Source: a virus
Lineage: Duplodnaviria; Caudoviricetes
Virus record (IMG/VR): IMGVR_UViG_3300017560_000002
Coordinates: 3,587 to 67,586 of that record
Length of the DNA: 64,000 nt
Strand: one strand, 5' to 3'
A program made the translations under genes and the position numbers. Below, piece by piece: positions 1 to 64,000 of the stretch. The notes below the pieces were generated by a model. That model did not search any database and had not been told where the DNA came from. It saw only the letters and a program-made list of their open reading frames with translations. Each line of letters starts with the position of its first letter. Within the stretch, counting starts at the first letter, position 1.

Positions 1-791
1 TGCTGGTCCGGATAGCAGTCGCCGCTGCTCTTCTCGTCGCCGTTGACTACGATGTTCCCGACGCGGATCGGGAAAGTCCGCAGCACCAGCATCGTCGGGC
101 CGACGAAGTGCGGATGAATTCCGGCGTCGGAAGCCGCCTGCGCGATGGTGCAGTCGCGCGACGTGCAGTGAGGGTAGAACTTGTTGTTGAGGCCGAGACT
201 GATGCCCTGCGGCACTTCGACCAGTACCGACTTGCCCTTCTGCATCGCGTAGTTGATATCGATCCGACGGACGTAGTCGCGGAGCTTCGGATGGTTACGG
301 GCAATGACGCCCGATCGCGACACCTTGCGCGCCAGCGCTTCACCGACGCCCTTTCGGGTGCTGGAAATCGCCGACTGCGGACTGTCGTCCCGGTTCTCCG
401 CGTTCTTGCACTCTTCGGTGATAATCGCGGCGTTGGGATGAATATGGAACCGCTTCGAGTGGTGCCACGGCGCATCGCGGGCCACTTGGTCCATTTCGTT
501 GAAGAGCGTGGACACGTCGATGATCGAGCCGGCATTCAGGTAGACGAGCTCGGAGCCCGGATTGACGAGCGGATAAGTCGGCAGGTGGAATACGACCCGC
601 TTAAGGCCCTTGTGTAGCGAAGTGTGGCCGGCCTGCGCTCCCGCGTTGGTGGTCACGACGTCGAAATTCAGGCTGCGCTCCGCCATGCGGGCGGCCAGCC
701 ACGCCGCCGCTGCACCCTTGGCTTCGGAGCCGTACTGTCCACCGACGATAAACGACGCCTTACCCTTAACCAGAAAGTCCTCGATCTGCAT
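1..791 (-). CDS. purZ: PurZ, adenylosuccinate synthetase-like 2-aminoadenine pathway enzyme (3' end runs off the window)
   Basis: Hand translation from ATG 791: MQIEDFLVKGKASFIVGGQYGSEAKG..NAGAQAGHT..STRKGVG..EVPQGISLGLNNKFYPHCTSRDCT..VLRTFPIRVGN..SSGDCYPDQ. PurA-family motifs with Ser in place of the catalytic Asp of GDEGKG. Not in the ORF track. Confidence 0.92.
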   Translation of the reverse strand, partial: MQIEDFLVKGKASFIVGGQYGSEAKGAAAAWLAARMAERSLNFDVVTTNAGAQAGHTSLHKGLKRVVFHLPTYPLVNPGSELVYLNAGSIIDVSTLFNEMDQVARDAPWHHSKRFHIHPNAAIITEECKNAENRDDSPQSAISSTRKGVGEALARKVSRSGVIARNHPKLRDYVRRIDINYAMQKGKSVLVEVPQGISLGLNNKFYPHCTSRDCTIAQAASDAGIHPHFVGPTMLVLRTFPIRVGNIVVNGDEKSSGDCYPDQ

Positions 792-800
792 TGGTCGCCC

Positions 801-1256
801 CTATTCTCTCTTCAAGAATTCTTGAAGTAGCTCCGTGATCCGATAGTTTCGCACTTCGTGGTTTCCGACGAACGTGTGGTTTATTACGTCGGTTTTGTAC
901 TGGTTCATGGCGCACACGTACAGACCTAGGAAATTTAGGTGCAGGTGTCGCACCGTATTGCCGCCAATAAGCACGCCTGACAGCACGCCGCAAGTCATAC
1001 CGGCCGCGTCGTATTCCCCGAGGATCGTTTGCTGCGGCACCGTCACGTCGAGCTTGAATACGTGCGACTTCACCCGCTTGTTCTTCGGCGCAGCGAACTT
1101 GTTCAGCTTTACTTCGATCAGCGCCGCCTGATAGCCGGGCACCTTGACGAGCAGATCAGGAATGCCGATCAGGAAGCGGTTGGAGAGTTTGTGAGACGCG
1201 CCGCCGACTTCCTCGACTACGTCGATGATCAGACGCTGGAGTTCGACTTCTTTCAC
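801..1256 (-). CDS. PD-(D/E)XK nuclease, VRR-NUC/Holliday junction resolvase-like
   Basis: GIPDLLVK...LIEVK motif; lies in the replication cluster. Confidence 0.7.
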   Translation of the reverse strand: MKEVELQRLIIDVVEEVGGASHKLSNRFLIGIPDLLVKVPGYQAALIEVKLNKFAAPKNKRVKSHVFKLDVTVPQQTILGEYDAAGMTCGVLSGVLIGGNTVRHLHLNFLGLYVCAMNQYKTDVINHTFVGNHEVRNYRITELLQEFLKRE

Positions 1257-1402
1257 CGGGACGTCCTCCAGCGTGACTGATACGCGCCAAACCCGAAGTA
1301 GTGTTCATAGTACGTCCAGCCGCCGTACTCACACTGGTACTTCGCATAGCTGGGCCACAGCTTCCACCAGCTGGGCCAGTACCATTGCCACTCGACGAGC
1401 AT
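1253..1402 (-). CDS. 49-aa Trp/Tyr-rich hypothetical protein
   Basis: ATG 1402 preceded by GGAGG; stop overlaps the start of the next gene. Confidence 0.55.
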   Translation of the reverse strand: MLVEWQWYWPSWWKLWPSYAKYQCEYGGWTYYEHYFGFGAYQSRWRTSR

Positions 1403-1412
1403 CGTTTCCTCC

Positions 1413-3575
1413 CTAGGCTTCGGCGCGTGCCTCACCCTTGGATTTCTTTCTGGTTCCGGTTCCGTTCGCACGCTTGGCGGGTGCGTTGGTAGCGGCGGGC
1501 TTCGGAGCTTCTTTCTTGGGCTTCTCTGGCCCGTACGTGGCGATTGCCCAGTTCGGGCCTTCACCCTCGTCGACGACGATCGGTATGTCGAGGGTGATCA
1601 CGTCGTCCGGACCAAACGACTGCATGATGTCGATGCAGCGGCGGTAGATCGGGCGGTCCTCTTCCGGAAACTGGAAGTCGACGGCGTCGTGGACCGTATT
1701 CAGCATATCGACTGCCGAATCCGCCTCGTCGAGGTATTCCGACATTTCCACGAGCTTGAGTTTCATGCAGTCGGCGTTACCGCCTTGGAGCGCCCGATTG
1801 AGCGCGACGTAGTCCTTGTTGGGATCAAGCAGCCGGCACCGCCGACCCAGCAGCGTAATCAGGTAGCCGCGCTGGCGCATACGCTTCGACATCCGCTTCT
1901 GGATGTCCTTGATTTCAGGCATTGCCCGGAAGTAATCGGCCCAGACGCGATCGACTTCCGCCGGGTCGACCTTGTACTTGCTGACGAGAACGCCCTTACC
2001 GCCGCCGGTAATAATCGTCTGGTTGATGCGCTTGGCGTAGGCGTTTCGGTAGTGCTTCTGTTCGTTTTCGTTCAGGTTGTGCCACTCGCGATTGGCGGCG
2101 ACGGCCACGGCGGTATGAGCGTCGATCGGCGGGCTCGACGTGTAGCCGTTGAAGAGCACCTTGCAGCGTGAATAGTAGGCCAGCAGCCGGGGTTCCATCT
2201 GGCTATAGTCGGTGGACGCCCATATCTTGCCTTCGTCGGGCACGAAAATCGATCGGAAGAGCCGCCCGATCTCTTCGTTGTGCTTAGGCACGGCCTGCAG
2301 GTTCGGACTGTCAGACGACAGCCGGCCCGTAATCGTGCCGAATTCGTCGTTTCTCAACTGGTTGAAATTCGTGTGGACGCGGCCGTTCCACAAGTGCGTC
2401 GTCATCAGCGGCTGGACGAACGTGTCGCGCAGCGTCATAAACTTGCGGAGCGACACGACGGCCCGGCCCGCGTCGTGGGTTTCGAGCCACGATTCCTGCA
2501 TCGACGGCTGACCCTGCGGAAAGCGCTTGCTGGCTGGCGTCATCGGCCAGTTGGTGCAGCCGTGCTTCTCCATCCAGTGCCGCACGTCGTCCGGGCTGCG
2601 GGCGTTGAAATCAGACGGAAACGAATTCAGGAGCCGCTCGATCTCACTCTTAATGTAAGCCCGCAGGCGGCTGAATTCACCCTCGTCGACCTTGATGCCC
2701 TTGACGCTCATGCGCGCCAGCACGTTGATCAGTCGGGATTCGACGTCCCATACGCGCTCAAGCTCCTGCAGCCGCAGTTGCTCCATCTGCCATTCGCGAA
2801 GCTGCCACGTGGTCGTACCGTCGCCGACGGCGTAATCCACCGCCATCGGATCGTCACCGGGCAAGCGCCAGTAGTGACCCATCGCCGACTTTCGTGCCGC
2901 CGCAGCTTCCGGGAACTTCTGGCACAGATACTCCACCATTTCCGCCGACTTCTTCGCCTGCACGCCGGCCACGTTGGCGCAGAACTCGAGCGAGAAGCGC
3001 CCCTGCCATTCGTTGATCAGACAGGCGTTGATCATAGTGTCTTCGGCGCGCGGCCGGAACCGATAGCCGACGCGCGACAGGAATTTCAGGTCGAAGTTTG
3101 CATGGTGAAATGTAAGCGTCGCGCCCTGTTTGTCGAACGCCTCGACGAGTTCCTTTTCGCCCGGCGCAAGCTTGCCGTCCCAACCCTCTGCGTGGGTCGG
3201 CCCGTTGTGTCCACCGACGTTCGCGTTACCAAGATGTCGGAATGGAACGTAGTAACTGTCCTGCGGCTTCGGACCGAACGTCAGCACGTATCCAACGATG
3301 TGGTTGCGCCGCCAGTCGAGGCCGCTGCCCTCCGTGTCAACGGCGATGTTGTTGCTGACCTTTAGCCGATTTAGGACTTCCTGCAGCCTGTCGGAGGCCG
3401 GATCGCCGCCTTTCTTCTTCGTTGAAGAACCGGACGACTTGGCTTGGGCTGTCGGTTTGTTTTCCGGCACATCGGTAGCTGATTTTGATTTTTTTGCCTT
3501 TGTAGTCGTGGACGACTGCGACGCCGGGACACTCTTCGCTGCTAAAGACTTCGAATTTCTGGCTTGGGCTGGCAT
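1413..3575 (-). CDS. Family A DNA polymerase with 3'-5' exonuclease domain (candidate DpoZ)
   Basis: Exo I DTEGSG, Exo II HHANFD, Exo III YAVGD; TITGRLSSDSPNLQ; motif A DYSQMEPR; motif C VHDA; no 5'-3' exonuclease domain. Confidence 0.93.
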   Translation of the reverse strand: MPAQARNSKSLAAKSVPASQSSTTTKAKKSKSATDVPENKPTAQAKSSGSSTKKKGGDPASDRLQEVLNRLKVSNNIAVDTEGSGLDWRRNHIVGYVLTFGPKPQDSYYVPFRHLGNANVGGHNGPTHAEGWDGKLAPGEKELVEAFDKQGATLTFHHANFDLKFLSRVGYRFRPRAEDTMINACLINEWQGRFSLEFCANVAGVQAKKSAEMVEYLCQKFPEAAAARKSAMGHYWRLPGDDPMAVDYAVGDGTTTWQLREWQMEQLRLQELERVWDVESRLINVLARMSVKGIKVDEGEFSRLRAYIKSEIERLLNSFPSDFNARSPDDVRHWMEKHGCTNWPMTPASKRFPQGQPSMQESWLETHDAGRAVVSLRKFMTLRDTFVQPLMTTHLWNGRVHTNFNQLRNDEFGTITGRLSSDSPNLQAVPKHNEEIGRLFRSIFVPDEGKIWASTDYSQMEPRLLAYYSRCKVLFNGYTSSPPIDAHTAVAVAANREWHNLNENEQKHYRNAYAKRINQTIITGGGKGVLVSKYKVDPAEVDRVWADYFRAMPEIKDIQKRMSKRMRQRGYLITLLGRRCRLLDPNKDYVALNRALQGGNADCMKLKLVEMSEYLDEADSAVDMLNTVHDAVDFQFPEEDRPIYRRCIDIMQSFGPDDVITLDIPIVVDEGEGPNWAIATYGPEKPKKEAPKPAATNAPAKRANGTGTRKKSKGEARAEA

Positions 3576-3630
3576 ATTGGTAAACTCTCTTCCACTTGGC
3601 AGATCGAAGTTGACGCAGGGTGATTGACAC
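3337..3630 (-). CDS. Hypothetical protein overlapping the polymerase 5' end in another frame
   Basis: GTG 3630 preceded by the phage leader GACATAGGA (3637-3645); globular-looking composition. Confidence 0.45.
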   Translation of the reverse strand: MSITLRQLRSAKWKRVYQYASPSQKFEVFSSEECPGVAVVHDYKGKKIKISYRCAGKQTDSPSQVVRFFNEEERRRSGLRQAAGSPKSAKGQQQHRR

Positions 3631-3676
3631 GCGGCATCCTATGTCTTGTTACGCAATACTAGCGCGCCTTTCGGCG

Positions 3677-3997
3677 TTAAAAAGGAATCTCGTCGTCCAT
3701 ATCGTCGCCGCCCCGGCGCATGGCGTCATCATCGTCGCCCTCGTCCGACGTATCCGGGAGCTCGTCGCGCGGGACGTTCGGGTCCGGCAGGTCGGCTTCC
3801 GGACAGAACTCGGCGTGCAGGTCCCGCAGCCACTTCCATTGCTTGTCGGACATGAAGATGCGGGAGCCGTAGTTCCCGTGGCGCGTGATCTGGTCGCGCA
3901 CGAAATTGCGCGAGCGCTCCGTCATGTTTTTGGTTTCAGGCTCCAGATTCTGGAGCAACACCGTAAGGTGGTCGTTTTCGCGTTCCGTGATCGGCAT
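3677..3997 (-). CDS. Small acidic protein ending in an SSB-like C-terminal tip (MDDEIPF)
   Basis: ORF track translation; ATG 3997 chosen as start. Confidence 0.75.
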   Translation of the reverse strand: MPITERENDHLTVLLQNLEPETKNMTERSRNFVRDQITRHGNYGSRIFMSDKQWKWLRDLHAEFCPEADLPDPNVPRDELPDTSDEGDDDDAMRRGGDDMDDEIPF

Positions 3998-4096
3998 TTT
4001 GTCCCTAGCCTTATTGAGTGCGCCACGGGCGGCGGCTCTACGCACCGCCCGTGGCTAGCTTCCCGATGCCAACTCTCCTACGGGAAGTTTCCGAGA

Positions 4097-5107
4097 TCAG
4101 AACCGGCGGTGGCCGGTCTGCGGCTTACCGTCCTCGCCGTCGTCGTTCGCGCCGTCGACGTCCTCTTCCTGCAGCGTCTCGATGTCCTTGATCTGCAGGC
4201 CCGTGGTGCGGAATGCGTTATGCATGTCGCGATACAGGTTGTACTGGTCCTCGTCCTCGACCATGCCGTTGCCGACGACGTTGACCGAGTAGAAGTCCTG
4301 ATTCGCGGCGTTGTGGTCAAGGAACGGCGCGAAATCGAACTTGAGGCCGAATATCGGAAGCCGCGTGGTCTTGAGTTTGGTATTCAGCTTCCTGCCGACC
4401 TTGATCAGCGAGCGCTGGAAGGTGAATACTGCCGGCATCAGGTCCGGGTAGTCCGGGAACGCCAGCACGAAATTGTACATCAGCGTCGCGGCCGGCGGCG
4501 AATTCGAGTTGTCCGGGTCGGACGTTCCCCAGTTGGCGAGGCCCGATCTCTCGACGGTCGGCGCGAGTTTCCACGTGACGGTCTTGCCGCCCTGATTGCG
4601 GTTCAGCTGGACCGTGAATTCACCAGCCGACGGCGACCAGTGAATTCCGTCGTCGGCGCGCGCCAGAATGCCACCGCCGCTGTCCTGCGGACGCCACAGC
4701 AAGTAGCGGCGCTCCATGAACACCGGCACCGTCGTCAGCGGGCCTTCGAGTATCTGCTCGGCAGCCGTGTGGAAGAACTGGCCGGGACGCAGGTCGTTGT
4801 AGACGTGGAGCTCCGGCGACAGAGCCTGAATAAGTTTCAGGCGCGGCGTCTCCAAGTCCTCGCGCCCGATCGCTTCCTTGCCGACATCGACGTCCTGTCG
4901 CATGAAGGCCGGCATATTGGCGGTCGAAACCTCTGCCGGCGGCGGCGCGGGCTTGCGGTTGGCGGGCACCGATGACTTGTTGGCGGGCGCAGCGGCGCGG
5001 CGCTCCGGTTCGGGCTCCCGTCCCTGAGAGCGGGCAGCCTGTGCGGCACGGCCTTGCGGCTTTGCGGGAGCGGCGTTTCTCGACGCCGGGGTTGGTGTCT
5101 TTGCCAT
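4097..5107 (-). CDS. Putative ssDNA-binding/annealing replication protein
   Basis: ETPRLKLIQALSPE core, acidic C-terminus, position upstream of the polymerase. Confidence 0.55.
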   Translation of the reverse strand: MAKTPTPASRNAAPAKPQGRAAQAARSQGREPEPERRAAAPANKSSVPANRKPAPPPAEVSTANMPAFMRQDVDVGKEAIGREDLETPRLKLIQALSPELHVYNDLRPGQFFHTAAEQILEGPLTTVPVFMERRYLLWRPQDSGGGILARADDGIHWSPSAGEFTVQLNRNQGGKTVTWKLAPTVERSGLANWGTSDPDNSNSPPAATLMYNFVLAFPDYPDLMPAVFTFQRSLIKVGRKLNTKLKTTRLPIFGLKFDFAPFLDHNAANQDFYSVNVVGNGMVEDEDQYNLYRDMHNAFRTTGLQIKDIETLQEEDVDGANDDGEDGKPQTGHRRF

Positions 5108-5229
5108 CGTAGCTATCCTTTGGTTTCGATGTGCTATGGTTTCGCCTATTTCGGAGCGTCGGGAGTGGCACCGCTAGGATTTGGGGGGCCGAGAAGAGCC
5201 ACCCCCGACGTCCAAGCCGCTTGCGCGGC

Positions 5230-5799
5230 TTACTTGACCGCAGTAACGCTGGTAATGGGCAGATTGACCACGTTAAACAGGTCCTGCGGAAGCTCCTTGT
5301 TCTGGTTCTCCAGCATGTCGCGTGCCAGCGACGACAAGCTGCTGGCGTTGATGGTTTCCGACAACAGGTCGGGAAATTCCTTGCGTACCCACGCGTAAGC
5401 GTCTTCCTTGCGCTTGGAATTGATGCTGGCCCGCATCAGGTAGGCCACGCCGACGCGGAAGCCCTCAGCCAGCGGAACGTTGGTGATGCCGGCCTGCTCG
5501 AAGATTGCCGGAAGCTCCAGCGTCTTGTAGTGCTCGAAGGCCGACCCGACGCCCTTAACCTTGGCGTCGACCGTCGTAACCAGACGGTGCAGGACGGTGA
5601 AAGACCGGGCCAGATCGATCGCCCCGCGTTTCTTCGCAGCGGCGAGTTCCTTCTCCAGCTTCGGTATCAACTTTTCGATGGCGTCGGCGTGCTTGACGAT
5701 CTCCGACGCCACCGGTAGCGCGGCGAGAAGGGACTTCGGAAGGGGGGTAGGCGCGGGCTTAGCGGCAGCAGCCGCCTTAGGCTTGGAAGCCATCGGCAA
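5230..5799 (-). CDS. Conserved-looking phage hypothetical protein of the replication module
   Basis: Leader motif CGAGATAGGAG upstream; helical N-terminal half. Confidence 0.7.
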   Translation of the reverse strand: MPMASKPKAAAAAKPAPTPLPKSLLAALPVASEIVKHADAIEKLIPKLEKELAAAKKRGAIDLARSFTVLHRLVTTVDAKVKGVGSAFEHYKTLELPAIFEQAGITNVPLAEGFRVGVAYLMRASINSKRKEDAYAWVRKEFPDLLSETINASSLSSLARDMLENQNKELPQDLFNVVNLPITSVTAVK

Positions 5800-5823
5800 T
5801 CTCTCCTATCTCGGGAGGGGGAT

Positions 5824-5850
5824 CAAAGCACGCCCCGTGGCGGGCGTCAA
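5824..5850 (-). terminator. Probable intrinsic terminator
   Basis: Minus strand GACGCCCGCCACGGGGCGTGC followed by TTT, right after the stop of 5847..6185. Confidence 0.45.
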
Positions 5851-6185
5851 GCCGCTGCGAGAGGGGGCGGGCAGGTCACGACGACGGGGAAGTACGCACG
5901 TTCCTTGCGATCGTAGCGCAGGACCCGGAATTTCGAGTGGTATCTCGACAGCTTGGCGGCCATCGCCACCAGTTGAAGGTGATCGCCGACGATCAACAGG
6001 TAGTCGCGCTCGGAATTGAAGCGCCGCGCCGCCTCGTCGATGCTGTAGTCTGTGGGGGACGGAATTCGCTCGTCGTCGATTTCGTCGGCGAACAGGTACT
6101 TGGCGCTGACGTACCGGATTTCACCATACCGCTCGGCGTCGGAAATGTCGTCGTTGGTGGGATTTACGGCCCAGACAGTGCTCAT
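5847..6185 (-). CDS. Hypothetical protein
   Basis: ATG 6185 with CCGAAATAGGAG leader. Confidence 0.7.
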   Translation of the reverse strand: MSTVWAVNPTNDDISDAERYGEIRYVSAKYLFADEIDDERIPSPTDYSIDEAARRFNSERDYLLIVGDHLQLVAMAAKLSRYHSKFRVLRYDRKERAYFPVVVTCPPPLAAA

Positions 6186-6332
6186 AGCGGCATTCCTCCT
6201 ATTTCGGTTTACCACCGGCCCGACTAATTCGATCGTAGACGGGGGGCGTCGTTCGATCGTTGACTAGCCGGGCCGGCAGTCCAGTACGGGGCGGATCGGC
6301 CTGCGGGGAAGACCCGCCCCGGCCCGAACTCG

Positions 6333-6770
6333 TTACGCAGCGTCCTTCTTGCTGGCGCGCTTCGCAGTCTTCTTCGCGGTCTTCTTGGCCGCCTTCTTGG
6401 CGGCCTTCGGCGCGGCCTTTTTCACGGCGGCGGGCGCGTCGGCCTCGATCGGAACGTTGACGCGCTGCTCGAGCGACTTGATCGTCAAGTCGCCGATGGT
6501 GACGGCCTCGCCGCGACGAACCCTGCCACGCAGCGAGTTGCCGATCGCCATACGAAACTGGCCGTTGTTGACGTAGTCCTGCCGGTCCATCGGCAGCTTG
6601 TTGGCGCGGACGACGCTCTCGAGCGTCTTGCCCTGCGTCAAGAGCAGGGTCAGCGCGTTGGCGACGGCGTCACCGTTGCTGACGACGGTGCGGGCGTTGC
6701 CGCGCGAGTCCCTGATGCGCGCCTTGCTGTATTCATACTTCGAGGCGTCGATGGTGGTCGTGTCGTTCAT
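6333..6770 (-). CDS. Paralogous-domain protein A with a histone H1-like Lys/Ala tail
   Basis: NNGQFRMAIGNSLRGRVRRGEAV; tail KKAAPKAAKKAAKKTAKK; own promoter. Confidence 0.8.
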   Translation of the reverse strand: MNDTTTIDASKYEYSKARIRDSRGNARTVVSNGDAVANALTLLLTQGKTLESVVRANKLPMDRQDYVNNGQFRMAIGNSLRGRVRRGEAVTIGDLTIKSLEQRVNVPIEADAPAAVKKAAPKAAKKAAKKTAKKTAKRASKKDAA

Positions 6771-6827
6771 TGTCGCTCTCCAAACAAGTTCCCCGGATCA
6801 TTCCGGGTACGCACGCAGGTTGTCGAT

Positions 6828-6856
6828 ACCAAAGCACGACGCGCGGTCCGCGTCAA
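6828..6856 (-). promoter_or_regulatory. sigma70-like extended -10 promoter
   Basis: TTGACG-N17-TTTGGT with TG at the extended position. Confidence 0.5.
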
Positions 6857-6936
6857 TCACTCGGAAGAGTTACCCTCCGGTTGTACTTAATTCCGCCCCG
6901 ACCCTGAAATTCCAAGGCCGGGGCGGTAGTCGGGCC

Positions 6937-7518
6937 TTACGGCCAGACTACTTCGTGGCCCTTGCGGATGCGAGCCCGCAAGCGGTTGGCGATGTTCATG
7001 CGCGCCATGCCGTTGTTGAGATCGTTGTAACGGTCGGCCCACACGTCGTTGGCCTTGGCGAAGCGCCGCAGCAGGACGCGGTCGATCCGGACATTACCGT
7101 CCTCGTCTTCGACGGTGACGTGGTCCGAAATCTGCTGCGACAGGTCGTCGCCGCAACGGTCGTGGAACGGGCGATAAGCCTGCTTGTACTTCTTCTTGAC
7201 GAGCGAGCCGCCCTCGTTTTCCTCTTCCTCGTCGCCGGCCTCGACTTCGCCGTCCTCGTCGCCTTCGCCCTCGTCGTCCTCGACGACCTTCTTGGGCTTC
7301 GCGGCCTTCTTGGGCGCAGCCGCCTTCTTCGCGGCCTTCTTGGGCGCGGGAGCGGCGGCGTTCATCTTCTCGATCGCCAGTTCGACGGCCACCGACCCGG
7401 AGGCGTGGGACGCCAGCAGGCGATCGCCCAGACGGACTTCGACTTCGTTCTCGACGACGTCGAGCGTGAAGCCCAGCTTCTGGGCCTTCTTGACGGTGTT
7501 GTGGTGGATGCGGGCCAT
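6937..7518 (-). CDS. Paralogous-domain protein B with basic PKKAA repeats and an acidic tract
   Basis: ATG 7518 with leader; NNGMARMNIANRLRARIRKGHEV at the C-terminus. Confidence 0.8.
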   Translation of the reverse strand: MARIHHNTVKKAQKLGFTLDVVENEVEVRLGDRLLASHASGSVAVELAIEKMNAAAPAPKKAAKKAAAPKKAAKPKKVVEDDEGEGDEDGEVEAGDEEEENEGGSLVKKKYKQAYRPFHDRCGDDLSQQISDHVTVEDEDGNVRIDRVLLRRFAKANDVWADRYNDLNNGMARMNIANRLRARIRKGHEVVWP

Positions 7519-7561
7519 TTCGGTATCTCCTATTTCAGGGTTGGCAGGTCGGATGAAGGGA

Positions 7562-7747
7562 TCAGGCCGCCTTGGCGGCCTTCGGGGGGAGCCACTGAAT
7601 GTTGATCTCGGGGACGACGCCCTCGAACTTGCCGACGACGCGGCCACGACGGCCATTGAACCGATAGACCTTGCTGACGACGACGCTGTCGAAAAGCTCG
7701 CGCGAAACGCGGAAGGTTTCACGGTCATGGTCTCGGATGATCAGCAT
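7562..7747 (-). CDS. Small hypothetical protein
   Basis: CCCGCGACATAGGAG leader and promoter upstream. Confidence 0.65.
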   Translation of the reverse strand: MLIIRDHDRETFRVSRELFDSVVVSKVYRFNGRRGRVVGKFEGVVPEINIQWLPPKAAKAA

Positions 7748-7787
7748 TTCGGACTCCTATGTCGCGGGCTTCCCTGCCCGTAAAGAG

Positions 7788-7816
7788 AGAATACCACGCC
7801 GAACGGTTCCGCGCAA
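7788..7816 (-). promoter_or_regulatory. sigma70-like extended -10 promoter
   Basis: TTGCGC-N17-TATTCT. Confidence 0.65.
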
Positions 7817-7835
7817 CAGGAAACGTTCGGCGTGG

Positions 7836-7850
7836 TTAACGCCGGGTTAA
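7836..7850. promoter_or_regulatory. CtrA-type box
   Basis: TTAA-CGCCGGG-TTAA. Confidence 0.75.
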
Positions 7851-8119
7851 TCCTCGTCGTCGGTGACGATGTCGACCAGCGGAAAGTCGGAAAGACCACG
7901 CAGGGTTGACGCCAGAGGACAGGCGTTGTCGTCGCAGGCATGCGACCAGTGATCACGGAACAAGACGGTCGGCAACGCCGTCAGACCGTCGAAAATTCCC
8001 GGCAATTCGTTGCGACGATGGCGGAGCCACACGCCGCCGATCAGGGCGTAATGGACGCCCCGATGAAACACGACGCGATCGGGGCGGAACTGCAGGACGG
8101 GATGGACGGTGGCGGTCAT
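7847..8119 (-). CDS. Hypothetical protein
   Basis: GACATAGGAG leader and promoter upstream. Confidence 0.65.
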   Translation of the reverse strand: MTATVHPVLQFRPDRVVFHRGVHYALIGGVWLRHRRNELPGIFDGLTALPTVLFRDHWSHACDDNACPLASTLRGLSDFPLVDIVTDDED

Positions 8120-8149
8120 CAGTTTCTCCTATGTCATAACCGAAATGTA

Positions 8150-8178
8150 AGTAAAACACGGGAGGAACTGCGCGTCAA
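8150..8178 (-). promoter_or_regulatory. sigma70-like extended -10 promoter
   Basis: TTGACG-N17-TTTACT. Confidence 0.6.
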
Positions 8179-8357
8179 GTGTCGTCCGAACGGTCCCGCC
8201 AGCGCTTGTGGCGACGGACGGCGCTGTCAACGGCAGCGCTGCCGTAAGGCGTTTCTCGTCCGTCCTCTTGGGCCAGCTGAATTCCGATGGCCTTCCAAGT
8301 CATTCCGGCTTCCCGAAGAGCCATGGCGCGGTTGACGTCGATCGCCGGGCTAGGCAT
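8175..8357 (-). CDS. Small HTH-like protein, paralogue of 19094..19378
   Basis: DVNRAMALREAGMTWKAIG..LA..DGR. Confidence 0.55.
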   Translation of the reverse strand: MPSPAIDVNRAMALREAGMTWKAIGIQLAQEDGRETPYGSAAVDSAVRRHKRWRDRSDDT

Positions 8358-8736
8358 CGAGTAGCTTCCGGTAGTAGTTCATCAGAAACCGATCGGATTG
8401 TGCCTTGATCGAATGGTCCACCGCCGCGCCTTCCTCGCTGATGCGAGCGACGGCCATCCGGTTTGATTCCTGTCGGCGGTGGACGCAGGCCGTAAATACA
8501 ACGCCACTGTCCATTAACGGCGCGACTTTAGCTGCAGTTTCTCGCGCCACGTAGCCGACGGGTGCGCCGTGCAGGTCACACAGGCGAAGGGCGTTGCGAT
8601 CGTTCGGGTTTTCAAATTCCCGCTCGATCATTAGCGGCTGGCCACCGACGAGCGCGGCGCGGGCTCTACGGCCGGCGACGCCGAACAGCCCGGCACCGCG
8701 AATCTGGCTGATGAAGACTCGACGCAGGGCGGTCAT
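8350..8736 (-). CDS. HIRAN-domain protein
   Basis: REFENPNDRNAL..VGYVARETAAKVAPLMDSG fits the HIRAN pattern. Confidence 0.75.
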   Translation of the reverse strand: MTALRRVFISQIRGAGLFGVAGRRARAALVGGQPLMIEREFENPNDRNALRLCDLHGAPVGYVARETAAKVAPLMDSGVVFTACVHRRQESNRMAVARISEEGAAVDHSIKAQSDRFLMNYYRKLLDA

Positions 8737-8996
8737 GACGTCACCGCGAATTCGACGATTTCCACCGGCTCGCAGACTTCCCCTTTATGACTGTATGGTC
8801 CGCGTGCCGGCTCGATCGTGCCATCGATCAGGAAATTGCAAGCCGACTGGTGACCGTCGACCGTTCCCGCCAGTTTGGTTGCGCCGTCAAACGACGTGCG
8901 GACCCAGTACGAGCCGTGCGCGAAGAACGGAGCGCCGATATGAACGTCAAGGAACGCCACCGTGCGCCCGGTCCGGGTGAATGTCGCCCCGTTCAT
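8733..8996 (-). CDS. Hypothetical protein
   Basis: Stop/start overlaps with both neighbours. Confidence 0.55.
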   Translation of the reverse strand: MNGATFTRTGRTVAFLDVHIGAPFFAHGSYWVRTSFDGATKLAGTVDGHQSACNFLIDGTIEPARGPYSHKGEVCEPVEIVEFAVTS

Positions 8997-10060
8997 TTGC
9001 CGATCCTCTTTTTGCAGTCCTCGTCGATCTGGCGGTTAAGACTGACTTCGTCGCCGGCCTCGTGGCCTGACCAGTAAGCGTTCTGGTCGAGCCGGTTGGC
9101 CTCGCGCTGCTCCCGTCGCCTCCACTGTTCAGCCGCCCGCTTCTCGGCCTTCTTCTCGCGTTCCAGACGCTTGCGCTTCTGCGCCTCCGTTTCGGGCTTC
9201 GACGGTTCGCTCTGCTGGCGAGCAAACTCCTGCGCCCGATCGAGCGAGTAGCCGTACGACATGTACGTCGCGACTTCGTGACCGTGCGGGCCAACGTTGG
9301 CGTCGTAGATCGCCTGTCGTCTGTCGCTTGCGGCTCTAGCCTCCGCCGCGTGCCGCTCTCGGTTGCGAGCGGTGGTCCCCGGCTCGAGGCCCTTGATCAG
9401 GTCGTTGTTAAGGTCCTTCTCACGCTGGACCACGTCACCAAGGTACAGGACGAGGCCGGTGCCGGGTGCCGCGCCCGGATGGCTACTCCGGGCCTTCTCT
9501 TCGCGTTCCTTCTTCGCCTGCTCTTCAAGCAGCGCCTTAAATTGCTCTTCGAGCCGCTCGTGCAGGCGGTACGCGCAGCCTTCCTTGAAGGAATGCGCCT
9601 CGCGCGTGAAATACCGGGCCGGGTCGTTACCGACGAAGTTCCGCGCCAGCCGCTCGATAGCCTCGAGCAGATACTCGAACATCAGCGACACGGTGGTCAC
9701 GTTGTCGACCCGGCCGATCAGGTCGTAGCCGTCGAAAATCTTCTGGCCTCTACCGACCTTGAAGCGGGCGAGCGCGACGCAGTAATTCACTTCCGCCACG
9801 GTCTTCATCAGGTGGCGCTGCCACGAGTAGACCTGCCGCTTATTTACGGCCGTCCGTTCACGCTTGCCGCCTTCGCTGTTCGTAGCGCCGCCGCTCGCCT
9901 CGACGGCAGCCATCGACAGGTTGTGTTCCGCCAGAATGCGCTGGACGTGGCTGGCGGCGAGAGCCGCCTCCGCTTCGGTGGCTCCCGCATCAGTGGTGAG
10001 AGCCATCAGCTTCCGGATGCGTGAAATGACAGCTTCGGACGCGGTGCTTTGCTGGGTCAT
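8993..10060 (-). CDS. DUF2786-like domain protein
   Basis: N-terminal VISRIRKLMAL....ATEAEAALAA...RILAEHNLS. Confidence 0.75.
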   Translation of the reverse strand: MTQQSTASEAVISRIRKLMALTTDAGATEAEAALAASHVQRILAEHNLSMAAVEASGGATNSEGGKRERTAVNKRQVYSWQRHLMKTVAEVNYCVALARFKVGRGQKIFDGYDLIGRVDNVTTVSLMFEYLLEAIERLARNFVGNDPARYFTREAHSFKEGCAYRLHERLEEQFKALLEEQAKKEREEKARSSHPGAAPGTGLVLYLGDVVQREKDLNNDLIKGLEPGTTARNRERHAAEARAASDRRQAIYDANVGPHGHEVATYMSYGYSLDRAQEFARQQSEPSKPETEAQKRKRLEREKKAEKRAAEQWRRREQREANRLDQNAYWSGHEAGDEVSLNRQIDEDCKKRIGK

Positions 10061-10097
10061 TAGGCAGGTCTCCTATATCGGAAGAGGATTTCGGGGT

Positions 10098-10706
10098 TTA
10101 CCACTCGACGGCTTCGCCGCGCTTGATCTTGGCGCGCAGACGGTTGCCGATATTCATGCGGATCAGGCCCGGATTGGGCAGTTCGAGGTACTTGTCGTTC
10201 CAGACGCCGTTCCGCTCGGCGAATTCCCGGAGCGCCGCCGGCTCGTATTCCGTCAGCCGGGCCTTGATGTCGTCACCCTTGGCGGGCTTCGGCGCAACCA
10301 CCGGGCTGACGCCGTCAACTCCGGAGCCGCTCTTGTTAACTCCGGGGCGGCTCCCGTCAACCGGACGGACGGGCAGCGACAGGCGCGGATCGGGCACCCA
10401 GCGGCAGATGCGCTGGTCCCACACGGTGCCCGGCGGGCGTCCCTTCTTGGGCTTCTTCTTGAGATTGTCGAGCCGAATACGCTGTGCGGCCTTGAGTTCG
10501 GCCTCAAACGCCAGCGTGGCTTCGTCCTTGACCTTGGGCTCTGCCGACAGCCGGTAAGGCTCGACGGGCGTGCCCTTGATTGCTTCGCGGCAATCGTCGA
10601 GCCACGCTCGCAATTCCGGCGACATTGTCGGCCAGTTGTCGAGTTCTTCCTGTGACGGGTAGGTGGAGCGGTAGACCAGAATGCTGCTGCGGGATGGGCC
10701 AAACAC
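10098..10706 (-). CDS. Paralogous-domain protein C
   Basis: C-terminal PNPGLIRMNIGNRLRAKIKRGEAVEW; leader upstream; exact start uncertain. Confidence 0.75.
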   Translation of the reverse strand: MFGPSRSSILVYRSTYPSQEELDNWPTMSPELRAWLDDCREAIKGTPVEPYRLSAEPKVKDEATLAFEAELKAAQRIRLDNLKKKPKKGRPPGTVWDQRICRWVPDPRLSLPVRPVDGSRPGVNKSGSGVDGVSPVVAPKPAKGDDIKARLTEYEPAALREFAERNGVWNDKYLELPNPGLIRMNIGNRLRAKIKRGEAVEW

Positions 10707-10748
10707 GGCGGGTATCTCCTATTTCGGGACGGTAAAGGCCGTGGCTCA

Positions 10749-10778
10749 ATGTAACCACGGCCTAGGGGTATCGGTCAA
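10749..10778 (-). promoter_or_regulatory. sigma70-like promoter
   Basis: TTGACC-N18-TTACAT with preceding GTGG. Confidence 0.5.
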
Positions 10779-11116
10779 GATACCTCGTCGCTCGCCGACA
10801 TCACGAAGGCCGGGCGAATGACGAGGCCCAAGATCAGATCGCCTTCCTCGTCGAGGAACCGGAAGCAACGGACCGGGCTGGTTTCGGCATCGTCCTCGAC
10901 CCAGTGGCCGGTTGCGGCGATCGACTGGCCTTCGTCGTCCTCGTAGTGGCCGCTCTCGACGATCTCTTCCTTGATGGCGAGCGACTTAAGGCGCTCGATC
11001 GTCGCCGGCTCGACGTCGAGCAGGGCGACGCCGTACGGCGTGATGTCGTCGAAGAAGTTATCGAACTTAAGGTCCGTGTTGATGTTCCGGTAGTTAGCGA
11101 ACCAGACTTCCGTCAT
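10775..11116 (-). CDS. Acidic hypothetical protein
   Basis: CGACATAGGAG leader. Confidence 0.65.
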   Translation of the reverse strand: MTEVWFANYRNINTDLKFDNFFDDITPYGVALLDVEPATIERLKSLAIKEEIVESGHYEDDEGQSIAATGHWVEDDAETSPVRCFRFLDEEGDLILGLVIRPAFVMSASDEVS

Positions 11117-11174
11117 TTCGGTCTCCTATGTCGGGACGAAGAAGGCGGCGCGGATGACGCGCCGCCGGTTGGGA

Positions 11175-11381
11175 TCAGTCGATCGCGGTGACGGACACGG
11201 CGTCCAGATAGCCCAAGGTCGGGCGGCGGTTAAAGTGGAGGACGCCAACGCCGCCGTCGCGAATGTCGCTCTGGATGCGCGCAACGGCGCTCGGATGTAG
11301 CTGAAAAACCAAGATCAGGGTGGACATCGGGGCGTCCATGACCCAGTCGCCAGCGGAGGAAGTGACGCGGAATTTCGGCAT
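11175..11381 (-). CDS. Small hypothetical protein
   Basis: Leader and promoter upstream. Confidence 0.6.
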   Translation of the reverse strand: MPKFRVTSSAGDWVMDAPMSTLILVFQLHPSAVARIQSDIRDGGVGVLHFNRRPTLGYLDAVSVTAID

Positions 11382-11421
11382 TTCAGGCTCCTATGTCGCG
11401 GCCGTGATCGACCGTACACGA

Positions 11422-11450
11422 AGTATACCACGCGACGGCCCGCAATTCAA
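11422..11450 (-). promoter_or_regulatory. sigma70-like extended -10 promoter
   Basis: TTGAAT-N17-TATACT. Confidence 0.7.
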
Positions 11451-11489
11451 GCGTCGCGGAATTCCGTCGAAGGGAACCTGTTGCCGTGG

Positions 11490-11504
11490 TTAACGCCGGG
11501 TTAA
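11490..11504. promoter_or_regulatory. CtrA-type box
   Basis: TTAA-CGCCGGG-TTAA(C); identical to the 7836 box. Confidence 0.75.
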
Positions 11505-11659
11505 CAAACGATGGTGGCTAGTGCAGCGGTGGTCTTCGGACTCCCTGAATGCCTCGCCCAGTTGCGTGGCTTCCCGTCTGGCAGCCATGGCGCGTTCCGC
11601 CCGGCGCTGAATTTCGGAGAGCTCGAGCAACACGTCGAGCGCGATTGCTTCCCGGTTGA

Positions 11660-11866
11660 TCACGACGCCAGCGCCGCAATTCTGCCGACCATGGTGATGG
11701 CGACAAAGCCGATGCCGGCGACGAGGGCGGTCACCAACGCAAACAGCCACGTCGGCATGACGTACAGCAAGTCGGGCTGCTCTGCGGCCTTGCGATGTAC
11801 TTCCGCGCGGGCACGACCCAAGCGGACGTGCGCTGGAATTAAGGCGGGTGCGTTCTTCATATCCAA
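11660..11866 (-). CDS. Small protein with a C-terminal TM helix
   Basis: WLFALVTALVAGIGFVAITMVG; ATG 11860 is a possible start. Confidence 0.5.
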   Translation of the reverse strand: MDMKNAPALIPAHVRLGRARAEVHRKAAEQPDLLYVMPTWLFALVTALVAGIGFVAITMVGRIAALAS

Positions 11867-11905
11867 GCTCCAGACAGGAACACTCGGAGGGAAGCACGCA
11901 AATCG

Positions 11906-11920
11906 TTAACAGGAGGTTAA
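11906..11920. promoter_or_regulatory. CtrA-type box
   Basis: TTAA-CAGGAGG-TTAA(C). Confidence 0.7.
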
Positions 11921-12327
11921 CGCCCGGCAGCTTCGCGCGCCAGCCTTTCCGCGCGTCTCTGCTGGGCTCCGGAGAGCTTCTTCGGTGGCCGGGTAGCTTT
12001 GGGCGCGGCCGGCTTTGCAGGCGGCTCGTCGGCCTTCCTTGCGGCTTTCTTGACCGCCTGCACGGTCGGTGGCAGCGACACTGCGACTTTCACCCGATCG
12101 ACTTCCGCAGCCGACCGACGGTCCGGTGTCTGAATTTCAGGCGGTGACGTGCCGACGTGGCGCAGGAATTCGTTGGTGACACACTGCGTCCGTCCGTTAT
12201 CCCAGCCTACTTCCGAGACTTCCAGACCGGGAACTTTGATGGTGCCCGTCATGCCGCTGTGCGTCGAGCCGATGTCGTAGACGCGGTCACCCTTCTGAAA
12301 AGCCGGCGGCGTCTTATCCTTCGGCAT
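11917..12327 (-). CDS. Hypothetical protein with an SH3-like N-terminus and a basic tail
   Basis: FQKGDRVY..G.I....EVGWDNG; Lys/Ala/Pro-rich C-terminus. Confidence 0.55.
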   Translation of the reverse strand: MPKDKTPPAFQKGDRVYDIGSTHSGMTGTIKVPGLEVSEVGWDNGRTQCVTNEFLRHVGTSPPEIQTPDRRSAAEVDRVKVAVSLPPTVQAVKKAARKADEPPAKPAAPKATRPPKKLSGAQQRRAERLAREAAGR

Positions 12328-12958
12328 GGCAAAATTCCCCGAGTTCCGCCTCGCCCATGCCGCAACGACGGCACAGACCTAGCACGACTTCGCCGTTCCG
12401 ATCCTTGATTGCGTCGGGTGCGTCCGCGTCACCGGTCTGGTACAAGTGGTGGCGGCCGGACGGTGGCGGCGATCCCTCCAGAATGGCCGTCTGCGGACCG
12501 GCCTGCTGGTCTTGGTACTTGCCTTCGTACGGCAGCGCCGTGCGGTGGTCCAGCTGGTGGAAGACGATCTGGGCAATTCCGGAGCCGGCTTCGACGTATA
12601 TCGGCACGGCCGGCGGCGTCTGTCCTCTGTCCGGTAGACGCGGTGGCCCGTGGTAAGTGATCTCGAGCGTCAGAAAGCCACGCCAGCCGGGCTCGATCAC
12701 AGTGTTCTGGACGAACAGGCCGCGACGCGCCCAAGTGCTCTTGTCGTGTACGACGGCGAGCACGGCACCCGGCATGTTGAAGCGCTCGACAGTGCTGGCT
12801 AGCACGAACTGACCGGGAAGCAACACGAGCTTCTCGGCAACGCGCACGTCGTAACCGGCCGGTCCCAGCCCGAAGGTCACGCCATTGTGGCGCGTCCTCT
12901 GGCAGAACGGTTCGACAGGCTGGAGCGCCTGAATGGTCTGTGCCGACAGGACCGTCAT
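12314..12958 (-). CDS. dcd: dCTP deaminase (trimeric dUTPase superfamily)
   Basis: AGYDVR, KSTWARRG, TVIEPGWRGFLTLE motifs. Confidence 0.85.
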   Translation of the reverse strand: MTVLSAQTIQALQPVEPFCQRTRHNGVTFGLGPAGYDVRVAEKLVLLPGQFVLASTVERFNMPGAVLAVVHDKSTWARRGLFVQNTVIEPGWRGFLTLEITYHGPPRLPDRGQTPPAVPIYVEAGSGIAQIVFHQLDHRTALPYEGKYQDQQAGPQTAILEGSPPPSGRHHLYQTGDADAPDAIKDRNGEVVLGLCRRCGMGEAELGEFCHAEG

Positions 12959-13536
12959 TGCTCGCTTCCCTCCCGCATCAGTTCCTTACGGAGGCACTCG
13001 GCGTCGGCAGCTTGAATTTCAGCCGCCCGCGCCTCGACGGCCGCTTCGGAGAACAGCCCTTCAAACAGGGCGCGTACGTCCTCCGGACTGCGGGCCGGAT
13101 CGGTCGGCTCCATTGCGAAAATCTCCAGAATTTCGCCCGCCTTGCCCTTCACCGGCCGGTTATCGATCAACTTACCGCACGCCAGCGCGTCCATATAGAT
13201 GGCGGCGTTGGCAAGGATGAAGCAACCGTGGTGAATGCCGGTCTTGGTGTCGTAGTCCTGCCCGTCCTTGAGAGCCTTGACGTGGCGCTCGAGCGCTTCG
13301 ATGTAGACGAGCGCGAGCACCTTTGCGACGCGGTAATTGTACGGCCCGTATTTGCCGGCACCGTTACCCATGCCGATCGCGGTAAAGACTTCGGCGGTGG
13401 CCGGCACGACGCCGAGCGGAACCTTGAGGTCCCCGAGACCGTCCTTAGGGTTGACGCTGTTCTCGGCGACGGGGCGCAGGCCGCTTACGTATCCGGGCGC
13501 GCGATATGGCGCGGCCGTTCTCTGGTTGTCCGACAT
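12955..13536 (-). CDS. DUF5664-type dATP/dGTP diphosphohydrolase
   Basis: NPKD..G..KVPL.VVP..GAGKYGPYNYR..ALERH...G.DYD..TG.HH...LAN pattern. Confidence 0.75.
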   Translation of the reverse strand: MSDNQRTAAPYRAPGYVSGLRPVAENSVNPKDGLGDLKVPLGVVPATAEVFTAIGMGNGAGKYGPYNYRVAKVLALVYIEALERHVKALKDGQDYDTKTGIHHGCFILANAAIYMDALACGKLIDNRPVKGKAGEILEIFAMEPTDPARSPEDVRALFEGLFSEAAVEARAAEIQAADAECLRKELMREGSEQ

Positions 13537-13601
13537 AGATGTGCTCTCCTAGGGCGCGGGCCGATAGGAGAGCACGACGCGGGGCACCACGTCAAGGAGG
13601 G

Positions 13602-13814
13602 TCAGACCCAACGCGGCTGGAACGTATCGACGTGGTCGCCCTCGTAGAAGTAGGCCGACATTCCGTCCCGATTGACGCGCACCCGGTGCTCGCCGGCAGA
13701 GCTCTCGACGACGGCTTTCCAGCCACGGGCGCGAAGGAGCGCCGCGACGGCGCGCGCCTCGCCGCGAGTGCGGAACACGTCGCCGTCGAGGACTTTGGTT
13801 TGCTTGGTGGTCAT
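13602..13814 (-). CDS. Small hypothetical protein
   Basis: ATG 13814 preceded by CAGGAG. Confidence 0.55.
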   Translation of the reverse strand: MTTKQTKVLDGDVFRTRGEARAVAALLRARGWKAVVESSAGEHRVRVNRDGMSAYFYEGDHVDTFQPRWV

Positions 13815-13837
13815 GGCAGGTCTCCTGTTTCGAGGGA

Positions 13838-14017
13838 TTAGCGGCGGTTCAGGCCCAGCAGGTCCAGCCCGCGATAGGTATATTCCGCCGTCAGGTTGGC
13901 GAACAGGCGGACGCCTTCGACGTCCATAGCGTCGCGCGCGTCGTTCGCCCGGTTGTGGGCGAAATCGGCAAGCCTGAAAGCTTCGGCGGCATCGGTGATG
14001 GTGGCGGCGCGGGGCAT
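13838..14017 (-). CDS. 59-aa hypothetical protein (not in the ORF track)
   Basis: MPRAATITDAAEAFRLADFAHN...; leader at 14024-14038 and promoter upstream. Confidence 0.6.
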   Translation of the reverse strand: MPRAATITDAAEAFRLADFAHNRANDARDAMDVEGVRLFANLTAEYTYRGLDLLGLNRR

Positions 14018-14057
14018 TGCGGTCTCCTATGTCGCGGGCGAAATTGCCCGTAAACGA

Positions 14058-14086
14058 AGGAAACCACATTGCCCGGTGGAATTCAA
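14058..14086 (-). promoter_or_regulatory. sigma70-like extended -10 promoter
   Basis: TTGAAT-N17-TTTCCT. Confidence 0.55.
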
Positions 14087-14105
14087 GCGCAGCCGATAAG
14101 CGTGG

Positions 14106-14120
14106 TTAATGGCTGGTTAA
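14106..14120. promoter_or_regulatory. CtrA-type box
   Basis: TTAA-TGGCTGG-TTAA(C). Confidence 0.75.
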
Positions 14121-14338
14121 CCGTTATGCTCCTGCTCGACGCCCCGCAGGAGCGCCGCGAAGCTGGGGTACACGACGCCTCCGCGACGATAAGTCGCACG
14201 ACCCTTGTCGTCTTTGTCAATGTACGCATGACCGTCGCGCCGACCGTGCCAGTCGAACAAAAGCACTTCGGCACCGTGAAGCCGGACGACGTGGCCCGCG
14301 CCACGTGCGAAGTATTTTGACAGGGCGTACCTAGCCAT
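14117..14338 (-). CDS. Hypothetical protein
   Basis: ATG 14338 (MARYALSKYF) preceded by AAAGGA. Confidence 0.5.
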   Translation of the reverse strand: MARYALSKYFARGAGHVVRLHGAEVLLFDWHGRRDGHAYIDKDDKGRATYRRGGVVYPSFAALLRGVEQEHNG

Positions 14339-14361
14339 TGTGTCGGTCCTTTCCGGGCGGC

Positions 14362-14571
14362 TCAAGCCGCCCGATCCTCCGCCGCGACTTTGCGCGCGGC
14401 TCCAGCCATATACTCGCCGAGCGCGGGATTGCGGTAGGTGGCTTCCGCCAACAGACCACGCACGGGCATTTTGACGAGTTCTGCCGAGCGCTCGAACAGC
14501 GCGGGCAGAACGTACGCGTCGGCGACGGAAACGTTGAAACGGGCGGCAAAGGCGGCGAACTCTTGGTGCAT
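14362..14571 (-). CDS. Hypothetical protein
   Basis: ATG 14571 preceded by GGAGGG; promoter upstream. Confidence 0.6.
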   Translation of the reverse strand: MHQEFAAFAARFNVSVADAYVLPALFERSAELVKMPVRGLLAEATYRNPALGEYMAGAARKVAAEDRAA

Positions 14572-14606
14572 AACACCCTCCTGCGGGCGGAATTGCCCGA
14601 AACAAT

Positions 14607-14635
14607 ACAAAATCACGCTTCGAGACGGAATTCAA
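14607..14635 (-). promoter_or_regulatory. sigma70-like extended -10 promoter
   Basis: TTGAAT-N17-TTTTGT. Confidence 0.55.
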
Positions 14636-14654
14636 GCGTGGCCGATAAACGTGG

Positions 14655-14669
14655 TTAACGATGTATTAA
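14655..14669. promoter_or_regulatory. CtrA-type box
   Basis: TTAA-CGATGTA-TTAA. Confidence 0.75.
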
Positions 14670-14896
14670 TCGCTCGCCGTCTCGACGTTGCTGACGGCGT
14701 CGTCGAGGCTGGACACGGCGCTTTCAAGCTCGCTGATAGCCTGATCGGCGCGGTCCCCCGCGTCGCCGTTCTGCAGGTTCTCGGGCATGTTGTCGCGGTA
14801 CTCCTGCTCTTCCTGCAGACATTCCTCGATCGTTTCCTTGGCGGAGTTGATCTGCTCGAGCGCCTCTTGCAGGCGCTTACGTCGGTCCTTGTTCAC
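14666..14896 (-). CDS. Coiled-coil hypothetical phage protein
   Basis: MNKDRRKRLQEALEQI..EEQEYRDNMPENLQ; GTG start preceded by GGAG. Confidence 0.7.
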   Translation of the reverse strand: MNKDRRKRLQEALEQINSAKETIEECLQEEQEYRDNMPENLQNGDAGDRADQAISELESAVSSLDDAVSNVETASD

Positions 14897-14910
14897 TGTG
14901 CTCTCCTGTG

Positions 14911-15093
14911 TCAATACGGGCATTCGTAAGGCTCGGGAACGCGCACGCCGCGCGCCTCGATCAGGTCCTGCATGTCGACCCACTCGGCTTCAAGTTCGGC
15001 CTGCTGTTCGGCGCGAATTTGAGCGGGCGTATCGACGCCGTAAAACTCGCAGGCTTCGGTGTAGGTGTTGAAGTGGTCGGCCCAAGACGCCAT
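14911..15093 (-). CDS. Small hypothetical protein
   Basis: CGACATAGGAG leader. Confidence 0.65.
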   Translation of the reverse strand: MASWADHFNTYTEACEFYGVDTPAQIRAEQQAELEAEWVDMQDLIEARGVRVPEPYECPY

Positions 15094-15149
15094 CGAAGTC
15101 TCCTATGTCGCGGGCGGGCGGCTCCAAGAGCCGCCCGGTGGTTTGAGGG

Positions 15150-15470
15150 TTACGAGAAGAAGATGCCGCGCATCTTGTTGAATTTCGGGTCCCGATCGTC
15201 GCGACCGAAACGAGCCGTTTCCATACCGGCCCGGCGACCGGTGAGGCAAAGCGTGATCGAAGCCGGCCACGCCTTGGTGCCAGTGTTGTACCGGCCCGAC
15301 ACGCCGTAGGCATTGATGCGGTTTTCGTCGGGGGTCGTCCACCGGCTCGCCCTCACACGGCGGGTCTCGCGTCCCAGCGTGACTTCGACAGTGCCGTCCT
15401 CAATGGTGCCAAACGAATGGTTCTCGACGGTGCCGTTCGGCTCGAAGGTGGAGGCGTTGATTGCGGTCAT
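15150..15470 (-). CDS. Hypothetical protein
   Basis: Leader variant CGACATAGGGA and promoter upstream. Confidence 0.65.
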   Translation of the reverse strand: MTAINASTFEPNGTVENHSFGTIEDGTVEVTLGRETRRVRASRWTTPDENRINAYGVSGRYNTGTKAWPASITLCLTGRRAGMETARFGRDDRDPKFNKMRGIFFS

Positions 15471-15511
15471 CGGATCGTCCCTATGTCGCGGGCGGAAGAG
15501 CCCGTGCAGAA

Positions 15512-15540
15512 ACTATACCACGGGACGACTTTGGGTGCAA
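15512..15540 (-). promoter_or_regulatory. sigma70-like extended -10 promoter
   Basis: TTGCAC-N17-TATAGT. Confidence 0.7.
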
Positions 15541-15579
15541 TGTTGGAAGAGTTCCGGCGAACAGGAACTTTAGGCGTGG

Positions 15580-15594
15580 TTAACAGATCGTTAA
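15580..15594. promoter_or_regulatory. CtrA-type box
   Basis: TTAA-CAGATCG-TTAA. Confidence 0.75.
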
Positions 15595-15773
15595 TCGACT
15601 TCGCCGTCGTCGGACGCCAGCACGCGCGTCGCGTGAACGGCCTTCCAGCTTTGCCGATGGCGGTCCACGACAAACGCCGAGCAGCGCGCAAGCGGAGACA
15701 TTCGCAGGAATTCGGTAATCAGCAGGCGACGATCGGTCGGACCCGCGCCTTGCTCGAGCGCCTTAGTCGTCAT
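15591..15773 (-). CDS. Small hypothetical protein
   Basis: Stop/start overlap with the upstream gene. Confidence 0.5.
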   Translation of the reverse strand: MTTKALEQGAGPTDRRLLITEFLRMSPLARCSAFVVDRHRQSWKAVHATRVLASDDGEVD

Positions 15774-16050
15774 CAGGTATTCGGAGCACGTCGCGAATTT
15801 TCGTCACGTCGTTGGACAAGGCGATCGCGGCGACGGTCATCTGGTCGACGGCCTTTTCCGCCCGATCGACGAAGTCCAGCACCGGCTTAAGGTCTTTCCC
15901 TTCGATTTCGTAAGTCGTCCAGCGGTGGCCGCAGCCCTCGCATCTTCGCCGACGGCGGATAGTTCTGGCCGTCGTGCGACTGTCGATAACCAGACTGCGA
16001 TGCTCGACGAGGCAACCGGGGCACGACGGCCGCTGTCTGTCTTTAGGCAT
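15763..16050 (-). CDS. NrdR-like zinc-ribbon protein lacking the ATP-cone
   Basis: CPGC..SLVIDSR...IRRRRRCEGCGHRWTTYE matches the NrdR N-terminus. Confidence 0.75.
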   Translation of the reverse strand: MPKDRQRPSCPGCLVEHRSLVIDSRTTARTIRRRRRCEGCGHRWTTYEIEGKDLKPVLDFVDRAEKAVDQMTVAAIALSNDVTKIRDVLRIPDDD

Positions 16051-16053
16051 CAG

Positions 16054-16446
16054 TCATCGCCTCGATTTAAACCGAAACTGGTTGGAACAACTAGTTGAAC
16101 AAAACTGCTGCATCGCGCTCTCGCCGTATTTGATGGCGAGAAACGCCTTGCCGCAATTGACGCAGTTGCGCGGATGCTTGCGCCTCCGGGTCCCGCCGGT
16201 CAGGTAGTAGCGGACCGTATCTCGGTCGATCTTCATAAACCGGGCGATGCGGAGTAACGCCCAGCGATGCTCGGAATATAGGTGCTGAATAACGGCGGCG
16301 CGGGCCTTCCTTTGCTTCAAGTAACGCAGCGGTCCGGACACCAGCACTTCGCTCACCGTGACCTTGTGGCTCTCGCAGATCAGCTTGATTCCCGCCATCG
16401 TCTGCCTGTGCGGCGTCACGACGACGGTGTTTTCATCGATCGACAT
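16054..16446 (-). CDS. DnaA C-terminal-like HTH fused to a Cys4 zinc finger
   Basis: ARAAVIQHL..LLRIARFMKIDRDTVRY (compare DnaA LP.IG..F.GRDHTTV); CVNC...CSTSC. Confidence 0.55.
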   Translation of the reverse strand: MSIDENTVVVTPHRQTMAGIKLICESHKVTVSEVLVSGPLRYLKQRKARAAVIQHLYSEHRWALLRIARFMKIDRDTVRYYLTGGTRRRKHPRNCVNCGKAFLAIKYGESAMQQFCSTSCSNQFRFKSRR

Positions 16447-16469
16447 ACTTTCGCCCCCTAAAGTACGTG

Positions 16470-17432
16470 TTACTGCGGCAATGGGCTCTGGAGTGGCTTG
16501 CCGTCGGCCTTCTCGCGTATCTTCTGCATGTTGGCCCAGTTGGCCTTGAGTTCGGCCTCCGTCGCAACGGACACGTCGATCGAATGCGCTTCCCCAAGGA
16601 CGAGCATCGTCAGCATCGTGCCGCCGAATTCGTTGAGAAGATCGCCAGCCGGGCGGGCGTAGACGTAGTCGGCCAGTTGCATTGCGTGCGACTTCGAGCA
16701 ACCGCACGCCTGCGCGAGCTCCAGCGCTTCTTCCAGAAATCTGAATACGCGCTCCTGCTTGTCGATCGCCCGTTCCCGACCGAAACACTGGTGCGACCAG
16801 TCACGGGCGCGGAACTGGAGCGCCCGCAGCGTCTGCATCGCGTCGGCGCGCAGCCATAGCAGCCGGCGGCGCAAGGTCTCCCACGGCTCGCGCGCCTTGC
16901 CCGCGCCGCTGTCTTCTCCGTCAAGGATTTTGGTCGCTTCCCGGCAGATCGCGTCGGCTCCGTGGTCGTGGCCGCGCCACCACGCCGGGTGCGCGCCATC
17001 AGTGGCGTCAAGCTCCGGATTATCGACGAGCATTCCGGGCGTCGGCGGAAACGGCGTCGCCAGATCGTCGGACGGGATTTCGTCTTCTTCGCTGGCTGCC
17101 ATCGACGCCATGTGTTCGGTAAGAGCGGCGAGATACTCGGCGTTCGTTTCGCACCAGTCCGCCATGCTCCGTGCTTCCTTGTCGCCGGTGTAGATCGACG
17201 CGTAGGTCCGCAGCTTGCGGCTGATGTGGTGGAGCATGTCGACGATCTCGTGATTTGCGATCGTCACCGACTGTCCACCGTTAGTGTAGCCGTAGACGGA
17301 CGCCATCGCAAGCCTGCGGTAAATCGCCTGCGTCTCGGGCTGCAGCGTTTCCCAGTCGAGCGCCGGCCGGCCCGACGGCGTCGATATGCTCGCCAGATAG
17401 ATGGCTTTCGCCTTGTTGCTAATGTGGTCCAT
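16470..17432 (-). CDS. Mosaic protein with a C-terminal MazG-like NTP pyrophosphohydrolase domain
   Basis: RVFRFLEEALELAQA...NEFGG ExxE pattern. Confidence 0.55.
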   Translation of the reverse strand: MDHISNKAKAIYLASISTPSGRPALDWETLQPETQAIYRRLAMASVYGYTNGGQSVTIANHEIVDMLHHISRKLRTYASIYTGDKEARSMADWCETNAEYLAALTEHMASMAASEEDEIPSDDLATPFPPTPGMLVDNPELDATDGAHPAWWRGHDHGADAICREATKILDGEDSGAGKAREPWETLRRRLLWLRADAMQTLRALQFRARDWSHQCFGRERAIDKQERVFRFLEEALELAQACGCSKSHAMQLADYVYARPAGDLLNEFGGTMLTMLVLGEAHSIDVSVATEAELKANWANMQKIREKADGKPLQSPLPQ

Positions 17433-17433
17433 T

Positions 17434-17907
17434 TCAGCCCTCCGCCTTTCTGATCATGCCGTCAGTGACGATCATCTGGAAGCCCTGCGGGTCGACTTCG
17501 ACGACGTACCGAAGCCCGCCGCGCGTCGTACGATAGGCGACCAGCACGACGCCCGTGTACCGCGCCTCGCCTGCGTACTTCTCAACCAAGTCCATCCGGC
17601 GATACTTGGCACCGGGGGTTTCCCCGAAACCCGGAACGGGTCCACCCAAGTCGGGCTTCGGACCGCGCGCGTAGGATTCCGATTCCACGGCCGGAGCCAT
17701 GAACATCGGCCACGGCTCTTCGCGTCGCAGACACCGGAAATAGGCGTCGCTGGCCTGTCGAGCCGTGTTGCCCGTCAGTTCCATCCACCGGATCATGAAA
17801 AACATTTCTTCGACGGCCTCCGCCATGTCGCGCATGTTTTCCAGCAGGGCGGTGCCGCGATAGCCGCCGGTTTCCTTGTCGACGCAGTGGTCGTAACTTC
17901 CAGCCAT
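17434..17907 (-). CDS. Hypothetical protein
   Basis: Tightly packed in the operon. Confidence 0.6.
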   Translation of the reverse strand: MAGSYDHCVDKETGGYRGTALLENMRDMAEAVEEMFFMIRWMELTGNTARQASDAYFRCLRREEPWPMFMAPAVESESYARGPKPDLGGPVPGFGETPGAKYRRMDLVEKYAGEARYTGVVLVAYRTTRGGLRYVVEVDPQGFQMIVTDGMIRKAEG

Positions 17908-17911
17908 CGTC

Positions 17912-18166
17912 TTATTCCTTCATTGCGTCGTTGACGCGGGACACGACTTCGTCGACGTGCTCTTTGACTTCATACACGAGTTCACCCATGCTACCGGAGC
18001 ACAAGATGTGGGTGCGCGCCACGTTATCCGGACCAGTGATCGCCTTAATCGCCAGAACGCGCGACGGGTTTAAATACACGCCGTGACTTACCACGGAGCC
18101 AACAGATTTCCAGATTTCGGTCACGTTAAACAGGCGCATAACCTCTACTCCATAAACGCCAGACAT
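17912..18166 (-). CDS. Hypothetical protein
   Basis: Operon packing; start uncertain. Confidence 0.55.
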   Translation of the reverse strand: MSGVYGVEVMRLFNVTEIWKSVGSVVSHGVYLNPSRVLAIKAITGPDNVARTHILCSGSMGELVYEVKEHVDEVVSRVNDAMKE

Positions 18167-18345
18167 TTGTCGGTTTGGCAGCGGGCGTGTATATGTTGCT
18201 TCCTACCAACGAGCCGGGCGTAGAGCTTGCCCTTACACTTAGGACAGTGCGTCCAAGCGTGGTCGATCTTCCGTTCCTTCATCTTCTCTTTCAATTTCAG
18301 AACCGCCTGAATTGCTTCCATCTGGGCTTCGAGATCGAGGGGCAT
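18145..18345 (-). CDS. Small Cys-rich putative zinc-binding protein
   Basis: CPKC...C....C. Confidence 0.6.
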   Translation of the reverse strand: MPLDLEAQMEAIQAVLKLKEKMKERKIDHAWTHCPKCKGKLYARLVGRKQHIHARCQTDKCLAFME

Positions 18346-18429
18346 CGGCTTCGTTTCTCTGGCTGCGCTTGACGCGCGGGCGGGGGTTGGGACGTCGAGG
18401 CACCATCGGCCTCGTCGGCGTGGCGTCTT

Positions 18430-18729
18430 TCACGGATCGGTGTCCTTCAAGAAGCCGATCTCGAGCAGACCGACTAGGATCGGAATTCGTTCTGCGACTT
18501 CCCAGAAATTGCGGGCGGTGATCACGCAGGCGACGGACGACACGAGCGCCAGCAGGAACGCCGCGATCGATCCGGTGCCCACGACAAGCAACAGGCACGT
18601 CGCGCAGATCACGGCGAGCACGAGCGCCATTTTGTAATGCACGAGCATCTGGAACGAATCGTCGAGGACCCAGTCCCGCACTTCCGGGTGCGCCTGATCG
18701 AGCAGCACCTTAAGCTGTTCTCTGGTCAT
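18430..18729 (-). CDS. Two-TM membrane protein
   Basis: Two hydrophobic stretches; ATG 18729. Confidence 0.55.
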   Translation of the reverse strand: MTREQLKVLLDQAHPEVRDWVLDDSFQMLVHYKMALVLAVICATCLLLVVGTGSIAAFLLALVSSVACVITARNFWEVAERIPILVGLLEIGFLKDTDP

Positions 18730-19097
18730 TTCTTCTCCCGCTGCCTTTTCTGCCAGTCTTCGACGTATTTCTTGTCGTGCCACAACGGATTGCCCACGAA
18801 TTCGGCCCGGTAGGCGGCGCGGGCCTGTACGTGCGACACCACCTTGCCACCGATCACGTTTGCCGACGAGCCGGGCTCGCTGTTTGGTCCGTACCAGCCG
18901 GTACGCTTCTCGTCGTCGGACAGCGGCCGTTCCTCGTCGTTGGGTCCGATTTCCGACGCTCCGCAGACGTCGCAGTGGTACGGGCCACATTGTTGAAATC
19001 CGACGCCGACGTCCACAAAGTCGGCGCGACAGGGCGTCCGACAATAAGGGCACGGCTCGGTCGGCTCGTGATCGCCGTAAGCGTAGCCGCCGCTCAT
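18726..19097 (-). CDS. Zinc-finger hypothetical protein
   Basis: CPYC and CDVC pairs; ATG 19097. Confidence 0.6.
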   Translation of the reverse strand: MSGGYAYGDHEPTEPCPYCRTPCRADFVDVGVGFQQCGPYHCDVCGASEIGPNDEERPLSDDEKRTGWYGPNSEPGSSANVIGGKVVSHVQARAAYRAEFVGNPLWHDKKYVEDWQKRQREKK

Positions 19098-19378
19098 TTC
19101 GGGCCTCGTGCGCGTCGCTGACGCGGGGCGTCGACGATCGGGTACTGCCGTGCCCAGAGCTCGGCAGACGGCGGAACGATGTCGCCGGCTTCCTCCCACG
19201 TACGACAGGCATGGCGCACGGAATCGTGGTGATACGCCATCCGCCGGCCCTCGCTCTTGGCGAGGATCGCCCCGATCTGGCCGTAAGTGTATCCACGCTC
19301 AAACAGCGCCATGGCGCGCTCGACGTCGATCTGCTTGCGGGTCGTCGTTCGCCCTTCGGTTACGTAGGTTACTGCCAC
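19094..19378 (-). CDS. HTH-like protein, paralogue of 8175..8357
   Basis: DVERAMALFERGYTYGQIG..LA..EGR; leader upstream. Confidence 0.6.
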   Translation of the reverse strand: MAVTYVTEGRTTTRKQIDVERAMALFERGYTYGQIGAILAKSEGRRMAYHHDSVRHACRTWEEAGDIVPPSAELWARQYPIVDAPRQRRARGPK

Positions 19379-19388
19379 GTCGTCTCTC

Positions 19389-19718
19389 CTATGTCAGCTG
19401 GCGCAGTTGCTTCCAGACATTCTTACAAGCCTGCTCGGCCTCATTAAACGACGCCCAAGGTCCGCCGTCAATAGGGATCGTGTTGTTGCTTCCAGTCTGG
19501 CCTAGCTTGCGGTAAGTCGCCGTATGGCCGACCCACTTCGCCTTTTCAGCGTCGCTCCAAGTCGAGACGCCCGGCTCGTACATGATTGACCATGAATACC
19601 CGCCGTGGATCGCCTGCCAGATACGTACTTGGTGAAAGTGAGATATGGCGGCGTTGAGCGGACGGCCGTCCGGCCCGTAAGTCGTACTGAACCGGTGCGT
19701 CACGTCCTCAAAGCGCAT
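19389..19718 (-). CDS. Hypothetical protein
   Basis: ATG 19718; operon packing. Confidence 0.55.
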   Translation of the reverse strand: MRFEDVTHRFSTTYGPDGRPLNAAISHFHQVRIWQAIHGGYSWSIMYEPGVSTWSDAEKAKWVGHTATYRKLGQTGSNNTIPIDGGPWASFNEAEQACKNVWKQLRQLT

Positions 19719-19971
19719 CGGGCTTCTTCTCCGGATCGATCGTAAACGTGAAATCCGGATGGTCACCGAGGACCAGAAACCGCTCGGACGGCTTGTAGTA
19801 CCGTTTCTTTTTGACGAAGTCAGCGAGCCTGTCGCGCCCTCCGGAGACCAGAGCTTCGAACCAGTCAACGTTTTGAAACGCGATCGGAACTCCGCCTTGG
19901 AAGCAATAACCGTCAGTCAGCTTCCGGGGCAGCATGTAGACGCGAACGAACGTGCGGCTTTCGTCAGTCAT
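19708..19971 (-). CDS. Hypothetical protein
   Basis: ATG 19971 preceded by GGAGA. Confidence 0.55.
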   Translation of the reverse strand: MTDESRTFVRVYMLPRKLTDGYCFQGGVPIAFQNVDWFEALVSGGRDRLADFVKKKRYYKPSERFLVLGDHPDFTFTIDPEKKPDAL

Positions 19972-20713
19972 TGCTCTTCTCCGGAGTTCGTGGCAGATCG
20001 GGCGGCAACGGCCACCAGCGGACCGGGTTCGCGGCTTGCTCGAATTCGCTGCCGACGACGAACCACCAGTCTGGCAAGTTCCCGCCGCCGTCCTCTTGGC
20101 TGTCCGCCCACGCGCCGCCCCACTCGACAATGTGGTAGCCAGTCGGCGCGTGCGACAATCCTTCGGCATGCGCCGCGTATAGTGTGAGTTTCTTGCCGGT
20201 GTCGTCAAGCGAGCGCGGGTCGGCCTCGTGGTCGCACCACGCAAGGATCGGGCGGTCCTTCGGTGCCGTTCCGATCGGATGACCGATGATCGCCGCCTCG
20301 ACGAGGTCCGCAACCCGACGACAGTTTTCGGCGTTGTACACGTAGGCCCAGATTTCCGCGTCCTCGCTCGACTTAGTGCGCTGATCGAAGTAGTCCGCCG
20401 CCCCCCGCAGAAACCCCGCCGCCTTGTCAGCGGCTATCGGCTCGATCTTCGCCCGCGATTTGTCGATCTTGGCCTGTTTGGCATCCATGCTGTCGAGGTA
20501 AGGCTTGCAATACTCGAGCGCCTTGTACAGCTGATGTTCCGTCGCCTTCTTCACAAGATCGAATATGGAACGTCTGCCGGCGTACGTGCCGCCAAGAATG
20601 TTCATTAGGGTGGCCGTCGCCATGCTGCCCATATACAGACTGTTGCAGCTGTCCGGCCCGCTGCGGTACTTGCTCGCCGCTACGATGCGTTGTTCGAGTT
20701 CGGCTCTCGTCAT
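19964..20713 (-). CDS. Mosaic hypothetical protein with a C-terminal phage module (PIGTAPKDRPIL..WWPLP)
   Basis: Leader at 20721-20732. Confidence 0.6.
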   Translation of the reverse strand: MTRAELEQRIVAASKYRSGPDSCNSLYMGSMATATLMNILGGTYAGRRSIFDLVKKATEHQLYKALEYCKPYLDSMDAKQAKIDKSRAKIEPIAADKAAGFLRGAADYFDQRTKSSEDAEIWAYVYNAENCRRVADLVEAAIIGHPIGTAPKDRPILAWCDHEADPRSLDDTGKKLTLYAAHAEGLSHAPTGYHIVEWGGAWADSQEDGGGNLPDWWFVVGSEFEQAANPVRWWPLPPDLPRTPEKSND

Positions 20714-20723
20714 CGTCGTTCTC

Positions 20724-21218
20724 CTATTTCGGCCTGATTTCAAGCCACCTGCCCCAGAGATTTTCCCACGGCCTGCCGATCTGCTCGGCATAGCCCAGAC
20801 AGTTAGCAGTGCCGCCGCGCGTGCCGTCGTAGAGCGCCACGATCTTGTTGCAGTTGTCGACCATCCAGCGGTTACGCCTAGTCATCTTGGCGTTCGTGTA
20901 ACGACCGTAACTGACGTAGCGGACCTTAGCCGCTTGAGCAAGCAAGCTGCGGTATTGATTGCGAGCCACTGTCGGCCACAGGTCAGCCTGACCGGGGAAT
21001 GGTACGGCGGCGACAAACGGAATGCTTAAATCGTAACACGCCTGCGCCACGGCTAGGTCCCAACCCAGCGCCATCCCGCTAATGACGCTAAGGTCCGGGT
21101 GCGCCTCGCGCTGCTCGACCAGATAATCATCGGCCAGACGTATGAGCGCAAACGACGCGCCGGGATCGGTGTACCCGCCCAGCTTTTCCGGCCGGTGCCC
21201 CGTCGCCGCGATGATCAT
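20724..21218 (-). CDS. SLOG/YspA-like (DUF1273) protein
   Basis: IAATGHRP..KLGGY; VISGMALGWD; RRNRWMVD; YDGTRGGTANC. Confidence 0.8.
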   Translation of the reverse strand: MIIAATGHRPEKLGGYTDPGASFALIRLADDYLVEQREAHPDLSVISGMALGWDLAVAQACYDLSIPFVAAVPFPGQADLWPTVARNQYRSLLAQAAKVRYVSYGRYTNAKMTRRNRWMVDNCNKIVALYDGTRGGTANCLGYAEQIGRPWENLWGRWLEIRPK

Positions 21219-21436
21219 TCGTCGTCCGGTGCTTGCAGCAACGACTTGAGGCGCGGCGCGGCTTCGTGCTCCCGCACGATTTCGGCGCTGATTTCCCGCA
21301 GCTGCCCGACGACGACCAGCAGGCTCTGGTTGGCCTCGTCGTATGCGGTCTGCAGCTGTCGGACCCGAACGCCGAGATAAACGACGACGGCGAACATGAC
21401 GACCGTTAACAGGTCCATCACGGTGACTTCGGACAT
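21215..21436 (-). CDS. Small membrane-anchored coiled-coil protein
   Basis: N-terminal TM helix; promoter upstream. Confidence 0.5.
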   Translation of the reverse strand: MSEVTVMDLLTVVMFAVVVYLGVRVRQLQTAYDEANQSLLVVVGQLREISAEIVREHEAAPRLKSLLQAPDDE

Positions 21437-21471
21437 ACGCGGAATCCTTAAACCAATGTGGAGTACGCGGG

Positions 21472-21500
21472 ACTGTAGCACGCCGCGCGGGCGTCGTCAA
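21472..21500 (-). promoter_or_regulatory. sigma70-like extended -10 promoter
   Basis: TTGACG-N17-TACAGT. Confidence 0.65.
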
Positions 21501-21507
21501 AATGGAA

Positions 21508-21753
21508 CTAGGGTTCAGCCAGCCATTCCTGAAAGTCCCGAATGCGAATGCTAATATCGTCGATTTCCCGGTCGGTCAGCGGCGGCTCGAAGTCGTCCTC
21601 GCCTAGAACCGTGTTGCGCGGCATGTCGGGAAAAGCAGTGGATTCTTCCGGCAGACACAGCCACCAAGTGTCGTGCTCGATCCACAGTTCGATCAACCGC
21701 CCGCGCAACACGAATTCATCAGTGACGAGGCGCTCAGTCATCGCAGCGATCAT
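21508..21753 (-). CDS. Acidic hypothetical protein
   Basis: Operon packing. Confidence 0.55.
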   Translation of the reverse strand: MIAAMTERLVTDEFVLRGRLIELWIEHDTWWLCLPEESTAFPDMPRNTVLGEDDFEPPLTDREIDDISIRIRDFQEWLAEP

Positions 21754-22337
21754 CCTCCGGCGGTAAAAACGACCTGCATCGTCTTTCTGACGCCGTTGCA
21801 GGTCTCTTCTCCGACGTACTCAGCGGTATAGATGCCGACCTTGATGCCCTCGAAGTACCCGTGGTACGCGCGCTGCAGGTCTTCGGTGCTGGCGACGGCG
21901 TAGCTCTGTACGAGGGTGCCCTGATCGGTGTCTCTTGCGGACCCGAAAGTATGGGTACGTAGCTGGTGAAAATTCGGACCGGCGTAGACCTTGAATTCGC
22001 CTTTTATTGTCGAAAGTTCGTCGCCGTCAAGGATCGACGCCAGCACGACCGGCTGCTCGGCGATCATGCCGTCGATGGCCGTGTTGCCGTTGATCACTTT
22101 CAGCTGCTCGACGACTTCATCCAGTGCCTTCATCCGCTGCTCAAGTGCGGCTTCGGAGCGCATGGCAAAGAGCGACAACGACGTGGCGATTGACGCGATG
22201 CCCGACATCGTGGCTTTCTGTATCGCGTGATGGACATTGTCGGGTGCGCCCAAATCTACGTGGCGCAACATCAGCAGCGCGTCGTTGTAGTCGCGCATGA
22301 AAGTGATCAGAAAATCAGTCGGCTTCTGCTCGTGCAT
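21750..22337 (-). CDS. Hypothetical protein
   Basis: GGGGAGA RBS; operon packing. Confidence 0.6.
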   Translation of the reverse strand: MHEQKPTDFLITFMRDYNDALLMLRHVDLGAPDNVHHAIQKATMSGIASIATSLSLFAMRSEAALEQRMKALDEVVEQLKVINGNTAIDGMIAEQPVVLASILDGDELSTIKGEFKVYAGPNFHQLRTHTFGSARDTDQGTLVQSYAVASTEDLQRAYHGYFEGIKVGIYTAEYVGEETCNGVRKTMQVVFTAGG

Positions 22338-22533
22338 TTGGTCTCTCCCCTTCGTTTCGTTCCATCAGCGTGTCGCCCCGATCGTTAAGGGTACGCACGA
22401 CACGCCACCCGAACTGCGATGCGTAGTAAGCTTGTTCGCGGTTCAGCTGCACGCGCCCATACATCGCCGACGCGATTTCAGATATCTTGATGTCGCCGTG
22501 CTCGTTGACGACGTCGCCCAGTGCTGACATCAC
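22315..22533 (-). CDS. Hypothetical protein
   Basis: Operon packing. Confidence 0.45.
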   Translation of the reverse strand: MMSALGDVVNEHGDIKISEIASAMYGRVQLNREQAYYASQFGWRVVRTLNDRGDTLMERNEGERPNARAEAD

Positions 22534-22787
22534 GCGGACCCTGAATTAGCCTTTGCAAGAATGGCGTCGCAGTGACACCGTAGCGGCTTACAAAAGCACA
22601 CGAGATCACGGCCGCGCAAGTTGGAAACGTCGAGTTTCGGCAGAATTTCACGCTCGAAGCGATCGCAGACGTCGTCACGCGTTCCGTCTCTGCCGATCCT
22701 AAACGGATTGCCGTACCTCGAGCCGCGCCCGCAGTAGACGGCGTCCCGTGGCGCGTCGCCGTGGTGTCTGTTGTAGACCTTCGGCAT
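22530..22787 (-). CDS. DUF4326-like protein
   Basis: AVYCGRGSRYGNPF..RGRDLVCFCKPLRCHCD. Confidence 0.8.
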   Translation of the reverse strand: MPKVYNRHHGDAPRDAVYCGRGSRYGNPFRIGRDGTRDDVCDRFEREILPKLDVSNLRGRDLVCFCKPLRCHCDAILAKANSGSA

Positions 22788-25093
22788 CAGAAGTCGTCCG
22801 AATTCCGGTTGCCTCGCTTGCCGTCCGGGTCCGGATCGTCGTTCTTGGTGTCATCAGACTTGGGCTCAGCGTCCCAGTTAAGCTCCTGACCGATATACTT
22901 CTCGAAATGCTTGCGACACTTGGCAAGCGTCGGCATGTTCATAATCGACGATTGTCGTCCCTGTCCGTCGCCCAGATTGTGAGCATGGCGCGAGACGTTC
23001 TCTTCCATGATCAGGTCATTGTAACGCTGACGCCGCAAATCGAGTTCCAGACCACCGAGCATCTGGCTTAAGGTGCTGCGTATCTGAAACGGGTTAATTG
23101 GCCTACGTATACCATTGGTGTCGAGATAAATGGCGTACGATGCTTCAAGCGCCCGCAGCGACACGACGTCCGGCCAGTGGTGACCCGCCGGCTTCGTCAT
23201 GCCGCGTAAATAACTGTCGAGCACGTGGCCAGTTTCCAGCCGCTTCTGCCACCATAGGACGATCGGGTCAAGATTAAGTTCTTTTACCTGCAGTAGTTCC
23301 TTGTTCTTAAGATTGGAGCGCGGCAGCTGCGGATCGTAGTCCATCGTCGTCAGATAGTGGTGGAGCGCCGCTGGCCCGCCGTTCTTCTCTTCGGCCAGCA
23401 CGGCGTCTCGCAACGTTTCGTTTTCCTTGACCGAACGATCACCCATCATAAAGACGGTGTACCGCCGGTCACCAAGTGCGACTGGCGCGGCGTGGGTCTT
23501 GTTTGACGACAGGATCAGTCGCGCATAGTTGCGGGCGCGTTCGGCATCAACGCCTTTAGCCTCGACCATCATGTATTCATCGGTGATCAGTGACCGGATG
23601 ATCGCGGCGTGGCGCTGGTCGCCACCGTACAGAGCCTCTTCGGAGTGAAGAAGTAAGGCCGTCGCCATGTGCTTGTTAAATTTGCCCCGAATGTGCTCTT
23701 CGTTCGACGCTACGACGTAGTTGGAGCCAAGGATGTGGCCGAAGTAGCGCACCAACAGCGACTTGCCGGCACCTTCTTCGCCGATCAGCACTGGCGCGGT
23801 GCCGCACTTGTTCTGTGGTTCCCGCAAGATATTGGCGAACCAGTGCAGCATCCAGACGTACTGCTCGTCGTTACCGCCGCAGATCACGTCGCGCAGCAAC
23901 GTCAGCCACGCCTCACACGAACCGTCTTTCGACGGCGGTGCCGCCCAGCCGGTCCAGCTATTTAGCACGTTCCGCTTGCCGACTTTGAAATCCGGCTCAC
24001 CGCCGGGAATAAAGCGCACGTCGTCGTAAGTACGGCGGCGCGGGCTGCTCAACCACAGCCGGGCCTTTGATACCGGCTTGTCGCTGCCCGGTATGTTGAT
24101 GTAGTCGTTGGAATACCGGTTGAGAAAGTCTTCCTTGTGGAGAAACACGGGCGGCTCACCGGGTGGAACTTCGGTGTTGGCGATGCGAAACGAGCCGGCT
24201 ACCATCGACACCGCGAACGTCTCGTTAAACTCGCCGACCCACGCCACGTCGGGTGCACCCAGCCAACGCAGGATGTAGTCGACGACGATGCCTTTGCTCT
24301 CACCCAGCTGCTCCCGCAGCTTGACGGAGCCCGTGAGCATCTGGCCCTGATCACCGCGACGATACGTGGCCTTGATCGTCGGAATGCGAGACTTGTCCTT
24401 GTCGCCCGTGTAGTCCATCACGGCCTGTATGATTTCGCAGGCTTCCTCGACGGGCCAATCGTTGCGGTAGAACATGCCCGACAGGTGCTTGCACGGCTCG
24501 TTGTGGTAGCCCTCCTGCCAGATGTGGCGAGCGATCACGGAGCAGATGGCGACTTTCGTTGCGGCTTTCCTCAAGACTTCGGACGTGACCGTCGGGACGG
24601 TCGGAAACGGAACTGTGCTCCACTTGATGTCTTCGCCCGTGCCTTCGTGGACCGAACCCGGCATTACGGTCTGGTGCCCGCCGTCGCCCCGGAGCTCGAG
24701 GATCGTCTCTTTCGACATCGGGTCGATGAAGGCGATCTTTTCAAACGTCGGCTCTTCGACCCGGTACAGGCGGTGAGAATCGACCTTGCTGGCGCGGCCG
24801 AATACGGCCTGTGTAGGCGGCAGGAACAGCGAGCCGAAATGAATTCCCTCCGGGCTGTCAAGGTCGGCGTCGATCGGGCCTGAATGGGCCGGGCCGGTGA
24901 CGAGGCCAAGGCCGTAGTCGTTGGCGTGCCAGAGGGAATCGTCAGGCGGGACGTATCCGGGGTCAACGTAGTTGCGGTTGATCGCGGCCTTTGACCGGTG
25001 AAACAGAGGCACCGGCTTGAAGTCATTCCGGCGCACCCACTGCAGGGTCTGGTTGATTCCGGACGCGGTCGATCCCTTAGGCTGGTCAGGCAT
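22787..25093 (-). CDS. Primase-polymerase fused to an SF3 helicase (DUF5906-like)
   Basis: N-terminal GLVTG..IDADLDS, HRLYR, LELRGDGGHQTVMPGSVH; Walker A GEEGAGKS; Walker B HSEE. Confidence 0.85.
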   Translation of the reverse strand: MPDQPKGSTASGINQTLQWVRRNDFKPVPLFHRSKAAINRNYVDPGYVPPDDSLWHANDYGLGLVTGPAHSGPIDADLDSPEGIHFGSLFLPPTQAVFGRASKVDSHRLYRVEEPTFEKIAFIDPMSKETILELRGDGGHQTVMPGSVHEGTGEDIKWSTVPFPTVPTVTSEVLRKAATKVAICSVIARHIWQEGYHNEPCKHLSGMFYRNDWPVEEACEIIQAVMDYTGDKDKSRIPTIKATYRRGDQGQMLTGSVKLREQLGESKGIVVDYILRWLGAPDVAWVGEFNETFAVSMVAGSFRIANTEVPPGEPPVFLHKEDFLNRYSNDYINIPGSDKPVSKARLWLSSPRRRTYDDVRFIPGGEPDFKVGKRNVLNSWTGWAAPPSKDGSCEAWLTLLRDVICGGNDEQYVWMLHWFANILREPQNKCGTAPVLIGEEGAGKSLLVRYFGHILGSNYVVASNEEHIRGKFNKHMATALLLHSEEALYGGDQRHAAIIRSLITDEYMMVEAKGVDAERARNYARLILSSNKTHAAPVALGDRRYTVFMMGDRSVKENETLRDAVLAEEKNGGPAALHHYLTTMDYDPQLPRSNLKNKELLQVKELNLDPIVLWWQKRLETGHVLDSYLRGMTKPAGHHWPDVVSLRALEASYAIYLDTNGIRRPINPFQIRSTLSQMLGGLELDLRRQRYNDLIMEENVSRHAHNLGDGQGRQSSIMNMPTLAKCRKHFEKYIGQELNWDAEPKSDDTKNDDPDPDGKRGNRNSDDF

Positions 25094-25138
25094 AGAAAAG
25101 CACCCCCTAGGTTCCGTGGAGCGCGCACGGAGTACCTA

Positions 25139-25167
25139 TTGACGTGGTCGTGATGTCGTGGTAAAAA
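25139..25167 (+). promoter_or_regulatory. Rightward sigma70-like promoter, divergent from the primase gene
   Basis: TTGACG-N17(ending GTGG)-TAAAAA; same architecture as the leftward promoters. Confidence 0.5.
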
Positions 25168-25241
25168 GGAGCCGGACGTTACACGCGTCTGTACCCAGCC
25201 TTTACGCCCCGGTCTCGGTCCAGAGACCGGGGCGTCTTTTT
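25168..25241 (+). ncRNA. Candidate small RNA of about 70 nt
   Basis: Flanked by a promoter and a strong terminator, with no usable ORF. Confidence 0.35.
25204..25241 (+). terminator. Intrinsic terminator
   Basis: Perfect 13-bp stem ACGCCCCGGTCTC / GAGACCGGGGCGT, 6-nt loop, then CTTTTT. Confidence 0.8.
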
Positions 25242-25718
25242 ATCCGACATCGGACAGGCGATCACCTGACCACGGCTCAGGGCGGCGTGTCAAGGGCTTC
25301 TCTCGGAAATCCGTTGTGGTCGGAAGCGTACCTGTGGACGGCGCGAGGGAGGAGCTCCGAGGAACCAAGCCGCTTGCTCCACATTGGGTTAACGGTAAGC
25401 GGATGCCGGGACGGTCGGCCCGAGACCGTAACAGAGACGCAAGCGGAGGATGTGGCAGACTGTCGCATCCCGGACGGGGTAGGTCGGATCGGGCTACCAC
25501 TGGAGCCGGCCGTCCCGTCCCGGTGCCGTCGGTCTGTCCCGGTGACGGATCGGGCCTCGAGAAAAGGGTCGGACGTCGTCAATGCCCGTCTGACGGGCTT
25601 CAAGACGCAGCCAACTATCAAGGGCCTTTAAGGGTTGTCCTGCTGTCCATCCGTCCCCGATATGCGTCCATATCCGGGGCGCGGCGGGGGAGAGCGGCGG
25701 GCCGGCGGGACCCTCCCT

Positions 25719-25790
25719 CGCGCGCGCGTTTTTTTCTTTCTTCCTTCCTTCTTCTTCTTCTTCTTCTTCTTCTAAAAAAAGAGGGGACAG
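25719..25790. repeat. (CG)5, then a 45-nt pyrimidine tract with (CTT)8, then an A7/purine tract; candidate origin core
   Basis: Read directly from the sequence; non-coding region next to the primase gene. Confidence 0.6.
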
Positions 25791-26042
25791 ACGGGACGGA
25801 AAGGACAAGGCCCGTCGGACGGGCATCGAGTGCGTCCCGAGGCCGTCCTTATTCACGCCTCCGGGCGGGACAGAACGGGTATCGGAGGTTGTGACGAGTG
25901 CATCCTACTCACACCCGGTAGGTCCGAGGCCGGCGGTCTAGGACCGAAGTCCTAGGAGTGCTTGCGCGTCGGTTAACCCTTGCATCAGGGTGACAGGGCG
26001 TGGTTGTCTGTCGGCTCCCGGATGGCGAGCAGGGGTCGGGGC

Positions 26043-26271
26043 GGAATGTCGGGCGGAATTCAGCGTGTCTATCTAGGAATGCGAGGCTGGGGCAAGCGTA
26101 GGAACCCGAGGGAACTCGGGCGGAACGCAGAGGGAATTTTGCCGGGGGAATTTTTGGGAATCCCGTCGGGAACTCGGGTGGAGTACCTCGATCGGAGTAT
26201 GGCGCGACGCGGGGAGAGCGAGGGGAACTCCCGGAATTCCCTCAATCCACGCAAACCAAAGCGCGCGGAAT
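26043..26271 (+). repeat. GGAA(C/T) repeat cluster upstream of terS; candidate pac/TerS-binding region
   Basis: About 13 copies; a run at 26101, 26111, 26122, 26133, 26147, 26157, 26169. Confidence 0.55.
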
Positions 26272-26308
26272 GCTAAACATGTTGTGTATATCGGGCGGGA
26301 TATAGCGA

Positions 26309-26914
26309 ATGGCGGGCGGCAAACCAGCGGCGCAGGCCAAGGCCAAACGGCGTATAGGTCGGAACGGCAAGCCGGTCAAGAACCAGAGCACTGGCCGAAT
26401 TTTCACCAATCACGGCCAGAAGGAACACATTCCCTACTACAAGCAGACGTTTCTCGCCGCGATCCGCAAGGGTCAGTCAGTCTACGCCGCCGCTGCGGCA
26501 GCCGATATTTCGCGAAATACGGCGTATCACTGGCGCTGGTCCGACCCCGAGTTTGCCGCCGCTTGGGACGAGGCCAAGCAGGATGGCATCGACCTGATGG
26601 TTGACGAGGCGCGACGGCGGGCGGTGGAGGGCGTCGAAGAAGCCGTCTACCATGCGGGCGATGTCGTCGGTCACAAGATCAACTACAGTGACCGCCTGCT
26701 GGAATTCCTGCTTAAGGGAATGCGGCCGGAAGTCTTCAACCCGGCGACCAACCTGTCAATCACCGACCAGTCGTCGACGACCCAGACACGGGAACAGATC
26801 GAGAAGCGTTTGACGTCGCTCGGCCTGCCGCTGGTGGCATTCGACGAGGACGAGCCGGAAGACGTGGTGATCGAGGGCACCGCCGTCGACATCACCAAGG
26901 ACGAGCCGGAATGA
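26309..26914 (+). CDS. terS: Terminase small subunit
   Basis: HTH (AAAADISRNTAYHW), EARRRAVEG, YSDRLLEFLLK; directly upstream of terL. Confidence 0.85.
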   Translation: MAGGKPAAQAKAKRRIGRNGKPVKNQSTGRIFTNHGQKEHIPYYKQTFLAAIRKGQSVYAAAAAADISRNTAYHWRWSDPEFAAAWDEAKQDGIDLMVDEARRRAVEGVEEAVYHAGDVVGHKINYSDRLLEFLLKGMRPEVFNPATNLSITDQSSTTQTREQIEKRLTSLGLPLVAFDEDEPEDVVIEGTAVDITKDEPE

Positions 26915-28389
26915 CGACGGTCAGCCGCGTGATGCAGGTGCCGCGTCGGTTGCTGACGCCCGAAACGCTGGTGATGTACGAGATACTGGCGGCGATCAAG
27001 GCGCGCGAGAGCTTCTGGACTTACCGCCAGTACATGAATCCCGGCATGAAGCTCGGCTGGTGGCAGCGCCGGGTGGCGCGGGAACTGACGCACTTCTACC
27101 ACGACTTCGCTGCCGGCAAAGCGCCGATCATGCTGTTTCAGGCACCGCCGCAGCACGGCAAGTCGTGGACCGTCATCGACTTTATCTGCTGGCTGTCCGG
27201 CCGGCTACCCGACACCAAGACCATCTACGGCTCGTTTTCGGACCGGCTCGGCGTGCGCGCCAACCTGCGGGTGCAGCGATCGCTCAACAGTGAGAAGTAC
27301 CAGCGCGCGTTTCCGGAGACCCAGCTTGCGGCGTCGGCGCTGGGACCGCTGGGCGGGTACGTCCGCAACCAGAGCGTCCTTGAGTTTATGTATCGCGGCT
27401 CGTTTCGCAACACCACCGTGCTCGGATCGGTCACGGGCGAGAGCCTTGATCTGGGCGTGGTCGACGATCCGATTAAAGGCCGCGCCGAAGCCAACAGCCC
27501 GGCGGCTCGAGACAAGGTCTGGGACTGGTTTACTGACGACTTCTTCTCGCGTTTCTCGGAAACTGCCGGCCTGATTATGATGATGACGCGCTGGCACGTC
27601 GACGATCCGGCCGGCCGGCTGATTGCGCATTTCGGCAAGGAGCGCGTCAAGGTCGTGTCGTTCCCGGCGATCGCCACCGAAGACGAGCAGTACCGGGTCA
27701 AAGGCGAGGCGCTGTTCCCGGAATTCAAGTCGAAGGACTTCCTGCTTAAGCGCAAGGTGTTGATGCGGCAGGCTAATTGGGAAGCGGTCTATCAGCAGAG
27801 CCCGATCATTCAGGGCGGCGGAATTTTCCCGATCGAAAAATTCTCCACCGTTAGGAACATTGATCGCAAGCAGATCAAGCGCAGCGTGCGCTACTGGGAC
27901 AAGGCCGGCACCGAGGGCGGCACAGGTGCCCAGACTGCGGGCGTACTGATGCATCTGATGAAGGACGATACCTACGTCGTCGACGACGTGATCACCGGAC
28001 GCTGGTCGGCGCTCAAGCGGGAATCGATCATCAAGCAACGGGCGGAACTCGATCGCGCCGCTTATGGTGCTAATGTCAGCGTGTGGGTCGAGCAGGAGCC
28101 GGGATCGGGCGGCAAGGAGAGCGCCGAAAACACCGTGCGCCAGTTGGCCGGCTTCAAGGCCCGCGCCGACAAGGTGACTGGTAGCAAAGAGACGCGTGCT
28201 GATCCGTATGCAGCCCAAGTCGAGGGCGGCAACGTCAAGCTGCGGGAAGCCGAATGGAACAAGGAATTCATCGATCAGCACGAGCTCTTCCCGAATGGGA
28301 AGCTTAAGGACATAGTCGACGCGGCTGCCGGCGCGTTCGCCAAGCTGATCGTCGGCGGTTATGATTCGTCGATGTCGTGGGTCAGATAA
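26911..28389 (+). CDS. terL: Terminase large subunit
   Basis: Walker A APPQHGKS, Walker B VVDDP, nuclease WD..EQEPG..KDIVDA. Confidence 0.93.
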   Translation: MTTVSRVMQVPRRLLTPETLVMYEILAAIKARESFWTYRQYMNPGMKLGWWQRRVARELTHFYHDFAAGKAPIMLFQAPPQHGKSWTVIDFICWLSGRLPDTKTIYGSFSDRLGVRANLRVQRSLNSEKYQRAFPETQLAASALGPLGGYVRNQSVLEFMYRGSFRNTTVLGSVTGESLDLGVVDDPIKGRAEANSPAARDKVWDWFTDDFFSRFSETAGLIMMMTRWHVDDPAGRLIAHFGKERVKVVSFPAIATEDEQYRVKGEALFPEFKSKDFLLKRKVLMRQANWEAVYQQSPIIQGGGIFPIEKFSTVRNIDRKQIKRSVRYWDKAGTEGGTGAQTAGVLMHLMKDDTYVVDDVITGRWSALKRESIIKQRAELDRAAYGANVSVWVEQEPGSGGKESAENTVRQLAGFKARADKVTGSKETRADPYAAQVEGGNVKLREAEWNKEFIDQHELFPNGKLKDIVDAAAGAFAKLIVGGYDSSMSWVR

Positions 28390-28401
28390 CGGGGGCGTAG
28401 A

Positions 28402-29064
28402 ATGACGAGCAGAACGCAATGGATTTCGGGTACTCGTTTCTGGAAAGACCCGCAAGTCAAACAACGGCTGACCGAATTGTGGCGTAATCCGGACATACCG
28501 GCGTCGGAGATTGCGAAGCTTCTAAGTAAGGAATTCGGCGTCGACATTTCCACCAACTCAGTGATCGGCAAGGTCCATCGGCTCGGCCTGCACGACGAAT
28601 ACCCGCGTCACAACGGCGCGCGCGTCATGCAGATCAGAGGCCGCAACGGAACGGCGATGTCGCCCGCGATGCGTGCCCAGCAGCGAGAGCGCCGGTTGCT
28701 GCAGATCGAGCAGCAACGCGCCGCACGGGCGGCGACTGTAAAGTCGGAGACAGACCAGCATGGTAGGGTCCTCGCCGCCTTCCGGCCCGCCACTGTTCAG
28801 CACGAAATGAAGCGTGGCGACGACGGCAAGCTGATCCCGACGATACCGGAACTTCCGGAAGAGGAACCCGATGCGCCGTTCGTCCTGCTTACTGGCGTCA
28901 GTCGCACGGCCTGCCGCTGGCCGATGCCCGGTGTCGACGACGATGGCGTGTCGCACCTATGTGGTCAGAAGTCGGCTTTCGGTGCGTACTGCGCGCGCCA
29001 TGCCGCGATCGGCTACGTCCGCCCGCCGTCGGCGTCGCGCATGGAACGTTTCTGGTGTGTGTAG
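28402..29064 (+). CDS. gcrA: GcrA-like cell-cycle regulator
   Basis: LTELW..ASEIA..NSVIGKVHRLGL N-terminus; CRWP..LCG..YCARH C-terminus. Confidence 0.85.
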   Translation: MTSRTQWISGTRFWKDPQVKQRLTELWRNPDIPASEIAKLLSKEFGVDISTNSVIGKVHRLGLHDEYPRHNGARVMQIRGRNGTAMSPAMRAQQRERRLLQIEQQRAARAATVKSETDQHGRVLAAFRPATVQHEMKRGDDGKLIPTIPELPEEEPDAPFVLLTGVSRTACRWPMPGVDDDGVSHLCGQKSAFGAYCARHAAIGYVRPPSASRMERFWCV

Positions 29065-29065
29065 C

Positions 29066-29407
29066 ATGGCAAGGCGGAACACTTTCAGATGGACGCCGGA
29101 AGTGTTCGCACGCATCAGGCAGATGCGTGATAACGATCGGCTGGCACCGAATGTGATTGCGGAGCGGCTGGGCGTGTCCGACACCGCACTACATACGGCT
29201 TGGAGCCGATACAGGTCCGGCCGGCTGAAATTCACGCACGTCGCCGCCGACAAGGAACGCACGGTGCGCGAGCAGATGTTCCTGTCGGGCTCCAACCTGT
29301 CGGACATTGCTCGAGCGCGCAACGTTTCGCCGGCAGCCGTCAGTCTGGGATTCACTCGCTCTGGCTTCGATGCGGAAGTCAGGCGTAGCATGAGGAAGAA
29401 GTCATGA
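29066..29407 (+). CDS. Double-HTH DNA-binding protein
   Basis: PNVIAERLGVS and LSDIARARNVSPAAV; ATG 29066. Confidence 0.6.
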   Translation: MARRNTFRWTPEVFARIRQMRDNDRLAPNVIAERLGVSDTALHTAWSRYRSGRLKFTHVAADKERTVREQMFLSGSNLSDIARARNVSPAAVSLGFTRSGFDAEVRRSMRKKS

Positions 29408-31434
29408 CCGAAGCAACCGTTAACGGCATTCCGGTCAACGATGCCGTCAGGGCTAACATCACGAAGGTCCGCGATTCGCTGACCAATCTGATTACTGGTA
29501 TGGGCACGGCACGCGACAAGACCGCCGCCACCCGCTTTAACTTCGTGCCGCTCGACATTGCCCAGCAGGAAGCCGCTTATCGCGGCGACTGGATCGCGCG
29601 TAAAGTTGTTGACATTCCGGCCTACGACGCCACCCGCGAAGGCCGCAACTGGCAGGCCGATCGTGCCGACATCACGGCGTTGGAGACTGCCGAAAAGAAT
29701 CTGAACTTGATGAACAAGCTCCAGACCGCGATGATCAAGGCGCGGCTGTACGGCGGTGGCGCGCTGGTGATGGGCGTCGACGGCACGGGCGACAACAGCA
29801 CGCCGCTTGATCTTAACATGGTCAAGAAGGATTCGTTGCGATTCGTGCACGCGATCAGTCGGAACGAGATTGCGTCCGGCCCGATTGAGCGCGATCTCGG
29901 CAGTCCGTGGTATGGCGAACCGCAATACTACGATCGCACAGCGGCCAACACGTCATCGATGCGTATTCACCCGTCGCGCGTGGTGCGGCTGGTCGGAATG
30001 CCGCTGCCTGATCCTGATCGAAGTGGCGTCGGCGACGGCTGGGGCGACAGTATGCTGCAGATCGTGCATGACGCCATCGTCGGCGCGGGCCTCGTCATCA
30101 GTTCGGTCGCGTCGTTGGTGCAGGAGAACAAGCTCGACGTGATCAGCGTTCCGGACCTAACCGCCAGTCTGTCCGACCCGGACTACTCCAACCGTCTGCT
30201 CGAGCGCTTCGCTCTTGCTGGCGTCGCCAAGTCGCTGCACAACATGATCCTGCTCGACAAGGACGAGGAATGGGAACGCATCAACGCGCAGTTTACGGGG
30301 ATGCCCGATCTGCTGCGCATGTACCTGCTTATCGCGTCCGGTGCTGCCGACATTCCGGCCACCCGCATGCTGGGCCAGTCGCCGACTGGTCTGTCAGCTA
30401 CCGGCGAAAGCGACATCCGCAATTACTATGACCGCGTGTCGACGGAGCAAAAGACGACGATCGCCCCGGCGCTCAGCCGCATTGATGAAGTGATGATACG
30501 GTCGGTGCTCGGCACCCGGCCCGCCGACATCTTCTTCGAGTGGAATTCGCTCTGGCAGCTGACGGAAAAGGAAAAGACCGAGATCGCCAAGTCGAAGTCC
30601 GACGTGTTTAAGGTTGACGTCGATACCGGCCTGATCGAGCCCGAAATTCTGCGGGAAGCTCGCATCAACCAACTGATCGAGGACGGCACCTATCCCGGAC
30701 TGGAATCGATCTTGGAAGACTTCGAAGCGCAGCAGGAAGCCGGGCTGCTGGGTGAAGCTGATCTCGCACCCGATCCGACCGACGAGCCTATTAACACTGG
30801 CGTCGATATCGGCAACGAAATGCCGCTGGCTGATGCCGCCCGCATTCTGCAGCGCCGACATAAGCGCTTCGGGAATTCGTTTAAGGACGAACACGGGGCG
30901 CTGCACCGCCGGGTTAGCAGGCTGATCGCCGACGCCCGGCCGCGCACGCTCTACATGCGGCGCGACGTCGTCAACGCTGATGAAATCCGCGCATGGGCAA
31001 AGTCAGTTGGCTTCGAGACGGTACAAACCGACCTGCACGTCACGGTCGCCTATTCACATACGCCGGTCGACTGGTTTAAGATCGGCGAAGACTGGACCGT
31101 CGGACCGAATGAAGAGGACAGGCTCGTCGTTAAAGGCGGGCCACGCGCGATCGAGGAATTCAACAAGGGCGCGATCGTGCTGCAGTTCGCCTCCACCAAG
31201 CTCGGGTGGCGGCACGAGAGCATCCGGGAGCGCGGCGCGTCGTGGGACTTCCCGGAGTACAACCCGCACATTACGCTGACGTGGAACAAACCGCAGGGCC
31301 TCGACATCGCCGCAATTAAGCCCTACAACGGACAGATCGTGCTCGGACCGGAAATTTTCGAGGAAATTAAGACCGACTGGGTCAGGCACGAGGACGCCAA
31401 GGCCGGCCGGGGCGACATTCCGTTCTGGTGGTAA
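29404..31434 (+). CDS. Portal protein (DUF1073 type) with a C-terminal Acb1-like 2H phosphoesterase domain
   Basis: WIARKVVDIPAYDATRE, ARLYGG, GLSATGESDIRNYYD portal motifs; C-terminal LHVTVAYS and PHITL (two HxT motifs). Confidence 0.88.
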   Translation: MTEATVNGIPVNDAVRANITKVRDSLTNLITGMGTARDKTAATRFNFVPLDIAQQEAAYRGDWIARKVVDIPAYDATREGRNWQADRADITALETAEKNLNLMNKLQTAMIKARLYGGGALVMGVDGTGDNSTPLDLNMVKKDSLRFVHAISRNEIASGPIERDLGSPWYGEPQYYDRTAANTSSMRIHPSRVVRLVGMPLPDPDRSGVGDGWGDSMLQIVHDAIVGAGLVISSVASLVQENKLDVISVPDLTASLSDPDYSNRLLERFALAGVAKSLHNMILLDKDEEWERINAQFTGMPDLLRMYLLIASGAADIPATRMLGQSPTGLSATGESDIRNYYDRVSTEQKTTIAPALSRIDEVMIRSVLGTRPADIFFEWNSLWQLTEKEKTEIAKSKSDVFKVDVDTGLIEPEILREARINQLIEDGTYPGLESILEDFEAQQEAGLLGEADLAPDPTDEPINTGVDIGNEMPLADAARILQRRHKRFGNSFKDEHGALHRRVSRLIADARPRTLYMRRDVVNADEIRAWAKSVGFETVQTDLHVTVAYSHTPVDWFKIGEDWTVGPNEEDRLVVKGGPRAIEEFNKGAIVLQFASTKLGWRHESIRERGASWDFPEYNPHITLTWNKPQGLDIAAIKPYNGQIVLGPEIFEEIKTDWVRHEDAKAGRGDIPFWW

Positions 31435-32489
31435 GGACCACGCCGATGCTAGCGCGCCTCCGCCATCCGTCAGCTGCTCCGGCCTACGCTTGTCTATGCG
31501 ACGCGCGCTCCAAGCCGTCGCGTGACCCGACCGGCACGTTTGACTTGAGGCGTCGATACCGAACCTTGCTGGCGACGCGCTGGCACAAGCTGGTCGCCCG
31601 ATTCAAGACGGTGGTCGTAGCGCAGGACATCTTTGGCATCGCGCCGACGCCAACCGCGTCGTCGATCGCCGCCACCCTTGCTCCCGGTGGTCGCGTCAAG
31701 TCATTTCAGACGATTGCCGATGGGCTGTTACGTGACGCGCTGCTTGGGCGGGACGACGGCGAGTGGCTCGAGCCGATGACCCAGCAGGCGTATAATCGCG
31801 GCGTCAAGCGAGCGCTGCGGATGGTTGCGCCCGGCCTGCGGGTCGAGAATCGCGACGTCGTCGAGGCCGGCGAAGTGTTGCAGGCGCTGGTGGTGGTCGA
31901 GATCGAAGGCATAATGGAAGCGGTGTCGCAGCGGCTGGTGCGCATCGCGTCCTACGCCGTGATCGACGGCGGCGATCCTAACGCCGTGATGCGCGACATC
32001 GCCGACGCAATCAACAAGATCGGCGTCCAGCGCACCAACGCCATGGTGGAATTCATGGTCGTCAAGGCGCACGCCACCGGGACGCTCGACGTGTTCGAGC
32101 TCGCCGGCATCCGCGCTGTCGGCCTCGTACCCGAAACTGTACCGGCGACGACACGTACGATTGGCGACGCGGCGGCGCGTGGTCCGCGTGCCCGTGGTCG
32201 CACCGGTCCGGGCTCCCGCGCCAGTCGCAAATCAACGCCGTCGGCTTCTACCATCTACCGCATTCGCAAGGCTCAGGAAGAGCTTGAGAAGATGGAGGAA
32301 GTCGACATCCTGACTGCGGGCGACGCCGACGTTTGCGAGGAATGCGAAGGAATTGCGGAGGAAGGCCCATATCCGATCGACACGGCGCGCTCGCTGATAC
32401 CGGCGCACCCGTATTGTCGTTGCGCCTATGTGCCTACCGATGACGCCCGTTTCGCGGAAATCGAGACCGACGAAACGGAATGGTTTTAA
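31428..32489 (+). CDS. Head morphogenesis protein (SPP1 gp7/Mu gpF-like)
   Basis: DPTGT N-terminus; D.DVCEEC...IPAHPYCRC. Confidence 0.85.
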   Translation: MVRTTPMLARLRHPSAAPAYACLCDARSKPSRDPTGTFDLRRRYRTLLATRWHKLVARFKTVVVAQDIFGIAPTPTASSIAATLAPGGRVKSFQTIADGLLRDALLGRDDGEWLEPMTQQAYNRGVKRALRMVAPGLRVENRDVVEAGEVLQALVVVEIEGIMEAVSQRLVRIASYAVIDGGDPNAVMRDIADAINKIGVQRTNAMVEFMVVKAHATGTLDVFELAGIRAVGLVPETVPATTRTIGDAAARGPRARGRTGPGSRASRKSTPSASTIYRIRKAQEELEKMEEVDILTAGDADVCEECEGIAEEGPYPIDTARSLIPAHPYCRCAYVPTDDARFAEIETDETEWF

Positions 32490-32501
32490 TGGAGGGCTGG
32501 A

Positions 32502-33404
32502 ATGAACATGCGTAAAGTTGCCGTCATCGGCACCGGTTACGTCGGAACCGGAATGGTTTCGATGTTCCAACACGGCTTCGATGTCCGGACCTACGACACC
32601 AAGTACACAAACGCAGACCGGGCCAACGTGCAGGGCTGCGATCTCGCCGTGATCTGCGTACCGACGCCGATGGGACCGGATGGCGGAGCCGACATTACCG
32701 CCGTACTCGACGTGGCGTCGTGGATTGACGCGCCGCTGGTCGTGGTCAAGTCGACGGTGCCGCCCGGCACGACCGATGGCCTCAACCGCATCTACGGCGA
32801 TGGCCGCTTTCATTTCAGCCCGGAATACATGGGCGAACCACGCAACTACATGTCGGGCCACAAGTACCCTGACCCGCGCGAGCCGCGAACCCATGACTTC
32901 GTGATCGTCGGCGGGCCACGCGCGTCGGAAGTGCTCGACTTCTTTCTCGCAGTGATGGCGATCGACGCCCGTTATGTCGGCACCACGTCGATCGCGGCGG
33001 AACTCGCGAAGTACATGGAAAACACATACTTCGCCACCAAGGTCACGTTCTGCAACGAATGGGCGCGGATCGCCAAGAATTTCGGCGTCGATTACAAGCA
33101 TCTGCGGGAATTGTGGCTGCTCGATCCGCGAATGGAGGCCGACCACACGGCCGTATTCAGTCATTCGCCGGGCTTCGGCGGCAAGTGCCTGCCGAAAGAC
33201 CTTGCCGCGATTATCTACTCGAGCGCGGCGGCGGGCTTCTATCCGGAGCTCCTGATGGCGGTGCAGGAAGTCAACGACAACATGCGCAATCAGCCGGTGT
33301 CGCCGGTTCCGACGCCCGTGCAGCTGTCGAAGCCGACGTTTGACGCGCCGCCGGCCGTGGTCGAGCAGTACGGCACGAGCCTGCTGGAGAAACTGGGGCG
33401 ATGA
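32502..33404 (+). CDS. UDP-glucose/GDP-mannose dehydrogenase family protein, apparently lacking the C-terminal domain
   Basis: IGTGYVG, ICVPTP, KSTVPPGTT, SPEY, AELAKY.EN, GFGGKCLPKD. Confidence 0.88.
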   Translation: MNMRKVAVIGTGYVGTGMVSMFQHGFDVRTYDTKYTNADRANVQGCDLAVICVPTPMGPDGGADITAVLDVASWIDAPLVVVKSTVPPGTTDGLNRIYGDGRFHFSPEYMGEPRNYMSGHKYPDPREPRTHDFVIVGGPRASEVLDFFLAVMAIDARYVGTTSIAAELAKYMENTYFATKVTFCNEWARIAKNFGVDYKHLRELWLLDPRMEADHTAVFSHSPGFGGKCLPKDLAAIIYSSAAAGFYPELLMAVQEVNDNMRNQPVSPVPTPVQLSKPTFDAPPAVVEQYGTSLLEKLGR

Positions 33405-33562
33405 ATAAACCAGCGGATGTCGAAGGTGGCGGCGGTTGTCTCGTCTTTATTGGCGTCGCCATCGTTTGCGCCGGCCTTGCGTCGTGGATCGGCTGGGGCA
33501 CGGCAATGACCGTCTTCGGCGTATTTGTCGTGCTGCTCGGCCTGATCGCTATATTTGGCTAG
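33401..33562 (+). CDS. 53-aa two-TM membrane protein (not in the ORF track)
   Basis: MNKPADVEGGGGCLVFIGVAIVCAGLASWIGWGTAMTVFGVFVVLLGLIAIFG; ATG overlaps the upstream stop. Confidence 0.6.
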   Translation: MNKPADVEGGGGCLVFIGVAIVCAGLASWIGWGTAMTVFGVFVVLLGLIAIFG

Positions 33563-33587
33563 CGAGGGGAAATCAAGGAGACGACGC

Positions 33588-33764
33588 ATGTATCTGATCG
33601 TTATGTCCGTGGTCCTGTCCGTGCTGGCGGCGCTGATCGACCACTTTTTCGGCATCGGCGAGCCGTGGCGCAAGATGATTTACGCCGGTATCGTGATCGT
33701 CTTCGTTCTCGGCGTCGTATTGTTGCTGCTCCGGTTGGGTGGCATCGCAACTCCGGCTTGGTAG
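33588..33764 (+). CDS. 58-aa two-TM membrane protein
   Basis: AAGGAG RBS; two hydrophobic helices. Confidence 0.7.
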   Translation: MYLIVMSVVLSVLAALIDHFFGIGEPWRKMIYAGIVIVFVLGVVLLLLRLGGIATPAW

Positions 33765-33806
33765 CCGACATCAACAAATCCGCGTAGCCTTGAGGAGGGC
33801 AAGATC

Positions 33807-34706
33807 ATGAAGATGCTGTGGTGCTACGACGACGAGGGCGTCTGGGGACGTCATCTGTATGAAGCGGCGCGTAATCGCAAGATGCCCGCCCGGATGTTTA
33901 CCAGTCCGTACGAGCCGAACGAAGGCTACGTCTTTGCTCACATGCATCACCACCCGAACGTCCGGGCACGCGACAAGGCGGTAATGGCGCATCTGGCGCT
34001 CAATCCCGGTCTTACTCTGATTCCCGACTACCGCTCGTCAGTCGTTTATGACGACAAGATCGAGCAGTGCCGACACTTCGCCAAGTGGATGCCGCGCACG
34101 TTCGTCAGCCGCACTGCGAGCGAAGCCCGGATCGTGCTGGGCCAGATGCGATATCCGTTCATGTCGAAATCGTTCGACGGCGCGGGCTCGCACAACGTAC
34201 GCCTAATCGTCGACGAGGACGCCGCGCGCAACGAAATCCGACTGGCATTTGGTGGCGACGGCATCAAATGCCGCTACAACCAGATGCAGCAAGACTATCT
34301 GTTGTGGCAAGAATTCATTCCGGGCAACGACCACGACATTCGCGCCATCATCATCGGCGAGCAGGTCATGCTGCTACGGCGCGACAATCGCGACGATCGC
34401 CCGATGGCGAGCGGCTCTGGGCGCACGATCCCGATTACGTACAAGAATCTTGACGCTCACTACTGCAGCGCGCTGGATTTTTCGCGTCGGTTCTTCAAGG
34501 AAAACAGCCTGAAATGGTGCGGCATCGATTTGGTGGCGCACGGTGATCGCTGGTACGTGCTCGAGACCACGGTCGGCTGGACGATGCCGGTCTACAACGA
34601 TTGCACGTTCTTCGGGCCGGGCGACGTTTACGCCTCGACGCCCTATACAGGCAAACAGACGTGGAGCGTTCTGCTCGACGAAATACAGCGAGGAATCTTC
34701 AAATGA
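33807..34706 (+). CDS. ATP-grasp ligase (RimK-like)
   Basis: DDK, MPRT, PFMSK..GAGS..V, WQEFIP..DIR, GIDL..VLE. Confidence 0.85.
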   Translation: MKMLWCYDDEGVWGRHLYEAARNRKMPARMFTSPYEPNEGYVFAHMHHHPNVRARDKAVMAHLALNPGLTLIPDYRSSVVYDDKIEQCRHFAKWMPRTFVSRTASEARIVLGQMRYPFMSKSFDGAGSHNVRLIVDEDAARNEIRLAFGGDGIKCRYNQMQQDYLLWQEFIPGNDHDIRAIIIGEQVMLLRRDNRDDRPMASGSGRTIPITYKNLDAHYCSALDFSRRFFKENSLKWCGIDLVAHGDRWYVLETTVGWTMPVYNDCTFFGPGDVYASTPYTGKQTWSVLLDEIQRGIFK

Positions 34707-35293
34707 GGCACTTCTATTCAGACATTCCGGGCTGGGCGTCGTTCGCCAAGCTCTACGTCGATATCGTGCGCGCCGCACCCGCGCAGGGCGCGCACTTCGT
34801 CGAGATCGGCTCGTGGCAAGGCCGGTCCGCCGCGCTGATGGCGGTTGAAATCATCAACAGCGGAAAGCAGATCACTTTCGACTGCGTCGACCCGTGGTCG
34901 GACGGCGGACCCGATCTTAAACACAAGATCGACAAGGCCAACGTCGGTCCGGACTGGCTGTACGAACAGTTCCTCAAGAACACGAAGCCCGTGGCGCACA
35001 TGATCAACGCGCGCCGCATGAAGTCGCTCGAAGCCGCGCCGACCTATCAGGACGCTTCGCTCGACTTCGTCATGATCGACGGATCGCATCAGTACGACGA
35101 CGTCCGCGCCGATATCGTGGCGTGGCTGCCGAAGATCAAGCCCGGCGGCTACATTTCGGGCGACGATTACAACTGGTCTGGCGTCCAGCAGGCCGTAAAC
35201 GAGCTCCTGCCCGGACGCTTTCGCGTGTTTACCAACACGACCAGAAAGCAGGGCAAGAAGGGTCATCCGCGCTACTGGGTCGTTAAATGCTGA
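34703..35293 (+). CDS. Class I SAM-dependent methyltransferase (Methyltransf_24-like)
   Basis: VEIGSWQGRS, VDPW, FVMIDGSHQY..V..D, KPGGYISGDDY; ATG 34703. Confidence 0.88.
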   Translation: MRHFYSDIPGWASFAKLYVDIVRAAPAQGAHFVEIGSWQGRSAALMAVEIINSGKQITFDCVDPWSDGGPDLKHKIDKANVGPDWLYEQFLKNTKPVAHMINARRMKSLEAAPTYQDASLDFVMIDGSHQYDDVRADIVAWLPKIKPGGYISGDDYNWSGVQQAVNELLPGRFRVFTNTTRKQGKKGHPRYWVVKC

Positions 35294-35994
35294 CGCTCGT
35301 AATGGCGTATTATGAAAACCCGGTCATGCTCGCACATCACTTGCACGAGTGGCGGGCGTGGTCGGCTCGAGCACGCAAGGAGATCGCCGTCGTCATCGTC
35401 GACGATGGCTCTCCGCGCAACCCGGCAATCGACGTGCTGACGGGTTTCGATTCCCTGCAGCTGTCGCTATATCGGGTCGACGTCAACATACCGTGGAATC
35501 AGGACGGCGCTCGCAACCTTGCGATGAAGGCGGCGCAGACCGACTGGACGCTGATGACTGACATGGATCATCTGTTGTTGCCGTCGGAGGCCGACCGTCT
35601 GCTCGATATGCCGAAGCAACGCGGCTATTACTACATGCCCGCCCGGCGCACGATCGCGGGCAAGCGTTGCGAGCCGCACTTCAACAGCTACGTCATGCAC
35701 CGCAAGGATTTCTGGCGCATCGGCGGATACGACGAGGACTTTGCCGGCTTTTACGGCAGCGACGGCAATTTTCGCAGGCGTATGAAGGCGTACAAGGCCC
35801 GAGAGGTAGAAACCGAAGCGTTCTACCTGACCCAAGTATTCAGCACCGACGTTGCGGATTCCAACACCCGCGAGTGGGGACGCAAGAAGACTGAATGGGC
35901 TGTGTCGGGCAACTCGGCGCTGAAAGCCAAGAACGCGGCTCCACCTTACGTCGCCAGCGATCCGCTGCGCTTTCCCTACCGGAGACTGATCTGA
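35287..35994 (+). CDS. GT-A glycosyltransferase (GT2/GT7-like)
   Basis: IVDDGS, ARNLAM, TDMD (DxD), GGYDEDF.G.YG.D. Confidence 0.85.
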   Translation: MLTLVMAYYENPVMLAHHLHEWRAWSARARKEIAVVIVDDGSPRNPAIDVLTGFDSLQLSLYRVDVNIPWNQDGARNLAMKAAQTDWTLMTDMDHLLLPSEADRLLDMPKQRGYYYMPARRTIAGKRCEPHFNSYVMHRKDFWRIGGYDEDFAGFYGSDGNFRRRMKAYKAREVETEAFYLTQVFSTDVADSNTREWGRKKTEWAVSGNSALKAKNAAPPYVASDPLRFPYRRLI

Positions 35995-36725
35995 TGCACC
36001 ACATCGTGCTGTGGAAGTGGCACCACCCGACTTACCGCGAGCGATTCACTGCCGACCACGTCAATCACGTGGCGGCGATGCTCAGGCGCAATTGCGCCGG
36101 TTTGGAATTCAGGATCGTGCTGATTACTGACGACGCCGCAGGCGTTGACCCGTCGATCAGCGTCTATCCGCTGTGGCGCGACCATTCCGACATGAACAAC
36201 ATCTGCGGCGCGCACCTACCGTCGTGTTATCGCCGTCTGCGACTGTTTGATCCCGACACTCAGGCGCGGATGGAAATGTATCCGGGCGATCGCATCGTCA
36301 GTATCGATCTTGACGCCGTGATCTGCCAGCCGATCGCCCCGATGCTCGAGCGCAAGGAGCGCTACTTAGGCTGGTTCGTGCACGGCACGCATCACCGTTC
36401 GGTCTACAACGGCTCGCTATTTATGTTTACGGCCGGCGATCTGGCCGACGTCTGGTTGAAATTCCACGCCGACACGTCGCCGAAAGAGGCGCTCGCCGCC
36501 GGTTATCTCGGCTCCGATCAGGGCTGGTTGTCATACTGTTTGCTAAAGAACTCTTGGGCGAGCGGGTGGATCAGGCCCGAAGTCGTCAGTTATTCACGCG
36601 ACGTAATGCAGTCGCGGACGCTGCTGGCCGAGACGCGGATCGTGTTCTTTAATGGTCGACGCAAGCCTTGGCATAGGGATGTTCAGAGGCAGTCGCCTTG
36701 GATTGGTAGATACTGGCGTATATAA
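35994..36725 (+). CDS. GT-A glycosyltransferase (GT8-like)
   Basis: LITDD, SIDLD (DxD), YNGS, SDQGW, FFNGRRKPW; ATG 35994. Confidence 0.78.
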   Translation: MHHIVLWKWHHPTYRERFTADHVNHVAAMLRRNCAGLEFRIVLITDDAAGVDPSISVYPLWRDHSDMNNICGAHLPSCYRRLRLFDPDTQARMEMYPGDRIVSIDLDAVICQPIAPMLERKERYLGWFVHGTHHRSVYNGSLFMFTAGDLADVWLKFHADTSPKEALAAGYLGSDQGWLSYCLLKNSWASGWIRPEVVSYSRDVMQSRTLLAETRIVFFNGRRKPWHRDVQRQSPWIGRYWRI

Positions 36726-36769
36726 CACCGCTGCAAGCAAGGGATGCTTTCGTCCGTTCCTAGAGCGGA

Positions 36770-38053
36770 ATGGAACCGGGGCGTCCCCTGATGCTGAAAG
36801 ACGGCGAGACCAGCAAGATCGAGCTTACTGACCGATTGTCCTTCGGGGACGCCGCCGCCATGCGGATCACGAAGGACGGCTATCTCGTCACTCAGCCGCG
36901 CGTCGCCCGGACCGGAATTCAGCTGTATCGGGGCAGCGAAGTCGGACGGCCGGAACTCGACGTCGTCCGCGTCTATCGCGCCGAAGATCAGGTGTTCCAC
37001 GCCGATTCCTTCCACACCTTCGCCTATCGTCCGATCACCGACGACCATCCACCAGTACCGGTGCAGGCCGACAATTGGAAGCAGTATTCCGTCGGGCAGA
37101 CCGGCGGCGACGTCGTGCGCGACGGTCAGTTCATTCGCGTGCCGATGGTCCTGATGGACCAGACCGCCATCAAAAAGGTGCGTGACGGCAAGGTGGAACT
37201 CTCGGTTGGCTATCTGGCCGAGATCAAGTGGGGCAAGGGCGTATCGCCTCAGGGCGAGCACTACGATGCCCAGCAAGTCGGAATCAACGTCAACCATATC
37301 GCACTGACGGACGCAGCACGAGGCGGGGACAAGCTGCGTATCGGCGACGAAGACGACAACAAGGATAAGAAAGACGGGGGCGCGTCGGACGATAATCCGC
37401 CCGACAAGTTGAGCAAGTCAACACACGGAGACAAGGCAATGGAGAAGCTGATCGTCGATGGCGTGACCATCGAGCTTGAGGACGCTCTGACGGCGGGCGT
37501 GATCCGCAAGGCCGTCAAGGACTTGGAGACGCGCGTCTCTTCGCTGTCCGCCAAGCTGGCGGAGGAAGAGGAAGCGAAGAAGACCGCCGCCACCGACAGC
37601 GCTGCCAACACCACCAAGCTGCAGGCCGAGATCGTCACCAAGGACGCCGAGATCGCCAAGCTCAAGCAGCAGATCGCCGACGCCGCCATGACGCCCCAGC
37701 GCCTCGACGCTCTCGTCAAGGACCGCGCCGAAGTCGTCGCCAAGGCCAAGGCCCTGATCGGCGATACGCTCGTCGTCGATGGCAAGACCGAAGCCGAAAT
37801 TCGCAAGGCCGTGGTCGACGCCAAGATGGGCGACACTGCGAAGTCCTACAACGACGACATGGTGAAGGTGGCCTTCGACACGCTGACTTCCGGCATCAAG
37901 CTCGACGGCACTGCTCCTGCTCCTTCGAATGGCGCCAGCCAGCAGATGGCTCACGCCTTCAAGCAGGACACGCGCACCACCGCCCAGCACTACGACGCGT
38001 ACGACAAGAAGCTGTCGGAGCGCTGGAAGACCGCAGGCATCCCGACCCAGTAA
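36770..38053 (+). CDS. DUF2213-type prohead protease/scaffold protein
   Basis: ARTGIQLY, VELSVGY, NHIALTDAARGG; coiled-coil C-terminus; start may be ATG 36791. Confidence 0.85.
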   Translation: MEPGRPLMLKDGETSKIELTDRLSFGDAAAMRITKDGYLVTQPRVARTGIQLYRGSEVGRPELDVVRVYRAEDQVFHADSFHTFAYRPITDDHPPVPVQADNWKQYSVGQTGGDVVRDGQFIRVPMVLMDQTAIKKVRDGKVELSVGYLAEIKWGKGVSPQGEHYDAQQVGINVNHIALTDAARGGDKLRIGDEDDNKDKKDGGASDDNPPDKLSKSTHGDKAMEKLIVDGVTIELEDALTAGVIRKAVKDLETRVSSLSAKLAEEEEAKKTAATDSAANTTKLQAEIVTKDAEIAKLKQQIADAAMTPQRLDALVKDRAEVVAKAKALIGDTLVVDGKTEAEIRKAVVDAKMGDTAKSYNDDMVKVAFDTLTSGIKLDGTAPAPSNGASQQMAHAFKQDTRTTAQHYDAYDKKLSERWKTAGIPTQ

Positions 38054-38162
38054 CACCGGGGCGTCAATCCCGGTAAGTGAAGCGGGCGTGCATCGTTAAG
38101 GTGCACGCCAGACGGCAACGAAAGCACCGGAACTCTTCCGGCCCATTCAGGAGGTAGACTTA

Positions 38163-38633
38163 ATGTCTCCCATTCAGACGACCTACAACGAGCGGATGGA
38201 GCCGGGCGCACCCGGCCTTGTTCAGGGCTCGGATCACAAGGTGATCACGGGCGTAGTCGCCGCCGAGGCCGGAATCGGTTTCGGTCTCGGCGTCCGTCGC
38301 GATTCGGCTTCCGAAAAGGCCACGCTTCCCGGCGCGGCCACCGCCACGTTCTACGGCGTGTCGGTCCGTGACGTGACGCTCGATCCGCGCCACGAAGACA
38401 AGTATCCGAGGTATGCCAACATCGGCATCCTCCAGCGCGGCTCGATCTGGGTTCAGGTCAACGGGGACGTGGCAGTCGGCGGCGCGGCGTACGTTCATGC
38501 AACGTCCGGCGCACTCGGCCCGGCCGGCTCCGACATGACCGAGATTTCTCAGAGCCGCTGGCTTACGTCGGCAGCGTCTGGCGGTCTGGCGCTGCTGGAA
38601 ATCGACGCGTTCCACATCCCGGCCAACGCTTAA
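38163..38633 (+). CDS. Capsid decoration/cement protein
   Basis: Between scaffold and major capsid genes; I.FG.GV, G.IWV pattern. Confidence 0.7.
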   Translation: MSPIQTTYNERMEPGAPGLVQGSDHKVITGVVAAEAGIGFGLGVRRDSASEKATLPGAATATFYGVSVRDVTLDPRHEDKYPRYANIGILQRGSIWVQVNGDVAVGGAAYVHATSGALGPAGSDMTEISQSRWLTSAASGGLALLEIDAFHIPANA

Positions 38634-38698
38634 CCGCGCCCTAACCGGCGCTTTCTTTCACGACGCGCGACTGCGTCACGTTTGGGAGACACTGCAAG

Positions 38699-39664
38699 AT
38701 GTACCTTGTGGATCAGCAGGCGGCACTGGGCTTTTTGCAGTCCCAGACTGCCCACATCGAAAGTCAGGTGGTCGAGGTTCAGTACCCCGACATTCAGTAT
38801 CCTGACATCATCCCCGTCGATTCGACGGCCAACGAATGGGCAACGTCGGTCGAGTATTACTCGACCGATCGCGTCGGCAAGGCCGGGTGGTTCCATCACC
38901 ACGCCAAGGACATCCACGTCGCCGACGTCCAGCGCAACCGCCACGAAGTCAGCATCGAAATGGCTGACGTCGGCTACCGCTACACGCTGCAGGAACTTGG
39001 CACGGCGATGATGATTCCCGGCCGTAATCTTTCTGCGGACCGTGCGGCGGCGGCGCGTCGGGCCTACGAAGAGTTCATCGACGAAGTCGCGCTGCGCGGC
39101 GACGCTGAGAAGAACTTCCACGGCCTGATCAACTACCCCGGCATTTCATCGGCTCTGGTCCCGGCGGGTGCCGGTTCCGGCACCCCGCTGAACTGGATCG
39201 GCAAGACGCCCGACGAGATTTTGGCCGACGTCAATGCCGTGCTGATCGGCATGTGGACGTCGTCCAACACCGTCGAAATGGCGGATACGATCCTGATTCC
39301 GCCGGCCGCGATGGCGGCAATCGCGACGCGGCGTCTGACGGACACGCAGATCACGGTCCTGCAGTTCTTGCTGCAGAACAACGTCTACTCGCACACGACC
39401 GGTCGCCCGCTGGTGATTCGCGCCGTGCGTGGGCTCGAGACGGCGGGCGTCGGCGGCACCGGCCGCATGATCGCCTATCGGCGTGATCCGCTGGTCCTCA
39501 AGCTGCACATTCCGATGACCCATCGGTTCTTGCAGCCGTTCCAGACTGCGCCGCTGGTCTTCGACGTTCCGGGCATCTTCCGTCTCGCCGGCCTCGAAGT
39601 CCGACGGCCGGGAGCCATCCGGTACGCCGACGGCATCCTTGCCGCGCCGTCCGACAGCGAGTAA
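38699..39664 (+). CDS. Major capsid protein (DUF2184-type HK97 fold)
   Basis: FLQSQTAHIE, GYRYTLQEL, GLINYP, PMTHRFL; size and position. Confidence 0.88.
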   Translation: MYLVDQQAALGFLQSQTAHIESQVVEVQYPDIQYPDIIPVDSTANEWATSVEYYSTDRVGKAGWFHHHAKDIHVADVQRNRHEVSIEMADVGYRYTLQELGTAMMIPGRNLSADRAAAARRAYEEFIDEVALRGDAEKNFHGLINYPGISSALVPAGAGSGTPLNWIGKTPDEILADVNAVLIGMWTSSNTVEMADTILIPPAAMAAIATRRLTDTQITVLQFLLQNNVYSHTTGRPLVIRAVRGLETAGVGGTGRMIAYRRDPLVLKLHIPMTHRFLQPFQTAPLVFDVPGIFRLAGLEVRRPGAIRYADGILAAPSDSE

Positions 39665-39799
39665 GCAACGGGGATCAAGTCGCGCTTAATCCGCTCTCCT
39701 CTTGGGTGCGACTTGTGGACCCGGTCAGTGATTACGCGGCACTGGCCGGGTCCTTCGCATCTTGAGACTTCGCCGCGTATCAAATAGGAGACCCGCGTA

Positions 39800-40363
39800 A
39801 TGTACGAAGTCACCAACAAGCGCACGGGGCAGCTTGAAGTTCCGGACCGGTTCGGTCGAGTGCGCGTCATTCCACCCGGACAGACGAGCGTCATCGACCT
39901 TTCCGAGCAGGTATTCAAAATCCTGAAAGCCGAAGAGCGCCGCACCAACAAAGTGCTGTTGAAGCACGTGTCCGGCCCGGACGACTGGTTTGACAAGAAG
40001 CCGTCCGACCCGCCGCCGGCCCAGACAGGACAGGAAGGCGATCCCGCCAATCCGGAGGACGAGGACGGTACGACGACGGACCACACGTCGCCGCCCGCGT
40101 CCGACGCGCCGACCCAGCAGCCCGCCGGTTCGGACGCGGATGCTGGCGGAACCGACGATACGTCCGACGCCGACGCCGACGCGAAGGGCTACCGCAAGTC
40201 GATCGCAGCCGGCCTGCTCGAGCAGCAGGACAAGGGCGAGATCAACTATGACCAGCTGCTGGAGGCCACCTTCGCGCTCGTCGACAAGTCGGAATTCAGG
40301 GCTCCGCGCCCGAGAAAGTCCGACCTTCTTGACGCGCTTCGCAAGGTAGCGGCGGAGGGCTGA
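39800..40363 (+). CDS. Hypothetical virion-module protein
   Basis: AAATAGGAG leader at 39782. Confidence 0.65.
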   Translation: MYEVTNKRTGQLEVPDRFGRVRVIPPGQTSVIDLSEQVFKILKAEERRTNKVLLKHVSGPDDWFDKKPSDPPPAQTGQEGDPANPEDEDGTTTDHTSPPASDAPTQQPAGSDADAGGTDDTSDADADAKGYRKSIAAGLLEQQDKGEINYDQLLEATFALVDKSEFRAPRPRKSDLLDALRKVAAEG

Positions 40364-40367
40364 CGCA

Positions 40368-40724
40368 ATGGCGGAACCCTACGTTCCCCCGACGGTCGAA
40401 GATGTCGTCCTGCGTTATCCGGACCTTGAAGTCTATGACGAGGACCGGTTGCAGGCGCTTCTTAACGACGCCATCGACATGGTCGGTCCGACTTGGATCA
40501 GCCGTGACCGCAGGAAAGCGACGATGCTGCTCGTCGCCCACTGGGCAACGTCGGGGGAAACGGAAGGCGATCCGGGCAACATACAGTCGGAGAGCTTCGG
40601 GCCGATTTCCGTATCCTACGGCTCGTCGCCCTCCGTCGGTAGCAACGACTTTAGCTCGACGGGATACGGTCGCCAGTACGTCGCGTTGCGGCGGCTGAAT
40701 TTCCCCGGAATTGCGGTGGTTTGA
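40368..40724 (+). CDS. Head-tail adaptor (DUF4054-like)
   Basis: LLVAHW, IQSESFG.ISVSYG, TGYGRQY. Confidence 0.8.
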   Translation: MAEPYVPPTVEDVVLRYPDLEVYDEDRLQALLNDAIDMVGPTWISRDRRKATMLLVAHWATSGETEGDPGNIQSESFGPISVSYGSSPSVGSNDFSSTGYGRQYVALRRLNFPGIAVV

Positions 40725-41088
40725 GGACATGCCACGCTTTAGCACCGAAAGAGCACAGCGCGTCTCGCATCGCCAGATCATCCGGTTTGGCTCGAGCGCG
40801 CGTGTGCCGGGTGCTATCGGCAAATTGCGACGCGGCACTACCGATCGCACGTGCTACGTCGCCGTGCTCGATTACACGCCGCGCGAACAGTCGCTGCGGC
40901 TGGAGTATTCACGCCGCGCGTTGATTTCAACGGTCGGCCTCGCAGTTCCGCCGGACCACGAATTAGACAAACTCGTTGTTGGTGGCGAGATTTTCCGGCT
41001 TGTGAAGCCTCCCGAAGGGCCACGCCCCGGCGGCGTCCCGATTTTTCACGACTGCGAAGTGCAGTACGAATCCAGAGTAGGTGCGTGA
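40711..41088 (+). CDS. Putative head-closure protein
   Basis: Position and size; start may be ATG 40729. Confidence 0.55.
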   Translation: MRWFEDMPRFSTERAQRVSHRQIIRFGSSARVPGAIGKLRRGTTDRTCYVAVLDYTPREQSLRLEYSRRALISTVGLAVPPDHELDKLVVGGEIFRLVKPPEGPRPGGVPIFHDCEVQYESRVGA

Positions 41089-41549
41089 TGGATCGCCGCG
41101 AAGCCATTCTCGCTCGTCTCTTTACGGTGGCCGGCATCCCGGCTCACACGCCGCCGTTTACGACCCGCGTCCGTAATCGAGCGATGATCGATCCCGACAA
41201 GCGCCCGACGTTCGTGATGCTCGACGGCACCGAGAGCGAAGCGGCCAGCCAGCCCAACCGGGGACGGGTGGCGCTGTCGCCGTCCATCATGATTCTGCGT
41301 CCGCAGTTGTTCGTGTTGTTAAAGACGCAGAAGCCGACAAACGAGACGGTCGGCCAGTTGCTCAATGAGTACCGCGTGGCCATGCTTAAGGCAATCGGCG
41401 AAGACCCGGAGCTTCTGGAGTTGGTCGGTGACAACGGCAACATTCGTTATCACGGGTGTCTCACCGACTTGCAGTCAGGCTCGAGCATGGAAGGGCAGAT
41501 GCAGCTGAATTTGTCTCTGTCCTACCCCCTTAATCCATTCGAACTTTAA
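41088..41549 (+). CDS. Putative tail terminator/completion protein
   Basis: MDRREAILARL; directly upstream of the tail tube gene. Confidence 0.6.
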   Translation: MDRREAILARLFTVAGIPAHTPPFTTRVRNRAMIDPDKRPTFVMLDGTESEAASQPNRGRVALSPSIMILRPQLFVLLKTQKPTNETVGQLLNEYRVAMLKAIGEDPELLELVGDNGNIRYHGCLTDLQSGSSMEGQMQLNLSLSYPLNPFEL

Positions 41550-41565
41550 CACTGGAGACCACGTC

Positions 41566-42132
41566 ATGGCCGACGCAGTCCTTAACGCCCCGAACCCGCG
41601 CAACTACCGCATCGGTAAGGGTCGTGGTTACTTCAAGCGCTTGGGAGACACCGACTTTCGCGCGCTGGGCAACTGCCCGGAGATCGAATTCACGCCCGTG
41701 ATCGAGAAGCTCGAGCACTTCTCGTCGATGGAAGGCGTGCGCGTCAAGGATTTGGACGTGGTGCTCGAGAAGGGCGGTACGCTCCGGATCGTCATGGAAG
41801 AAGCCACCCTGCACAACCTGCAGATGCTTCTGATCGGCGACGTCGATATGCTCGACCCGGAAGGCCCGTCCATCGACATTCTGGGCGGCGTCAGCCTCGA
41901 GGGCGAGTTCCGCTTCGTTTCGTCCAACGACGTCGGACCGAAGTACAACATTCACCTGTATCGCGTCGTGTTCTCACCGTCCGGCTCGCTCAATCTGATC
42001 GATCAGGACGAAGTCGGGAACTTCGAAGTCGAAGGCGAATCCCTGATCGCAATTCCGGGCGGGCCGAACGAAGGCAAGTTCGGCAAGCTGTGGTTCACCA
42101 ATATCGAAGGGTACATGCCCGCCGATAGCTGA
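41566..42132 (+). CDS. Major tail (tube) protein
   Basis: NYRIGKG, LGNCPEIEF, EHFSS..G.R.KD; position. Confidence 0.75.
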   Translation: MADAVLNAPNPRNYRIGKGRGYFKRLGDTDFRALGNCPEIEFTPVIEKLEHFSSMEGVRVKDLDVVLEKGGTLRIVMEEATLHNLQMLLIGDVDMLDPEGPSIDILGGVSLEGEFRFVSSNDVGPKYNIHLYRVVFSPSGSLNLIDQDEVGNFEVEGESLIAIPGGPNEGKFGKLWFTNIEGYMPADS

Positions 42133-42161
42133 CGACCAACCGCGTAAATGAGGAGAGAGCA

Positions 42162-42611
42162 GTGGTCAGTTTGGTTGACATCGTAAACGCCCCACAGGAA
42201 GTGGAAATACAGGGGCACAAGCTGAAAGTACGCGGCATTTCTGGCGAGGGTGTCGCGTACCTTCTCGTCGACTTCCCGGAGCTCCGGCTCGCAATGATCA
42301 ACAAGGGCGAAGACTTGACGCCTGAGACACTGCTCCGGATCGCACCGAAAGCAGTGGCGTCAATCATCGCGGCCGGCATCGGCCAGCAGGGCGACAAGGC
42401 GACGATCGACGCGGCGCGCATCTTGCCACTCGGCGATCAGATCGCGCTGCTTGGGCCGATCGTCAAGCAGACGTTCCCTCGAGGTATCCGAAGTTTTCTC
42501 GAGGCTCTGGAGGAATTCAGCCGCGAAGTCGGCGTGCATGGATGGGTAGCGGGTACGAAATCGCCAGAGCCGTCGAACAACTCCGATCTCGAGGGCACGC
42601 CGACGCAATAA
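42162..42611 (+). CDS. Tail assembly chaperone
   Basis: Lies between tail tube and tape measure genes. Confidence 0.7.
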   Translation: MVSLVDIVNAPQEVEIQGHKLKVRGISGEGVAYLLVDFPELRLAMINKGEDLTPETLLRIAPKAVASIIAAGIGQQGDKATIDAARILPLGDQIALLGPIVKQTFPRGIRSFLEALEEFSREVGVHGWVAGTKSPEPSNNSDLEGTPTQ

Positions 42612-42769
42612 CTTACACGCCGCGACAGTTAGCGGCGTGGATCGAGTTAGGAGATCGCCGACAGATACGAGAGGACGCAAGATACGTCGCCCTGACGAGG
42701 CTGGCCTCAATGGGTGACAAATCGAAGCTAGCCAAGTTTTACAGGACTGCACTGGAACAGTCTAGATGA
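42542..42769 (+). CDS. Second tail chaperone ORF, possibly frameshift-fused to the first
   Basis: Overlaps the chaperone 3' end in the -1 frame. Confidence 0.5.
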   Translation: MGSGYEIARAVEQLRSRGHADAITYTPRQLAAWIELGDRRQIREDARYVALTRLASMGDKSKLAKFYRTALEQSR

Positions 42770-43320
42770 TTCGCTTCGAGTTAGGCGACAAGCAAGTTGG
42801 GCGGCGCTTTCGTTTCGGCTTCACGCGGTTCGCGGAGAGGGTCGGACGGGCAGCCGCCCGCTCTGCATTGGAAGTGGCGGAAGAAATCGAGGATCGCGTT
42901 AAGGTGCAGATCGCAGGCGCAGACGGTGAATTCGGACTACGCTGGCCGCGCGGCTTCCATGCGGAGCCGCAAGTGCGTCCGGGTACGAACGAAATCGTCA
43001 TCCGCGCGTGGCACGACATTTTTTACTGGACGGTCCACGAGTTCGGCGCAGTGATCCGGGGCAAGCCGCTGCTCTGGATTCCGCTTAGCTTCGCCGACGA
43101 CGCCAAGGGCGTATGGGCGCGCGACTATCCGGGCGGCTTGTTTCGCGTCGATCGAGCCGGCAAAGCGCCGCTGTTGCTGTCACGGGAGACCGGCGAACCC
43201 AAATACTTTGGTAAGGAGTCCGTCAAAGTACCGCCGCGATTTAAGATACGCGCGATCATCAAGGACGTCTCGACTAAGATACGAAACGTCTACCGTCGGA
43301 ATTACAAGGCCACGAAATGA
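42766..43320 (+). CDS. Putative neck/tail completion protein
   Basis: YWTVHEFGAVI..K..LWIP pattern. Confidence 0.55.
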   Translation: MIRFELGDKQVGRRFRFGFTRFAERVGRAAARSALEVAEEIEDRVKVQIAGADGEFGLRWPRGFHAEPQVRPGTNEIVIRAWHDIFYWTVHEFGAVIRGKPLLWIPLSFADDAKGVWARDYPGGLFRVDRAGKAPLLLSRETGEPKYFGKESVKVPPRFKIRAIIKDVSTKIRNVYRRNYKATK

Positions 43321-45464
43321 GCGACGACGGCAGCATTATCCAAGACATCAAGATCACGGGCGCGGATGAAGCCCAGCGCACGCTTGAAAACTTGGGCAAG
43401 GCGGGCGAAGACGCCTTCAACAAGATCAGGGATTCGGGGTCGAAGGCCGACGACGCCTCGAAGGGTATTGACAAGGCGGCGGCGTCTGCCGAAGAACTGG
43501 AGAAGCAACTTAAGGACGCCGAGAAGGCCGGCGAGAATTTTGGCAAGTCCCTTAAGGACGTGGGCCGGGATTCGCTCACCGCAGCCCGCGATCTGGCCCG
43601 TTTTGCCGCTGCTGCGGCTGCGGCCGTTGCTGCCGTGGCGGGCGGAATTTTTGCGCTGTCGGCTCGAGCCGCTCAACTTACGTCGGACCTAAAGGAAGCT
43701 TCGATCGCCGTCGGCACCACGGCGCAGGAACTGGCAGGTCTTCAATTCGCGGCGGGTCAGGCCGGCTCGAGCGCCGAACGGCTGCAGGCCGCTTTGGGAC
43801 GTATCGCTGCGGGAGGCGACGTCGAAGACAAACTGGCGAAGTTTAACATCGCCGTCAAGAATGCTGACGGCACCGCCCGCAGTACGACGGACGTGTTTCG
43901 CGATTTTGCAGACGCCATCGCCAACATGGAAAGTCCGGCTGAACGGTCGGCGGCAGCGGCGGAGGTTTTCGGTCGACGGCTAGGTCCGGGCCTCGTCGAG
44001 TTGCTGTCAACCGGGAGGAAAGGGCTCGACGAATTCACGAAAGAAGCCCAGCGCATCGGGATCGTCTTTACCGAGGCCGAGCTCAAGGTCGGTAAGGATT
44101 TTAACGATGCGCTCGACAAGACGGGTAAGGCTTTCAGCGGGCTGGTTACGCGTATCGGGCTGGCGTTCGGTCCGCACTTTATTCAGATATTTGACCGGAT
44201 CACCGAGGCCATCGTCGCGATTTCACCCGCCGTCATTAAGGCGGCGGAGGCTTTCGCCAATTACGTCGGCCCGGCGATTGTATCGTTCCTTGACACGTTA
44301 GGTCCCGTCGGCACGGCGATCGGCGTGGTGGTTGCTGGTTTTGCCGGTCTGCTCGTCGTTGCCAAGACGGTTGCGGCCGTACTCGCTCCCGTCGGCGCGC
44401 TGCTCGCTACGCTGTTTACTCCACTGACGGCCGCTGTTACGCTTTTGGGTTCGGGCCTGACCTTGCTCGGCAGTATTTTGGCGTCGATCGTCGCCACTCT
44501 GAAAGTCATGGGCATTGCGGCGGTAGCTGCGTTTGGCCCATGGGGTATCGTCATCGCCGCCATCATCGCCGCGATTGGCGTGCTGGCCTACATGCTCTAC
44601 CAGAGTTTCGACTGGGAGACGTTTAAGGCGACGGTCACCGACGCTTGGAACACGTTTAAGCAGGCGATCACTGACGCCATTCAGAATGCTACTGAAAACT
44701 GGGCTGCGTTTACGGCGACGGTGACCTACGCGTGGGAAGTCATCAAGCAAGGCGTCGCCGACGCAGTCGCGTTCGTCCAGAACAGTTGGAATAGCTTTCT
44801 GGAGTGGATGCAGGGCTTGTGGGACAGTGTCAAACAATCGGCAGTCGACGCGTGGAATTTCGTCGCCGACGCCGTCAATAGCGCCGTCCAACGAGCAACG
44901 GCGACAATCAACGGCTGGATCGAAAAGATCAAAGAGACGATCAGGTACGCGAACGAGCTTGCGCAGTCGTGGGGATTTGCGTCGGGTGGTCCAGTCGGCG
45001 CGGCGGCGCAAGGCTTTGCGGGTGGCGGCGGAGTGCGTGGACCGGGAACGTCAAAGTCCGACAGCATTCCGGCGTGGTTGTCGGACGGTGAATTTGTCCA
45101 ACCGGTCCGCGCGGTCCAATACTACGGATCACGCTTTATGGAGGCCATCCGGACGCTTCGCATTCCGCGCGAAGCTCTGGCCGCGCTGATGGGTGGACAG
45201 GGTTTCAACATGGGCGGACTAGTCGAAGGTCTGGCCTCTCGCTTTAGTGAACCGTTGACGAGCGGCGTGTCAGCGTCCGGTCTGTACCGGGAGAGCACGT
45301 CGAGCGGCGATAGCCGGCGTCCGCTCCAACTGGTGCTGCCGGGCGGCCAGACGATTTCAGGCATGACGGCGAATTCCGAAGCCATTCGGGCGCTTGAACG
45401 GTATTCAATCGAAGAGCGGCTGGCTAGCGCTGGCAGGCGGCAGTCAAGTAGGTCGGCGAAATGA
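43317..45464 (+). CDS. Tape measure protein
   Basis: Ala-rich helical protein with W/F-spaced repeats; C-terminal GFAGGG.V.GPGT.KSDSIPAWLSDGEFV. Confidence 0.92.
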   Translation: MSDDGSIIQDIKITGADEAQRTLENLGKAGEDAFNKIRDSGSKADDASKGIDKAAASAEELEKQLKDAEKAGENFGKSLKDVGRDSLTAARDLARFAAAAAAAVAAVAGGIFALSARAAQLTSDLKEASIAVGTTAQELAGLQFAAGQAGSSAERLQAALGRIAAGGDVEDKLAKFNIAVKNADGTARSTTDVFRDFADAIANMESPAERSAAAAEVFGRRLGPGLVELLSTGRKGLDEFTKEAQRIGIVFTEAELKVGKDFNDALDKTGKAFSGLVTRIGLAFGPHFIQIFDRITEAIVAISPAVIKAAEAFANYVGPAIVSFLDTLGPVGTAIGVVVAGFAGLLVVAKTVAAVLAPVGALLATLFTPLTAAVTLLGSGLTLLGSILASIVATLKVMGIAAVAAFGPWGIVIAAIIAAIGVLAYMLYQSFDWETFKATVTDAWNTFKQAITDAIQNATENWAAFTATVTYAWEVIKQGVADAVAFVQNSWNSFLEWMQGLWDSVKQSAVDAWNFVADAVNSAVQRATATINGWIEKIKETIRYANELAQSWGFASGGPVGAAAQGFAGGGGVRGPGTSKSDSIPAWLSDGEFVQPVRAVQYYGSRFMEAIRTLRIPREALAALMGGQGFNMGGLVEGLASRFSEPLTSGVSASGLYRESTSSGDSRRPLQLVLPGGQTISGMTANSEAIRALERYSIEERLASAGRRQSSRSAK

Positions 45465-45925
45465 GCGACGAGGAATACTACGCTCCCGTAATCGGCGGCG
45501 GATTTCAGACCGTTCTGACGCTGCTTGGTATGGGCGTCACGCTGTTTTCGTCACGCGGGCTGGTGCAGACGCTGGCACCGATCGAGGCCGCGACGCAGCA
45601 AGCGCGGACCATCAACGGACAGCTACAAGACCTGTCGGTCGAGCTCTTCCACAAATATCGCACGACGATCACCTGCGTCGATCAGCGCGTGCCGGCGCTT
45701 GACGGCATTTTTCCGGGCCGGGAACTTACCGTACATTGCGCGGTGGAGCTTGCCTGCCCGGTAGGTGATACGCCCGCGCGGCCGGCCGCTCCGGGCAGCA
45801 CGCGCGTCGAGCACGGCTTCACTTTCTATCGCCCCGTTCTGGTCATGCTGGTTACGACGTATAGCGTCGAATATAACGAGTGGGGTGCGTCCGTCGGCTG
45901 GTCCCTCGAAATGGAGGAACGCTGA
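45461..45925 (+). CDS. Putative distal tail protein
   Basis: Immediately after the tape measure gene. Confidence 0.6.
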   Translation: MSDEEYYAPVIGGGFQTVLTLLGMGVTLFSSRGLVQTLAPIEAATQQARTINGQLQDLSVELFHKYRTTITCVDQRVPALDGIFPGRELTVHCAVELACPVGDTPARPAAPGSTRVEHGFTFYRPVLVMLVTTYSVEYNEWGASVGWSLEMEER

Positions 45926-48060
45926 TGGAGGCGATTTATTTTGCATGGGTGGATGCAGGGGAGCCGTTTAACGCCGCTGTCCACAACCGCTCGGATGAAA
46001 ACATCTACAGCCTGTCCCTTAAGCAGAAAGAGGGTGGCTTCGCGTATTTGACCATCGTCGTGCGAAATCCACGCGTCGGGTTGCTGTCACCGGGCCGAAA
46101 GTTCTGGGCGTGGGTGTCGATCGAGCACAACAATGCCGTTTATCCGCTTTTCTATGGGCAGATGATCGGTACGCCGAGCAACATTTTCGCGGAGCAAGTG
46201 ACGCTCGAATTCCGTGCCCGCCCGCTCGACTATCTGGATCGCAAGCACGAACTGGCGGATTCGCTGCGCGTGCTGCCGTGGTACGATCCCGTCTGGTACG
46301 ACGAGCGAAAGCGGCTTGAGCCCGATACTGTGTTTGAAGGCTATAGCGGGTCGATCCACGTCGATCGTCTGACGCACGCGTTGACGCTGTCCGACTGGAT
46401 CAGCGGTGACAGCCTGCTTGAATACGGCGAGAGCGGCGTGCTCTACGACGGGCTCGAGAGCCGTATCGTCTCGGTTCCGATACGCAGCGTTCTGGTACGC
46501 GCGCGGGCTTTCTGGACACAGATCGGCCAGACGACGTCGGACGTTATGCCGCTGATCTACAACCAGTACACAAACATCGACGACAAGAAGGGTTTTCTGT
46601 CAACATTCACGGCGCAAGGTCTGGAGAGTTCATGGCCGCAGCCGGGAGCCAACATCGGCGGCGGGCTGTCAACGGCTCAGGCCAGCCTCAATCTGGACGC
46701 GCCGATCAAACTGGAGACCACGACGATATCGTGGAAGACCGACAACAAGCCATCAAAGCCCGACACTGGTCCGCCGATTTCGTCGTTTGACGGCGGGCAG
46801 GTCCTTATCGTCGTCCACAACGTATCGGGCAGCGAAACGAAAGTCGTACCGCCCAAGAATGTCCGGCTGTATCCGCAGCCCGACCCGTTTTCCCCGATGG
46901 CGATGGGACCGGACGACGTAATTGCTCCGATCGTCATGACTAAAGGGACGAGCCAGCGCACGTCTGATACTAAGACTGGCGCAACTCAGAGCATGTCGGA
47001 TTCCATTACGTACCAGCGTCCGCTGATCTACCTTACGTATTTCAGGCCGGTCTGGACCGTCGCAATCAACGTGGCCCGTCGCCAGATCGAGTTCGTCGAA
47101 TTCGCGCTCAACGCCGAAATGCAGCCGGTCGTAACCGATCCCGAAGACAAGGACGTGCTGGAGCTCACGTTTGACAGCGTAGACGCTTCGTTTCCGATCT
47201 TGGACAACACGCCAGCCGTTGATCCTGACGACGTGCCGCTCGTTGACAACCGACGCCCGATCGTCAATCCGGCGCTGCGCTCCTACATCACGACGACGCG
47301 CGGCCTTAAGAGCCTCGAGCACCTGCTCATGGTGGCACGGGCGCACATCTTGGCGGCGGCTAGAGCGATCGAACACAAGTTCGTTCTTCGGGACTTTATG
47401 GAGATCGTTGACGTCAGTCTGCGTAAAAACGCCCGGATTTTGGACCCGCGTTTGCCCGGCGGCGAAGTAACCGGCAAAATTACCGAATACGAACTGACGG
47501 TCCAGAACGGGGCGGTCCTCTGCACCGTTACAATGGTTTCGACCGTCGGTTATGGCGGCAATATCGACGTGCTACCGGGCGAACCGACTTACGTCGAGGC
47601 GGATTACGTCGAGCCCGACTATCAGGAGTATGAAAACGCCGTCGTGGCTCCCAATTCGGACATCGGATACAAGCGTCCGCTGGCAAACCCGAAGGACGAC
47701 GGCATCAATCTTCTTGGCGCGACGGTGCCGGCGAACCAGATTGTCAACTCGGTGGTCGTCGCGAACGGACCTGTCACCCAACGCGACGAAATCATGGCGA
47801 TCGTCGAGGCCGGCGTCCCGGAGGACGGAGCGATTATCACGTCGGAATTCGGGTCCGGCAGTTTGTCGGCTACGTGGGACAATACGGCTGCGTATCAGGA
47901 ATTCTCGTCACGCCTGCGTGATATGTTGAAAGACAAACAAACGTCGATCAAGGTCGTCTTTCGTAATCTGCAGAAGGAATTTGAATCTCCATATCTGATC
48001 GAGGTAGAAGACCTTAAGGTGCCGAAGATGATCGATCTCGAAGCGGGGTCGACGCCATGA
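45925..48060 (+). CDS. Putative baseplate hub/tail tip protein
   Basis: Position, size and beta-rich composition; ATG 45925. Confidence 0.65.
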   Translation: MEAIYFAWVDAGEPFNAAVHNRSDENIYSLSLKQKEGGFAYLTIVVRNPRVGLLSPGRKFWAWVSIEHNNAVYPLFYGQMIGTPSNIFAEQVTLEFRARPLDYLDRKHELADSLRVLPWYDPVWYDERKRLEPDTVFEGYSGSIHVDRLTHALTLSDWISGDSLLEYGESGVLYDGLESRIVSVPIRSVLVRARAFWTQIGQTTSDVMPLIYNQYTNIDDKKGFLSTFTAQGLESSWPQPGANIGGGLSTAQASLNLDAPIKLETTTISWKTDNKPSKPDTGPPISSFDGGQVLIVVHNVSGSETKVVPPKNVRLYPQPDPFSPMAMGPDDVIAPIVMTKGTSQRTSDTKTGATQSMSDSITYQRPLIYLTYFRPVWTVAINVARRQIEFVEFALNAEMQPVVTDPEDKDVLELTFDSVDASFPILDNTPAVDPDDVPLVDNRRPIVNPALRSYITTTRGLKSLEHLLMVARAHILAAARAIEHKFVLRDFMEIVDVSLRKNARILDPRLPGGEVTGKITEYELTVQNGAVLCTVTMVSTVGYGGNIDVLPGEPTYVEADYVEPDYQEYENAVVAPNSDIGYKRPLANPKDDGINLLGATVPANQIVNSVVVANGPVTQRDEIMAIVEAGVPEDGAIITSEFGSGSLSATWDNTAAYQEFSSRLRDMLKDKQTSIKVVFRNLQKEFESPYLIEVEDLKVPKMIDLEAGSTP

Positions 48061-48455
48061 CCATGGAAAACGTCGTTCGCCCGTTCGCCACCAACTGGGT
48101 TAATCCGCCCGTCGTTGGTCGTAAAAACAACGCGGGCAATCCGGACGAAATCGAAATGACGATCGAATTCGGTGGAGCAAACACCGTCGAGACTTCCTAC
48201 AACAACACCAGCACTATTCAGTCCGTGCGTCGCACTGAAAACACCGAGCACCGCCGCAAGTTCGACAAAGTCCGCGTCAAAAATCAGGACGATCCGGAGA
48301 CGTATATCGACGTCGAAGTTACGAAGGCGATCGCGCAGTCTGCAGCCAAGGGCGCGAACATCAACGCTCCGTCGCAGAACGTCATCAAGCTGATCGAGCA
48401 GGAAGAAGACGACCACATCGAAATTCTGGAACGAGACCAGATCAAGACCGGTTAA
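48057..48455 (+). CDS. Virion-associated hypothetical protein
   Basis: Operon packing. Confidence 0.6.
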   Translation: MTMENVVRPFATNWVNPPVVGRKNNAGNPDEIEMTIEFGGANTVETSYNNTSTIQSVRRTENTEHRRKFDKVRVKNQDDPETYIDVEVTKAIAQSAAKGANINAPSQNVIKLIEQEEDDHIEILERDQIKTG

Positions 48456-48471
48456 AGGAGGCTTTTAAGCC

Positions 48472-49275
48472 ATGCCGCTCGAGCTACTATACAAGAACGA
48501 TGGGCCGTGGGGCGGCGGTAAGGGTGATCCGCTTACGTCGGTGGAAGCCGACACCAATCTATGGGCCATCGTTCAATATGTTCAGGACATCGAGGCCAAT
48601 CTCGCTGTTCCGGTTGGTATTGATGAAGTAGTGCTCGTCACGCCGAATTCGTTTATCGTTCGGCTGACGGACGAGCGCGTCATGGGTCCGTTTACAATCC
48701 CGACGGCGCGCATTCGCTGGCGCGACCAGTGGGCGAACGGCCAGACGTACGCCGTCAACGATCTGATTCAGGTTGAGGGCGTCGGCATTTACTGGGTACT
48801 ACAGGCACACACCACGCCTGCGATCCCGGCGGCGTTTGATCCGGAAGCCGTCGGCGAAGACAGCCAGCCGCTCTATCAACAGATGTTCGGGCCGAGCCCT
48901 GTGGTCCGGTACGATATTCCGTTCAATATACTGGGTCCGCTTCCCGGCGGCGAAGACATGCGCATGGGCATCTACGTCGTGCCCGGCAACTTGAACTTCT
49001 TCCTGCCCGACGAGCTCGCCAACTCGGTGGCTTATCTGGGAACGGCATGCACCGAGCCCGTCAGTATCGAAATCTACAAAAATGACGAAGTTATCGGGTC
49101 GATTGATTTCGACCCGGAAGCCGAAGTTGACGGATCAGGAGGCCAGTTTGGCACATTAAGCATGGGGGCGCGCACCGATTTTGCTCCCGGCGACAAACTG
49201 TGGCTCGTTGAGCCGACAATCGTCGACGAAACCGCCGCCGATCTATCAGTGGTATTTGCCGCGTTTACCACCTAG
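48472..49275 (+). CDS. Tail-tip protein with a CBM5/12-like carbohydrate-binding segment
   Basis: LT..EAD.N N-terminus; W..GQTYAVNDLI...IYWVLQAHT. Confidence 0.6.
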   Translation: MPLELLYKNDGPWGGGKGDPLTSVEADTNLWAIVQYVQDIEANLAVPVGIDEVVLVTPNSFIVRLTDERVMGPFTIPTARIRWRDQWANGQTYAVNDLIQVEGVGIYWVLQAHTTPAIPAAFDPEAVGEDSQPLYQQMFGPSPVVRYDIPFNILGPLPGGEDMRMGIYVVPGNLNFFLPDELANSVAYLGTACTEPVSIEIYKNDEVIGSIDFDPEAEVDGSGGQFGTLSMGARTDFAPGDKLWLVEPTIVDETAADLSVVFAAFTT

Positions 49276-49283
49276 GGTGAAGT

Positions 49284-52200
49284 ATGACTACGTCGCTTGT
49301 TAGCGCGATTACAGTTCGAAGTCGCCGTAAAGGGCGGAAGACGATCCGTGCCTCGAAACTGATCAACCAACACGCATTCGGCAGTCATGGGCTCGAGCTC
49401 CGGGACGTCATCAACATCGCTCACACGAAACTAGCCAACCAGCAGGCGTTTGGCGGTCATTCGCTCGAGCTTCGCGACGTTCTCAACATTGTTCATACGA
49501 AACTGGCAAACCAGCACGCGTTCGGCGCTCTCGCCGTTGAAAACGTAACGCCGCCCGTCGGCCTCGACATTTTGTTGTCCAAGCTGTACGGTACGTCTGC
49601 ATTCGGCGCGCACGAACTTGTCATGGGCGATCTGCGTCCGACTTCGGGCCTGCTGTTCTGCGACAGTTTCGATTCTTATGACGCTGTGGGCGGCGGCACG
49701 GGCGGCGTGGGCGGCGTTTGGGTGCAAAACGGCGGCACGGTCGAATATCTGCCGACGGGCGGCAAGAATGGGCGCGGTGCCTTCCGGCGAGCGTCCAGCA
49801 CCAGCTTTATTCACATGATGACGCCGGTACTAAACGATACGGGCGTGCCGGTTGGTGAGGAACTGCACTTCGCGGTCAACGCGAAGTTTACCACGTCGAT
49901 CCCAACCAGCAACGCGCGGTGGCTTGGTATCGGCGTCGAGGGCGACAGTCTGGGTCCGGCGTCGGCTGCGTTCCTCGTCCTTGGAGCCAACGCCCGCGTG
50001 TCGCTCCAGTCGCTCGACACGTCATTTCCCGGAACGACGATCGCTACCGAAAACAACGGCGCGGGAATCGGGTATCTGGCCGACAAGTTGGGGCAGTGGG
50101 TTCACGTCGAAGTTATGTACAAGCTCGACGGTGCGAGCGGACGCTGCAAAGTGTGGCTTGACGGCGTCCTGATCATCGACTTTACTGGCGATTTGTCGAC
50201 GGCGACCGAGGGCGCAATTCATCGCGTATCGCTGGTCGGTGGCGGCGACGAGTGCGTGTTCGACGACTTCGTGGCGTGGCGTAAGGCTCCGGGCGTTACG
50301 GCGTTTAATTACGACCAGATCGGCATTGACAGCAACGATCTTCCGAAGCCGCACTATATCGAGACGTTGCGTCCGATCGCGGATGGCGACGCCGTCCAAC
50401 TGTCGCCGAGCGGTGGCAATCCGAATTGGCAGAACGTGTCAGAAGCGTGGCGCGACGGCACGTCAACCATTAACACTACGTCAACCGACGGCGCGTACGA
50501 TCTGTATGAATTCGAAAAGCTGGACGAATATTCAGCCCTCGATGACGTTCTGGCGGTGGTTTCGTTTGATCACCACGATTTCGGCACATCGACCAGCGAA
50601 TATCGGCACCGGACGAAGACGAACAGCCGCGACTTTTTCGGCCTAAACATGGGCGGTTCTACGTCCCTTAACACGAGGCGTTTCAACGGGTGGCCAGTAA
50701 ATCCCGAGACTTTCGCCCTGTGGACCATCGACGAAGTCAACGACGCCCAGTTCGGGTTTCAGCGCATGTCGGCGGCGTCAGGTGCCACACGCCTGACCAA
50801 CATGTTTCTGGAAGTGATCCGGGGAGGCGGCCTGCAGGACGACGACGGCGGAGAACTGACAGAACAGGCGACGATAACGCTCACCATTCCGTCGGGTAAA
50901 GTCACCGCCGACCTTACTGATTTTCCCGTCCTGATCGACTTGTCGAAGCTTCCGACGGACTTTAAGGACACGATCCTGTCCGGAGCCGGCAACTTGCGGG
51001 CTTTCGACATGGCGGGCGACGCGCTACCGCTTGACGTCGTCGTGTGGGACCACGTCGAGCAGAAGGGCTTCGCCTTCGTCAAGCTCCCGACGGTCTTTAC
51101 GGCGGCGGATACCGAGTGGCGCTTGCGTACGTACACGGCTGGCGACAAGGCACCAAACAACGCTCCCGAAGGCCGGAACGCCGTCTGGTCTGACTACGAA
51201 ATCGTGCTATTCTTTGACGACGGCGACGGCTGGACCGATCATGCCGGCAAGATCGTAGTCAGTCCCGGCACCACGGGCCACGGCACCACCGGGCGCGCGT
51301 ACGTCGATCTGCTCGACGAGCCGCTTTTCGCCGGCAAGGGTCTGCGTCTTTACAATCCGTCGAGCGAAGCGACGGCCTTTGCAGTCTGGGGTATGCTGTC
51401 GGGCTCGCTTCCCGCCTTTACGCTTGGCGTGTCGCTGCAGACGACGCGACAGAGTACGTCAAACAATTTTGGCGTCGGTTCGTTGCTCAATTCCGCTAAC
51501 CAGACCCAGCGTGCATCGATGTCGTGGCGCGGCTCCGATAGCAGCGGATCGGACGCCATGCAGGCGTGGGACAACACCAACTCGTGGCTCAACAACACGC
51601 CTCGTTTCATTCCGTCCAACGACGCCGAGCGCTTCCGAGGCCACTTGCAGTATAGTGCGGCGTCCAGTGGCACGCGCCGTAATTTGTACAACGGTCCGGA
51701 CGGTTACGTGGCGTCGGCAGGCTTCACTTCTCGTCCGACGACCGACATGTTCGTGCTGGGGCGGGCTCAAGCCAACTCGACGACCGAACCCGGCAACTTT
51801 GAATACGGCTTCGCGTACGTTCGGGCCGAATATCTTAGCGACGATTGGCTCCGGGCCGAAGTGGACATGGCGACGGACCCGGATTTCATCGACTTTCCGG
51901 GAGAAGGCGAAATCGTCGAGGGAGGCTTGCAACACTGGAACCCGGACACCAGCAGCGACGGTCTGATCACGGACGCCCTACGCATGGACGTCACGCTGCT
52001 GAATTCAGGTGCCGCCGGCTGGCACGTGGCAAAGGCGTTCGATCGCGCGACGGATAAGAAGTATTGGGAAATTCACGTACTGGCGCTCGACGCTTGCTCG
52101 ACGGGTATGGCCGTTCCGTTCACAGCTACAAACCAGAAACTGGGTCAGACGATCACCGATTTTGGCGTCGGTGTAAGAGGACAGGGCATCGGTTATTGGA

Positions 52201-52508
52201 ACGACGGGCGCGTGGTTATTGGCGGGGTGATCGTCCAGAATTACGCGCCGTACACGGCGGGCGACGTGGTGATGATAGCCTACGATCACGACACCCGACG
52301 CATCTGGTTTGGTAAGAACGGCAGCTGGAACGGCAACCCGGCGGCGGGGACCGGTTGGGCGCACCAGCTACCTGTCAACACTGTGCTGGTGTCCGCCAAT
52401 CACTGGATGCCAGCGGATTCCGTGTTTGGCGGGCACAGTAACCAAGCTCGCTTCCAAGCCGGAAGTCAGTTGCACTCACCGCCTTCTGGCTTTAGCTCGT
52501 TTACTTAA
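49284..52508 (+). CDS. Large receptor-binding/tail fibre protein (N-terminal repeats, lectin-like region, DUF2341-like, SPRY-like C-terminus)
   Basis: 1074 aa; LTDFPVLIDL (DUF2341-like); KKYWEIH..GDVVMIAYD..IWFGKNG (SPRY-like). Confidence 0.7.
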   Translation: MTTSLVSAITVRSRRKGRKTIRASKLINQHAFGSHGLELRDVINIAHTKLANQQAFGGHSLELRDVLNIVHTKLANQHAFGALAVENVTPPVGLDILLSKLYGTSAFGAHELVMGDLRPTSGLLFCDSFDSYDAVGGGTGGVGGVWVQNGGTVEYLPTGGKNGRGAFRRASSTSFIHMMTPVLNDTGVPVGEELHFAVNAKFTTSIPTSNARWLGIGVEGDSLGPASAAFLVLGANARVSLQSLDTSFPGTTIATENNGAGIGYLADKLGQWVHVEVMYKLDGASGRCKVWLDGVLIIDFTGDLSTATEGAIHRVSLVGGGDECVFDDFVAWRKAPGVTAFNYDQIGIDSNDLPKPHYIETLRPIADGDAVQLSPSGGNPNWQNVSEAWRDGTSTINTTSTDGAYDLYEFEKLDEYSALDDVLAVVSFDHHDFGTSTSEYRHRTKTNSRDFFGLNMGGSTSLNTRRFNGWPVNPETFALWTIDEVNDAQFGFQRMSAASGATRLTNMFLEVIRGGGLQDDDGGELTEQATITLTIPSGKVTADLTDFPVLIDLSKLPTDFKDTILSGAGNLRAFDMAGDALPLDVVVWDHVEQKGFAFVKLPTVFTAADTEWRLRTYTAGDKAPNNAPEGRNAVWSDYEIVLFFDDGDGWTDHAGKIVVSPGTTGHGTTGRAYVDLLDEPLFAGKGLRLYNPSSEATAFAVWGMLSGSLPAFTLGVSLQTTRQSTSNNFGVGSLLNSANQTQRASMSWRGSDSSGSDAMQAWDNTNSWLNNTPRFIPSNDAERFRGHLQYSAASSGTRRNLYNGPDGYVASAGFTSRPTTDMFVLGRAQANSTTEPGNFEYGFAYVRAEYLSDDWLRAEVDMATDPDFIDFPGEGEIVEGGLQHWNPDTSSDGLITDALRMDVTLLNSGAAGWHVAKAFDRATDKKYWEIHVLALDACSTGMAVPFTATNQKLGQTITDFGVGVRGQGIGYWNDGRVVIGGVIVQNYAPYTAGDVVMIAYDHDTRRIWFGKNGSWNGNPAAGTGWAHQLPVNTVLVSANHWMPADSVFGGHSNQARFQAGSQLHSPPSGFSSFT

Positions 52509-52520
52509 GGAGAACCGACT

Positions 52521-52940
52521 ATGGCAAACGCTCTCTACCCCAGCGCCAAAGCAGCTATGCTGCAGGGTGCTATCAATCTGCTGACGGCGGACGTTCGCGC
52601 CGCTCTGCTCAAGACGAGCGTGTATAACGCGACGCACGCTTTCATGTCGGATATAGCGGCAAACGTGATCGCTCGTTCGACGTCTCTGACTGGCAAGTCC
52701 GTCGACCCAGCAACAGCCACGTTTGACAGTGACGACGCCTTATTCGCGTCGGTGCCGTCCGGACCGGACGACGTCGCGGTGGTCGTTCTGTTTATCCATA
52801 CCGGCAACGACGCCACAGCGCGACTGCTGGGCTTCTTCGACACCGGTCTTACCGGGGTTCCGCTGACGCCCGATGGTCGCGACATTCGCGTCATGGTTGA
52901 TGACGACGAGTATGGCGTCCCCGGCTGGTTCCAGCTGTAA
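52521..52940 (+). CDS. Virion structural protein
   Basis: MANALY..K..L...INL..DV.AAL pattern typical of tail-tip regions. Confidence 0.6.
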   Translation: MANALYPSAKAAMLQGAINLLTADVRAALLKTSVYNATHAFMSDIAANVIARSTSLTGKSVDPATATFDSDDALFASVPSGPDDVAVVVLFIHTGNDATARLLGFFDTGLTGVPLTPDGRDIRVMVDDDEYGVPGWFQL

Positions 52941-52969
52941 GACAACACGAGACTGCAAGGAATAGAGGC

Positions 52970-53350
52970 ATGATCCCCGGACGTTATGACTTCGAGGTTT
53001 GGCGCGGGACCACGCCTCGATTTGTGTTCGCCGTGCTTGATTCGAATCAAGTACCGGTCGAATTCGACGACATCCGCGTCAGTTTTGCGTACAAGGGAAA
53101 CCTGCTCTTTCGTAAGACTTACGTTATGGACGACAGCAGCGAAAGTCCGGGCGGCGTGGTTTCGGAAGATGAATACGCTGGGACTTTTCGTGTTGTGCTG
53201 ACGCCCGAAGACACCCGGACTATTCGCGAGGCGTCGGATACGAAGCCCTACACGCCAGCCACTTACGAAATCGAAGTGTGGCACAACGGTAGCCAGCTGG
53301 TCTATCTGTGGGGTGAGATTGTAGGCCGGGGAGGCCGGAACGATGACTGA
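52970..53350 (+). CDS. Fibre adaptor-like protein (BppU N-terminal-like)
   Basis: YDFEVWRGTT..TYEIEV; precedes the collagen fibre gene. Confidence 0.5.
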   Translation: MIPGRYDFEVWRGTTPRFVFAVLDSNQVPVEFDDIRVSFAYKGNLLFRKTYVMDDSSESPGGVVSEDEYAGTFRVVLTPEDTRTIREASDTKPYTPATYEIEVWHNGSQLVYLWGEIVGRGGRNDD

Positions 53351-54740
53351 TGACGTCACGGTTAACGTAATCAGCACCCCGGACGTCAACGTTCAGGTCG
53401 TGGAATCTCCGTCTGGTCCGGTTGTCGTTATTCAGCGATCGTCGGGTGAAGGTAGTGACGGGACCAATGGCTGGACGCCGGTCTCGGCGATCGTGGCCGA
53501 TGGCGAGCGCCGGGTTCACCAGATTGTTGACTGGACCGGCGGCACCGGCCAGAAGCCGGCGAGCGGCTTGTACGTCGGCCCGACGGGTTTCACGTCACTG
53601 ATCGCGGAGGCCGTCGATATCCGAGGCGGCGTCGGCGCGACGGGGGCAACTGGAGCGGACGGGACGCCCGGTGCGGATGGCGCACCGGGAGCCGACGGGG
53701 AAGACGGTGCTCCCGGCCTTTCGGCGTATGAAATTGCCGTCGCCGACGGCTTTGTCGGCACGGAATCGCAGTGGCTCGACAGCCTGAAAGGTGATCCGGG
53801 CAACGATGGCGCTCCCGGAGCCGACGGCAATGACGGTGCGCCGGGAGCCGACGGGGAAGACGGTGCTCCGGGCGACGACGGTCTTTCGGCCTACGAGCTC
53901 GCCGTAGGCGAGGGCTTCGAGGGTACGCTCGAAGAGTGGCTGCTGAGTTTGATCGGTCCGCCGGGTGCCGATGGCGCGGACGGCGAGCAGGGTCCTCCGG
54001 GTGAAGACGGAGCAGACGGCGATCCGTTCTCGCCCGATCCTCTGCCCGACGCCGCGACGCTCGATGGCAGCGAGTTGTTCGCTCTGTCGCAGTCGAGCGC
54101 CAAGGTCAAGGCTCTACTGTCCGTGATCGCAGCGTTTATTCGCAGTGGAGCTTCCGCCAGCCCAGTTCTAATTCAAGACCCGTTAGGAGGTATCCCGTAT
54201 TTGCGACTTGACGCCGATAACACAATCGGCGGTTCAACGGGTATATTCGAGGCAACGCGATATTCTGCCGGATCGTCCGGAAGCGTATTTTTCGGGCGCA
54301 AGGCGCGCGGTACACGCGCCGCACCAGAAGCTGTTCAATCTGGCGACACACTGCTAGGTTTTCGCGGTTATGGTTACAACGGATCGGCTTTTGTTGGGGC
54401 GAACCTTGGCGTCGCATTTTTGCTTGAAGCATCCGAAACATGGGTAGTTTCCACAAATTACGGGACGCAAATTCGGTTTTTCACAACACCGAACGGAAGC
54501 GCGGCCAATGTAACAGAACGATTGCGCATCGCGAATGATGGCGCGCTGCAAATGGGCGGCGCAAACACCGTCATCGATGCGAACCGACATCACGTCTTGC
54601 GGTCCTACACCGTCGCGACGCTTCCTAGCGCCAATCCGGCGGGACAGATGATCTACGTCTCGGACGGCGCGAGCAACAAGCGTCTCGCTGTTTCTGATGG
54701 CACCGACTGGCGCTGGCCGGACGGTGCAGTCGTTTCCTGA
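53343..54740 (+). CDS. Collagen-like tail fibre
   Basis: Three G-X-Y runs separated by LSAYE.AV..GF.GT..W modules. Confidence 0.8.
   Translation: MTDDVTVNVISTPDVNVQVVESPSGPVVVIQRSSGEGSDGTNGWTPVSAIVADGERRVHQIVDWTGGTGQKPASGLYVGPTGFTSLIAEAVDIRGGVGATGATGADGTPGADGAPGADGEDGAPGLSAYEIAVADGFVGTESQWLDSLKGDPGNDGAPGADGNDGAPGADGEDGAPGDDGLSAYELAVGEGFEGTLEEWLLSLIGPPGADGADGEQGPPGEDGADGDPFSPDPLPDAATLDGSELFALSQSSAKVKALLSVIAAFIRSGASASPVLIQDPLGGIPYLRLDADNTIGGSTGIFEATRYSAGSSGSVFFGRKARGTRAAPEAVQSGDTLLGFRGYGYNGSAFVGANLGVAFLLEASETWVVSTNYGTQIRFFTTPNGSAANVTERLRIANDGALQMGGANTVIDANRHHVLRSYTVATLPSANPAGQMIYVSDGASNKRLAVSDGTDWRWPDGAVVS
53685..53869 (+). repeat. 29-bp direct repeat in the collagen region
   Basis: CCGGGAGCCGACGGGGAAGACGGTGCTCC at 53685-53713 and 53841-53869. 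Confidence 0.85.
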
Positions 54741-54754
54741 CAGGAGTAAATACG

Positions 54755-55066
54755 ATGGCAGTCTACGTCTATGAATTTCTCTATCGAGGCCGTGCACCGG
54801 GCGACGCGACGCCGCCCGCGTGGCACATCGCTCTGCGCAGCGCGACCACGGACGACTTTGGCCGCACAGTTCTTAGCGAGCCGCTGCTACTCAACATGAC
54901 GCAGGCGGCGCAGCAGGAGTGGGACCTGCCGGCAATCATTTCAGCAATCAACGCTGAAACGCTCGCCTTTGCAGAAGCTGAGACGGCGCGCGCCAATGCA
55001 GCGGAGCAGGCACTCGAGGACGCTCTCGCGCAGATTCAACCGCAGCCGCCTGCGCCGACCGAATAA
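54755..55066 (+). CDS. Hypothetical protein, possibly a fibre chaperone
   Basis: AGGAG RBS; follows the fibre gene. Confidence 0.6.
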   Translation: MAVYVYEFLYRGRAPGDATPPAWHIALRSATTDDFGRTVLSEPLLLNMTQAAQQEWDLPAIISAINAETLAFAEAETARANAAEQALEDALAQIQPQPPAPTE

Positions 55067-55093
55067 CCGCCCCGGCGGATGTAGGACTTCGTC

Positions 55094-55906
55094 ATGCCGC
55101 TCGCTTTTCCGTTCGATCGCGTCGTCAACATCAAGTGGGGCGGGTTCGGCCTGTCGTTTAACGCGTCCTTCTTGAAAATTTGGACGACGCCCGAGCAGTC
55201 TGAGCCGGGTGATCAAGATGTGAGCCTGTCCGGTCCTTTCGTCGGGGGCGGCATCATTGCCGGCATCAACGTCCCACACCCTACCAATCCCGATGGGTAT
55301 CTCGCAGAGAGCGGCGATACGGACGAGAATGAAACTCGGGAAGAAGGCGAGACGGAAGTTTGCGTGTCCCGCAATTACGAACTGTGGGCTGACCAATACG
55401 AATGGCGAGAGGACGGCCCGCCGTGGGGACCAGTCGAGGCGACGTGGAGGGTTACACCGATTGAAACTCAGGCGTTTGGAAACGCCGCAGCGGCGCAGGA
55501 CTGGGCGGATTCTTTCAACGATCCTTTGTTCACGCGCATTGCTCACTTTGCCGTTCCGCTTGAGTGCGTAGCGACCGAAGTGCGGCCGTGGCGGCAGACT
55601 ATCGTCAGTCGAAGTAACTACGTCAACATAAACGTAGGCGCGATCCGGACTTTGATGAAAGGCGACGACCCGAATGCCGAGACGCCGACGGTCGAGTTTG
55701 TTCTCGTCATTCCGGGATTCAGGAGCACTCGAACTAGCGGGTCGGCCGGTATTACGCTTACTGTTCCTTCGGACGACGAGGGCGGCACGTCGGAGCACAA
55801 GACCGAAGATGGTGGAATGCCTGACGTTGGTAATCAGGACTATCCGGCGCAGACCATCACGGTCACTGTCCATCCGGACAACACCATTGACGTTGAAGTA
55901 ACATAA
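55094..55906 (+). CDS. Acidic virion-associated hypothetical protein
   Basis: Operon position. Confidence 0.6.
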   Translation: MPLAFPFDRVVNIKWGGFGLSFNASFLKIWTTPEQSEPGDQDVSLSGPFVGGGIIAGINVPHPTNPDGYLAESGDTDENETREEGETEVCVSRNYELWADQYEWREDGPPWGPVEATWRVTPIETQAFGNAAAAQDWADSFNDPLFTRIAHFAVPLECVATEVRPWRQTIVSRSNYVNINVGAIRTLMKGDDPNAETPTVEFVLVIPGFRSTRTSGSAGITLTVPSDDEGGTSEHKTEDGGMPDVGNQDYPAQTITVTVHPDNTIDVEVT

Positions 55907-55920
55907 AGGGAGCAACCGAA

Positions 55921-56859
55921 ATGCGCATGTCAGAACGCGGACTGCTCGATCTCGTCGCCGACGAGGGCGAAGTGCTTACCGCTTACAAGGACGTAGTCGG
56001 CGTCTGGACGATCGGCGTCGGCCTCACTTCCGCGTCGGGCGTCATCAAGCCCGTGGCCGGCATGAAAATCGGCAAGGAAGAGAGCCGACGGTTGCTGCGG
56101 CTGGCGCTGGAGCGCAACTACGAGCCGACCGTAAGCAAGACGATGGGTCCGGTCAAACAGCACGTGTTTGACGGCTCGACGTCGTTTCACTTCAACACGG
56201 GTGCCATCGCCCGCGCCTCTTGGGTGTCCAAATTCAAGGCCGGGGCGATGGCCGCCGCCCGTACCTCCTTTCTGTCGTGGAACAAGGGGGGCGGACGCAT
56301 AATTCGAGGGCTCGAGCTCCGTCGCCAGCGTGAATGGGCGACGATCAGCACCGGCAAGTACCACACCGGTCCCGCCGTGGTCCCGACGGCACCCGCGTCG
56401 CCCGCCCAAATTGACGCGGCCGTGGAGCGGTCCGTCATGAAGCAAGGGGACCGGGGACCCGACGTCCTCAAGCTCCAGAACAACCTGTCCACACTCGGAT
56501 ACTACACCGGACCGAAGGACGGGGATTTCGGACCCTTGACGGACGGAGCCGTCCGTGCTTTCCAGAAGTCGCACCCGCATCTGGTCGCCGATGGGAGAGC
56601 CGGCACCGCGACGCTGACGACGATCCAGCGCATGCTGGACGTCAAGGCGAAGGCGGTAAAGACCAGCGGCGGGGGCACAGCCGGTACGGCTGCGGGCGGC
56701 ATCATCAACGAAGCCGCCAAAGAGCAGGGTTTCTTCATGTTCTCCACCCTCGACGTTGTCCTCGTCATCGCCGTCGTTTCAATCGCGCTGCTCGTGTTCC
56801 TCGCGTGGAACTACCGCGACGAAATCTCGGCTATGATTTCGAAGAAAGAAGGCCGGTAA
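55921..56859 (+). CDS. Endolysin: GH24 lysozyme, peptidoglycan-binding domain and C-terminal TM helix
   Basis: E-X8-D-X5-T (EGEVLTAYKDVVGVWT); G..V..LQ..L..LGY..DG.FG..T..AV..FQ. Confidence 0.9.
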   Translation: MRMSERGLLDLVADEGEVLTAYKDVVGVWTIGVGLTSASGVIKPVAGMKIGKEESRRLLRLALERNYEPTVSKTMGPVKQHVFDGSTSFHFNTGAIARASWVSKFKAGAMAAARTSFLSWNKGGGRIIRGLELRRQREWATISTGKYHTGPAVVPTAPASPAQIDAAVERSVMKQGDRGPDVLKLQNNLSTLGYYTGPKDGDFGPLTDGAVRAFQKSHPHLVADGRAGTATLTTIQRMLDVKAKAVKTSGGGTAGTAAGGIINEAAKEQGFFMFSTLDVVLVIAVVSIALLVFLAWNYRDEISAMISKKEGR

Positions 56860-57248
56860 TGCAGGCGCTTCGAGTTATCGTCACGTCGGGCCTGATCGTC
56901 ACCCTGTTTTTGATTTACTGGCTGGTGATCAGGCCGCGCCTACAGGCGCGATTTACCGATCTGTACGCGCACGTCGGCGGGTTCTGGGCGCGAACTTGGG
57001 CTCGCATCGTCGCATTTCAGACTTTCGTGCTGGGTTCGATCGGGCTGATACTGCCCGAAGTCGTGACGCTTATCACGCCCTACATGCACGACGATCTCGA
57101 CTTCCTGCCCGACGGCTGGAAGGGCGTATTCCGCGCCGCGATCATTTTGCTGATCATCTGGGCGCGGGCTCGAGCAACCACTCCGGGCGAAGAGCCGCCC
57201 GCTCCACTCGACACCGGGCGAACTCCCGACGACGGCGACTGCAACTAG
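56859..57248 (+). CDS. Multi-TM lysis-cassette protein (holin candidate)
   Basis: Three hydrophobic segments; ATG 56859. Confidence 0.55.
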   Translation: MQALRVIVTSGLIVTLFLIYWLVIRPRLQARFTDLYAHVGGFWARTWARIVAFQTFVLGSIGLILPEVVTLITPYMHDDLDFLPDGWKGVFRAAIILLIIWARARATTPGEEPPAPLDTGRTPDDGDCN

Positions 57249-57260
57249 CGGAGACGTGAC

Positions 57261-57752
57261 ATGCTGGCCGCAATCCTTCAAGCCGTAGGCGGATCGCTTA
57301 TCGGGCGAATCTTCGGTAGCGTCGAGACGATCATGCAGGCGTACTTCAACAAGGAGATCAGCGCCGCCGAAGCCCAGTCCCGCCTGCTGCAGTCGTTGAT
57401 CGGCGGCGCAGCCGAAGTCGAAAAGGCCCAAGCCGACAGCCTCGCGAAGACGTACGATTCCTTCATGCAGCACGGCATGAAGTATCAGGAAGTCCGCGCG
57501 CTATGGGTGGCCGTCACCGGATCGCAGCTGCTCGTGCTGCTCTGGCATCAGGTCGGAATTCCGTTCGTGGTGTTTATGGCTTGGACCGGCAGAGACGTCG
57601 CCGGACGGGTCATACAGTTTCCGTCGAGCGGAAATACAGTGGAATGGGCGTACGCGCTGCTTGCCGCGTGTCTCGGCTTTGGCGTGATGATGCAGCGCAG
57701 TGGTCCGGGCGCGGGTTATTTGGACCGGTTTAAGGCGCTCATTGGCAAATAA
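57261..57752 (+). CDS. Holin-like membrane protein
   Basis: N-terminal amphipathic region followed by two TM helices. Confidence 0.55.
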   Translation: MLAAILQAVGGSLIGRIFGSVETIMQAYFNKEISAAEAQSRLLQSLIGGAAEVEKAQADSLAKTYDSFMQHGMKYQEVRALWVAVTGSQLLVLLWHQVGIPFVVFMAWTGRDVAGRVIQFPSSGNTVEWAYALLAACLGFGVMMQRSGPGAGYLDRFKALIGK

Positions 57753-57761
57753 GGGGGCGCA

Positions 57762-58016
57762 ATGGTCGACCAGCAAAATCCGCACATAGGCCCGCCCGAG
57801 CCGCCGCCGCCCGAACTTCGACCTTTTAGTGGTAGGGACTTCGAGGATATCGAAAGGAGAAAGATACGGCGCTTGCTGCACAATCAGGAACGAATGGAGT
57901 GGTTGTGGACCACGCTGCGCGTCTGGCTGGGCTGGGCAGCCGCCACGGCCACCTTTCTATACATGATGGGGGAACACCTGATCCGGGGCATCAAGGCAGT
58001 CATTTTCAAGGGGTAA
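57762..58016 (+). CDS. Small membrane protein
   Basis: C-terminal TM helix; GGGGG RBS. Confidence 0.55.
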   Translation: MVDQQNPHIGPPEPPPPELRPFSGRDFEDIERRKIRRLLHNQERMEWLWTTLRVWLGWAAATATFLYMMGEHLIRGIKAVIFKG

Positions 58017-58022
58017 ACCACA

Positions 58023-58577
58023 ATGGTCGGTAGACAGCACGCATACGCCGCCGCAACTACGATCGCACTCGGCATTGTCGCGGCCTTCGCTATAGCCTAC
58101 GACAGGAGGCCGCCGCTCGACATCACGTCGGTCGTCATCACGCCGATAAACGCGGACGCGGGCGACTGGATCACCGTACGAAAGACGGTGACGTGGCGGC
58201 GTCGGTGCGTGGGTGAAGTCTACCGGCAGATCGTCGGAGCCGACCGGGAAGTGCGGGTATACACGAGGGAGTGGATCGGCCCGCCCTACCGGCCGGGCGA
58301 CACGATCGAGAGCAACCGGGTGCAGCTGTCGATCGGTCTGCCGTCGGGTGAAGCGATTTACCGGTCTGCCGTCATTTTCAGGAATTGCGGGTTCACGTCT
58401 CGCTGGTGGACGATCGACGTAATCAGCCCTGAAATCCCGATCGTTATTCAGGCGATCGACCTGACGCGCCGAAACCAAAACGGTGAAATCCTACAGAGGC
58501 CCAGCCGCAACTCGCCGTTTGAGCCGAGTTTAAAGCGGCTGATGCGTCTGGGCTTTCTGCCGGCCGTTCTCAACTAG
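58023..58577 (+). CDS. Membrane-anchored periplasmic protein of the lysis cassette
   Basis: N-terminal TM helix followed by a beta domain with two Cys. Confidence 0.55.
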   Translation: MVGRQHAYAAATTIALGIVAAFAIAYDRRPPLDITSVVITPINADAGDWITVRKTVTWRRRCVGEVYRQIVGADREVRVYTREWIGPPYRPGDTIESNRVQLSIGLPSGEAIYRSAVIFRNCGFTSRWWTIDVISPEIPIVIQAIDLTRRNQNGEILQRPSRNSPFEPSLKRLMRLGFLPAVLN

Positions 58578-58855
58578 TTGGCGGTCTTCATCCGCTCCCG
58601 GCGGCTGTTTTCTCTGTCGACGGCGTCAAAAATGTCGTCGACGAGGATCATCGGGAGCGTTCCGACAAGAGCTTGGCGCTCGTGCTCCGACTGAACGAAA
58701 TCGCTCAACAGTCGGTTTCCTTTGATGTCGGTTTGTTTGGCTCGAGCAATTATGTCGGCGAGCGTCAGTACGCGCCCATAGGAGATTTCGTGCTTTTGGG
58801 CGATGTAAAGAAAAGGATACCCGACGCTGTCGGGTGCGATCGTTGGTGAATTCAC
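58574..58855 (-). CDS. Hypothetical protein
   Basis: GTG start overlapping the upstream stop. Confidence 0.5.
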   Translation of the reverse strand: MNSPTIAPDSVGYPFLYIAQKHEISYGRVLTLADIIARAKQTDIKGNRLLSDFVQSEHERQALVGTLPMILVDDIFDAVDRENSRRERMKTAN

Positions 58856-59337
58856 GACGGTGGTCCTTTCGGAATTGGTTCCGGCTCCAGATGGGGGACG
58901 CCAAGAGTGACGGCGTCGAGCAAAGTACGAGCGCGGCTGGCCGTCAAGATGGGCCGGTTGTGCTGCATCAGGACGGAATTCTTGGTGCAGACCATCCAGA
59001 CGTAGCCTGCCCCGTTCTTGTAGCGGTAGATGGATAGCAGGCGCTCGTGGCCGGCGACCAGCAGGACCGGGTCCTTTTCCAGATGCGTTTCGAGCGCCTG
59101 CGTGGCCTCTTCCGGTGTCATCGCCGGACCCGCCGGCCCGACGTAGCTGGTCATCATGACGCCAATCCGAGAGGCCATGTCGTACTCGACGGAGCCTATG
59201 GGACATTCCGCCCGCATTCCGGCGACGAGCGCGCCGAGCAGACGGACGTATGACGACTGGCGCTGGAGCGCCCCGGTCAGTTCCCGGCGGGTGGTCATCG
59301 ACGGAATCGCGAGGGGTGACGATAGTGGCTTGGGCAT
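58852..59337 (-). CDS. Hypothetical protein
   Basis: ATG 59337 preceded by GGAGAG. Confidence 0.55.
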   Translation of the reverse strand: MPKPLSSPLAIPSMTTRRELTGALQRQSSYVRLLGALVAGMRAECPIGSVEYDMASRIGVMMTSYVGPAGPAMTPEEATQALETHLEKDPVLLVAGHERLLSIYRYKNGAGYVWMVCTKNSVLMQHNRPILTASRARTLLDAVTLGVPHLEPEPIPKGPPS

Positions 59338-59408
59338 CGGGCTCTCCGGTTGAGGTAGGGGCGTCGCGGGTACTGATATAGCGGGCGGGTCCGTCCGGGC
59401 GGCTCCCG

Positions 59409-59852
59409 TCAATCCGGGATCGGGCGCGGCGGGGTGTCGAGGGGCTGCATCGGGTCCTCGTCGATGTCGTCCGTCGGACCCAGCCGCGTCATCGGCTGGC
59501 CGTCGGCGCGGCGATCCGGCGGCGGAGGGGGCGAGGCGGTACGCGCGGGAGGTTCCCCGGTAATCACCGAAGACAACGTCGGCGGCGACAGAGTTTCGGC
59601 GATCTCGGAATTCACGGCCTGAATTCCCTCCGATATGATCCCGTGGAATGTCAGGGCGCGCTGTACCGCCGTCGATTGCTGTCGGAACCGGGCGACGCAC
59701 TCGTCCTTGCCGCGCTCGATCGCGGCGATCGTCTCGTCGATCTGGTCGCGGAGCTCCGTCAGCTTGCCGACTGTAAACCGGGATTGCTGGAGGGTCAGTT
59801 CCTCCATCCGCTCGAGCGCGATTTGACTGGTGGATTTGCCCTGATCGGTCAC
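59409..59852 (-). CDS. Coiled-coil protein with a Pro-rich tail
   Basis: AGGAGA RBS. Confidence 0.6.
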   Translation of the reverse strand: MTDQGKSTSQIALERMEELTLQQSRFTVGKLTELRDQIDETIAAIERGKDECVARFRQQSTAVQRALTFHGIISEGIQAVNSEIAETLSPPTLSSVITGEPPARTASPPPPPDRRADGQPMTRLGPTDDIDEDPMQPLDTPPRPIPD

Positions 59853-60238
59853 TGTGTTTCTCCTGTTGGTGATTTTGTTTCGTTCGGCGCTCGAGCGGAA
59901 AACCGCCCGGTCACGGCACCCTTATAGGGAGCACCGTAAACCCGCCCGAACCACCCGAGTTCGTACAGTTTGTCGAGCGCGTCGGCGGGCGAACCCGGAA
60001 TGTTCTGCATGTTCGGTTCCGATCGGGCGACGAGGCGTCCAGTCGGTGAAATTTCGGCGTCTTCATTCAGCCGCGACACTAGCACGCGCGCCATGTAGTA
60101 GTACAGCGAACTTTCGTGCTGGTACGTCGAAGCTATCGCCGGCCACCCTAGGTCCCGGAAAGCGACGGATTGCAGGAACTTGGTTTCGGCCAACTCCTGC
60201 ATCGACACGGCGTACCGCAGTTTGTCTTCGCGCGTCAT
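59849..60238 (-). CDS. 129-aa protein carrying two PolA-like TGR..S..PN motifs
   Basis: SPTGRLVARSEPNMQNIP and GAVTGRFSARAPN; ATG 60238. Confidence 0.6.
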   Translation of the reverse strand: MTREDKLRYAVSMQELAETKFLQSVAFRDLGWPAIASTYQHESSLYYYMARVLVSRLNEDAEISPTGRLVARSEPNMQNIPGSPADALDKLYELGWFGRVYGAPYKGAVTGRFSARAPNETKSPTGETQ

Positions 60239-60519
60239 TACCGGCCTCTCTTTCGCTCTCGATAAAACACGTGCACCAGTGCTGCGCCGGGGTCCTGCAC
60301 CGTCAGGTGCTGGCGCTTGTCGGATCGGTAGACGAAGAACTCGTCCTCCTGTCCGGACTGTGAATTCAACTGAAACCGGGCGACTTCGTAAGGATGCCCG
60401 GAATCGCTGCGCGTGCAATCGTTCCAGCCGCGCCTGACCATAAAGGCCCTGAAATCATCCAGATGTGACGGATGGAGCGTCGCGCGATCGCGCCGCCCGG
60501 ATCGCGGGCCTCTGGTCAT
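60238..60519 (-). CDS. Hypothetical protein
   Basis: Operon packing. Confidence 0.55.
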   Translation of the reverse strand: MTRGPRSGRRDRATLHPSHLDDFRAFMVRRGWNDCTRSDSGHPYEVARFQLNSQSGQEDEFFVYRSDKRQHLTVQDPGAALVHVFYRERKRGR

Positions 60520-60755
60520 TGGATCGCCCCGGCTCGCCGTAAGGCGTCGAGGACATGCGGTTCGATCCGGGCCTTGACGGACGGCGACACTCGCTGGCGC
60601 TTGGCTGCCGTCAGGAGCGACGACAGCTGCTTGTTGTGTACTACTGCGATGTAGGACTTTCCCCATTTAAACATGGTGGACGGCCACTGGACCAGCCACG
60701 TCTGCGGCGTGGTCCACTTTTCGGAGATCAGCCTCGCCGCCGGCTTCTTCCTCAT
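60516..60755 (-). CDS. Basic hypothetical protein
   Basis: Operon packing. Confidence 0.55.
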   Translation of the reverse strand: MRKKPAARLISEKWTTPQTWLVQWPSTMFKWGKSYIAVVHNKQLSSLLTAAKRQRVSPSVKARIEPHVLDALRRAGAIQ

Positions 60756-62326
60756 TTCACGCCCTCGACGTTGTTGATCATAACCAGCGAGCCCTGCGAG
60801 CGCGTGACCGCGACGTAAATCAGGTTCTGCTCCTGCACCTTCTGCCATGCCTGCCGAGCCCACGGCGACGGCATATAGTCGTTACGGCCGAGAATGAAGA
60901 CGCGCTCCCACTCCCGACCCTTCGACTTGTGGACGGTCGACAGGGTCAGCGTCGGACGGGTTTCCTTGTCGCCGTCGGTGAACATCGCGGCGATCCGGTT
61001 GCGCAGTTCCTCGACCGACGAAGCCGGCGGCTGGCTGTCCATGATCACGAAGATCGTGTCGACCCGATCAGAGACGGCTTCGGCTTGAGTTTCCTTGCCC
61101 TTCGCCGTCAGCTTGGCGCACTCGACCTGCCGGTAATGCTCGAGCCGGTCCCGCAGTTCGTCCATATCCCGGACCTTCCAGCGGTTGACGAGGCGCAGCA
61201 AGCCGGCACCGATCTCGCGGCCTTCGACGTGGCAGGCGACGCCTTGCTTAATCAGGCTGTAGGCCAGCGACACCAGCGGCTTGGTCTTGCGGCACAGGAT
61301 GGCATCCGACGCTTTCAGGGTCTGAACGCTGTCCTTCTGCAGGAAGTCCTCGAAGTTGATTTCACCGACTTCACCCTGCGGCGCGGTTTCATGGGCCTGA
61401 ATGTGGTTGACGACTTCCTGCGCCACGGCGACGACCGACTTGGGGCAGCGATAGGTAATGGTCAGGGGCAGCGTGACGCAGCTGAATTCCCGGCTGATCT
61501 TGTCGATCGCGTCGTTGTCCGCGCCGGTAAAGCCGTAGATCGCCTGATGACGGTCGCCGACCCACACCGAGCGGCCGTTGCGCTTGAGCATCTTACGCGC
61601 CAGCGCGCGACGGGCCGGGTTGGTGTCCTGCGCCTCGTCGATGAAAACCCAGTCATTCTCCCAAACCCGAATGCCGGACACGACGGGCAGATAAATCATG
61701 TCGTCGAAGTCCACGACCTTCGGCCCAAGCTGGCGGTGATATTTCAGGGTCCGGATAGCGAGTTCGATACCGGCCTCGACCGTGACTTCCTGACCCTCGA
61801 CGGCGGCGAGTTCGTTCTCTTCCGGCTCGTCGGCCTCGAGCTCGTAGGCCATGTCGAAGTGGTCGACGATGTCGTGCCACAGCGAGCGGTCCTCGATCGA
61901 GCCGAACAGGCCGATGGCGCGCTGCTTGGCAAGCGACACCAGCTTGAGGGTGAAGCCGTCAAGGCGCTCCGGTGAATTCACCTTACGGAAGTTGGCGACG
62001 GTCATGTCGCGCTTGAGATCGGCGTCGACCTTGACGTTCGGATAAGCCTGCCGCCACGCGTTGAGGCCGAACGAATGAAACGTGCCGATGCGGACGCGGT
62101 TGCCGAAGCCCAGCTTCGCGACTTTCGCCTTGATCTCGTCGGCGATCTTCTTGTTGTATGCGGCGAAGGCGACAGTGCCGTCCGTGTGCTTAAGGGCCTC
62201 GACCAGCGTAGTGGTCTTGCCGGCACCGGCAACGGCCTCGACGAACGCCGACCCGTGACCGGTCTTAACCCAGTCGATGACGGCGGCTTGCTGGACGGAC
62301 GGAACGAAAGGCTTCGGGGAATTCAT
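60752..62326 (-). CDS. SF1 (UvrD/Rep-like) helicase
   Basis: AVAGAGKTT, IDEAQD, VGDRHQAIYGFTGA, YRCP, STVHKSKGREW, YVAVTR. Confidence 0.92.
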   Translation of the reverse strand: MNSPKPFVPSVQQAAVIDWVKTGHGSAFVEAVAGAGKTTTLVEALKHTDGTVAFAAYNKKIADEIKAKVAKLGFGNRVRIGTFHSFGLNAWRQAYPNVKVDADLKRDMTVANFRKVNSPERLDGFTLKLVSLAKQRAIGLFGSIEDRSLWHDIVDHFDMAYELEADEPEENELAAVEGQEVTVEAGIELAIRTLKYHRQLGPKVVDFDDMIYLPVVSGIRVWENDWVFIDEAQDTNPARRALARKMLKRNGRSVWVGDRHQAIYGFTGADNDAIDKISREFSCVTLPLTITYRCPKSVVAVAQEVVNHIQAHETAPQGEVGEINFEDFLQKDSVQTLKASDAILCRKTKPLVSLAYSLIKQGVACHVEGREIGAGLLRLVNRWKVRDMDELRDRLEHYRQVECAKLTAKGKETQAEAVSDRVDTIFVIMDSQPPASSVEELRNRIAAMFTDGDKETRPTLTLSTVHKSKGREWERVFILGRNDYMPSPWARQAWQKVQEQNLIYVAVTRSQGSLVMINNVEGVK

Positions 62327-62351
62327 GGCAGGTCTCCTATGTCGAATGTGG

Positions 62352-62380
62352 AGTAAAACACGCCGCCGGCCGGCGGGCAA
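62352..62380 (-). promoter_or_regulatory. sigma70-like extended -10 promoter
   Basis: TTGCCC-N17-TTTACT. Confidence 0.6.
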
Positions 62381-62410
62381 TAGGCACGGAGGGAATTCCG
62401 CGCCGCATGG

Positions 62411-62425
62411 TTAACGACGAGTTAA
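62411..62425. promoter_or_regulatory. CtrA-type box
   Basis: TTAA-CGACGAG-TTAA(C). Confidence 0.75.
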
Positions 62426-62691
62426 CCGGCCATCAGTTCGACTTCGTCGATCTTCCATTCGAACCAGTCCTCGTCACAGATGTTCGCGCCGACGCACGTT
62501 TCCTCGAAGGAAGTCAGTGTAAAGTCGGCGTCGCAATCGCTGATCAGATCGGCGTGGTCGTTGGCGAGCCGGGCATGGTCCCGACGGATTTCCGCATGCG
62601 CGGAGGCCAGCGTGGTGAAAACCATCGACAGAACGCGATGACTTTCCTCACCGTCGAGGCAATCGATACGAGTGATGACGAAAATGCGCAT
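62422..62691 (-). CDS. Acidic hypothetical protein
   Basis: GGGAGGG RBS. Confidence 0.6.
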   Translation of the reverse strand: MRIFVITRIDCLDGEESHRVLSMVFTTLASAHAEIRRDHARLANDHADLISDCDADFTLTSFEETCVGANICDEDWFEWKIDEVELMAG

Positions 62692-62702
62692 TGCGCCCTC
62701 CC

Positions 62703-62882
62703 CTAGACCGCGACCGAACGGCGGATCGAGCGCGCCACGAAATCGGCGCGGGCGGCATTCGCCTTCGCGACGCGACGGCGGCGGGCCTTTTCGGCAACCT
62801 TCGCGACCGTAGCGTCAACGCCGTGCTTAGCAACGGCGGCGTAGAAAGCGTCGAGGCGAGGGGTCTTGGACTTGGCAGTCAT
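62703..62882 (-). CDS. 59-aa basic protein (not in the ORF track)
   Basis: MTAKSKTPRLDAFYAAVAKHGV...; leader and promoter upstream. Confidence 0.6.
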   Translation of the reverse strand: MTAKSKTPRLDAFYAAVAKHGVDATVAKVAEKARRRRVAKANAARADFVARSIRRSVAV

Positions 62883-62906
62883 ATCGGTCTCCTATGTCGT
62901 GCAGAC

Positions 62907-62935
62907 ACCCTACCACGACGGACCGCGCCGCGCAA
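62907..62935 (-). promoter_or_regulatory. sigma70-like extended -10 promoter
   Basis: TTGCGC-N17-TAGGGT. Confidence 0.55.
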
Positions 62936-62955
62936 TTCTGGAATTTCGTGTGCAG

Positions 62956-62970
62956 TTAACGGCTGGTAAA
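62956..62970. promoter_or_regulatory. CtrA-type box with one mismatch
   Basis: TTAA-CGGCTGG-TAAA. Confidence 0.6.
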
Positions 62971-62978
62971 TATTCGAC

Positions 62979-63018
62979 GGGCGCGCTCCTAGACCTGCCG
63001 GGAATCAGGAGCGCGCCC
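62979..63018. terminator. Hairpin, probable terminator
   Basis: 12-bp stem GGGCGCGCTCCT / AGGAGCGCGCCC. Confidence 0.55.
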
Positions 63019-63088
63019 GCCTTTAGAGGACTAGGGGAGCCACAAGGCGGTGGCCCTCAGGCTCAACCGTCGTCCTGCCGCCAGCAAA

Positions 63089-63529
63089 TCACACTGCGGG
63101 ATTAGTCGTCAAGTCCTCGTCCGGCGTCTTTTCGATGTATTCCTTGTTGCGTTCGGTGCCGAACGTCCAGACCTTATAGTCAACCTTATGGTCCGTGAAC
63201 CACTGCTCCAAGGTCTTGGCGAGCCGGGCCTCGAGATCGTTCTGCTGATCTCTGGTCGTCTCTTCGAGGCACGCACCGTCTTCGCCCCAAAGCTCTTCGT
63301 TGTTGTCCACGAAGTTATCGAGCGCGAAGCCCGCGTCGATCGCGTAAAAGGACGGCTTCTTCTTGTCGGCCTCGACGATAGTGAAGCCGTAGCCCTCGTC
63401 GTATGCGTTGTCCCTCGCGTCGTCGATGGCCTCTTGCTTTGTCCCGAAGCCGCCGTGATACTCGTCCGGCATGTTGCCGTGTCCCCAGTACCAGAGGAAC
63501 ACGCCGTCGCCGCCGTTATCACCAGCCAT
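63089..63529 (-). CDS. Acidic hypothetical protein
   Basis: ATG 63529 preceded by AAGGAGAG. Confidence 0.6.
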   Translation of the reverse strand: MAGDNGGDGVFLWYWGHGNMPDEYHGGFGTKQEAIDDARDNAYDEGYGFTIVEADKKKPSFYAIDAGFALDNFVDNNEELWGEDGACLEETTRDQQNDLEARLAKTLEQWFTDHKVDYKVWTFGTERNKEYIEKTPDEDLTTNPAV

Positions 63530-64000
63530 TTCGTCTCTCCTTCGTTTTGCGCACGGCGTCCACCAGAGTGTCCAGTGAATCCGCCATTTCCTTTTTCTCC
63601 TGCAGGATTTCAACGGCTCGCTCTTCAACCGGGCTCGCCACGAAATCCCAGCAAGTACAGGTTTCGTCCTGATCGCCGCGATGATTACGGTCCTCCATCT
63701 GCGAGCGGTAGTAATAGCTGAAACCGTTCTCGTAGAACGCCGTCTTGGTGCAGCGATCGCCTTCCGATCCGATCAGCGTGTGGCCTCGAGCCGTCGCCAC
63801 TTCCTGTCCGACGAGCACGCGACACTTGCTGTCCTCGTTGAAGCGCTTTTTCTCCTGTACGATCAGTTCCGCGTCCATCCGACCCTGAATATAGGCCGGC
63901 TCGTAACCTTCCTTGCGGAACTGGTCGAGCAACATTTTGCCGGTTTCGGTAAAGTGGTGCACGACGATCGACTTGCCGGGACCGTCGATCATCTGCTTGA
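63519..64000 (-). CDS. SF2 (SNF2-like) helicase, C-terminal part (5' end outside the window)
   Basis: Helicase-C motifs: RVLVGQ..RGHTL, FYE..F..YRSQMEDRNHRGDQ. Confidence 0.8.
   Translation of the reverse strand, partial: KQMIDGPGKSIVVHHFTETGKMLLDQFRKEGYEPAYIQGRMDAELIVQEKKRFNEDSKCRVLVGQEVATARGHTLIGSEGDRCTKTAFYENGFSYYYRSQMEDRNHRGDQDETCTCWDFVASPVEERAVEILQEKKEMADSLDTLVDAVRKTKERRNGW

Follow-up and report, generated by a model that had tools for sequence, protein, structure and literature searches.

Positions 32502-36725 of the window (the whole 64,000-nucleotide stretch of DNA analysed) hold seven sugar-handling genes, all on the plus strand and translationally coupled, inside the head-assembly operon of an uncultured phage whose 67.6 kb genome is complete (direct terminal repeats; CheckV 100%). 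In agreement with the earlier note, the seven co-oriented reading frames are located between the head-morphogenesis gene and the prohead-protease gene, in surroundings that comprise the portal, the head-morphogenesis gene, the DUF2213 protease, the cement protein and the major capsid protein (MCP) (Table 1). As a GcrA homologue is encoded in the genome, the host is probably an alphaproteobacterium.

Table 1. Cassette genes, flanking genes and proposed acceptor proteins, in coordinates of the window.
Feature	Coordinates	Strand	Basis or remark
Head-morphogenesis gene (SPP1 gp7/Mu F-like), upstream flank	31428..32489	+	phrog_758, phrog_4728, phrog_115
DH, short UGDH-like NAD-dependent dehydrogenase, 300 aa	32502..33404	+	PF00984 83 bits; PF03721 48.5 bits
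tm1, hydrophobic, 53 aa, probably two membrane-spanning helices	33401..33562	+	Kyte-Doolittle peak 2.3
tm2, 69 aa, two predicted membrane-spanning helices	33555..33764	+	hydrophobic residues 10-35, 37-69; GC3 0.77
RimK/LysX/ArgX-like ATP-grasp ligase, 299 aa	33807..34706	+	AF2 pLDDT 93.3 and structure matches
MT, SAM-dependent methyltransferase, Methyltransf_24 type (TylF/CmcI-like)	34703..35293	+	PF13578 73 bits
GT1, soluble GT2-family (GT-A) glycosyltransferase	35287..35994	+	PF10111 34.9 bits; PF00535 30.8 bits
GT2', soluble GT8-like retaining GT-A glycosyltransferase	35994..36725	+	AF2 pLDDT 94.7; phrog_1962 3.4e-10
Prohead protease/scaffold gene (DUF2213), downstream flank	36770..38053	+	PF09979 169 bits; phrog_530 3e-92
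MCP C-terminal tail LAAPSDSE, proposed acceptor site	39638..39661	+	MCP gene 38699-39664
Major tail (tube) protein ending ...EGYMPADS, proposed second acceptor	41566..42132	+	phrog_807

At least four overlapping stop/start junctions, read from the sequence, connect the cassette genes, which bears out the mostly overlapping arrangement described before. DH and tm1 as well as the ATP-grasp gene and MT are joined by an ATGA overlap, tm1 and tm2 share 8 nt, MT and GT1 share 7 nt and GT1 and GT2' share 1 nt (TGATG), with the true starts of MT at 34703 (34601 being the longest-ORF start) and of GT2' at 35994, not 35895. The sole gaps, of 12, 42 and 44 nt, precede DH, the ATP-grasp gene and the protease gene, respectively, and the 42-nt gap 5' of the ATP-grasp gene contains the ribosome-binding site GAGGAGGG. 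No promoter-like or terminator-like sites were found within the cassette beyond the shuffled-sequence level. The third-codon-position GC of the seven reading frames is 0.67-0.82 compared with 0.44-0.49 in alternative frames (tm1, 0.67 versus 0.44), and all five enzymes are soluble proteins without membrane segments.

The NDP-sugar dehydrogenase of the earlier note indeed has UGDH-like Pfam domains, but in a short two-domain form. With the UDP-glucose/GDP-mannose 6-dehydrogenases (UGDH; PDB 3vtf, 3gg2) DH shares the Rossmann and the central dimerisation domain, and alignment to 3vtf shows GxGxxG, K..N and the catalytic Cys in GFGGKCLPKD to be kept, while the C-terminal UDP-binding domain (PF03720) is absent from DH and, by domain search, from the whole genome. 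This architecture is shared by a large short-form family from metagenomes and phages (>100 homologues, 250-300 aa); of some 40 related cassettes, no more than 3 possess the dehydrogenase. The small membrane proteins tm1 and tm2 have no family match in domain and family profile searches and no detectable homologues among related cassettes, the small membrane reading frames in other cassettes (L009, L017, L037) being non-homologous to them.

The ATP-grasp protein lies below the Pfam cut-offs (21.3 versus 23.2 bits), shows weak matches to TIGR00768 and LysX, far below the TIGR00768/TIGR02144 cut-offs, and its family profile retrieves none of the PDB sequences at E 0.001 or better. Its previously proposed identity is upheld by the AF2 model, which in VIA-align matches ArgX (Z 24.6), LysX/ArgX (23.1) and RimK (21.8) over 259-264 of 299 residues, with the same top matches in Foldseek. 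The four top structures, ArgX, LysX/ArgX, RimK and a RimK-domain protein, score Z 20.7-24.6, followed by glutathione synthetase (Z 19.6), D-Ala-D-Ala ligase (Z 18.5) and ITPK1 (Z 17). About 100 homologues at 33-55% identity make up a phage-borne family.

Domain matches confirm the SAM methyltransferase; MT also gives weak TylF and Methyltransf_3 matches, is 28% identical (E 2e-4) to O-methyltransferases of cluster F mycobacteriophages and is probably a sugar O-methyltransferase, the methyltransferases of sister cassettes being RMNT_CmcI-like or FkbM. The two GT-A glycosyltransferases were likewise correctly recognized, GT1 by Pfam models that both exceed the cut-off, with DDG and DMD motifs and no membrane segment, and GT2', which has no Pfam match, by an AF2 model with LgtC, a GT8 protein and glycogenin as best PDB matches. 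The DxD, YNGS, GSDQ and G..KPW motifs are invariant in 20 homologues of GT2', which is shared more widely than any other gene of this family of cassettes, and its top viral structural matches include fusions annotated 'MptE-like', a domain which we take to be related to Maf flagellin glycosyltransferases.

A synteny search in related phages, named beforehand as a check, showed that the core genes recur in many head modules. The ATP-grasp family is present in 24 IMG/VR viral contigs, in 22 of which a GT8-like homologue is found at the same locus, mostly adjacent. The pair always stays beside capsid, portal or terminase genes despite unrelated capsid and portal families, the capsid families concerned being phrog_29, 334, 617 and 3437.

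Candidate acceptors emerge from the C-termini of two virion proteins. The Pfam Major_capside model stops at MCP residue 313, 'DGI', and in the alignment with Pam3 gp7, a homologue of solved structure (8HDT, 310 aa), the match reaches 'DG' at residue 309, the last but one of that protein. In a set made up of the window and 80 loci with capsid homologues, all of one capsid lineage, a tail of 5-8 aa beyond this conserved family end is carried by all 18 GT8-like-positive capsid proteins, examples being LTxDxxS, SGDxPS, DxxYE and, in the window, LAAPSDSE; most GT8-like-negative proteins end exactly at DGI, and ten have tails of another kind, ending ...SP or ...AAP. The last residue of the GT-positive capsid proteins is Ser in 14/17 and Glu in 3/17, the window's own protein ending in Glu, not Ser. 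The GT trait changes only about three times on the capsid tree, so that the link between tail and glycosyltransferase amounts to three independent contrasts and lacks statistical significance. Two other capsid lineages (L024, L026) gave no clear sign that tail and cassette go together. The tail-tube homologues of GT2'-positive loci end in Ser (11/13) or Thr (2/13) after varying residues, and a third, tail-associated protein of GT-positive loci ends in Ser in 7/7. Portal, protease, cement and other families of these loci have no conserved last residue, and the cement protein shows no GT-linked tail pattern.

We consider it somewhat probable that the cassette is expressed late and acts in the cytoplasm to glycosylate virion proteins of the phage itself. 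The GT8-like enzyme would initiate an O-linked glycan at the terminal Ser/Thr (or Tyr) tails of capsid and tail-tube proteins, the GT2-family enzyme would then lengthen the glycan chain and the Methyltransf_24 enzyme would O-methylate a sugar, with the short dehydrogenase producing uronic acid, as nucleotide sugar or on the glycan, and the ATP-grasp enzyme forming an amide on a carboxylate, be it that of the uronic acid or of the C-terminal or acidic tail of the protein. The late decoration of virion proteins suggested by the earlier note thereby receives partial support from the recurrence in head modules, the Ser-ended capsid and tail-tube tails and the missing genes of rival readings; the uronic-acid-containing, methylated, amino-acylated nature of the glycan is what we infer from the enzymes.

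The same enzymes can be read differently. ArgX, LysX and RimK modify protein C-terminal tails, and the ATP-grasp protein shares its whole-protein fold with RimK, which glutamylates ribosomal protein S6, and with the LysW ligases LysX/ArgX. It might therefore ligate amino acids or another amine directly to the C-terminal or acidic tail of capsid and tail-tube proteins, with glycosylation separate or later, which we judge rather unlikely. The ArgX, LysX/ArgX, RimK and RimK-domain matches rank 1 to 5 Z above glutathione synthetase and D-Ala-D-Ala ligase, and the gene mostly occurs without any dehydrogenase. The C-terminal tails of LysW and S6 are short and acidic, and the similar tails observed here (DELS, DNPS, SDSE, ANYE) would be likely substrates. 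However, the same tail types are present in GT-bearing relatives without an ATP-grasp gene (L035, L037, L041, L047, L042, L044), ATP-grasp folds also include kinases (ITPK1) and small-molecule ligases, and Thr seems, by eye, to stand in place of the Mg-binding Asn in the customary E-x-N motif (LETTVGW). Unlike RimK and LysX/ArgX, this protein is encoded together with a glycosyltransferase partner in the head modules of phages. Direct ligation refines the glycosylation of virion proteins and is not fully exclusive of it.

Targets other than virion proteins are less compatible with the genomic context. It is improbable that a base of the phage DNA receives a (methylated, uronic, amidated) sugar from the glycosyltransferases before or during packaging, although Bacillus phage SP-15, the DNA of which is hypermodified, encodes a UGDH homologue, the short dehydrogenase family adjoins TAGT, ParB and radical-SAM genes in locus L005, MT matches a PHROG labelled 'DNA methyltransferase' and PurZ, a MazZ-like and a dCTP-deaminase-like gene indicate investment of this genome in unusual DNA. 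Moreover, GT-A enzymes of phages that are structurally close to GT8 can glycosylate 5hmC in DNA, hexuronic acid being among the sugars installed, and phage DNA glycosylation clusters (C5-methylase, TET/5mYOX and glycosyltransferase) likewise encode soluble GT-A enzymes, some of them with relatives of the GT8 type, and use sugars that include uronic acids (preprint 10.1101/2023.12.21.572611). On the other hand, a ThyA-like hydroxymethylase, C5-cytosine methylase, TGT/DpdA and TAGT were not found in the complete genome, nor was Tet_JBP, a weak negative as this search was silent in control genomes too; therefore, no enzyme creating an acceptor base was found. ThyA-like and Tet_JBP genes are missing as well from two relatives with complete genomes that bear the cassette. 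In contrast to the DNA glycosylation clusters, which lie in a DNA metabolism context, the core cassette genes keep company with capsid, portal and terminase genes rather than with replication genes, and DNA as the target leaves the capsid and tail-tube tails unexplained. There is equally little reason to expect remodelling of host LPS, capsule or exopolysaccharide, by which superinfection would be excluded or re-adsorption of progeny avoided, with tm1 and tm2 assisting at the membrane. Enzymes of the GT2, GT8, UGDH and sugar O-methyltransferase types are characteristic of LPS and capsule loci, the cassette includes two small membrane proteins, and tblastn with the dehydrogenase gave as best match Mycobacterium avium GdhgA, which belongs to a glycopeptidolipid cluster. 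However, the five enzymes are devoid of membrane segments, no cassette protein matches a polyprenyl-phosphate transferase, flippase, polymerase or GT-C enzyme, the membrane reading frames are not conserved among cassettes, the core genes are linked to head genes across lineages and, as no integrase or resolvase was found in the complete genome, lysogenic conversion is unlikely. This lineage has a general hotspot for cargo genes between the head-morphogenesis and the protease gene, quite different genes occupying it in relatives (ADP-ribosyltransferase in L089, NUDIX in L090, exonuclease in L079, collagen-like protein in L050), so that the position of the cassette alone is weak evidence. That the genes are unrelated cargo of an insertion-tolerant site, acting on a soluble metabolite or an ejected protein, is nevertheless very improbable in view of the tight translational coupling of all seven, the recurrence of the core pair beside head genes even where the head modules of the lineages are not homologous and the specific capsid and tail-tube tail pattern of the carriers.

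With respect to known systems, glycosylation of virion proteins of this type has, to our knowledge, been proven only for a few mycobacteriophages. Glycosylation of capsid and tail-tube subunits has been reported for Che8, Corndog and Myrna (Freeman et al. 2023, according to PMC12363180); the reported targets correspond to the two proteins which bear conserved terminal tails here. In Corndog (cluster O), gp35-gp38, an O-methyltransferase and three glycosyltransferases, are located between portal and protease genes (Cresawn et al. 2015, PMC4351075). As this methyltransferase and glycosyltransferase cassette occupies the same slot, the statement of the earlier note that no pathway with such an enzyme combination is described in a proteobacterial phage needs qualification, while the four genes of the Corndog cassette include no counterpart of the RimK/LysX-like ligase, the short UGDH-like dehydrogenase or the pair of small membrane proteins (PMC4351075). 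The mycobacteriophage systems have an actinobacterial host, here probably an alphaproteobacterium; MT is distantly related to the cluster F enzymes, and tblastn with GT1 and GT2' gave no mycobacteriophage homologue. Homologues of both glycosyltransferases are encoded by another tailed virus, Tetraselmis viridis virus S20/SI1 (NC_020840; 34% identity to GT1, 37% to the GT8-like enzyme), together with a methyltransferase in a glycosyltransferase cassette of about 5 kb. This cassette is located between the protease/capsid region and the head-closure gene, thus after that region and not before it as here, has no annotated dehydrogenase and contains extra sialyltransferase-like genes, and the virus has no ATP-grasp gene; no functional study of it was found in the literature. 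If glycosylation of virion proteins holds true, this phage would add two extra enzyme types to virion glycosylation of the Corndog/Che8 kind.

The source record (67,586 bp) carries direct terminal repeats, is rated 100% complete by CheckV and is covered by the window over 64 kb. Its minus strand harbours the early and replication genes, among them a family A DNA polymerase, dCTP-deaminase-like, MazZ-like and PurZ-like genes and a DUF5906 primase/helicase. The late operon on the plus strand starts with the small and large terminase subunits, the GcrA homologue, the portal and the head-morphogenesis gene, continues after the cassette with a DUF2213 prohead protease, a Pam3 gp6-type cement protein and the major capsid protein (MCP), and encodes in its distal part the connector genes, tail tube, tape measure, tail fibres and endolysin. 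As the earlier note had described, seven co-oriented genes are located between the head-morphogenesis and protease genes, and all seven open reading frames are genuine, with a third-position GC content of 0.67-0.82 compared with 0.44-0.49 in the alternative frames. The stop/start overlaps ascribed to most of them are equally borne out, as overlaps occur at no fewer than four of the six junctions inside the cassette (ATGA, 8 nt, ATGA, 7 nt and the 1-nt TGATG); these junctions place the actual start of the methyltransferase at 34703 and that of the GT8-like glycosyltransferase at 35994. Between 25 and 42 kb, promoter-like and terminator-like sites are not more frequent than in shuffled sequence, and no convincing promoter or terminator was found on the plus strand within the cassette, where two weak terminator-like matches possess only three G-C pairs. 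The most parsimonious reading is therefore that cassette and head genes would be co-transcribed.

The homologue of the cell-cycle regulator GcrA suggests that the host is probably an alphaproteobacterium. The adjacent portal protein terminates in an Acb1 (anti-CBASS 2H phosphoesterase) domain, and the portals of related Rhizobium and Pseudomonas phages align with it over the same length.

Features of the window, its genome and related loci (L numbers) collected for comparison
Feature	Location	Strand	Remarks
Short UGDH-like dehydrogenase	window 32502-33404	+	PF03721 48.5 bits, PF00984 83 bits
ATP-grasp ligase	window 33807-34706	+	RimK/LysX/ArgX-like; predicted structure pLDDT 93
dCTP-deaminase-like, MazZ-like (PF18909) and PurZ-like (PF00709, 60 bits) genes	window 12314-13536 and genome C1:3295-4377	-	
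GcrA homologue	window 28402-29064	+	PF07750, 7.5e-16; between large terminase and portal genes
Portal	window 29404-31434	+	Acb1 domain at residues 514-660; PF23474 123 bits, phrog_755
Small tail-associated protein	window 52970-53350	+	just before collagen-like tail fibre gene; ends ...GRNDD
ADP-ribosyltransferase and DUF7178	L089:4107-6316		cargo in head-morphogenesis-protease gap
NUDIX hydrolase	L090:5142-5684		cargo in head-morphogenesis-protease gap
RNase T-like exonuclease	L079:7088-7654		cargo in head-morphogenesis-protease gap
624-aa collagen-repeat protein	L050:1895-3769		cargo in head-morphogenesis-protease gap
Low-complexity motif proteins	L006:9359-9946, L007:9602-9970, L011:9491-9958, L012:9474-9959, L041:5019-5363		just after head-morphogenesis gene
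Gene cluster with short dehydrogenase	L005:7742-14212		with GT-B glycosyltransferase, ParB_N, radical-SAM-like and TET-associated glycosyltransferase (TAGT) genes
Cassette of Tetraselmis viridis virus S20 (L030)	NC_020840: 26950-32533		~5 kb, between capsid region and head-closure gene

The proposal that the first cassette gene encodes an NDP-sugar dehydrogenase stands in so far as the protein shares with UDP-glucose/GDP-mannose dehydrogenases the NAD-binding and central domains, including the GxGxxG motif, the K..N pair and the catalytic cysteine in GFGGKCLPKD. It has to be qualified in that the protein differs from these enzymes by missing the UDP-binding domain PF03720, as its C-terminus lies only approximately 36 residues past the central domain, and in that it remains below the trusted score of TIGR03026 (149.8 versus 189.8 bits). 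A split dehydrogenase was rejected, as a separate PF03720 domain is found nowhere in the whole genome. The gene is not broken, because more than 100 database proteins of 250-300 aa with 50-66% identity possess the identical two-domain make-up, with the homologue in the related locus L050 having 265 aa. This short UGDH-like family without the UDP-binding domain comprises more than 100 clusters (P0122-P0240), with encoding contigs of up to approximately 72 kb.

Two glycosyltransferases of the GT-A fold, as predicted from the sequence, could be substantiated, the first (GT1) by Pfam scores and the second by predicted fold and motifs. GT1 belongs to the GT2 family, exceeding the gathering scores of PF00535 (30.8 versus 23.3 bits) and PF10111 (34.9 versus 27.3 bits). 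The second enzyme matches no Pfam family at E <=0.01, with phrog_1962 'glycosyltransferase' as the sole match (3.4e-10); its structural model (pLDDT 94.7) resembles LgtC and glycogenin, both GT8 enzymes, and another GT8 protein, and the motifs DxD, YNGS, GSDQ and G..KPW are invariant or almost so, with D105, D107, G173, D175 and Q176 invariant and KPW present. The modelled GT-A fold together with the DxD and the GT8-type NxG, DQ and G..KPW motifs suggests a GT8-like enzyme of the retaining GT-A class. The methyltransferase is assigned to Methyltransf_24, with weak matches to TylF and O-methyltransferases, none among PDB sequences and a weak similarity to the O-methyltransferases of cluster F mycobacteriophages (28% identity, E 2e-4).

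The ATP-grasp ligase shares its predicted fold with RimK, LysX and ArgX but differs from them in sequence. Its structural model is nearest to ArgX (Z 24.6), LysX/ArgX (23.1) and RimK (21.8), with an rmsd of approximately 3 A over approximately 260 residues, followed by glutathione synthetase (Z 19.6) and D-Ala-D-Ala ligases (approximately 18), and Foldseek retrieves RimK/LysX/ArgX with an E value of 1e-15, yet the protein falls below the family cut-offs of TIGR00768 (33 versus 143 bits), TIGR02144 (31 versus 276 bits) and PF08443 (16.6 versus 21 bits). In the ESM Atlas it falls into RimK-like clusters, three of which are purely viral. No match was obtained with the family profile among PDB sequences, by tblastn in deposited phages or by a single-sequence scan of IMG/VR; homologues comprise approximately 100 metagenomic proteins and, by an alignment-based scan, 24 IMG/VR contigs. 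Distant homologues with 32-37% identity are encoded on two contigs binned with marine archaea, one of them Poseidoniaceae (L146 and L149), and may derive from archaeal tailed viruses.

Megablast of the cassette or the head region found no close relatives in INPHARED, and the phages with 42% identical portals, the Rhizobium Kleczkowskaviruses and Pseudomonas phiPSA1, lack the cassette. The search for synteny in related phages proposed by the earlier note was rewarding with respect to one gene pair, as a GT8-like homologue is found in the same locus as the ATP-grasp gene, mostly directly adjacent, in 22 of the 24 IMG/VR contigs. The methyltransferase and GT1 are variably present among these contigs and the dehydrogenase is found in none of them; dehydrogenase, ATP-grasp and GT8-like genes are combined only in L050, in the Sphingomonas MAG contig L148 and in the window. 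In relatives of this phage the ATP-grasp/GT8-like pair occupies the corresponding gap, between the head-morphogenesis gene and the protease gene. In lineages whose head genes are unrelated, the pair adjoins the capsid gene (L020, L024, L026), lies between portal and later genes in L021, precedes the terminase (L022, L029) or is located upstream of protease and capsid (L014). The linkage of the pair to head genes is thus independent of lineage. Sister cassettes additionally hold FkbM-type and rhamnosyl-O-methyltransferase-like methyltransferases, which fits the building of a methylated glycan.

In this lineage, unrelated cargo also occurs between the head-morphogenesis gene and the protease gene (Table), and the position of the cassette alone is therefore weak evidence. 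Several loci encode proteins (114-195 aa) of low complexity and coiled-coil-like character that have only the C-terminal motif NTP(I/V)ID(P/K)(K/N)(T/G)G.K.W in common; their genes follow directly on the head-morphogenesis gene and, in L006, L007, L011 and L012, are located upstream of the ATP-grasp gene. Such a protein with the C-terminus NTPIIDPKTGxKTW was considered as a RiPP-like substrate of the ATP-grasp enzyme and rejected, as it is absent from this genome and present in L041, which is ATP-grasp-negative.

Where the products of the cassette act is to be weighed between the virion, the phage DNA and the host surface. Phage GT-A enzymes with GT8-like relatives are able to glycosylate 5-hydroxymethylcytosine, including with hexuronic acid (10.1101/2023.12.21.572611), and the short dehydrogenase family also clusters with TAGT, ParB and radical-SAM genes, as in L005, where the gene assembly looks like a DNA-hypermodification cluster. 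Glycosylation of DNA requires, however, an acceptor base, and no ThyA-like hydroxymethylase, C5-methylase, TGT or TAGT was found in the complete genome. Tet_JBP was not found either, a weak negative since the respective search gave no signal in control genomes, and ThyA-like and Tet_JBP genes were likewise not found in two complete cassette-bearing relatives. The combination of dCTP-deaminase-like, MazZ-like and PurZ-like genes suggests a 2-aminoadenine (Z) genome, so that the DNA of the phage probably carries a modification already, made by a route that does not depend on the cassette. We regard glycosylation of the phage DNA by the cassette as improbable.

Conversion of the host surface, be it Gtr-type or another seroconversion, is unlikely because neither an integrase nor a resolvase was found in the genome and the cassette is devoid of a membrane-embedded transferase. 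None of the five cassette enzymes possesses a membrane segment, and the strongly hydrophobic products of tm1 (53 aa) and tm2 (69 aa) have no relatives and match no family. Late glycosylation of the phage's own virion proteins is the reading towards which we lean, if only by somewhat more than even chances.

With respect to candidate acceptors for such virion glycosylation, MCP homologues from 80 loci were compared with the MCP of the window. The conserved end of the family is ...RY.DGI, where the Pfam model terminates, and the alignment with the solved homologue Pam3 gp7 (8HDT, 310 aa) runs through 'DG' at residue 309, one before its end. A tail of 5-8 extra residues past this end is present in all 17 loci with the GT8-like gene and in the window (18/18), a correlative finding only; examples are LTSDELS, SGDEPS, TGDNPS, LTVDNPS, WTVDQAS, LDTAYE, MDANYE, SDYAS and VTNQYS, with LAAPSDSE in the window. 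Most loci negative for the GT8-like gene end at DGI, and ten carry tails of another kind (SGVGSP, SAAP and TPASPATP among them). On an MCP tree built without the tail, the glycosyltransferase trait changes at least three times and the tail at least seven times, and the association, perfect in one direction, is yet not statistically significant because the independent-pairs test provides only one to three contrasts. Naive binomial p-values were set aside, as they take no account of relatedness. The capsid lineages of L024 and L026 display no clear tail contrast between carriers and non-carriers, and the tail of the cement protein does not correlate with the cassette.

The tail-tube homologues of loci positive for the GT8-like gene terminate, again as a correlation only, in serine (11/13) or threonine (2/13) after variable preceding residues (...TNVTAVS, ...TNLADAS, ...TNVEPAS, ...SPSSS; ...MPADS in the window). 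In a tally by family over these loci, only three families have a conserved serine at the end, the MCP, the tail tube and a small tail-associated protein (7/7); none is seen in portal, protease, cement, connector, tape measure or cassette enzymes. In seven of seven relatives this small protein has an acidic tail that ends in serine (NDDEDDAS, NDDEEVAS and similar), whereas the copy in the window ends in ...GRNDD; it may be a third acceptor that has been lost in this phage. The glycosylation sites of phage Che8 are reportedly C-terminal.

The closest described system is the cassette of mycobacteriophage Corndog, which encodes gp35, an O-methyltransferase, gp36 and gp37, both glycosyltransferases, and gp38, a GlcNAc-transferase, in the portal-protease interval (PMC4351075). 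For Che8, Corndog and Myrna, glycosylated capsid and tail-tube proteins have been shown by Freeman et al. 2023 (cited in PMC12363180). In the literature searched, virion glycosylation by phage enzymes has been demonstrated only in a few mycobacteriophages, where it shields the particles from antibodies according to the same source (PMC12363180, citing Freeman 2023). The window resembles Corndog in the combination of a methyltransferase with soluble glycosyltransferases inside the virion structural operon, and the capsid tails (18/18) and Ser/Thr ends of the tail tube (13/13) extend the likeness to Corndog and Che8, although correlatively. On the other hand, the ATP-grasp ligase, the short dehydrogenase and the two membrane ORFs set the window apart from Corndog, as does its probable alphaproteobacterial host. 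By tblastn, no mycobacteriophage homologue of GT1 or of the GT8-like enzyme was found, and for the methyltransferase the similarity to cluster F is weak. The nearest deposited genome with homologous glycosyltransferases, for GT1 and the GT8-like enzyme alike, is Tetraselmis viridis virus S20, a tailed virus attributed to an alga, the cassette of which contains sialyltransferase-like, glycosyltransferase and methyltransferase genes. The statement that no pathway with this enzyme combination is known from a proteobacterial phage is to be qualified: no paper on ATP-grasp/glycosyltransferase modules in phage head operons was found, but the methyltransferase/glycosyltransferase cassette of Corndog is comparable.

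In the mechanism that we propose, the GT8-like enzyme would begin O-glycosylation at a terminal Ser, Thr or Tyr in the tails of the capsid and tail-tube proteins, GT1 would lengthen the glycan and the methyltransferase would O-methylate it. The dehydrogenase would provide or create a uronic acid and, because of its RimK/LysX-like fold, the ATP-grasp enzyme is envisaged to amidate a carboxylate belonging either to the uronic acid or to the acidic C-terminal tail. This scheme builds on what was observed, namely the order and coupling of the genes, the classes of the enzymes, the linkage to head genes irrespective of lineage and the pattern of the tails. Only tentatively, and with considerable doubt, do we suggest that the ATP-grasp and GT8-like pair represents an undescribed virion modification system that recognizes the short, mostly Ser-, Thr- or Glu-ended C-terminal tails of MCP and tail tube and adds both an amide-linked residue to a carboxylate at the expense of ATP and an O-linked methylated uronic-acid glycan. 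The scheme makes the precise and testable prediction that the acceptor consists of a few residues at the very C-terminus of two abundant proteins, and the minimal system is predicted to comprise two genes, that of the GT8-like transferase and, optionally, that of the ATP-grasp ligase.

If this composite modification of the tails is true, capsid C-termini would be enzymatically tagged in many phages of Gram-negative bacteria, and the short UGDH-like enzyme would oxidize a sugar without a UDP-binding domain. Two enzyme families, the RimK-like ligases of head modules and the short UGDH proteins without the UDP domain, could gain functions from tests of these predictions. The cassette would extend virion glycosylation to a phage of a probable alphaproteobacterial host, and its core genes recur in approximately 40 uncultured phages. 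If the reading is real, glycan coats would be much more widespread on phage particles than has been assumed, which would matter for adsorption, stability in the environment, recognition by immunity and grazers, and phage therapy.
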